Shown here: positions 1 to 46,704 of the stretch, piece after piece
How the letters are laid out: the number at the start of each line of letters is the position of its first letter
Numbering within the stretch: position 1 is the first letter of the stretch
Assembly: GCA_002245135.1 (NCBI GenBank)
Contig: NGBS01000001.1
Span: 558,001-604,704, forward strand
Source: Proteromonas lacertae
Lineage: Eukaryota
DNA: 46,704 nt
Reading direction: 5' to 3'
Notes under the pieces: model-generated
The model's input: only the letters and a program-made list of their open reading frames with translations
Database searches by the model: none
Told to the model about the DNA's origin: nothing
Made by a program: the position numbers and the translations under genes

Positions 1-332
1 ATTCATTTATTTACTATCATTTCCAAATATTCACAATATATTCTTTTTCTAATCGTTATTCTTCATTTCAATGTTATAGTATTTTTCTTCAACTTTCAAT
101 ATATTTTGCATCAACACAACAAAATATGTAATGTTTTACTGTTCTATTTCATATACAAAAACTCTATAATGAAAAAATAAAATCAAGCTAAATTGAAGTA
201 AAGGCTTGAAGTAGGGGGTTTATATTACAACTGGATTTTTTAATATTAATATCCTATTTAATTTTCTCTAAAATACAAGCCTACATTAAAGCTTGAGATA
301 ATTTCATTATTATTTGTTGTTGATTAGAAGCA

Positions 333-1021
333 ATGGTCATCAAGTATAATATTATATACTTATATTTATTAATTTCATAATATATAAATCTATATATTAA
401 ATATATCCAAACCTCATTATAACCACTTTTTATTTTTGTCAACTTATAGAACAATAAACTGCTCATTCTCTGAATACAGAATTTACCCAGCACATGGTAT
501 TAACATGGTTAGACGTGATGGACAAGTATATCTGAAATTCTTTACAAAACTATAGCCACTCCAATTCTTAAACCATAAATGTACATGCATGTACTTACAA
601 AGAAAGAAACCAGGACATTTAAGATGGTCACTTGCCTGGAGACGTTCAGTAAAGAAAATATCAGCTGTTGCTGCTAGTAGACGTGTAAGAAGAAGACGTG
701 TTGTTGTACAAAGAGCTATTGTAGGTGCTTCATTAGAAAATATCAATAAGAGAAGAAATGAAACTCCAGAATTACGTAAAGCCCAACAAGAAGCTGCATT
801 AAAGTATGATATATATATTAGTAATTCTTAATTCTATGAAATACAAATGATGGCTTATGAAACTTGAATACTGAATAAATTTGTGGAAAAATTTAAGCTG
901 ATGTTTTTTTCTCATCTTATAAATTCTATTTATAAAATATTTATATACTTATTATCTTAATAGTGAAATTAAAAAGAGAAAACAAGAAAGAAAAGCTAAG
1001 AAAGCTGCTGGAAAGAAGTAA
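333..1021 (+). CDS. RPL24: 60S ribosomal protein L24 (eL24), 4 exons
   Basis: Manual splicing (introns 344-449, 526-555, 804-963, all GT-AG) gives MVIKTINCSFSEYRIYPAHGINMVRRDGQPLQFLNHKC...WSLAWRR...QRAIVGASLENI..., the typical eL24 pattern. Confidence 0.95.
842..904 (+). ncRNA. Candidate intronic box C/D snoRNA in RPL24 intron 3
   Basis: Box C-like ATGATGG 847-853, D' CTGA 871-874, D CTGA 898-901, short ACA/TGT terminal stem; it sits in an intron about 5x longer than the local norm. Confidence 0.6.
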
Positions 1022-1132
1022 TTTGATTATTGCTGTCAACAACATTATTGCTTTTGTTTTTTGGCTTTTTTTATTAATACCTAACAAATGAAATAATTAA
1101 ATTAAATCAAAATATAAATATCCAAACATACA

Positions 1133-1762
1133 CTATACATTTTCAAGTTTAATTTGTCTTTCCTTTGGTGATCTCCTCTTTAATTTATTCAATTGCTTGT
1201 GTGTAACTTTAGTAAAATCCCAATCATGATCTAATTTATCAGTTATCTCAATATTTATTCTTCTATTCAACAAATCATTTCTTGTTCTTCTAAACTGTCT
1301 TTCTGTTCTTGGACTTAAGAATCCTTCCTTTTCTAATTCTTCTATTACTGCCTGATCTTTCTTTAATAACGGAAGTAATTGTTTATTGAGTGTTTTTCTG
1401 GTTTTTATACATTTATTATTGATTATTATCTTTGCTGATCTTTTAGCTATTGGTTTTAATTCTTCATCTCTTGGATTGTATGGAATTAACTGTTCATAAT
1501 CACATGTATTGACAAATATAGAAGGAACAGGATCAATCACATCTTGAGGTTGCTGCCTATTAATAATATTACTAAAAAATTTATAAATACTTTACTGATC
1601 TTTGACATACAATTTCATGTCTCTGTTTTAAATAGTTCAGTCTCATTTGATAATCATTCAGTGGATTCCACTTTCTGACTTTCTTCCTATTAGATCCAAT
1701 ATATAATTATATTAATACGGCATTGTTGGAGGTTTGGGGGTTAATGTAGGCGGATTTGACAT
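1133..1762 (-). CDS. Hypothetical protein (spliced)
   Basis: ATG at 1762 (MSNPPTLTPKPP), short exons, then 135-aa terminal ORF 1133-1540; no recognisable motif. Confidence 0.55.
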
Positions 1763-1836
1763 TTTTATAAATTTGAACGAAAATAAAAAACAGATGTTTT
1801 CATACACCTGTTTCATTTTAAATTTGAATATTTGAA

Positions 1837-3523
1837 ATGAATTCTTTGATAAAGCAGAGGATTGAGAAATATTTATCGCAAAAACTTTATGAGAATGGTA
1901 TATAACTCAATGATACTATTTGATAGTGTTTTTTATATGTGATAGAATTGATCCAACACATTCTAATGAACAAATATCCAATTATATAGCCCAATGCTAT
2001 TATGAGCAAGGAAAATATAAAAGAGTTTTGTCAGTTTTAGAAAATTCACAATCTCTAGATAATAGATATTTGTTAGCGCAATCTTATTACCACTTGAAAT
2101 TATTATCAGATGCGGAATGTACATTGATAAAAAACACTGAACTTGACAATTTAAATACTCCTTCTATAACAATTGTATAATGCACATTTTTTATTTTTTC
2201 AGGAAGTGGCAAAGACAATACCTGGATATGATGCTGGTTTATACTTATTATCAACAATATATTGTTTAACTCAAAGACAAGAAAGTGCAATACCATTATT
2301 AAAATTATGTTTAGATATTGATCCTTATTCTTATTGTGCATATGAGAAACTGTGTGAATTAGGAGAAGGTATAATATATATATATATATATATATAATAA
2401 TTAGAATATCCAATTTCATCATTATTTATTGACAAATCAACCAATCAGAATGATGAAAACTTCACCAAATTATCTCAAACAATTTCATTAATAACTTATG
2501 AATCATCCAAATATAATATTAATCAAGCATTGAAGCTATTATCTTCATCATCTATAATATCACAATCACAGATTAATACTGGTTCAATATGTTATATTTA
2601 TGGTAACTTGTATTTTCATCAAGGTAATTATGAAAAGTCAATTGAATGGTATGAAAAGATGATAAAAGTATTGTTTTTATACTCTATTTTATTTTAGCAT
2701 TCTCCTTATCATTTAGAAGGATGTGATAAATTAAGTACTTCGTACTGGCACAAAAACAATATTTCAGCATTATCAATACTAACAAATACACTCTTAGATT
2801 ATGAACCATTGTCAGAAATATCATGGATTGTTTGCAGTAATTATTATAGTCTACTAAAAGATCATGTAAAATCAGTCAAATATTTGAAAAGAGCTATTGA
2901 AATTAATCCATATTCATTATATAGTTTTATTTTATTAGGACATGAATATACTTATATCGATGATTTTTCATTGGCTTTACAATCTTATGAATCTGCTTTA
3001 TCACTAAATCCAAGATCTTATTTAGCTTGGTATGGTATAGCAACAATCTATTATGAACAGGTATTAATTATTCAATAATTGTTTTTTTTATTTATAGGAA
3101 TTATACAGTAACAGTTTATATCATTATTTAAAAGCTTCAGAACTATTCCCTAGTTCAATTACGCTATTATCCTATTTAGCAACTGTGTATCAATCATTAG
3201 AAGATTATGAAAGTGCAAAAAATGTATTAGCAAAAGCAAATGAAATATTACCCAATAATCCTCAAATATGTTTTCAATTGTGTGAATTGTATTATAATCA
3301 AGACAACTATGATGAAGCATATCGTTATATTCAAATATTATTGAAGAAAACATACACAGATCCAAACATTTATATTGTTGCTGGACATATTTGCAGGAAA
3401 TTACATAATATAAAAGAAGCTTTACACCATTACACATCAGCATTGTCAATAGATCCTAAAGATTCTTGTGGAGCTAGAAAGTTTCTTAATTTATTAACAG
3501 CAAATGAAAATAACACTCATTAA
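1837..3523 (+). CDS. CDC27: Anaphase-promoting complex TPR subunit Cdc27/APC3
   Basis: Exons encode SPYHLEGCDKLSTSYWH, SWIVCSNYYSLLKDH..RAIEINP..LLGHEY..NPRSYLAWYGIATIYYEQ, matching Cdc27 TPR segments. The start is uncertain because the ATG at 1837 is one base out of frame with the next coding stretch. Confidence 0.85.
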
Positions 3524-3608
3524 TTAATATATATTTGCATTTTTTGATAAAAAATGAAAAATTAAAAGAATCAAAACAATTATTTATCTATTATAATTTA
3601 TTAAATTC

Positions 3609-5265
3609 TCACTTACTATCTTCATTTTCATATTTTTCTTCTTCACTATCATCCTCTTTCATTTTCTTAAGTGGATTTTCAGCAGTTCCATCTGTAGGTA
3701 AATCCCTTTTATTAAGTAAATGATAATCTTTTGGTCTAAATCTATTCTCATCAACTTTAGACCATCTTTCACAACAATTATTAAGCCATTCAATTGTCAC
3801 TATTTCAACACGCTGGTATTGTTTCATTGCTTGTTTGATCTTGTCTCTTTGAACAGATGGACATATTACGTGAGTAGTAAATTCGTTTACTTCATTACTA
3901 CATTCAGCACCGAAATGAATAGCATTTCTCCAACCAGGAAATGAGTCTGGATATGTCTATTTAACAATATATATATATATATATACATCAATTGGAATAT
4001 AACCACTGAATACAATATTGCATCCTTTCAATACTGAGATTCTTACACTTCTTAATACTTCCGCCACTTTATTCTAAAAACAAAAATAAACATAAAAGTA
4101 AATACATTATGGTTTTCAGATGAATAAAATTGTTTATGTATTTTCAACAATATATTTGATAAAATCAATAGTTGATCATCTTCATGTACCATCTCTGAAA
4201 TCACATTTCTTCTCCTTATAGTTCCAGTAACAGCATCTGTATAAGGTTCTTCCTCAGATCTAAACCATACAAACTCTTTGATGATTATTAAATGATCAAT
4301 TTCTTCCCATACATCAGGTTTATCATCAATTGCAATTGCCTATTCATAATAATTATGAATATATATATATATATATACCATATCAATTCCTTTAAATACG
4401 ATTCTTCTAAGACTTTTTATTTTACTATCTGTCACATCATCTCTTGATATTGCTCTATGTTGAAATATTCTATTATCTGGATCAAGTACTTTTGTGATTT
4501 CTTCAGCATATCTTCTACTACCATGCTAATATAATAATAATAATAATAATAATAATAAATGTATATACTGTGAATAAATAAAGTGAATAACATTTTGAAA
4601 CTCTTTCTAAAAACTCCTGTAAATTAGGTCTTAATTTCAATATGAAATGTTCTGGCTGTACATATATTTCTTTTAATCCTGACCTTTTAGGATCTGGATA
4701 TTTATCTCTATCACTATATAAACTAGCATGTAAGAGTGTATTATCTATATCTAAAGCACATATTAGTTTCTTTGATTGTAATAGTGTGTTAATTTGATTT
4801 ATTGTTTCCTGTTCTGCAAATTTTGAATTTACTGTCATTTCATAACCTCCTGATTGTGTATTAATTCGCACTAATTTGTCTAAGTCCTATATAGAATGAT
4901 AATATTTGATTTATTATACATCATTTTCTAAAGTCAAACCACATTCTGCACAAATTCCATGAAATACTACATTATGCTGACATATTTCAATAGTGCATAT
5001 TAATGAGTCAGAATTTAATTCTTCCCCAACCTTTATGCTATAAAACCAACAATTATACAATAATGTTGACTGAATTGATAATCCCATTACTCTTTGATGT
5101 AATTGTCTCTACTTTATTGTATTTATTGATATATTCAGCCAATACTGTTCCTTTTCTCACTTGATCTTTCTGACGAAAGAATATTTTTGTCACTTTACCT
5201 GAACTAATTTTAGTGTAATATAAATAGTATTTTTACATATCTGTAGCATAAATTTTCTCAATCAT
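3609..5265 (-). CDS. FCP1: RNA polymerase II CTD phosphatase FCP1 (FCPH + BRCT)
   Basis: KKLICALDIDNTLLHAS (DxDxT), LKLRPNLQEFL, C-terminal BRCT-like IVTIEWLNNCCERWSKVDE; multi-exon. Confidence 0.9.
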
Positions 5266-5326
5266 TCAGCAAAAAAACAAAAAAGTAGTAAATTCTGGTT
5301 TGATCAGTATCAAGCTTATTTTAATC

Positions 5327-6477
5327 ATGAAGCTTTTATGTGGAGATGAGCTAGGTTATTTGCGTATAGTCGAGATAGAATCCAAGCAACAAGTAATTTA
5401 CATTTAGTTATACAATCATAGACTGTATTCGGAGATCCATCAAGAGAGAATGGTATTGAAAGAATGCAGTGGTGTGGTAAAACAGACAAAGAATCAGAAG
5501 TGTTACTAGCTTTACAGTATAAAATTGTCTTTAATTCATAGTAATGGATCAATAATCGTGAGAAAATCAAATTCAGATTCTATTGTAACTACATTTCCAT
5601 ATGTTGAAGGGATACCAAAAGGTTTAGGTGTGATTCCAGGAAAGACGTATATAATTTAATATTTTATTGGTTAATAGTCGAAAAGCTATAGTAACAACAG
5701 ATGATGGTGTAACGACAATTTTGCCATGGAAATGTAAAGATGCACAAACAGTTTTTTCAGTCTGTGATGAGAGAACACAATCAAAAAAGATTATAAAAAC
5801 AATGGAATTATCTCCATCATTATCATTTATCAGTGTAGGTGGAAATGAATTTGATTTAGAGTTATATAACATAGAAACACAAAAATCACTATGGAAGGCC
5901 AAGAATCTACCACATGATAAGTTAGATATGAGAGTACCAGTATGGGTCAATTGTCAATCTGTATAAAATAAAGAATTATAATCTTTAATAGTATTTGTCA
6001 AGTGAAGAATCAAATTGTAAAATTGTAGTTGGTACAGGATATCATGAGATTAGATTATATGATACTAAAGCGCAAAGACGTCCTATATTCAATATTGAAG
6101 TAGGAAATTTACCATTTCAATCAATATGTTTATCAAATGATGGTAAATATGCAATATTAGGAAATACTCAAGGAGGTGTATTTAAATTCGATTTAAATAT
6201 GAGAAAATCAGTCAGTTCCTATTTAGGAAGTACTGGATCAGTTAGATCTATCAATTGTCATCCAATTTTGCCATATATAGCATTAACTGGATTAGATCAA
6301 TATGTTAGAGTTTATGATGTAAATAATAGAAATGATTATAGAAAATACTATGTAAAACAAAAATCAAATTGTGTATTGTGGACTTCTGAAGATGTGATTG
6401 TAGAGAAAACTAAAGAAGATGAAATATGGGATAAGTTAGAAGAAAATAAGAAAAAGAAAAGAAAGTTAAATGAGTAA
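5327..6477 (+). CDS. NSA1: Ribosome biogenesis WD40 protein NSA1/WDR74
   Basis: MKLLCGDELG start, WKAKNLPHDKLDMRVPVW, GTGYHEIRLYDTKAQRRP, GSVRSI..HP..GLDQYVRVYD. Confidence 0.92.
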
Positions 6478-6563
6478 ATAATTAATTTTTGTTTGTTATG
6501 TAGATTGTTAGTTTTCACAAAGATATCATAACTAAAACAATTATATAGTGCACTTATATATAT

Positions 6564-6946
6564 CTAAATTTCATCTTTCCAATAAAAGACTTTATTCTTA
6601 TAAGTAATTTCATAAGGACCAATATTATGATATAAATCATACCTCCATAACTATTTTAAAAAATAAAACAAAACATTTTCATACACTTGTCACTTCTCCA
6701 CTTACTGTAGTAAAATCAATCCACACATTTGTGCCTCTGACCGTTTGCTTTTTACATCCAACAATATTTATTAATCTAGCATTCGGATCTTGTTTTTGAA
6801 TGTCTTCTACAGCTTCCTAAAAGAATATTTACATCATTATATACTCCTGCTGCTCTTTGACAATCTTCATCATCGTTATCAACCCATGAACCATGTCCTT
6901 GAGCACTTATCAGTAAAATCAAGCAGAAAAACACAAAAAGCTTCAT
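6564..6946 (-). CDS. Secreted cystatin-like protein (3 exons; absent from the ORF track)
   Basis: Manual translation: signal peptide MKLFVFFCLILLISAQG, then GHGSW, and KQTVRGTNVWIDF containing the cystatin QxVxG motif; two short GT-AG introns. Confidence 0.65.
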
Positions 6947-7037
6947 AACTTTCTTTTTCTATAATACAAGTGTAATAAATAGAAAAACTATTTTTATTTA
7001 TTACCACTATTTAACTTCTTCAGTTTGTTTTTTCTCT

Positions 7038-10000
7038 ATGGATTCACAGGATAACGAGGATCGATGGCTATTGTGTATTAATCCTGATGATAAAGGTCTA
7101 TATTATTATAATCCCAGTACTGGCAAACTCTCTTGGGATTTCCCAGGAACTGAATTTGTTTTTACTCCTGTTATAAATATGGCTGGAGATTCACCAGAAA
7201 CTAATGTTAGAATTAGTAATCCAGGATTTATATCTTTTTTCTTCATCTTTTGTTATTTGTGCCCCTTAATTAATCTAAGCAGTAGAAACGAAACATGAAT
7301 TTCATTCTAACGAAGATGATAGTTTATTAGCCATAAAACCAAGAGAAATGCTATATGTCTATAAAGTATCAGATGGATGGGCATATGGCCAAAATGTGGA
7401 AGGAAAACAGGGATATTTCCCAATGAGTTTTGTTAAACCCATTCAACCACCCAATGGATACGATGAAATAACAGAAAGACCTTATGCTCTTGATTTTACT
7501 CCAGCAATGACACCTAGTCATGCAAAAAGTATATATTAGTTATATTATATCTTTATATTTAGATTCTTCAAGCGATTCTTTCAATTTAGATCAAAGTGGT
7601 TTAGATTTATCAGTATATGCTGACTCAGGATATAGTACACCTGTAATGAAAGGCCAATCCACTATGAGCAACACTCCTATCTCACTTTTTTCAGCATTAT
7701 GTCAACATTTATACTCAGATCTAGCTACAGATATAGATATTGAAGAATATGATATATTAAAATACAGTCAAATGTATTTCAACAGAAAAGGTAATAAACC
7801 AAGAGAATTAACCTATAATCACAAACCAATTATTCAATCCATCACTCCATTATCTATAGATAAAGAAAGAAAAGCAATAGAAATGAATAAAAGCATCCTA
7901 CTCTATATGGGCGATATTAAACGAAATGGTATTATGAATTACTATGAGTTAAGAAAAGTGATTGTTATATCAGCTATTAGAGATGATATTGTTGATGAAT
8001 TATACTGTCAGATTATATGCCAATTACTTAATAATCCATCAGTAGATAGTATAAACAGAGGATGGGAAATATTTGTCACTATTGCATCTATGAAACCACC
8101 ATCTGATTTATTATTGAATTATATCTTATCATTTCTAATTAAATTGTATAAGAAAGTAGGTAATATTGGATCATATGCTATGTATTGTATAAAATTACTA
8201 TTAAATTATGAGAAATGTGATGATGTTACTATGGATAAACTAGATGATATCTTACAAATTCAACTAAGTAGTGAAGGCATATTTAAATGCAGTATAGATG
8301 AAGTATTACTATTAGAATCAAACACTCAATTATTATTTCAATATAATCTATTACCTCAAAAGGGAGGTAAATATGGTAGTGTATATGAAATAGCACCAAG
8401 TTATAAATATTCTACACCATTCTTATCACCTGATAGTATTTATAAACTAATGACTAATGGCGGATTCTTATTGGTTGTTTATGGTAGTAAAAGTGGTAAA
8501 GGATTAAGAACTAAAGAAAGAAGAGTTTATATAACTCCACAGTTAGATTGTATTACATTTTATAATCCTGTTAAAAGTACAGGAAGTAGTCAAACAATTC
8601 CATTATCAACATTTTGTGGTGTATCTTATTCTAAAGAAGATTTATTAACTCATACTACCTATAATAGTAGTAACACATTTTCATCAATATATAGTAATAA
8701 TAATGGTGATTTTAGTGGTAGTTCTAATGATAATAATAGTGATAGTTTTGCATATAGAAGAAGAGGAAGCACACATGGAACATCTAGTGAATTTGAAGAA
8801 AAGACATTTGTTTTAATTGGTACTGAAAAAGATAAAAGTGTTCAGATAGTTACTGGTTCATTACAAGAGAGAAATAGATGGATTTTAGCATTTAGATGTT
8901 ATTTTGAATGGTATAATGCTATTGGTCGATGTGTATCCAATGATTTAACAGCCAATGATTTGAAAATATCATTTATTAATTATTTAAGAAAGATATTGAA
9001 AGATCCGAATGACTTTTACCGTTGTTTGATATCTGGAGTTCCAGTTACTGTAACATTGTATAATAGCACTAATAATACTGAAGATTATAAACATACTGGA
9101 TTAATGGAAGTTACTTCAGATCTACAAACTATAAACCTTAAAACAGCTCAACAATCTATTGATTTACAGATACAATATAATGAAATAAAAGATGTCGTAT
9201 TAGGAATACCAGATACTACAACTGTAAAAACAACAACTACAACTGGTGCTACACCTACTAATGCTGCATTTACAATTATAAAGAAAAAGAAATATAAGAA
9301 CAACAGTTTCTATATAATCACTAGAGATGAAAGTAAATCTTGGTGTGTTACATTATCTGATCGATATACAATGAATCCACTATGTTTATATGATGTTAAC
9401 TTACTTACACTGGGTTCAATATAGAGGTGATGGTATAAAAGATAAATCAAGTAATCAAATAAGTTTCGAAAATTTCATTCAAGAACCACTACCTCAAAAA
9501 CCACTTTCTGGAACTGTTCCAAAGTTTGTTATAATGTTAATCACTCGATTAAGATCAATGAATGTATGGTCATATCAAGGTATATTTAGACAAAGTGCTA
9601 ATAATAAGAACGTGGATGATACTTGTGCTATATTGAATCAAGGTTATTATGAGCAGTTGAATATATTAGATAATGCTTATATTGTTAGTGTTTGTTTGAA
9701 AAAATGGCTTAGAGATATGAGTAAACCACTTGTATATTTAACTTTATAATAATAATATTAATCATTTTATAGATACCTGATGCGTTTTATGAACAAGTTC
9801 TCAGTGTTCCTACATCAGATGTACCGAATGGTGCTATAAATTTGGTAATGTCATTGCCATTATATAATAAAGAATGCTTATTATACATTATGAGATTTAT
9901 TAAAGATTTAATTAGGTTTTCTGATATGACTGGTATGAAGGAAGAAGGTATGGCTATTGTTATCTCACCTAATATTTGCAAGATATCGTATATTGATTTT

Positions 10001-10146
10001 ATTATTATATTTATACTAGAATGAGATCTAAAAACACAGATCTTGGTGAAATTAAGAACTTTTTGGTTAAACTGTTGGGGGAAATTGATATGCCTCCTCC
10101 AGAAGAAAGATTGGGAAATGTAGTAGAGAATATTACATCTTCGTGA
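7038..10146 (+). CDS. WW-SH3-MyTH4-PH-like-RhoGAP multidomain protein (ARHGAP39-like)
   Basis: WW (W..YYYNPSTGKLSWDFP), SH3 (DGWAYG..GKQGYFPMSFV), MyTH4 (ILLYMGD, DELYCQIICQLLNNPS..RGW), RhoGAP (QGIFRQSA, LKKWLRDMSKPL, MAIVISPNI). One unresolved frame junction near 9390-9424. Confidence 0.85.
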
Positions 10147-10256
10147 TTTATTATTTATATATATACATTTAAAATTGGATATAATTGCGTTATTTGTTTG
10201 TTTAATAGGGTTTTATGTGAAATACAAAATAATACATAATTAATACATAAAAATAC

Positions 10257-13200
10257 ATGAATTCAAATGTGTTAATTATCACAAAGAAGAAGGTGTCTCA
10301 AGAAGAGAAAAAGAGAAAAAGACAGGAACAACAAGAAAAGGAAGCTAAAAAGAGAAAAATTAAGAAGAACAAAGAGTTGATTGATAAAATCCAGGTATTT
10401 TATTCATTTATAATTAATCTAATAGAAGAAAAAAGCTGATCAGCAAAAGAAAATCGAATTAATTCAAAGTATTCAATCAAGGCAATTGAAAGATGTTGTT
10501 CTTCAGTCAAGTTCTGCTTTAGGAATGAAGAAAAGAACAAAACTGAAGTTAGAGGAAAGATTAATATTAAAAGCAAAAGAAGAAAGAGATAAACCTATAC
10601 AATTAAACATAGAAGAAGAAAAAAAAGAAGTAGAAATAGTCAAACCAATTACACATGAAGAAATCGTTGATCATCATAACAAACTTAAAGAAGAATCAAC
10701 CAATTTTGGCAATTTAAGGCCTTGTTTACCAGAAATACCAGATGAAGAATTACCTCCTATAAATCCATCATTAGATAATATCTCCTTAGATTTATTGAAA
10801 CCATTTAATGTAGCAATAACACGTAAGCCAGAAATCATCGAATCTAGATCAAAATTACCTGTATGTCAAATGGAACAAGAAATAATCGAAGCTATTTTAT
10901 ATAATCCAGTAGTGATTATTTGTGGTGAGACAGGATCAGGTAAAACCACACAAATTCCTCAATTTCTATATGAAAGAGGATTTGGTAATAAAGATAGTCC
11001 ATTTCCAGGTCAAATTGGTATTACACAACCACGTAGAGTTGCTGCAATAAGTATGGCATATCGTGTAGCTGAAGAATTGAATATAGGTATAGGAAAAGAT
11101 AAAGAAATTAGTTATCAAATTAGATATGATACTAAAACTGTTGGTGATAATAATATTATTAAATTTATGACTGATGGTATATTATTAAAAGAAATTCAAA
11201 GTGATTTTTTGTTGAAGAAATATTCTTGTATTATAATAGATGAAGCTCATGAAAGAACAATTAATATTGATTTATTAATAGGTTTTCTTTCACGTATTAT
11301 CAAATTAAGAAACGAAATGGTTAAAACAGACAGTTCTATTACTCCATTAAGATTAATTATTATGTCTGCCACATTAAGAGTCAATGATTTCAGAGGAAAA
11401 CATCTATTTGAAGTTCAACCACCAGTTATTGAAGTTCAATCAAGACAGTATAAAGTAAGTGAACATTTTGCAAGAAGGACAGTTTTAGATAATTATTTAG
11501 AACCTTGTAATAAGTTAGTAAGGAAAATACATGAAAGATTACCAAAAGGAGGGATTTTAGTATTTTTAACTGGTAAACAGGAGATTATTACATTCTGTAA
11601 TGAATTGGAAGAATATAATGATGAAATTGATAAAAAGAATAGGATGGAAGAAGAAGATGAGGAAGAAAAGAAAGAAGGAATAAAAGAAGAAGAAGATAAA
11701 GAAGAACAAGGAGAAAATGATGATGATGATGATGATGAAAATAACAGTGAAAGTGATAGGGATAGTGATAGTGAAAATGAAGTAAATAATGATGAAGATG
11801 ATAATATACTGAATAATGAAAATGATGAATTATCTGATGATGATATTACTAATTGTCCAAATGATAAAGATGATTATAATTCAGATAGTGAAGAGTTATT
11901 TAGTGATAGCGAATTTATAATTGACGAGGAAGATGAAGAAAAAGAAGATAATAAAACAAATAAAGAGAGTGAAGAAAAAACAAATACATCAGAAGATAAA
12001 GCAGAAAAAAATGATGATAAAAAAGAAGATAAAGAAAAAGAAGATATTCAGAAGTTATATATACTTCCATTATATGCACTTTTATCAGATTCAGAACAAC
12101 ATAAGATATTCACACCTCCACCTGAAAATACACGATTAGTAGTGGTAAGTACAAATGTAGCAGAAACAAGTCTTACAATTCCAGGTATAAAATACGTAGT
12201 TGATTGTGGAAGAGTCAAAGAAAGAGTTTATGATTTTCAAGGTAGTTCAAGATTTGAAGTATAAATAGTTAATTTGTATTGTCATTATTATGTAAATAGA
12301 TTCATTGGATTTCCAAAGCATCTGCAAAGCAAAGGCTGGGAAGAGCAGGAAGAGTAGGACCAGGTCATTGTTATAGATTATATTCATCACCAGTTTATGT
12401 TAACTACTTCCAAGAATTCAGTTCACCAGAAATTACTTCAAAACCATTAGAAGATGTGATATTACAGATAAGATCTTTAGGTATTCCACCAAATATACAG
12501 TTTCCATTCCCATCATTACCATCACCTAAATTAATGAATTTTTCAGAAAATCTGTTGAAGAATATTGGTGCTTTAGATGTGAATAATGTTATTACTGATT
12601 TAGGAAAGAATATATTGAAATATCCAATAGGATGTAGGTTAGGTAAAATGTTGGTATTATCCATAGAAACTGATGTTTTGATTTATATATTGTGTATTAT
12701 TGCAGGTTATAGTGTTAGAAATCCAATTAGTATTGATGAAATTGATAGTATATATATATTCTTTTTTTATATAATGTTATATTTTTTATAGGAAAGTCAT
12801 ATACAACTCATGTTTCAGATGATATTATTTTGTTGTTATTTATTATCAATTATATGAATTCTAATCATAGTCAGAAGTATTGTAAAGAACATGGATTAAG
12901 ATATCAAGCAATGGTGGAAGTAAGTAAGTTAATAAGACAATTATCTTCGTTATTACATATTAATGACAAATTCCCAAGAATCATTCCAGTTCCAACTGCA
13001 GATCAACAAAAACTCATTTTAAAAGTATATTTATGATGTTTTTATGATGTTTTAGATTATTGGTGGCGCTTATATTGATAATTTAGTTAGAAAAATGAGT
13101 AATTCTGAATGTTCACAATATAATGCTCAACATAATGATAAGAAATGGCCTTATATCAAAGGAATTGGAACAAAAGAACCGCTTTATATTCATCCACAGT

Positions 13201-13863
13201 CATTCCTAAAATATTCGTCTACTACAGAAGTATATATTTATTATATTTGTATATAATTAATAGTTTCCTCAATATTTAATATATAAAGAATTATTTGCAG
13301 CAAAAGATAAAGTATACATGAAAGGATTAAGTGTAATGGATGAGAATTGGATATTTCCATTATCTTATGGAACTCCTTTATGCACTTTATCTGAACCATT
13401 AGAAACACCACAACCGTTCTACAGTAAACCAGAAGATAGAATATTATGTAAAGCAATTCCATCTTTTAATGGAATTTGGGAATTACCACCAGCAAATATA
13501 GAATATCCAACTGACAATAATAATAACAAAAAGTATTTGTATTTTGCAAAATATTTACTTGATGGAAATATTGTTTATCCATTCAAATTATTACATCCGT
13601 ATATTAGAGAGACATCTTTAATTACAAGGCTTACTACAAATAATATTATTTTGAATTATACAAGACATTTCATTAATAAGAAAATTGACACAAAAGAGAA
13701 GTTATTGAAAATGTGGATGAAAGATAGGACATTCTTAAAAGATGAAGTATATAAATGGATTAATAAATCAACAGTTAAAATGTATAATGATATATGGGAT
13801 ATAATAGTAAAAGATTATGATGAAAAACAAACTGAGGAATTCATAACTAGTTTGAAAAAGTGA
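10257..13863 (+). CDS. DHX37: DEAH-box RNA helicase DHX37/Dhr1
   Basis: GETGSGKTTQIPQFLYERGF, TQPRRVAA, DEAHER, MSAT, acidic insert after motif IV, STNVAETSLTIPGIKYVVDCG, QRLGRAGR. Confidence 0.92.
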
Positions 13864-13997
13864 GTAAATAAATTAATAAAAAGTCGTTTTATTAAATTTA
13901 TGTTGTATTATGTTCTGTTTATTAGCTTGACAGAATGATTTTAATAATATGGTTTATGAAAATTTTTGAATAACCATAATTCTATTTTGTTGATTTA

Positions 13998-14916
13998 ATG
14001 AAGAGTTCACATGTTGAAAAATGCCAAGGTATATTAAAAAGCATTATCAGAGACCCATCATCCAAACCATTTCTAAAATGTACTCCATATGATGTTAGTT
14101 ATTGTTCAATTCCATAATAGTCTTCAACCACTTGATTTAGCCAAAGTGAAAGAAAGGTTAGACAATCATCTATATGATTCGATGGATCAATTTGCCATTG
14201 ATCTTTGTTCTGTGTTTAGTTCAACAAATGTGAAGAAATTATGTCCAAATCAATCAGTAATATGTCGTAAAATGCTGAAAAAGATTAATTTAGGAATGAG
14301 AAAAGTAGCTGCTAGTGCAAAGTGCTGTAAATGTATAAATTATTATATTCACCTAATAGACTGTCATAAATGGATGTATTCGCTTAGAAATGTTCGTAAA
14401 CACTCAAAGATATGTAAATATGCTGTAACTGAATCAAATGAAAAAGGAAGTGTTGAACAAAATAAGATAGAATCTGAAGAAGAAGAAGAAGAAACTGAAG
14501 AAAAAGATACTAAAAAAGAAGAAGAAGAAAAGGAAGAAGAAGAGGAAGAAGAACAAGATGATCAAGAAGTAAAAAGTAATAACAATGAGATTACATGCTT
14601 TTTTAAGGAATGCGATTTAGAGTTAAAAGATGATGCGATGGTTGAACACAATTTAAATCACATAAGATGTGTTAATGCAATTCAGAAAAATGAAATGAAG
14701 GAAAAATTCATTTCAATTAATAATTTCGAGGAAAATTTTGATGTATGTGAGTTTAAAAATAAATTAAATGAGAAATGGAATAGTAAAAAATCAATTATGG
14801 CAGAAATGAATAGAAAAAAGCTAAATTATCACCCTGAACTGAAATGTAATGATAATACTAACAAATGGATTTGGCCTTACAGCATTACTCCTTTATCTCT
14901 TCATTATATGGAATAA
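13998..14916 (+). CDS. Divergent bromodomain-containing protein
   Basis: CQGILKSIIRDPSSKPFL..QPLDLAKVKERLDNHLYDSMDQFAIDL resembles bromodomain helices Z-A-B; acidic tract and Cys/His clusters follow. Confidence 0.65.
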
Positions 14917-15025
14917 TTTAATAATTATCTCTATTTATGTTATAAGTCTTTTTTTTTTTTAATTCAAAATCAAAGAACATATCTCATACAAAAAACCATT
15001 ACATTAAATAAAATATATTTAGAAA

Positions 15026-16686
15026 TTATTTTTCTCCTAGCTTTTCAAGAAGATCAGAAGCAATTTCTTTTTTCTCTCCCTCTTGAATTGCTTCATAATA
15101 TCTCACTTTCTTCACTAATCTACTATAATCAACAAGAATAGCTAATAATCCTTCAGTAGTATTTACAATATTAAAGATTATTTGTAAAACAAGAATAACT
15201 ATATTTTCTTCATCTCGATCATCATCTTCAAAATATCTCATTATAATATCATATCCACCATTGTTAATAAAGTCTATTGCATTCTCTTCATTAATTGTTA
15301 AGTATTTTAATACAACTAATATTGATTTGATTAACTTTATATCTTTAAAAGCATTTTTCTTAAAGTTACTAATCTCATTTTCAGAATTATTTGGAGGAGT
15401 AAGTGGAGGTAAGAAATACTTAATATATCCATTCAATGATTTCATTACTAAATCTTTATAATTACAGTCATTACGACAAAATACACTTTGTAATATTTGA
15501 ACAGTAGCAAATAACATAGCGTTATTATCATTTGAATAATTCTTTAAACATAATTTTAATACTGATGTTAGATCATTTATCCTATATTTAAATATTTCTT
15601 GATCTATAATTTTAATAAAAATAGTATGAATATATTAATAATACTTTTTTCATATATAAAATAGAGTAGTGAAATAATTTCTAACAGCATGTCATTATCT
15701 TCAGTATGTTTAAACGATTCACATAAATAAAATATACAATTATTTTCACCAATCAAAATGATATTATTTGGTTCTTCATGAACTGCATTGGATATACTCA
15801 TAATTATATCCATCTTAGGATCTTCCATATTACTTTGTAATTGATAAATTGTCTGGAATATTCCTGATTTTGTTACAGTCATTAATTTATTTAATAAATC
15901 AGTGGTTGTTGGTCTATTTTCTGGGTTTGGATTTATACACCAATTAATACACTCATTTAAAGTGTCATTTTGGGTTGGATTTACTATATTTGTTGAATAG
16001 TTTGTAGCATATGACAATACACTCATACCTAGACAGTATATATCCATTTTAAATGTGTATTTTGTATTTGTTGGAGAATATTCTGGAGGTATGAAAATTT
16101 TGGGTTTTTTACAATGTGTTTCTACTGGTTCTACTACTCCATAAGCACCAATTTTATATTGTTCATCTTTTAAGAATATATTTTCAGGTATTAAGAAGTG
16201 ATGCACATATTCTCGAGTGTGTAAATAATCTAATGCTGCTGTACATTGGACAAATAAGTCCAAAACATTCTATTTTATATTATTTAATAAATAATACATT
16301 ATCATCAGGTATTACTTTATTTTTCATGTTGTGACAAATGAGAGATTCCAAATTTGTATAACATAATTCATAAAATAGGTATATATATTTTTCATCAACA
16401 GTACAATCAAAATATTTTACGATGTTTGTATGATTTATTAACCTATAATCTGCAAACTAATGAAATAAACTGAAAATTTGATATACAAAATCAAAGAAGT
16501 GATTAGGAAATCTGTTCATGCACTTTACATTATATAATGTTTGTAAATTAGGTGTTTTGATAATCCTATCACCACTATCAGCAGTCACTGCTATTACTAG
16601 ATTCTGAGCTGATAATCCATCTTCAACTGTTTTCTATAAAGATGAAATTATTGATTTAATGTTAATACAGCAGGCTTAGATCCCAT
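15026..16686 (-). CDS. Protein kinase-like (probable pseudokinase) with C-terminal ARM-like helical repeats
   Basis: ALDYLHTREYVHHFLIPENIFL, KIGAYG, FIPPE, DIYCLG, CINPNPENRPT; HRD and DFG are degenerate; helical C-terminus (FINNGGYDII). Confidence 0.75.
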
Positions 16687-16830
16687 ATTTTTAATTTTTA
16701 TTTAATACAGGAAAATACAATTAAAAAACAGTCGTATTAATATGTATTTCATTTTTGACATTTTTTAAACAACAATACAATTCAAAAAATAAGATATAAA
16801 TATTAAACAAATTATATTTAAATACCAACC

Positions 16831-19800
16831 TTATGATGAACTAATAGTCTTAACATTCTTCTGACATCTTCCTAACTCAACATCCATACACCTAGCAGCA
16901 AATTGTAAAGAAGATATAGTTTCAGAAACATTCCAAGGAGAAGGACTAATGTTCACAAACATAATAACTTTTGAATGTCCAGATAAACTATCTTGTAAAA
17001 GATGAGTTAGTTTAGTGTTTCTATATGGAACATGTTTATTTTTGTGTTGTAAAGCATTCATCACATCTCCTAATGCACTTAATGATTTGTTAATAGCTTG
17101 AGCTTCTTTTAATTTATCACCAGTAGCTCCAGTTTTAGAAGCTCTTTCACTACCAGCTAAATCTATTAAGTTTAATCTACTACTTATGTTCTGCTTTGAA
17201 TGTTCATTATATCCTGATATATAGATAGTTAATATTAAATGAGAACGAGATGAATGTTCATTTAAATTATGACATCCTACACTTCGATTAGTCTCTGCCT
17301 TTTTCAATAAGTCAATTACTGTTGGATAAGATTCAACTTTTTCTTGTGAAATTCCTTCTACAAAATTACCTTCGTTATTTGTTCTGATTTCTAATCCACT
17401 ACTTTGTGAAGTCTTTTTTGACCCTTTTAGTAAATCAACAATTGTTTCATTATAGATTTCTAATACACTTACTGAGAGTTGATAGGATGATTCTGGTTGT
17501 CTTTTTGCCATCTCTTTAAATAGTGAATTTAGTGCTTTGTAATTTACACCAGGATTCTTATGAGGTCCTTGCATAGTATATGTTTTACCACTTCCCGTTT
17601 GACCATAAGCAAATATACATACATTATACCCATCTAAAGCTGAAGTAACAAATGGTGAAACATTCTCATATATTTGTTCTTGAGTTGATTCTGGATTGAA
17701 CACACCATCAAATTGAAATGGATAAATATAACCAGCTTTCTATTACCACAATAATAAATAAGATATACATTAACAATAATTGAATCTTGACCTGGAAAAC
17801 TACAAGTTGATACGATATCACCTTTTTCTTTTTCTACTTGAAGAATTGGTCTTACCCTACAAAACACTCGAATATTACCTTTCATTTCAATTAATTCATT
17901 GTGTAACTTCTTTCTTAATTCATATTCTTTAATATACAATGCTTCCATTTCTGATAGTTTTTCTTGATACTCTTTTGCTTGTAAAGCTAAGGCATTCTAT
18001 AATTAAAAATTTAAACATATAATAAAAATACTTTCTTTTCTACTTCAACTTGTTGTTTATAATCTAATTCTCTATCTTTTAGTCTCTTTTCTAATAACTC
18101 AATTCTTTCTTGATATTCTTTAATCTCCTTATTCTTTTCTCTTTCTAACTTTTGCAATTCTAATTTCTTCTCCTTTTCTGCTTGTTGAAGCACATTATTT
18201 AGTTCTTGTGTATGTCTATCTGAATTTTCTAATTGTGCAATTCTATTTTCATATTCTTTCATTAATTTATTCTTTTCTATTTCATATTCTTTTTCTATAT
18301 TGTCTCTTTCTGATTTTGACTTTTTGGTTAATGTGTCAAAATCTCTTGTTAATTTCTGTAATTTCAATGTTTTTGAAGCACCATCTCTTTTCAACGAACT
18401 ATTTTCTGACTTTAATTCATCAATTTGTTTATTCAATTCTTCTTCTTTCTCTGCTGATATTCCGTTATGTTTGACTTTTTCTAATTCATTGTAATATCTA
18501 GTAATTGTCTCATCTCTTGCTTTGATTTCTGCAACATGATTATCTTCAGCATTTTTCATTTGCTCATCATTTCTTCTATCTATTGAAAGAGTTAAAAAAT
18601 GTTTTATAATATATAATCTATACTTATATTTTCAATTTTTCTTTTCAATTCTTCATTCTCTTCTGTTAAAGAATCAATTCTCTTCTGTAGATTAGGATCT
18701 GATTCATATTTTATTATTACTATTATTATTATTATTATTTAAATAAATATTTATACGATTCTGTCTATCTTGTTCTGTATATTGATTATCTTCAGGATAA
18801 CTGTCTTCTGGTGCATAAAACCAATCAGTTCCTTCTCTTGGGTCATTCCAACTACTTTCATAGGTTGTTCCATTAGTGAAATATGGATATCCATCTTCAT
18901 TGTAATAGGTATTATAACAATCCCATAAACCAGTTGTTTTGTTCTCAGAGTAGAATATATATGGAGGAGTTTGATATAAAGCAGTTGCAAAGTATTTGTA
19001 TGGTTTATCTTCTTCTGCTGTTGATTCATTCACTGAAAATGATGGATTAATCTCTGGTAATAGTGATTGAGATTCTCTTCTCTTCTTATAATCTATTAAA
19101 TAATAATAATCTATTAATAATTCGTACCAACTTTATAATATGGTGCTAATATCTCAATACATCCTCTAGCATTATTCTCAATTGCTAAATCATAAGGAGT
19201 TTGATTCTGGTTTGTCTTCACAGCAGGATCTGCATCATTACTTAGTAATAATATAACAATTGAATCTTTATTTCTTGCTGAAGCTAAATGCAGTGCAGTA
19301 TTTCCTGAATTATCTTTTGTATTAATCTGTAAAGTCCCAACTACTTGAATTATGAATTGTACCATTGCTATTAAAATAATAATAATAATAAATATAAATA
19401 ATAATACAATAATGACCTTGTGCACTAGCTAAATGAAGTGGAGTTCTTCCTCTGTTGTTAGTCACTTTCATATCAGCTTTATATTTATTCAATAACTTCA
19501 TTATTTCTAAATATCCTCTTTCTGCACAAGCATGAACTGGATAATCACCTTCTGGATCAGGTAAATTCACAAATTCTTCATAATCAGATACTTGACTAAA
19601 TATCATTTGACAGCAATCCATTCTTCCATTCATTACGGAGATTTGTAATCCATTATAACCTACTTCTGGATGAGGATTTACATTTCCATGTTTCTGTAGA
19701 CATTTCTGTAGTAATTCCATATATCCTTTTTGACAAGCTATTAATAATACAGTATCATTTGTATCCATTTCTTGATAATCTATTGGACATCCATTATTGA

Positions 19801-20417
19801 AACATTTTTCTACTTCTTTCACATCATTCTTTCTTGCAGCTTTGAATAGATTTTCTTTCCAGTAAGTTTCAGTTGTTGGATTATTTAAATCTTGTAGTTT
19901 TGTTGACTTATCTAATTGTCTATCAAATGATGTTTTATGTTTGGGAGTACGAGAGGGTGATTCTACTTCAGTCATGTATTCTATAGTAGGTGTTGGATTT
20001 CTACCAGCTTGAACACATCTCCATCCTGTTTGTGGTGGTAGAGGATTACTGCTATGAATTGCATAGTATGATGTACCTTCATCTCTTATTACCCAGCCAT
20101 ACTCATTTCTTATACTCTCTCTACATAATATAAATCCATATGGTCCAATGTATAATGGTGCTCCATTTCTCTCAGTAGATATTCTAAAAACATCAGAAAT
20201 ATTCTCATACTGATATGACCCGCACAAAGCAGTAATTCCACAAGATTTTATTACACAAACTTTAACTGGACAGTCTGTAACTATCGGTGATTGACTCAAA
20301 GCTCCATTGGTCTAGAATAAGAAGATAATGAAGTGAGATACCAAATTTTGAACCCTCATTGACCTGTGGGATGACTAAAGCATAAAAACTAAATAAAAGT
20401 TATACAACTAAACTCAT
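16831..20417 (-). CDS. Kinesin-14 (C-terminal motor) with N-terminal ankyrin repeats, WW-like segment and coiled coil
   Basis: GNIRVFCRVRP neck, FAYGQTGSGKT, NEHSSRSH, DLAGSER, HVPYRNTKLT; ankyrin GRTPLHLA/GNTALHLA. ORFs 19322-20299, 19114-19425, 18704-19033, 18011-18559, 17634-17948 and 16831-17703 join in frame through GT-AG introns. Confidence 0.88.
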
Positions 20418-20589
20418 AGTCTATTTCCAAATACAAAAATGACAGTTTAAAAAAATATAAAAACGAAACGATCAAAATTTTATCATTGTAATATCTTCTC
20501 CATTAACCATTACGTAAGATATAATTTATACTTATGAGAAAACTACTACCCAATAGTAAACAATAAAACTATTATTACTTTGAAAAAGT

Positions 20590-21639
20590 CTAATCTATGT
20601 GTAATTTAGTTGAAAGTACTTTAAATAACTCTTCAGCATCACTTGAAACAATAAAATTCCCACCAGGTAGCACTTCTTCATCTTTAATTCCATGATAATC
20701 GCTTCCTACAAACTTTAGTAAATTATACTTCTTTGCTTCTGGCATATATTCAGAACTCTTTCCATAACATTCCATTCCATCCAAAGAATGTCTAAATGCA
20801 ATAAATATAATAAATACTCAACTAAAGTTTTAATTATCTCCAATGGCTGTTTGTAACACCAAGGATGAGCTAAAACAACCAGTCCATTATGTTTATGAAC
20901 AAATTCAATAGCATCCAATGAATATAATGGTTTTGACATTGTTAAACTAATGTAATAAAGAAAGATAATAAATAGTTAATACTTCATTTTCCCTTCCCCT
21001 AAGTATTTATTAAATGCTTCTTGGAATGATGATATATATCCCTTTTCTAACATTGCTTTAGCTATATGTGGTCTACCTGGAGCTGCTTCTCCTGCTATTT
21101 CTATTACTCTTTCATAGGATATATCAACTCCTTGTTCTTTTAAACTATTCAATATATTCTTTGTTCTTAAATATCTAGCTTCTTGTAGTGTTTTGAAAAA
21201 TGTTTCGACTTTATCCAATTGATCAACTGGAAAGTAGCCAAGCATATGAACGCTTCCTTGTCCTGGAAATTCAGTAGACATTTCTAATCCTGGGATAACA
21301 TGTAATCCTAGTGATTTACCAACTTTTATTGCTTCTTTAACACCTTTTGTTGTATCATGGTCGGTAACAGCAACGTATTTCAAATGTCTTGAAAAACACA
21401 TTTTCAGAAGCTCTTCAACAGACAATATACCATCAGAGTTTTTAGTATGCATATGCAAATCAATAATTGCAGTCTATCAATCAAAATTATCTTGAATATT
21501 GAATACTTCATTATTTTCTCCTGTAGTTTCATTATCAGGATATCTAATCTGTATATTAATATATATACATATCCATTTCCCCAATAAAAGTCCCTATAGC
21601 TGTCATAATCACAACAATAATAAAAAGAAGTTTGAGCAT
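20590..21639 (-). CDS. PHP-domain metal-dependent phosphoesterase (TrpH/YciV family)
   Basis: DLHMHTKNSDG, AVTDHDT, GLEMST, VHMLGY, GRPHIA, VLAHP, GSDYHG; hydrophobic N-terminal exon MLKLLFIIVVIMTAIG. Confidence 0.88.
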
Positions 21640-21733
21640 TAGTTTGCTATTCTATTATGACAATTTTGTTTCTTTTATTTATTTAAACTAAATAACAGTC
21701 ATTCAATAAAATAAATAGGAAAATTATGTATAT

Positions 21734-24725
21734 TTATCGTGGAATTTGAGATAGAATCTGTTCAATACTTTCATCTGGTAAATCATACTCTTTCACAAAC
21801 TCTTTAACAACATCTTCAACTTCATCATTCTCATATAACAACAATTCCTTTTCTATATCATCACTTATAGGTATTAAAAGCCTCTGAATTACTCTTCCTC
21901 TCTAATTAACAAAAAATAACATATATATCATACTATTGGATCAATTTGTGATACAGATGATGTACAACTACTCCTTCTCGTTATATCTGATGAATAATAG
22001 TCTTGTACTCTCTCCATATCTTCTTCAATAAACCTTTTTCGATTATTATAAAACTTCAACTTTTGATTTTCCCTATACAGTTCAATAGCTTCTTTTACTT
22101 TCTCTGTTAGTTGTGGTATAAATCTGTAGGATAATCCATATTTATTAATATATAAATTAATATGATCTTCTACAGTTTTATTTAAATACACTGGCAAATT
22201 AACTAGAAAATATAATTAGATATTATTCATTTATACATGTTTTATGTTCTAATTCTACATATATATCACTAATATGATATAAAGTAACTGTTTTGTGTGT
22301 TTTCTTCTATAATTAATATATATAAACATTATAATTATATTTATACATAATTTTCATGTCTTTCTAATGATTTTAGTTTGAATGGCATTTGCTTAGTATT
22401 ATTCTTATTTAACCATCTAGAATGTTTTTCTATATTCTTCTTTTGTCTTTCCCTATCCAATTTTAATTTGTATTTCTTTTGTTGTTGAGTTATGCTCTCC
22501 AATATCTAATATTTTTATGTATATATAATAATAATAATTAATACTGAATCATAAAATTCATTGTTTATTTTATATTTTCTCATAAACTGATTGGCTAATA
22601 TAGTCGGTTTATCATTTTCATATATTTCAACTATTCCTACTTTGTGTGTTTGTGGAATATCTATTTCTAATTTGATTATCAATTCTCCACGATTTTTTTG
22701 ACTATTTCAATATAACAACATAATAATCAATACATTTTGAAGACTGGATATTTGAATACTTTATTGGATGACTCTGGTTTCTATAATGAATAAAATAACA
22801 ATGATTTATAATATATATATACATAATTATTCTTTTTAGGAGATGGTATTTCTTGCATTGTCTCTGGATTAATATAATGAATTGGGCCTGGTTCAATCCA
22901 TGGATTATCCTATTAATAATATTATTAACAAACAAATAAATACATCATCATCTTTGCTATTACATTTCACATTAAATGATAAAAGATTATATTGTCTATA
23001 AGATTCAGATAAAAAAGAAAATGATACTTAGTTGAAGGTCTGCTATTACAATCATGATGGTGTATTTGATATTCTATATTAATAAATGTTATATATATAT
23101 ATATATACTATTATTTATGGTTGATTTTGGTGTAGTTTTATATAACGATATTGTACTATGATGAATTACTACAGGAGATGATTTCACCATTGAATCTTCA
23201 TATTCATCATCATTATATTCATTTTTATTTATTCTACTCCTATTATTATTATTAAACTTTGGAGTAGATGCTTTGACTTTATTTGGTGAAACTGATAATA
23301 TTGATGAAGGAGTATCAAAAGATGAATCACATGATTTATTATTTTTATTATTCTTTTTAATTGGACTAATATATTTATTCTCATTGTTTACACTCTGATT
23401 TTGTCCATTTGGTAATACTTTATTGTTTATTATTAATTCATTTATCTTCTTTTGAACCAAATTTATTTCATCACTATCGTCATATTCGAGGTGATTAATA
23501 TCTGATTCTTGTTCATTTTCATTGGAATCATAACCATCACTATGAACTTCTTTCATGATGTTTATATCACTGTTGATTTCTAATACATTTTCTTCTTTTT
23601 CCAACTCTTTTTCATTCTTTTCTAATTCTTTATTATTCTTAAATTTTTTGATCTTTTCTTCTTCCTCATAATCTTCTTCATAATCTTCATCAGTTTCAGA
23701 TTCTGTTAGTTTATTTTTTATTTCTATTACTTTCTCTTCTTCTTCTTCTTCTTCCTCATTATCTTCCTCAGATTCATTTTCTATTTTAATTTCTTTGTAT
23801 TTCTGTTTGTTTTCATTCTCTTCCATTTCTTTATAACTATCATCATCATCATCTGATTCATCTTCTCGATTCTTTTTTTCTTCTAATTCTGCTTCTTCAT
23901 TCTTTTTTTCCATTTCTTCTTCTTCTTCATTCTCACTTACTTCTATATCTTCAATCAATGATTGATTCTCTTCATTTTCCTGACTTTTCTTATCATTTTG
24001 CTCATTCTTTAATTCTTCTTCAACTTTATCATTATCATCTTTTTCTTTATCATTTTTTCTATTATTCAATTCATAATCACTGCTATCATTATCATCACTA
24101 ATCTCATTTTCTTCTTCTTTCTTCATATTATCTTCACAACTTATGAAACTAGTTAGCAATTCATATATCTTTTCAGTAGTACTTTTAAGAATCTCATCAG
24201 AATTAATCTAACAATAAGAAATATAATCAATATATATATACATTGAAAAAATTAATATCATTATCATTGCAATAATTTCCTATTTCATTAACAATTGATT
24301 CATCTTCTTTAAGATAACTATCGCATATCACAACAGATGTCAAATCACTTACTGATTCTTTTATTTTATCATGATAATCTAAAAATATATTTACATCTTC
24401 CTCGCTTTCAGACTTTATAAAATAAAATAACAGATCAGATGATTGGATGTCTACTTGTTCATCACTACCAAATATGTTAATCTAAAAGGTAATATTCAAT
24501 AAATATACAATAATAGGGACAATTTTATCTTCATCATCACCAATTAACAATATTTTATTATCGAAACTATTTGCATCTGGAATATTATCTTTTAAATAAG
24601 GAAAACTATTAATGAACTTTTCATAAACTATAAATGGTTATTATACATATCATACACGCGTTATCAAATAGAATAAAACCTAAAGACAAGTTGTCATTAC
24701 ATAATTGAGCTTCTTTGTTATTCAT
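21734..24725 (-). CDS. Hypothetical multi-exon protein with long acidic low-complexity region
   Basis: Chain of minus-strand exons including ORFs 23089-24159 and 21928-22197; could be one or two genes; no diagnostic motif. Confidence 0.45.
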
Positions 24726-25025
24726 TACAAATTTGAGGCTATTTTAATTAAAATAAAAAATATTAGTATGTTTTAATATGGCAAATGTATATCACTATTT
24801 AACTATTATGTATATGATGAAGAAAAATAGATTTTAAAAAATCAGTTTGAATCTCAAGCTTGTGATTTGATTATTAACAGGCTCGAATTCTGCTTGAAAT
24901 ATTAGAATTTGTTATTGCTGTTACTTGACTGTAAATGATTGATATAACTTCTAAATTTGTGATATATAATGACAATTATTAATAAAAATACAATTATAAT
25001 ACATTTATATTACAATTTTTCAATT

Positions 25026-27081
25026 TTAATGTGAAACTGATAATAATTCTATTGAAGTGTTTTGAGAATGTAATACAGCATATGAATATAGTGGAGAAGG
25101 TAAATCTTTAACAAGTAAAACAGGAGATGAATCATTATGACTTATCCAAAATTCTCTTTTATTCATATCAACAATCACTTCATAAATTGAACCATCTCCT
25201 ATGATTATTGAAATTTGGATCTAAATTAACAACTCTTCCAATATCACAATATGAAGTAATATCTTGACTTTCACCACCATATACCCAATAATTACATGTT
25301 GTTGATTGACTATAAATATTATATCCAGAATATGTATTATTAGTTGATAATCCTAACATCATTTCATCATAATAACTTCCATTTTGATGAAATTTATATT
25401 TAATATGATAAACTCCATTTTCCATTTCAAATTCAAATAACAATGATTATAACCATAACTTATTTTAGTATTTGTTATTATTTTTCCATTATTTGATATT
25501 GATATTTCATCACTTTTGTTTAATTCTGTGAATGTTATATCAACAAATTCTAATGAAATTCTGATTTTCTTTTCACTTCTTACATTCTTACAACTTATTT
25601 CATATTCTCTATTTTTGATTTCTTTATCTACTTTTCCATTAATTATTCCATTTTCTTTATTAATCATTAAACCATCTGGCAATGATGGATTAATTGAAAA
25701 TTCACATCGATTTCCATCAAATGATGGAATTATTGACATTTCTTCATAAATTGTAAATGAATATTCTGATTGAGGATATGAAAATGATGTGATTTCTTTT
25801 GTTTTTAATTCACTCAATAATTCTTTATCTTTCATTATTACAATCATTTCTTCTTCTTCTTCGAAACTCAGTTTATTCTCTTTTATATATTCTATTAATA
25901 ATTCTTTAGATTTGGAATTTAGATAATTATCTTCATTCAATATTCTAAAAAGAATTCCTTTTCCACATACTTCTTCTATTATTGAAATATCCTTTTTATC
26001 ATCAACAAACAAACATAAACATTTCATTGTTCGATTTCTTTTATTCTCATTATATTCTATACATAATCTATCCAATAGATTTCTCTTTTCTATATTTGAG
26101 ATATATTCTATTTAAATATATTTTTAGTATTTATACTTTCCTTTTTCATATTTTTATATTTCATTATCATCAATACTATTTCCGGTCATTTTTATATTAT
26201 TCATTTCTAATATAATCATTATTTCATCATTTAATTCTTCTTCTTCCATTTTATCCAATATTCTTCTTTCTTCTTCATTAAATACTTCTTCTTCATTATC
26301 TTCATTGTAATTATTCATTATTACATTTTGAATTCTATCATCTTTTATTAAATATATTTCTATATGATTTTTATATTCATTTTTCTTTAATTCTATTTTC
26401 ATTTCTTTTAACATTTCTTTATTCTCTTTTTCTATCTCTTTCTCTTTTATCTTTTCTACATCGATATCTTCTTCTATCAATTGTTTAAAATCATCTTGTA
26501 TCTCTTTATTATCATTGTTATTCTTTTGGAATTTATACCATTCTAATAATCGATTTAATAACCATAACTCATTCACTATTATCACATCTTTCATATTTAA
26601 TATCTCGATCAAATTATTCATTTCTAATCTCAACAAATATTCATTCTTATATAAATATTTATATCCTCGCTTTTCTATTTCCATATTTTTCAATTCTTCT
26701 ATCTCTCTCAAACATCCACCAAATACATTACATATATGAATTAATTTCATTAATACTTCATCATCTATATTATTCTTCACAAATTCATAACAATCATTTA
26801 TTATCTCTTTTTCAGAATAACATAAACAAAACATCAACACTTCACACACATTCTCTTTACAGATTATCAGTTCACCACCACTGTAGTATTTCTCCATCTC
26901 ATAATAGCCAATTTCTTCGATTTCTTCATATAACTCTAAAACTCCTACAAACTCACGATCTAACAACAGTTTCTTTACAGTTTCATTTCCATTCACTAAA
27001 ATTGATTTGATTGACATTATTCGATTATCTCTAATCTTCACTTCTATATCACCAAAACCACTTTCAACCAATTTTCGACAT
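25026..27081 (-). pseudogene. BTB/BACK-like + putative Ig + SPRY-like protein, frameshifted (pseudogene or assembly errors)
   Basis: N-terminal GFGDIEV..YYSGGELIICKENVCEVL (BTB-like), FSINPSLPDGLMINKENGIING (putative Ig repeat), C-terminal GDGSIYEVIVDMNKREFWI (SPRY-like); about four frame breaks. Confidence 0.6.
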
Positions 27082-27323
27082 AATCTATCATAAAAATAAA
27101 TATATTAAATACCCCTATTCTCTTATGCTTTTATTCACTTTTATTATCATCTTTATGTAAATATATAACAAAAATAACGAAATTAGATTTTTATCAAAAT
27201 TTTGAATAACCCAAAAATTAAAATGTGATTTAATTCAATTGCAGAATATGTGATAAAGACAATAATACTCTTATGTGATTTATTAATGCACATTGCATAT
27301 GTTTTGTTGATAGTAATTAGTAT

Positions 27324-28600
27324 TTGTTTATGAAATATCATTCAAATAAACCTTCAGTTGACCATAATTCTACTCAAAGTCATTCTCAACAGTCTACTGA
27401 AGTAATTTGGGAATTATTAAAAGCTGGAATGGGTTTAATAGTGACAGATGTAGATATATTATACTTGAAGAATCCAGTAGAATATATAATATCAGGAACA
27501 CATGATATAGCAACATCTCGTAACAAAAGAACAGGTGAATTAAATGGAGGATTTTTGTATAAATATATATAATAATAAAATGAAATTTATATATAAATAG
27601 TTTCTTAAGAAATAGTCCCAATGCTCTTCGTTTATTTGAACGTATAATGTCACTTCATCCTGAATATCCAAAAGATAATGATCAAGACCTTCTGAATCGT
27701 GCAGTGAAAGAAGCCAAATCTTATGCTGATATAAAGAAACTACCAGGTAGACAATTTTGGAATGGTTTAGAATTCTTTGAATATCAACACATATTCTTTG
27801 CTGAACAGTTTGAATGTAATGATTGTTATACAATTCATAATAATTGGTTATTAGGATTTGAAGCTAAAGAATATAGATTAAAAGAATTACATTTATATAA
27901 GTTTGATTATGATGGTTATTATTCATCTGAAAATAATAATTATTTATCAGTTGATTATGATGAACAAGAGCGAAATTTAGAGTATAAATATATAAGAATA
28001 TATATATTGAAATAGAAATGATAAAATGACATTAATGTTGGGTTTATATTTAGCTAATATATCAAATCGTATAATGATATTACCTAGATTGAAATGTTAT
28101 AATGTAAAACGAAAGAATAATCCAATATGTAATAGTGGTGAAACTGAATGTAATATGTTAGTTCATTGGAATATAAAGAGATTCAATTCAGTATTTAAAT
28201 CAAAATACAGAGAATCAGTATATATATACATATTTGTAATTAATTAGACATTTTTAACTCATCCATTTACTTCAACAAAAGTGAAAAATGATATAATTCC
28301 ACTATTAGTCGACAATTCAAAAGAAATAAAAGCATTAGAGAATGATCATAAAGTATATAAAGTTCATTTTTCTAAATTATCGTTGTAAGAAGTTTATGAA
28401 AAGATACTTACAGACAAATGACTCACATGAAGAAAGTTAATCATACAAGATATTTATTTATTTATTATTATGTTAATTTTAGCAAAATATGTAAAAATAG
28501 TATAATTCTTCAATTATTCTATTTTAATATATATCACACAATAACATAGATATTCTAATTATATCAAGCTTCATCTCTTTTTAGATCAATAGAAAACTAA
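27324..28600 (+). CDS. Nucleotide-diphospho-sugar transferase (GT77-like); 5' end uncertain
   Basis: LIVTDVDILYLKNP (DxD), LNGGF, NDQDLLN, TIHNNWLLGFEAKEYRLKELHL. Confidence 0.8.
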
Positions 28601-28712
28601 ACATCAAAAATTATACAAATTCTGTCATTTGATTGGCTAAATTAGGCTTGATTTGTTTTGATTGAAAATTTATAATCCTTAATATCTCGCTTAATAGTCT
28701 TTAAACAATTGT

Positions 28713-31700
28713 ATGGAGGAGGAAAATGATAGTGAACCTGTAGTTTTACCTACAGGTGCAGGTGTGGGTGGAAGTACTGGTAGAAATGTTTTGTTCGCTA
28801 GATATAAACCTAGAAAAGGCGGTAATTACTTTAAAAATAATTCGGTATTTACTTCTGATAGATATTTTGGCGTGAAGAGACCCAGAGAAGAAAGCCGTGA
28901 TATTGATGATAATTCAAAAAGAATAAAGCCAGAAAATATTGATGATAGGAATATTTCAGGTAGAGGTGGAGATGAAGATGGAGATAGTTTTATGAAGATC
29001 ATCAACAATATCGCTGCAATTTATGCTGATGAAGATGATGAACATATTGAATTTTTAGACTTTACAAAAGCTGGATGTTGATGTATTTCAATTCCCCCTT
29101 AAAAAAATTTACATCAGAGATAAATATGAAACAATGTGTGATGATATATTTACCATTATTTCGCAACAAACTAAATACAATGTAATAATAACGGGTCAGC
29201 CAGGTATAGGTAAGACCTCTTTTATTTATTATTTATTATATAAATTAAAGAATAGTGGTGATTTAGAAACAGTAACTGGAGTGAGTAATTTATTTGTCGT
29301 AAAAGGTAAGAAATATGGAGATATTGTAAAAACAAAAGTATATAAATTAGAAAAAGATGGAAGTAATGGTTATAGTCTTACTCGATACACTGCTGGCATT
29401 TCTACAGTTGATGATTCTATAATAATTGTTGATACTTGTGATATAAAAATAAAAGGACGTAATAACAGAATTATCTCTATTAGTTCTCCAGACAGAGATA
29501 ATAATAAAAGATATACAGAGAATGATCAGGATATAGTTGAACTATATTTTGAATCATTAGAATTCGAAGAAGTTCAGAAATGGTTTGAGAATTGTATTGG
29601 TTTTGATTGTGTTGATGTTGAAAGTGAAGATTTTAAAGATGTGTGTGAAAGATATGGGTATATACCACGTTTAATATACTTCCATTATTTATATTATAAG
29701 AATTATAATGGTAGAGATTATTGGAAATATTATGAAAAACTGATAGATAGTGTAGTAGGAACAGAAGGTTATAATGACATTTTTAGAACATTATAAGAAT
29801 AAAGACTATTTGAAAGATACACCTTTATCAAATATCATATTAAAATATGATTTAGAAGAAGTAGATGATGTTCTTTTAGGACATAAAATATATAAACCCA
29901 AACAACATTTGAAATTTATATCAAAGTATGTTGAAGATTATATTCTTTATAATTTCTATCCTCCAAAAAGCAAAAGGGAATATAAAAAACTTAAAAAGAA
30001 TTACAAAAAGATAAGTGATGAGACTATGAAGAGAGTAGCAAAAAAGCAAATTATAGCATACAAATTAGCTAAAGTAAAAATTATAATAAACAAGAGAGAT
30101 AAATATTTTCAATTTAAGTCAACGAATGGAGAAGTCAATTTACTATCCAGAAGGTGCAAAGCACTTTCTTTATTTTATATTGGATAAAAATAATTATTTT
30201 GATTTTATTATGAATGGAGTATTTATAAAAATACAATTCAACAATGAATCGGTGGATGTGAATGATAATGAAACTAAAAGAAAAATGGTAGAATCAGTAA
30301 AAGTATTAACAATTTATATAATATATATAATATAATAGGAATATAATGAAAGTGAAAACTACAATTTTGTTTATTGTTTATTAAATGAAAAAGGAGAAGA
30401 TATTACTCCAAATACTGTAGAAGAAGAAGATCAAACTAATATTGATTATCATAAAATGACAGTATGCCAATTAAGAGATATCTTGTCAGAGATAAGATTA
30501 CCTAGATATGGAAAGAAGGAAGATTTAATCGAAAGATTGGAAAATGCACAAAAGAATCCATCATCGATAGAAGAAGAAGAACAAGAAGAAGAAGGAGGAG
30601 AAGAAGGAGAAGAAGAAGAAGGAGGAGGAGAAGAACAAGAACAAGAACATGAACAAGAAGGAGAAGGAGAAGGAGATAATACTAACAATGTAGTTGTACA
30701 ACAATCAATAGATCCACCTCCATTATATGAACTACCAAAAGGAGTGAATATAGAAGTATTTGCGATGAATAAAGAGGAAATATATTTAATGCGAGATTGT
30801 TATTAAGATATATTTACTACTATTTTCAATAATGGTTACAGTTTTTCTAATGAACATCAAAAGAACTACTTAATATTTGGTCATAAAAAAATTGGCAAAA
30901 CAGTCTTAGCTGATGTTTTAGAAAAACATATTCATAAAAATAATCCAGGTATTAAAATAAAAAGTATAAGTGATAAAGAAATGCAAGTTATGTCTAACAG
31001 TTATAGTAAACAACCATATATTGTAATTTCAGATGCAGAAGTAATTGGAGAAGATGATTATCCAGATGCAAAAATGATAATATTAATAGCTAATCCATCC
31101 AAAAAAGAGTATAAAACATTTCAAAGTAAAAGATGCCCTTTGGTGATGTATATACCTCCATTTACAAAAGAAGAAATTGAAAAAGTGATAATTCTGAAAC
31201 ATCCAAAATATAAATTATATCAAAATTATCCGAATTATTTTATGAATAAACGTGATGTAGATTTACATGTGAGAAAAATGGCAGTTATAGAAAAAGATTT
31301 AATAAATCCAACTCCAGTTTTTTTCAATACATTTATAAGGAACAATATGCCTAATATAAGTGATATAGATTCATTCATACAAAGTAAAGTAGGTGATTTT
31401 AATAAATACTTAAATGATAATAGGAGAGCAATACAATCGTTCATTAAGCAGAAGATAAACAGAATTTTGTCTTATAAATATAAAAAGGATAAAGTAGATT
31501 ATAGGAAAAACTACGAATTCTATGGTGGTGTAATAGGAAATAAAGGAAAAGGTGAAAAAGAAATAACAGATGAAGTTAAAAAAATTAAAACTGTAGAAGG
31601 TGTAATAAAAGGTATTAATGTATCATCATTATCGAAAAGTAAATACAATAACAAAATATTTATATATGAAACCAATGAAGATGATATTACTGAATCTAAT

Positions 31701-32432
31701 CATTTAACATTTATATCTGAAACAATAAGAACTATTGTGAATAGATCTTTATTTAAAATAAATAATAATACCGAATGTAAAAACAGGATAGATTTATTAT
31801 TTACAAATACAAATGAAGCTATAAAAGGATGTGTATATGAGAATGTAATATTTTATTTAATGAATGTAGATAGGGATTTTAGAAATTTAGTTTTTATGAG
31901 AATGTGTAGTGAAAACAGGATTTTGAAAGATACATATATAAATGCAATTGGTAGAAATGAAGAAGAAAAATATATAATAAAACAAGAATTCACAACAATT
32001 AGAAAAAAAATAAAATTAGTGAATGTAAAAAGAGATAGTGATATTAAACCAATAATAGAAGAAAGAGGGAAGATGAGATTGTTAGACTTCAGTTACAAGC
32101 CTAATTTTCCTGATATTGATGGGATGATTGGTCCTTTTGGTATTCAATTTACAATTAGTGATAAACATACTGTTTCAGCTGAGATAGTCAGAATATTACA
32201 ATGTGTATACAAACACTATAAGAATACTAATAGAAACATTACATTGACAAGTCCATTTGGTTTATACTTCATTAGTCCAAAAGATGAGGTTAGTATAGAA
32301 GAAGTAAAGGATAGAGGTATGATATTTTTTCCAGAATGGTTTAAAGGTTTTATTCCTAATAAATTAAGCGATGATGAAAAAAATGAATTAATGAAACTGG
32401 CATATGAATACAGTAAAAACTGTGTGTGTTGA
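28713..32432 (+). pseudogene. Crinkler/RHS-type protein: two P-loop NTPase modules, central SAP domain, C-terminal restriction-endonuclease-like domain; reading frame disrupted
   Basis: Module 1: IYIRDKY, IITGQPGIGKTSF, SSPD, YGYIPR. SAP: MTVCQLRDILSEIRLPRYGKKEDLIERL. Module 2: YLMRDCY, FGHKKIGKT, MYIPPFTKEEI, YGG, KGCVYE, NFPDIDG..IQFTISDKH. Frameshifts near 29090, 29785 and 30150; in-frame TAA at 30804-30806. Confidence 0.72.
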
Positions 32433-32724
32433 ATTTGAAGAATTATTACTTTATGGTTCTAAATTGAACTAATATTTTTGCTTCAATGCAATTATTTATT
32501 ATTATATCATATGTTTATTTCTTTTTTTATTAATTTAAATTGATAATTAGAATAATGAGATATTTTCATTAAATTAAAAGCAATCTTTTTTTCTTACTTT
32601 AATATTTCTTTGGTATAACTTACATGCATGTAATACAAACTAGAACAAGATAAAATGAGAATGGTTTGACATACAAGTCAAGCCAAACTATCTTATCTTT
32701 GAATTGTATTCTTATATTTATTCA

Positions 32725-33981
32725 ATGTCTGCTGAATTGACAAGGTATGAATCAATAGTTCGTAGATGCTCTAACAGTTGGAAGCTTCGTATTAACAAAT
32801 ATGTAAGTAAAGAGCAAGTAGAAGAAGCTATTTACATTCTTACTAAAGAATACCGTTATTTATCATCAGAATACAAAGAAGGTACTGATATTTTAGAATA
32901 TAAAGAAAATTACCATCCACCAATGCATTATTTTGAGAAATTTTGTTCAGATGAAGAATATTATGAAGATATAAAAAGAGCAACCTGTAAACGATGTAAT
33001 AATACATCAGAATATTTTATTTATGCAAATAAAGAGAGAGATAAAAGTGAAATAATTGGAATTTATAATCATGGTAATGTAGATGGTACATCATGTATAT
33101 ATTTATGCCACAAGTTATGTTTGCATTTATGTGATCCAACTATTGAGCCAAAATCTCACAGTTATGTTTCAGCTCAAGGTAGAATGAAGATTCCAAAAGA
33201 TGTAAGTTACAAAGATTATAATATCGACAGAAGTATTCCAACTTTAGTATTACCTACTTATTTACATGAATGTAAAGATCCTGAAAAGATATATACTCGT
33301 GTTTATACAGGTTTAATCGGTGAAGATGATTTAAATGAAATATTGAAATACACTCATGATGTGAATTGCACTTTCCAAGGTTTATTGTGGATAACAACAT
33401 TATTAAGTCAAATGAAGATGTTTAACATCGTCGATTTTTCTAAATCAATACTTTTCCGTTCAGAGGCAACTTCAAGAGGAAGAGCTGAATATAATCCTCC
33501 TGTATTAGATGATGATATCTTTTGTAGTGGATTCTTTTCTTTTGTATTAAAGAAAATCAATACAGATGATAAGATAGCTGATGTTTGTGTTGATTTAACA
33601 AAGCAATTACATACTACATTAGTAGATCAAATGTATGATTTCTTTTTAGCTGATGATTATCGAAATTGTCCAAAACATACGATAACTTGTTGTACAATGG
33701 GTAGAAGAGCAAATCAAAAACATTATGAAGGTAAATTTTCGTTTGATGTTTTAAGTCAAAACTTCTTAACGGTTGATAATATAAATGGGAAGGATAATGG
33801 TATGAGAATGTATTGTTTCACTGTTTCTGGAAGTGGATGTTATATTAGTAATGATTATATCTATCCCCAATTCACTGATGAAGAAATGAAGAATTATGTG
33901 GAAGATATAATAAAAATGATAAAATATTGTGTGAAAGGAGAGAATAGAAATGTTACAGTAGAAGAATTGATGAAGATATAA
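32725..33981 (+). CDS. Intronless CoA-dependent acyltransferase / condensation-domain-like protein
   Basis: NHGNVDGTS (HxxxDG) at about residue 115 of a 418-aa ORF; N-terminal LTRYES and ILKYTHDVNCTFQG patterns fit the fold. Confidence 0.7.
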   Translation: MSAELTRYESIVRRCSNSWKLRINKYVSKEQVEEAIYILTKEYRYLSSEYKEGTDILEYKENYHPPMHYFEKFCSDEEYYEDIKRATCKRCNNTSEYFIYANKERDKSEIIGIYNHGNVDGTSCIYLCHKLCLHLCDPTIEPKSHSYVSAQGRMKIPKDVSYKDYNIDRSIPTLVLPTYLHECKDPEKIYTRVYTGLIGEDDLNEILKYTHDVNCTFQGLLWITTLLSQMKMFNIVDFSKSILFRSEATSRGRAEYNPPVLDDDIFCSGFFSFVLKKINTDDKIADVCVDLTKQLHTTLVDQMYDFFLADDYRNCPKHTITCCTMGRRANQKHYEGKFSFDVLSQNFLTVDNINGKDNGMRMYCFTVSGSGCYISNDYIYPQFTDEEMKNYVEDIIKMIKYCVKGENRNVTVEELMKI

Positions 33982-34380
33982 ATACTACTTATATTTATTA
34001 TTTTATACTTAAATGTTAGTTAAAAGAACAAGAAGAATTACAATTCAACTATTTATTATAACCACATTTTGGGCATAATCTATTTATTATATTCCTTTCA
34101 AATTTTAAACCTCTTCTTATTGCAAGAAAATTAAAATAATTCGCAATACTTCTATTACCAAAAATTTTCTTCTTTTCAATCAGAAAGTAATTTATTGTAT
34201 CTATGCTTAAATAAGGAGTCCATTCACAAAAGCAGTATTAACAATTATAAATAATAGATAATATGTCATTAATTCAGATTTTATCATTTTAAAAATCAAA
34301 ATTATCAAAATAGAATTGAACAAACCATAATCAAATCTGTCATAGTTAAAAATCTATTTTTCTAATTATAGAATCATAAT

Positions 34381-35534
34381 ATGCTGATATTTGATTTATT
34401 AATATTATTGTTTCTCATTGACTTATCACTTGCAGATTATATTTATTCATATAGCCAAGATCTATTCAATGATACAAAGCCTTTAGGAGACAAACCTCCA
34501 GAATATCATAATATAATGAGGCACGCAAATAAAACAACAATAAAAATCCCAATACACCATTATACAGATAATAACCCTAATGCAGCAATAAATCCTTTAG
34601 TTATATCGGTATCAATGGGATATGATATTTTGAATTAAGTAAATTCGTATTAAGTCTGAGAAGGTATTATAATGGTTCAGTGTTATTATTTGTGTTAAAA
34701 ACTGATGATTACTTGTTTTATGAATGTTTAAGAAAAGCTAAAATAGATATTGTTAATATTACATTTGAATGGCCATTTTATAGTGATGAAAATAATAACA
34801 AATATCCAATAGATGAATCTGTGTTACAAAAGATTCCAAGATGGCATTATACTTATTCAGTAGCAAATTTTAGATTGTTTTTTATAAGAGTTTGGCTTGA
34901 TAAATATGGTGATAAATACAGTCATATATTTATGGGAGATGCAAGAGATGCAATATTTCAAGGAGATCCATTTAAATGGAATATAGGAGAAGATGGATTG
35001 TATTTAACAGAAAATGTAAGAGGATATTTATTGAAAGATAATAAATGGAATGCAAATCATTTATTCAAATATAAATATGGTTATAAACTATTAGATAATC
35101 CAATAATCTGTGGAGGTGCAGTATATGGTAGTTATAAACAAATAAAATGGTGGTATGAAATTGTAACAGATTTTATGTTGAAACAATATATTGATGTTGC
35201 AGAACAACTAACATGGAATTATATTTTATATAATCAATTAAGTCAAGATGAAATAAACAATCATAAAATATATATTTTAGCAAATGAATATGGTCCAACA
35301 AGACATTTAGCAGTGGATTCAAAAATAGATGTTGAAAGAAGTAAAGCCAAATCTGATCAATATATTTATAATAGAGATAATACACTACCATACTTCATTC
35401 ACCAATATGACAGGAATGAGTTTTTATACTTAGATTATATTGAATTTCACACTAGAATTCATTACTATAGAAATGATGGATATATTTATAGTAATAATAG
35501 TGAGATATTGAAATTATTTAATAATTTAGAATAA
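34381..35534 (+). CDS. Secreted/membrane glycosyltransferase-like protein (one apparent 1-nt indel near 34630)
   Basis: Signal peptide; adding one T to the T-run gives GYDIFELSKFVLSLRR; HIFMGDARDAIFQGDPF, IICGGAVYGS, FIHQYDR. Confidence 0.65.
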
Positions 35535-35618
35535 TTGATATTTTATATATTCAATGTAATTATTTCACCATCCAATTCAAAAGCAAATATATTTGAAAAA
35601 TCAATAAAACATTCATAA

Positions 35619-37227
35619 TTAATGAATTTTTTGATAAAACAATACATATGCTCTGTTACTCATAGCATTATCTGAAGAACTTTTACTCACAAAATTATCA
35701 CTATAATCATACCATTGTCCACTTTTATAATTCTTACATACAGCTGTATAATGACCAAAATATAATGAACCAGAATGTTCCTAAACAAATAATATTAATT
35801 ATGTATTGATATACTGAAACAGCAAAAAGTTCATATCTACAATTCCTATCTGGACCAATAACATACTCTGATAGATCCAATTCAACTGGAAATCTCACTA
35901 ATCTTGTATCTTTATCTCTATGTAATGCAACATTTGAAAAAAATGTTGTGATTTTTGTGGAAAATCTTTTTATATGTAAAATCAATATTTCTGGAAGTTT
36001 CCACAAATCAAATTTCTTTTCAGCTTGAACTTGTTTTTTACATTTATTACAATACCAAGTATTATCTTTAGACAACACTTCTTTTTTTAGAAATGTATTA
36101 ATACAATCAACCAAAGTTATTGGCTTGAATTTTCTTTGTAAACGAGGTTTTTGTGATGATGGAATAATATCATTATCATCATCATCACTTTCATCACTAC
36201 TACTGTTAGTTTCTCTTTTTCTTTTAAAGTGTTTGACATTTTTATTACCTGCTTTTATTTCTGTTGTTTTAAATACAAATGGTTTTGATATTTGTTTCTT
36301 TGATTTTGGTGAGTCTTCTTTATCTTTTAATTTATATCTTGTAGTTATTATTATGCTTGAATCTTTATCATATACTGATTTTATTATATTACTATTGTGT
36401 ATTTCTAAACGAATATTAGAATTAGATATTGAGGTTCTTTCACGAGCTTTCTCAATAATTCTAGTCTTCTACTCAATAATAATATATAATAATATTATAT
36501 ACTCCTTCATCTTTATATTTTTCAAACACAATTTGAGGTAATAATGAACAGTCGTTAAATACATAATTTATTACTGTAAATTCTTTCATTTCATCTATTT
36601 ATAGAATAAAATAATAAAAACAATAACAAATACAATCTGGAATTTCAAATACAAATATATATTCCAAGTTATTTGGTAATTCATCATTATCCTCATAAAA
36701 GTCTAAAATATGACCATAATCGTTTGGATCACTTTTACCAAAATATAAATCATTTATATTCACTCTATTATTCTTTTCTGAAATATATTTCTATAGAAAA
36801 ATAATACATAAAATATATATACAATTATTGCTTGTTTAGTCATTTCATTTCTATAGTTTCTATATCTTACATAACCATCATCATCATCATCCAAGGATAA
36901 AACATCATCATTCATTTTCTGAATTAAAACTATTGTATGATCTATTTCATCATGTTTTGGCATAAATTTCTCATTCAGTTGATTCATTTTATTATTAAAA
37001 ATATTATTACTCTCATTATCAGAATCTTGATTAATTGCTTTATTTGACACATCACTTTGATATCCACTATTACAATTATCATCTATCAGTGATTCTAATG
37101 GAGGTGGAAAATCATTATCATCTTGTAATGAATCTAATGCTGGTAATGGTGGTGGAGGCTCTTGTTGTTGTTGTTGATATGACTGCTGTTGTCGCTGTAA
37201 TTGTATTGAAGTTGGTGAATTTGATCG

Positions 37228-37258
<31 letters not shown>

Positions 37259-39193
37259 GTTGCTGGCTGTATTTCTATAGTTTCATATTCTACTTCAGGA
37301 ATAGGTAAAGAGAGTGAAGTAAATGGATCAAATATATCAGAAACATTACCACAAGGACAAACCAAGTGTGATTTATACATTCCACAGAATAAGTCAGATA
37401 TAACACTCTTATTTCTCTTCTCATAATTTTCCCATGACATTTCAGCTAGTGTTTCAATAGGAATAGTGTTATTAGGATTCTCAATTGCTGGTACATATGG
37501 TTTAACCAATATTTTATTCAAATCTTCATGTAATCCATCTAATAAATAAGACATAAATTCATGTGAATCTTGTTGTTCATAACCTGCAAATCTTGGACAA
37601 TGTTTACTTAATGCTGTCTTAAAATTATCAGGTGAATATGACTTATTATCTACATTCCACATATGATGTAGTACTTCAATATAAGCTCTTGTTAAGTCTC
37701 CATTCGTACCTAATGGATTGTCAATATTAATATCAGTTTCTTTGAAGTTCTCTAAGAAGTATTCTGTTAATGGTTTACAACTACTGATACATTGTAACAT
37801 TGAATTCATAAAACATGTATTTCCTAAGTTATATAATCCAATTACTCCTCTTTCATATTCTCGTGGTTCATTTCTATGGTAATTTCTATTATGATTATAT
37901 AATGATGATGATGATGATGATGACGAGCTAAAGTTTGGTTTTGGACTACTACTTGGAGTATTATTGGCTGAACAATTGTTACTTTTATTGATCTTTTTAC
38001 ATTTTCTTGAATCTATGAAAATAATAATAACATTATATATACAAGGTGGAAATAAATGTTCATAATCATTCTTTTTTACAGTAACTATTTCATCACATAT
38101 TTTTAACTCTAAACTATCATTAATTATATGTTCAATAGTTGCAACTGTTGTATATTCTTTTCCTTTATATAATATTTCATCTCCTATTTTATAATTAGTA
38201 AATTGAGGAGTAAAATAAAACAATGGTTGAATCCTTTCTTCTATTTCTTCCTTCTTACTAAATAAATAATAAATACATATAAATCAATACATTGTTTCAT
38301 TGCAAAAATCTTTAAAACCAAAAAAATGAACTATCAATCCATCATCATTCGTTTTTCCAACAATTTGTCCGTTATACCAATGTTTCTTTGAATCCATTAC
38401 ATCACAGATTAAATTAACTTGTACTGTTTTGAAGAAATCATTCAGTATTTCTTTTTCTTTAGATAAATCTGATTTTTCTATTACAACTTCTGAATAATCG
38501 TGATTCATCTTGGCACTGAATGTCTCGTCTATTTCGAAGGGTGTTAATGGCGATTTTCGAAAATACATTATGAATGGTTCTTCTACTTGAAATCTATATG
38601 AATATGATGATATATATATGAAATATACTGATTCTTAACTCTTTCTTTCAATTCATTGTATTCAGTGAATTCTTTTACTTGTATTTCTCCTACTATTTTT
38701 GATAATACGAAATTTTCTCTTATGTACACCTATATAACAAATAAGACAATTGATACTCTAAAAATTGCTGGATAATAGATTATAGCAGGATTGTTAGATC
38801 CTTTTTCAGTATCAGTATATCTTACAAGAGGAGTCTGAGGTCCTCCATACCAACTAACCAATTTCAAATATGCTGTTTCTGATAGAGCCTTAGTTAGCTA
38901 TAATGTTATTAATAAAGTCATTCATACAAATTCTCTTTTTATATGACCATCAGTATCTTTACATTTACATGTTACTGGCTATATAATAGATAAACATAAC
39001 AATACCCCTGGATTTGCCAATAATTTGTTTTGTACGTAATCTTTCCATTTCTTAAGCCAATCCTCATCAACGATATACCTATCACACTGTAAAAATCATG
39101 TAAATACCATTTTTCATTCACTGCCTTAGGCTTCTCATTTAAAAGTGGAAAAATAACGTCTCTTTGAGTAGTTCTACTTGGTGTTGATGACAT
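35619..39193 (-). CDS. Ubiquitin C-terminal hydrolase, USP4/11/15-like (DUSP + peptidase C19)
   Basis: GLYNLGNTCFMNSMLQC (Cys box), QQDSHEF, DGLHEDLN, WYCNKCKK, LPEILILHIKRF, GHYTA His box, AYVLFY. Confidence 0.93.
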
Positions 39194-39421
39194 TCTATTA
39201 AAAAAAAATAATCTCAAGCCAAACTATTTTTTGATATTTCAATCTTCTTTTTCTCATGTAAAAATTGAAAACACAATATTATGATATGTTAGCTGTATTT
39301 AACAAGTTATGTACTTAAATGCGGCATTTCATTTATGGTCTTTGACACACATTCCAAGCAAAAATTCACAAAATAATAAAATTAATATCAAAACTATATA
39401 ATATGAGGAATCTAGTTGAAA

Positions 39422-39796
39422 TTAATTAGCACCACTTACTGTAGGCTTGTCTTTGTTTAAGTAACCCATATGATTCTTTTTAAACTCTTCTTTACTTAAA
39501 TCGGTAAATTTATTAACACCCATTTTGAATGATACATCTTTTTTAGCATTGTGAGTTTCTATTTTATCAAGATTCTCTGAGAAGATCTCAAGACGTTTTC
39601 TACACATTAAAATATCACCATATTAATATACATACTTTTCTTCCTCAGCATCAGCATAACTTCTGTGATACTCTTTTTTAAATTCTTCAAATTTGTCTAC
39701 ATAATACTTTTGTTCATGTAAACGAGCTTCTTCAGCTTTGACAAACACAGCAACAAAAGCTAAGAATAAACAGATGGATAAGAGAGTTGTTTTCAT
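39422..39796 (-). CDS. Stand-alone cathepsin-propeptide (I29) inhibitor, secreted
   Basis: Signal peptide MKTTLLSICLFLAFVAVF, FEEFKKEYHRSY, ERFNIN-like RLEIFSENLDKIETHN, GVNKFTDLSKEEF, then stop; no peptidase domain follows. Confidence 0.8.
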
Positions 39797-39870
39797 TTAA
39801 TAGTAAGTTTAAAAAACTTGGCTTGATAGATTTTTAGATTCGTGTTTTCTCGTTAAATAAACTTAATTTT

Positions 39871-40299
39871 TGCACAATATACATTGATATGATATATGTA
39901 TAACCGTAAGAATATCACTGTATGTGGGTAAACCGTACCAGACTATTCTTAGGTGCCTTCTACAGGTAAGAATAAGCGATTTGAGTGTGAATTAGTTTTT
40001 GGTACGGGTTATACTGGAGCAAGCGGTGAATTTAAAATTGTGTATATATTTTAGTGTATGAGTAATTTTATGGGTTAAAATTTATTTTTATGTTTTTAAT
40101 AGTTTGTAGTGTAGGATAGTAGAAATAAAGTGTATAAATAGAAAGGTAGCTACCTGTTCTACCCCGGCAGGGTAGCTACTTTATATAATAAGAAATGTAT
40201 TTCTATGTAAGTAAGTAGCGTGTCCTGTGTAGCCTAGCTAGGACTTAGTGATTAAATAGTGTGGTGGCCAAGCTACAGAATACGTTCTTACTTTTTTTT
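39871..40299. repeat. Cluster of nested inverted repeats and palindromes at the left end of the viral element
   Basis: TGCACAAT/ATTGTGTA, CCGTACCA/TGGTACGG, TATTCTTA/TAAGAATA, GGTAGCTAC x2, CCTAGCTAGG, AGTAAG/CTTACT followed by T8. Confidence 0.75.
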
Positions 40300-40532
40300 A
40301 GTTATTTTTTTCATTTATCAAATTAATAATGGATTTATATAGTGTAGTTAAAAACATTCAAAAGAATTTAAATAGTATCAAAAATATATATTTAAAGAAT
40401 TATCTGCAGTATTCTATATTTTTTAATAAATCGAAATTCTGACGAGAAACTGTTGTTATAAACAGAAAAAAGAAACAGTTTTGATTTTCCTGATATTTTA
40501 GAAAAACCGTTTTTATCAAAAAAATATAAAAT

Positions 40533-41012
40533 ATGTGTGCTTCAGTAAACTTTGCTTTCTTTTGTTCATTTAGAAATAATGAAGATTATTTAGATAAGTG
40601 TATATGTGGAACATGTAAGTTTTACTTATATTTTAACCATAATATAAGTGCAGTTTTAGATAGTCCATTACCTAAGGAAGAGATAAAGTCTTATAATGAA
40701 TTCTGTGCTATTTGTCATCAAAAGATGTGGACAAAGTACAGTGATAAGAGATATTACATGATGCTTTTCGATATTAAACCATCAGTAAAACCAAGAGGAT
40801 TAAATAGACATTATTTTGCAGTGTTTGATAAGTATATTGAATGGTTAACACTACCTGAAGGAATGGGAAGTGTTCATTTGAAGAAGAATCCTATGTTGAA
40901 ACATTATGTAAAGAAGAATTATATATTTGATGATAGTGATGATGATGAGGAAGAAGAAGCACAAGAAGAAGTTAAAGGAAACAATGATCAAACTACGATA
41001 AACATACTCTAA
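40533..41012 (+). CDS. Viral ORFan with putative Zn-binding Cys pairs and acidic tail
   Basis: 159-aa intronless ORF with CICGTC and CAICH. Confidence 0.6.
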   Translation: MCASVNFAFFCSFRNNEDYLDKCICGTCKFYLYFNHNISAVLDSPLPKEEIKSYNEFCAICHQKMWTKYSDKRYYMMLFDIKPSVKPRGLNRHYFAVFDKYIEWLTLPEGMGSVHLKKNPMLKHYVKKNYIFDDSDDDEEEEAQEEVKGNNDQTTINIL

Positions 41013-41147
41013 ATTTTAAAACGAATCTTTATCTTAAAATGATTTGGGACAGGGTTTAAAAATATGCGTAATTTAATAAAAATCATATAATATAATAAAA
41101 ATATAATAAATTTTATAATAAACATAATAAAATAATCATAATAAAGA

Positions 41148-41934
41148 TTAAAATGGTTCTGTAACACCTGTATCCATCCACTCTGTTATAATAACTTGAG
41201 GTGGGAATGCTTGATATGAATATGCATCAAGACCTTTTCGTTCTATATAAAGATTACATTTATTATTATTATTTCTTAATATAGGCCAAAAACATCCATA
41301 ATCATTAATTGCAGGTTGTGAAGTTTCATTTATTACACCTTGTATAGGGAAGTATATTCCATTACTACCATCTACAAAGTATGTTTCTAATAATTTGTTA
41401 TAATATTGTTGCAATAAATCTTCTTTACCTGGTTCAGCTTTAATAACATGATTGTCATCTAGATATAATATAAATCCATAACCATCATCATGATTTTTTA
41501 AAACAAGGCCATTGTATATCTTGATTCTCATAAAATGTTCAAACATTTGAATTTTTATAGGTACTTTTACAGTAGATTCATATTGATTGATCGAACCATC
41601 TTGAAATATATAGAAATTAACTGACCAATATGTATATTCAGTATGCAATAATTTAGGTGATACAGAATTATTAACTATTGTAGTACTACCTCCAGAGCTA
41701 TTATTTACAACATTATATATTTCTTGACATTTACCATATATAGTATTTGTAGTAGTTTTGATATCATTAACAGGTGTAATAATATTATTTATTTGAGTAG
41801 TCAGTATGATTATTAATAGGTTTAACAATAGTATCAGGATCAGTAGGTTGTATATTTATTTTGTCAGCTATATCTTTAGCAAGCTTATCTGTATCAATAT
41901 TTATATCTGAAGTATTTCGTTCCCCAATAAACAT
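41148..41934 (-). CDS. Viral ORFan, possible virion fibre/spike protein (frame break near 41790)
   Basis: ATG at 41934 (MFIGERN) overlaps the out-of-frame ORF 41148-41828; N/T/S-rich stalk-like start, beta-rich aromatic C-terminus; co-oriented with the capsid genes. Confidence 0.5.
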
Positions 41935-41978
41935 TTTTTGAATTAATAAACAATAAAATAACAAAATTAATAAAAACA

Positions 41979-42739
41979 TCAAGAAACTTCAGAATGATCT
42001 TCAATCAAAATATTAAAGTTAGCTCTAAACACTTTTTTAACATTATCAATATATAAGAAGTTATATTGTGGCTTAGTAACAGCTAAATATAACTCTTTAA
42101 ATGTTTCATATTCAGGTATCCATATATTCAATGAGTTGTATAAGTCAAACAAATTTCTATTACTCAATCCATAAAATGTTAAACAATAATCTACTTGTGA
42201 TCTTGCTGAAGGTACTATATCAGTAATATATTGACTACTAATTATAATTTTGATTTTAAATGTCTATTTTCTTTCATTAATACTGGTATGATATTAGCTG
42301 TTTTCAACTCTAAACTAAGATCATCAAATATTATAATATGTTCTGCATACTCAAAATTATCTTTGTTTGTATCATCAATTGATTTCATTAACTTCTCTAC
42401 TAAATTATCTCCTGAATAAGGTTCAAATAATGAATCGTTTTCATCATAACTAATTTCATTATAATCTAATAACTCTTTAATTGAATCATATATCCTATCT
42501 TGTTTAATTGTACCTACGAAAAAATGTACATGTTGTTTTTTCTTATATTTTGGATCTATAATATGTCTTAATATATTGTATATCAAAGTAGTTTTCCCAC
42601 TGTTCTTACGAGCTACAATAAATATATTGCAGAAAGGCTCATTAAAGTAATCATATCCCAGAATTTTCTTAGGATCAAAAGACTCACCACCATCAACAGG
42701 TTCAATTTGTATATTATTTATTTTTTCAAATTTAAACAT
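41979..42739 (-). CDS. A32-like (FtsK/HerA) viral DNA-packaging ATPase, one 1-nt frameshift near 42248
   Basis: Walker A IVARKNSGKTT, Walker B IIIFDDL; restoring one A gives RHLKSKIIISSQYITDIVPSARSQVDY and joins ORF 41979-42167 (KPQYNFLYID). Confidence 0.88.
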
Positions 42740-42809
42740 AGTGTGTGTATATATTATGTAGTGAGAAATCAAAAAATAAAAATAGAAGTCAATAATAAAG
42801 TATTATTAC

Positions 42810-44228
42810 TTATACTACCTTTTCAACACCTCTTGGTCCAATAATCAATTGTTTACCAGTAATTATGTAGAACTTATGATGAATTGTATATGGATTATGA
42901 TTAGCATCAAATCGTTGATTTGAGCAATCCAAAGTAATTTTTAAATCACTTGCTAAGTCTTTACCAGCTCTTAATTTTAATTCAGTTAATCGATCAGTAC
43001 TGAAATTTAGAACATCAAAAAATGAATTGGGAAATGATAATGTATTACATTTATCAAATATTGTATTTTGAATAATATTTCTCATATATTCCCATGTCTG
43101 ATATTTTGCAGGATATAAATAATCAGGTGTATAAACGAAATCATTAATTTGCCATCTTATTCTATCTTGATCTTGATCAAAAGGAATAGTATCTCTATTA
43201 TATGCATCATTATAATATGCTCTGTATAATATATATTTAACATAACTTCCTATGCTACTATTAATACTGAAGTTATAGTTAAAAGTATTACTACCTGGAA
43301 TTGGATCTTTAGTGATTTGAACTATATTAAAGTCAGTAAAGTCAATAGGATGATGAGTTGAATAATTAATGGTATTAGCATTACATGTTGGATCTTTATT
43401 GTAACAAATGTAAAGTCTAGGATTAATAATTTTCATTCCTACATGCTGTTGCCATGAATTAATCCAAACAGAACCATTGCTATGATGAATCCAATTCATT
43501 ATAGGAGCAAATGTGAATTGAATATAAATGACTTCACCAAAATAAATATCATTCTTCAAAGCTAATATGGTATTATAGAAATCTGCAAAATGAAATCTAC
43601 AGTATAGTTTTCCATGTAATATATCTTCTGTTGTTCCCATTTCTTCCCAATAATTCCAAACACCTCCATTTGCATTTAAAGTAGAATTAGAATTACATAT
43701 AGTTGTTTCAGCTATTTTATTATTTCTAATGCGTAAGCCATCAAATAAATATTCATAATAATGATAATCTTTTATATCATAAGGATACTGGTTAGCAATT
43801 TGATGAGCTAAATCTCGATATTCATTATAACTACTATCTAAATCACATAGAAGTGTTCCAGTTTTATTGTATACTTTGATAGTTCCAAAATTCATTGAAT
43901 TCCTTAAATTTATATGATCTAACATTTTACCAGTAGTAGAATCAGTTACAGGTGTAATAGGTAATTTCCATTGTCCTTTACCTGCATCTGCATGATCTCT
44001 TTTTTGACCTGTAGTATAATCTAATTCAAATTCAAAGTAACTTTTAGATAGATTAACACAATTATCACCAGATATTTCAAATGTAATAGCATCACTGTTT
44101 GAATTTAAAGATAAAACAGTCTCATTTCTGCTTTGGTTAGGTGTAACTAAAATATGATTGTAGACAGGTATATAAGCTGGCACAATGCTTTCATGTTTTT
44201 GTGAATTAGGTACAGCAGTGATTGACAT
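42810..44228 (-). CDS. Major capsid protein, double jelly-roll (PLV/virophage type)
   Basis: 472-aa beta-rich ORF with N-terminal ITFEISGDNCVNLSKSYFEFEL pattern typical of PLV capsids; lies between the minor capsid and ATPase genes. Confidence 0.8.
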   Translation of the reverse strand: MSITAVPNSQKHESIVPAYIPVYNHILVTPNQSRNETVLSLNSNSDAITFEISGDNCVNLSKSYFEFELDYTTGQKRDHADAGKGQWKLPITPVTDSTTGKMLDHINLRNSMNFGTIKVYNKTGTLLCDLDSSYNEYRDLAHQIANQYPYDIKDYHYYEYLFDGLRIRNNKIAETTICNSNSTLNANGGVWNYWEEMGTTEDILHGKLYCRFHFADFYNTILALKNDIYFGEVIYIQFTFAPIMNWIHHSNGSVWINSWQQHVGMKIINPRLYICYNKDPTCNANTINYSTHHPIDFTDFNIVQITKDPIPGSNTFNYNFSINSSIGSYVKYILYRAYYNDAYNRDTIPFDQDQDRIRWQINDFVYTPDYLYPAKYQTWEYMRNIIQNTIFDKCNTLSFPNSFFDVLNFSTDRLTELKLRAGKDLASDLKITLDCSNQRFDANHNPYTIHHKFYIITGKQLIIGPRGVEKVV

Positions 44229-44282
44229 ATTTTATGTTATTTTTTAAAAATCAAAAAATGCTTAAAAATAGCAAGAAATTTA

Positions 44283-45254
44283 TTAATACAAAATAATCTC
44301 AAAATAAATAGGTAAGTTATTTAAATCAATTGCATAACCATCTTGTTGAGAGACTGATATATTCATTCGTTGATATTCGTGATATTGCATCTTTTTAGTT
44401 GTCCATTCAATTTGTGGATTAGTGAATGTAGTATAATCTGCATTTATATCAGTTACAGGTATATTTGCTAAAACCATTGAATTCTCACCACTATTAACCC
44501 AGTCACATCTAATTTGTATGAATGACACCCATAGTAAAGAAGGCTGATTTGGTAACAAATTAGAATAATAATTAAAATCTTTACTGAAATATGCATCACT
44601 TAAATGATTTGCATGATAAATTGATATACTTTTATTTATTTCATCTAAACCAAATAACTTATATGCTAAGTTAGGGAATTCCATACTAAAATCTGTAAAG
44701 TAATATTTTCCGAAATGAGTAATATAATTAAATTGTAACTTTAATCTATTTTCTGAAGTTTTTTCAAATTGAAGTACATCTGTTTGATCATCTACTTTAT
44801 GAAATGGAAATCTATTTGCAAAATCTTCATCAGGTAATGGTTCCACTCCATTATCAAATGCATAAAAAGTAAAACTTAAGAGATTTCTAGCAAAATAATC
44901 TAATAATTCTTTTCCTGTATATTTTCTTTGAGGTATTTTAATATCAATAGTTTTATTATAAGGTCCATTTTGGTTTTCAGGGTATGCCCATTTTATTGGA
45001 TTTGTTTCATCTGGATTAATGCAGCTATAATAAGTAAAATTAAAGAGTATATGATCATTTACTTCATCTTGTACTGTATAGAAGTTATTTGGAATAACTG
45101 CAGTAATTAAACTCATATATTGATATTTTTCAGTTATAGTTGGAGTATTAATACATCTTGTCCATCTATTTGAAAATTTTGAATCATAGTCTGATGTAGT
45201 TAAGAACAATGATCTTCTATTATTTATAACATTATTACTATCTTTAGGTTGCAT
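44283..45254 (-). CDS. Minor capsid (penton) protein, single jelly-roll
   Basis: LITAVIPNNFYTV, IKIPQRKYTGKEL, IQIRCDWV..VLANIPV, ISVSQQDGYAIDLNNLPIYFEI: the motif order of Polinton/virophage pentons. Confidence 0.82.
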   Translation of the reverse strand: MQPKDSNNVINNRRSLFLTTSDYDSKFSNRWTRCINTPTITEKYQYMSLITAVIPNNFYTVQDEVNDHILFNFTYYSCINPDETNPIKWAYPENQNGPYNKTIDIKIPQRKYTGKELLDYFARNLLSFTFYAFDNGVEPLPDEDFANRFPFHKVDDQTDVLQFEKTSENRLKLQFNYITHFGKYYFTDFSMEFPNLAYKLFGLDEINKSISIYHANHLSDAYFSKDFNYYSNLLPNQPSLLWVSFIQIRCDWVNSGENSMVLANIPVTDINADYTTFTNPQIEWTTKKMQYHEYQRMNISVSQQDGYAIDLNNLPIYFEIILY

Positions 45255-45333
45255 TATGTTTTATAATTGTTGAGAAATATTAAAATATTATTTTATTTGA
45301 ATTATTCTTTAATTTATATATCGTTATATATAT

Positions 45334-46704
45334 ATGCAACCACAACCACAAGTTAACAATTCAAATGATGAAGAAGATGAACCAACAGATGATGATTATG
45401 AATATGAAGAAGATGAAGATAATGTACCTATTGATATGAACAGAATAAGACATAGAAGAAGACATAGAAGGAATCAAGTCATACCATTTCAAGATATAAG
45501 CGAAGATGATTTGAATAACTATGTGAATCAAGAAGTGAAAAGATTTAACAAAACATTGATTATGCAATATAGACTGATTCCTGTAGGTTGGCCAAATCAT
45601 GAGTTTAATAGAATATATAATTTATATGATGAACATATGAAAATGTTTAATTGGTGTAAGAATTTATTTGTAACAGGTCCTTTTGCACATGGTAAACCAT
45701 TAGAAGCTTATAATCCAAAATTAGCAGGAAATGAAAATTCTGCTAATGCAAGAGAATGTGGAATATTTAAAACTCGCATAGCAGATGGTATTGATAAATT
45801 GTGTATGGCATCTGATTTTATATTACAAAGAAATCCATTTGTTGTTTTACACCCAAAAGAGAGAATAGGTGTTACACAACTAGAAAATAGAAGAATTAAA
45901 AAAACTCATTATGAAATTGATGAAAGACATCCAGAACCAGAAAATGATTTTAACATAATGAATAATGAACATTATAATAGTGCAGCTGAAATAAGAGCGG
46001 AAAATGTTATGCAAAATAGACATGATAATATGGTAAGAGGAGTATTAGTAAATGCAGACAATGGAAGTAATGATAATAACAATAATAACAACAATGGAAA
46101 TAATAACAATGATAATAATGAAAATAATAACAATGCAAATTATGATATAATTAGCTTTTGCGATTCTCTGAAAGATAAGATAAAGTTCTACATAGGTCGT
46201 TTAATGAGAACTAAATTTTGGTATTTAACAAATCAAAAAGAAGAAACAGCTTATTCAATTGCATTAATCATATACAACTGTGTAACTGATTTGTATATAT
46301 TAGCTTTATATTACATACCAATATTAAAAGATAAGTAAGTGGTAATTATCAAAATGATAATGAATATACTTTACCATATCATCCTGATAGAAGAAATTTT
46401 ATGGATTACCAGATGGTGATAATAGAAACAGATATAGATATAACTATTTAGCAACTATACAAAAAATATTAACAGAAGCGCATGTACCACAAGGTCAAAT
46501 CAATACAAATATATTTGCTAATCCTATAACTTTTAGAATGAATAGAGCTTTAGATACGCAACTTAACCGTCAAATTAAACATAGAAGATCAGTTCCAGCT
46601 TATGTTGGAATGAATGTTGCAGATCATAGAAATTGGAGATATGTTGCACCAGCTAATTATCCTCCTGCTCATCCATCAATTACTGCAGATTTGATTGATA
46701 GAAA
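45334..46704 (+). CDS. Large viral ORFan, probably continuing past the window end
   Basis: 334-aa ORF to 46338; coding-like sequence continues after apparent 1-nt shifts near 46335 and 46400 (GLPDGDNRNRYRYNYL...) and stays open to 46704. Confidence 0.55.

What the first reader, a model, noticed from the sequence alone, without database searches (positions are those of the whole stretch)
39871..46704. Endogenous Polinton-like/virophage-like DNA virus in a compact protist genome
Seen: intron-rich host genes stop at ~39.8 kb and give way to intronless ORFs, with a co-directional module of penton (323 aa), major capsid (472 aa), packaging ATPase and a fibre-like ORFan. Established: this morphogenesis trio defines Preplasmiviricota elements (Polintons, PLVs, virophages). 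Inference: the capsid length fits a PLV better than a classical virophage; both capsid ORFs are intact, so the insertion may be recent or reactivatable; the proteins look divergent and may mark an uncharacterised lineage infecting a gut stramenopile. No pPolB, integrase or protease is in view.
Basis: partly seen in the sequence, partly recalled or inferred. Interest (0 to 1): 0.9.

Follow-up and report, generated by a model that had tools for sequence, protein, structure and literature searches.

The report
Polinton-like virus in gut protist genome
The last 7 kb of this sequence carry the capsid-building genes of a small DNA virus, likely a Polinton-like virus integrated in the chromosome of a gut-dwelling protist; its capsid appears to belong to a family already catalogued in the protist Proteromonas, and its DNA-packaging gene is frameshifted as assembled, so this copy would likely need help from sister copies.

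Summary
The viral module is real. [quoted passage not shown] The 323-aa ORF is a probable penton. The ATPase belongs to the A32/FtsK packaging family. The 'fibre-like' ORF and the last ORF also lie in two frames, and 'fibre' found no support. 'Reactivatable' is therefore unsupported unless these breaks are assembly errors (about even odds). The lineage is not uncharted: by eye, the capsid matches the Proteromonas lacertae cluster of Bellas et al. 2023 (285 capsid-gene hits; 36 of 50 residues identical over four motifs). Close relatives otherwise came only from unnamed Logan assemblies. GC (26.4%) and codon usage match the intron-bearing host genes, which fits an Opalinata-like host. The junction, terminal repeats, copy number, replication genes and expression could not be tested: no genome is held, no runs were listed, and the sequence ends inside the element. 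Verdict: a new member of a known kind, interest 0.35.

The parts
39422..39796 (-). Last host gene: signal-peptide-like N-terminus plus cathepsin propeptide inhibitor (I29) domain, one 36-nt intron (39,600-39,635); points away from the element and is not interrupted by it
   Evidence: Pfam I29 E 2.3e-14 on exon 2; three-frame translation; intron test
39871..40532 (.). Non-coding probable left end of the element (candidate terminal-repeat region); exact boundary not determined
   Evidence: G-rich + strand at 39,901-40,300 (22-23 G per 100 nt vs 5-16 in the flanking bins); ssDNA fold of 39,860-40,300 z -2.63, 1 of 100 shuffles as good; no second end in the window, so a TIR is untested
40142..40182 (.). 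Imperfect hairpin with ~15-nt arms inside the probable terminal region
   Evidence: Sequence and predicted fold; the 24 pattern matches in IMG/VR encode no relative of the element's protein families
40533..41012 (+). 159-aa intronless ORFan, Cys-rich N-terminus (possible zinc finger), acidic tail
   Evidence: only sub-threshold zinc-finger Pfam hits, E 0.07-0.22
41148..41979 (-).
   Evidence: no GT-AG intron explains the change; no family or PDB match
41979..42739 (-). A32/FtsK-HerA-type genome-packaging ATPase gene, broken by a frame change in a short A-run near 42,245-42,260; Walker A and B are in the first part, the conserved C-terminal motifs in the second
   Evidence: The halves match residues 1-165 (90%) and 168-253 (93%) of continuous 254-aa P0162; relative P0164 passes Pfam Pox_A32 (23.6 bits vs cut-off 22.8); the family profile hits STIV B204 packaging ATPase, E 5e-5
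42810..44228 (-). [quoted passage not shown]
   Evidence: AF2 pLDDT 85.7, pTM 0.86; Foldseek PDB E 4e-12 to Sputnik and iridovirus MCPs; VIA Z 23.8, rmsd 3.8, 349 aligned to a PBCV-1 capsid chain; 7 relatives at 39-75%
44283..45254 (-). Probable penton (minor capsid protein), 323 aa, intact
   Evidence: Partial model, pLDDT 65; the top 6 of 48,161 chains are all varidnaviral capsid or capsid-derived chains, incl. mavirus penton (Z 3.9-6.7); one family member hits Pfam Adeno_Penton_B, E 0.0024; 6 relatives at 36-59%
45334..46338 (+). 334-aa intronless ORFan with acidic N-terminus and an Asn run; divergent from the capsid module
   Evidence: no significant family hit; no relative in viral contigs
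46350..46704 (+). Last ORF, in two frames (change near 46,390), cut by the end of the sequence; start approximate
   Evidence: Three-frame translation; no family hit

Best explanation
This is likely the left 6.8 kb of an integrated Polinton-like virus in the nuclear genome of a likely Opalinata (Proteromonas/Blastocystis-type) gut stramenopile: it encodes a protein predicted to be a double-jelly-roll major capsid, a probable penton and an A32-type packaging ATPase whose gene is frameshifted as assembled. Inferred mechanism: MCP trimers and penton pentamers would build a small icosahedral capsid, and the ATPase would pump the linear genome in. Replication and integration genes would lie beyond 46,704, and the element would have entered an intergenic site about 75-100 bp upstream of a host gene. 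As written, the ATPase ends after Walker B and lacks its C-terminal third, so this copy could not package itself. It would be a recently decaying copy complemented by sister copies, unless the three frame changes are assembly indels in a multi-copy repeat (about even odds). Shown: the ORFs, the predicted DJR fold, the ATPase family and the frame changes. Inferred: penton identity (moderate), integration, host lineage, membership of the Proteromonas MCP cluster (eye comparison) and all life-cycle steps.
For: DJR fold with full-length match to DJR capsids. Penton model's best matches are all capsid or capsid-derived chains. ATPase family. Compact co-directional penton-MCP-ATPase-ORFan order, with the ATPase stop overlapping the next ATG. 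Relatives appear to travel together: 5 of 12 members of one penton cluster share their longest-contig length with an MCP relative (9425, 5898, 5312, 4850, 3110 nt), and one MCP and one ATPase relative share 10,216 nt (linkage inferred from lengths). The MCP and 12 closest relatives form one side of a long branch (SH-aLRT 100, quick tree) against 26 distant PLV-sized proteins. The P. lacertae MCP printed in PMC10120064 Table S3 shares, in order, 10/12, 9/15, 12/16 and 5/7 residues with window MCP residues 55-66, 218-232, 316-331 and 358-364 (by eye). Same GC and codon usage as the host genes. Host GC 26.4% versus 27.0% for P. lacertae and 21.5-23.1% for tortoise Blastocystis.
Against: The junction is untested: no genome is held and there were no reads to lay. 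No TIR pair, target-site duplication, integrase or replicase is in view, so integration and class rest on inference. The penton Z-scores (max 6.7) are under the tool's caution level of 8, and its jelly-roll core was poorly modelled. BFVD gave no penton match at E<=0.001. There is no GC step at the boundary. The Proteromonas comparison is by eye on a cell cut at 400 of 450 residues, with no computed alignment. Host lineage was not tested phylogenetically.
Confidence: 0.75

Rival explanations
1. Same element, but intact and potentially active: the three frame changes are sequencing or polishing indels in a multi-copy repeat, and the real provirus has a whole ATPase.
For: Both ATPase halves stay 90-93% identical to a continuous relative. 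No in-frame stops apart from those after the frame changes. Two of the three changes lie at short homopolymer runs. The sequence ends inside the element, as expected where a repeat breaks an assembly.
Against: The ORFan break is not at a clear homopolymer. Published PLV-rich genomes contain decaying fragments (10.64898/2026.07.28.741278, section 5). All 9 host-gene junctions checked had a candidate GT-AG intron (permissive test), so indels do not look pervasive in this assembly.
Confidence: 0.4
2. A Polinton/MELD-type virus with pPolB and RVE integrase, such as the Blastocystis MELD virus of Starrett et al. 2021, with those genes beyond the contig end.
For: PMC8502044 section 3.4 describes Blastocystis hominis datasets with a MELD virus that unites adintovirus-like PolB and integrase with virion proteins not recognisably similar to known ones. 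That fits a divergent capsid in an Opalinata host.
Against: Not comparable here: that sequence could not be obtained (the supplement search gave no 'Blastocystis' hit). The one BFVD entry labelled 'MELD virus sp.' among the 50 listed is only 12% identical. The Halocafeteria preprint calls the Proteromonas elements PLVs.
Confidence: 0.3
3. A chimeric join: a free or co-sampled virus contig misassembled onto a host contig.
For: The junction could not be checked with reads. Relatives occur on short unnamed Logan contigs (longest contigs 1-10 kb).
Against: GC, GC3 and codon usage are host-like. The join falls in a non-coding stretch next to an intact host gene start, with a terminal-looking G-rich hairpin region rather than a mid-gene break. 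Frameshifts in an essential gene fit an integrated copy. The related family is reported at 285 MCP hits in one host genome.
Confidence: 0.1
4. A classical virophage (Maveriviricetes) provirus.
For: Sputnik MCP ties for the best Foldseek E-value. Mavirus and Sputnik chains are among the top penton matches. Endogenous virophages are known in Bigyra.
Against: No sequence-level match of the 130-sequence MCP profile to any PDB chain at E<=10, although Sputnik and mavirus MCP structures exist in the PDB. By VIA, virophage MCPs (Z 17-19) rank below NCLDV MCPs (Z 21-24). The Proteromonas cluster is tabulated outside the virophage columns.
Confidence: 0.05

Closest known systems
Endogenous PLV MCP cluster of Proteromonas lacertae (Bellas et al. 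2023, PMC10120064, Tables S3 and S4: 285 MCP hits in one cluster, confirmed there by ColabFold and Foldseek)
   Same: Same MCP motifs in the same order (36 of 50 residues identical over four motifs, by eye); similar length (450 vs 472 aa; up to 509 listed); best solved-structure match PBCV-1 capsid in both; AT-rich host.
   Different: The printed representative differs clearly from this MCP outside the motifs. My 'Proteromonas' + 'Polinton' search listed only one paper, which mentions the group in passing. The published gene maps are pictures and were not seen.
Blastocystis MELD virus (Starrett et al. 2021, PMC8502044)
   Same: Divergent virion genes in a gut-stramenopile dataset.
   Different: Defined there by pPolB and integrase, which are not in view here; sequences could not be compared.
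Endogenous PLVs of Halocafeteria seosinensis (10.64898/2026.07.28.741278)
   Same: Bigyra host; MCP, mCP and ATPase module; fragments and decaying copies occur.
   Different: Their MCPs are reported as a cluster distinct from those of Proteromonas; they show a GC contrast with the host (34% vs 47%), which is absent here.
Virophages (Maveriviricetes: mavirus, Sputnik)
   Same: DJR MCP, penton, A32-like ATPase; integrate in Bigyra hosts.
   Different: No sequence-level MCP similarity found; no Ulp1-type protease in view.

Membership tests
Preplasmiviricota-type morphogenesis module | [quoted passage not shown] | tested here: met
   pLDDT 85.7 model; VIA Z 23.8, rmsd 3.8, 349 aligned, residues 8-472; 186 PDB matches at E<=0.001
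Preplasmiviricota-type morphogenesis module | Single-jelly-roll minor capsid (penton) protein | tested here: inconclusive
   The top 6 VIA matches are capsid or capsid-derived chains incl. mavirus penton, but Z 3.9-6.7 and only residues ~57-244 were well modelled; one of 7 family members hits Adeno_Penton_B at E 0.0024; adjacent to the MCP
Preplasmiviricota-type morphogenesis module | FtsK/HerA (A32-like) packaging ATPase | tested here: met
   An 81%-identical relative passes Pfam Pox_A32; the profile hits STIV B204. The window's own gene is frame-shifted
Polinton-like viruses (definition in PMC11071308, Introduction) | Mostly lack pPolB and RVE integrase; other replicases, sometimes a tyrosine recombinase | not testable with these tools
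   The sequence ends at 46,704 inside the element; no genome; no close relative with DNA context found
Endogenous PLV/Polinton | Terminal inverted repeats and target-site duplication | not testable with these tools
   Only one end is in view; a G-rich hairpin region is suggestive
Endogenous PLV/Polinton | Covalent host-virus junction supported by reads | not testable with these tools
   No runs available to lay; host-like composition is only indirect
Proteromonas lacertae MCP cluster (Bellas 2023) | At least 25% identity over 30% of length to the cluster (criterion) | tested here: inconclusive
   Eye comparison only: 36 of 50 residues identical in four ordered motifs; no computed alignment
Polintoviricetes (Polintons, MELD/adintovirus type) | pPolB plus RVE integrase plus Ulp1-type protease | not testable with these tools
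   None in the 6.8 kb in view; the rest is missing
Maveriviricetes (virophages) | MCP orthologous to virophage MCPs | tested here: inconclusive
   No PDB sequence hit at E<=10; fold matches shared with all DJR capsids; no reference tree with virophage MCPs was built
Maveriviricetes (virophages) | Ulp1-type maturation protease | not testable with these tools
   Not in view; element truncated

The most novel reading that the evidence does not exclude
This is a chromosomal copy of a still-active PLV clade specific to anaerobic gut stramenopiles, sitting in a Blastocystis-type host rather than Proteromonas, with the frame changes being assembly errors. Bellas et al. list no MCP count for the 10 Blastocystis assemblies seen in Table S1. 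Many intact relatives in unnamed public assemblies (ATPases 81-90% identical and continuous; MCP clusters of up to 19 members) would mark a widespread virus of the commonest gut eukaryote and might point to an undiscovered helper giant virus.
Probability: 0.2. Interest if true: 0.65.

Novelty: new member of a known kind. Interest (0 to 1): 0.35.

Why it matters
Endogenous PLVs are common in protists: over 35,000 MCP hits in 462 genomes (PMC10120064). One more truncated copy is ordinary. What adds some value is the clade. It is a long-branching capsid family whose only named member I found is in a reptile-gut stramenopile, and its other close members are unnamed public assemblies. It may be the DNA virus lineage of Opalinata, possibly including Blastocystis, and its replication mode, helper dependence and host range were not described in the papers I searched. 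The host-matched GC and codon usage mean GC-based screens would miss it.

Tried and rejected
No whole genome is held, so copy number and extension were not possible. The look-up of sequencing runs listed no run and no RNA holder; this is no evidence either way, and no reads could be laid. DNA context for relatives: none in viral contigs, none in metagenome contigs with the MCP profile, one distant 1.1-kb ATPase fragment at 34% (L001), none in prokaryote genomes and none in phages. The ESM Atlas gave no answer for the MCP or two homologues. Pfam has no model that hits this MCP family: 0 of 12 relatives scanned gave a capsid family. A profile search of PDB sequences with the penton alignment gave nothing significant. 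An intron as the cause of the ATPase break was rejected: only 2 residues separate the matched halves in relatives, so the single 52-nt candidate would delete conserved sequence. A programmed -1 frameshift was considered and not favoured, because four close relatives are simply continuous. No Rfam match at 39,000-46,704. No second copy of the viral gene families in 1-39,800 (0 hits with 217 proteins). The hairpin pattern gave 24 IMG/VR loci, none encoding relatives. The Blastocystis downstream motif (recalled) occurs only 6 times on both strands, which does not settle the host. The MCP tree is the quick version (the careful search did not finish), uses 39 rows chosen from my hits and holds no named references. 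Earlier findings of this scan: nothing for this genome or sequence; one search listed unrelated windows only. No complex prediction was run.
Full report
Observation. The window is AT-rich throughout. From 1 to about 39.8 kb it carries eukaryotic genes: kinesin, DEAH helicase, MyTH4, FCP1-type phosphatase, bromodomain, ankyrin and ubiquitin protease. Their frames change at short GT-AG introns (9 of 9 junctions checked had a candidate of 25-70 nt, a permissive test). The last host gene starts at 39,796 on the minus strand and has a 36-nt intron. From 40,533 on, the ORFs are intronless and tightly packed: 159 aa (+); then on the minus strand 323 aa, 472 aa, an ATPase and an ORFan; then 334 aa (+) and an ORF cut by the sequence end. 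Intron-like motifs drop from 1.46 to 0.48 per kb. Shuffles never gave a stop-free frame above 136 codons in 200 tries.

Major capsid protein. No Pfam, PHROGs, NCBIfam or PDB sequence hit. Seven relatives at 39-75% identity, all from Logan assemblies. A profile of these found 257 proteins at E<=0.001, of which 150 were listed, most 430-510 aa long. Folding with 129 relatives of 400-540 aa gave pLDDT 85.7 and pTM 0.86. Foldseek's listed PDB matches are all DJR capsids: Sputnik and iridovirus at E 4e-12, PBCV-1, mavirus, faustovirus and PRD1. VIA gave Z 23.8, rmsd 3.8 A over 349 residues to a PBCV-1 chain. Identities are 4-13%, so the fold identifies a capsid but not a class. In a quick tree of 39 rows, the window MCP and 12 relatives form one side of a long branch with SH-aLRT 100 (no named references).

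Penton. Six relatives at 36-59%. With only 7 sequences the model was partial (pLDDT 65; ends under 50). Against 48,161 chains the top six were PBCV-1 capsid (Z 6.7, rmsd 4.1, 120 aligned), an adenovirus-derived ADDobody (5.8), EhV-201 capsid (5.8), aviadenovirus capsid (5.7), mavirus penton (4.8) and Sputnik (3.9). These Z-values are modest, and BFVD gave nothing at E<=0.001. One member hits Adeno_Penton_B at E 0.0024. With its position next to the MCP, penton is probable but not proven.

ATPase. The ORF from 42,739 stops after 165 codons. Ten relatives were found; the closest full-length ones are continuous 254-aa proteins. tblastn maps residues 1-165 of P0162 to 42,739-42,245 (90%) and residues 168-253 to 42,239-41,982 (93%) in a different frame. 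P0164 passes the Pfam Pox_A32 cut-off, and the family profile hits the STIV B204 packaging ATPase. So the gene is a packaging ATPase, broken as assembled in a short A-run. The downstream ORFan and the last ORF also lie in two frames. An intron cannot explain the ATPase or ORFan breaks. Three frame changes and no other in-frame stops fit either recent decay or indel errors in a multi-copy repeat; without reads I put this at about even odds. The label 'fibre' found no support and the protein was not folded.

Integration and host. No genome is held and no run was listed, so the junction is untested. Indirect support: GC is 26.4% on both sides, GC3 is 13-23% in element ORFs and 12-19% in host ORFs, and codon usage does not separate element from host. 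The join lies in non-coding DNA about 75-100 bp upstream of an intact host start codon. It is followed by a 400-nt G-rich stretch with a hairpin (fold z -2.63) that may be a terminal repeat, but only one end is in view. The host lineage is inferred. GC is close to P. lacertae (27.0%) and above tortoise Blastocystis (21.5-23.1%) (PMC12129017 section 5). Intron-like motifs are mostly 30-44 nt; Blastocystis ST7 introns are about 32 nt (PMC3129679 passages) and longer and more variable in tortoise isolates. I did not place the host phylogenetically.

How it most likely works. By established knowledge of DJR viruses (recalled; classes as defined in PMC11071308, Introduction), MCP trimers and penton pentamers form a 40-80 nm icosahedron, and an A32-type ATPase fills it with linear DNA. 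The element would persist as a provirus copied with the host chromosome, with replicase and integrase beyond the contig end. This copy, as assembled, lacks the C-terminal third of the ATPase and would depend on sister copies for packaging. Matching longest-contig lengths suggest that the genes travel together in relatives: MCP and penton in 5 of 12 members of one penton cluster, MCP and ATPase once. Whether it needs a giant-virus helper is unknown.

Comparison with what is known. Bellas et al. 2023 (PMC10120064; I read sections 5, 6 and 9, passages, rows of Tables S1, S3 and S4 from a file cut when stored, and only the labels of Dataset S1) report 285 MCP hits in one cluster in Proteromonas lacertae. 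The cluster is listed among their iterative-search clusters rather than under virophage or named PLV groups, and the count is blank for the 10 Blastocystis assemblies shown. Their printed representative shares 10/12, 9/15, 12/16 and 5/7 residues with window MCP positions 55-66, 218-232, 316-331 and 358-364, in order (by eye; no computed alignment). A 2026 preprint (10.64898/2026.07.28.741278; passages and section 5) refers to these as known PLVs. Starrett et al. (PMC8502044; section 3.4 and passages; supplement search without a hit) describe a Blastocystis MELD virus with pPolB, integrase and unrecognisable virion genes; whether it is the same lineage remains open. Passages of 10.1101/2022.05.25.493380 and 10.1101/2024.03.23.586382 added nothing on this family. 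Searches for Blastocystis with polinton, virophage or endogenous viral plus major capsid protein, and for Proteromonas with polinton or capsid terms, listed no paper devoted to this lineage. Subscription journals, figure panels and bioRxiv supplements were not visible and may hold more.

Verdict. A real viral capsid module, probably an integrated PLV, in a family that seems already catalogued but little described. The suggestion of reactivation is undercut by the broken ATPase, and the novelty was overstated. New member of a known kind; interest 0.35.

Noticed in passing
window 28,698-32,429 (+): Two tandem intron-poor genes with P-loop NTPase motifs (weak Pfam nSTAND3 and RNA_helicase hits) and a SAP domain between them. 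From memory they resemble Crinkler/RHS-type NTPase-nuclease families. The first lies in three frames, with changes near 29,070 and 29,780.
   Followed up: partly
window 39,422-39,796 (-): A cathepsin-like gene that ends right after the I29 propeptide domain; no papain catalytic domain follows before the next gene. It may be a stand-alone secreted protease inhibitor or a truncated gene.
   Followed up: partly
window 25,362-27,104 (-): A gene combining a BTB/BACK-like region (recalled; no Pfam hit at E<=0.001) with a putative Ig (He_PIG) domain. Ig-domain adhesin candidates are mentioned for Blastocystis ST7.
   Followed up: no
window 20,979-21,473 (-): PHP-domain phosphoesterase that looks bacterial in type; a possible lateral transfer into the host.
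   Followed up: no
P0162 vs P0001-P0003, P0008: The nearest ATPase relative is 90% identical, whereas the best full-length MCP and penton relatives are only 52% and 59% identical. This suggests fast capsid evolution or module swapping.
   Followed up: no
L001 1-1095: A JGI contig with a distant ATPase of this family next to a 130-aa ORF that looks like a small penton-type protein (by eye).
   Followed up: no
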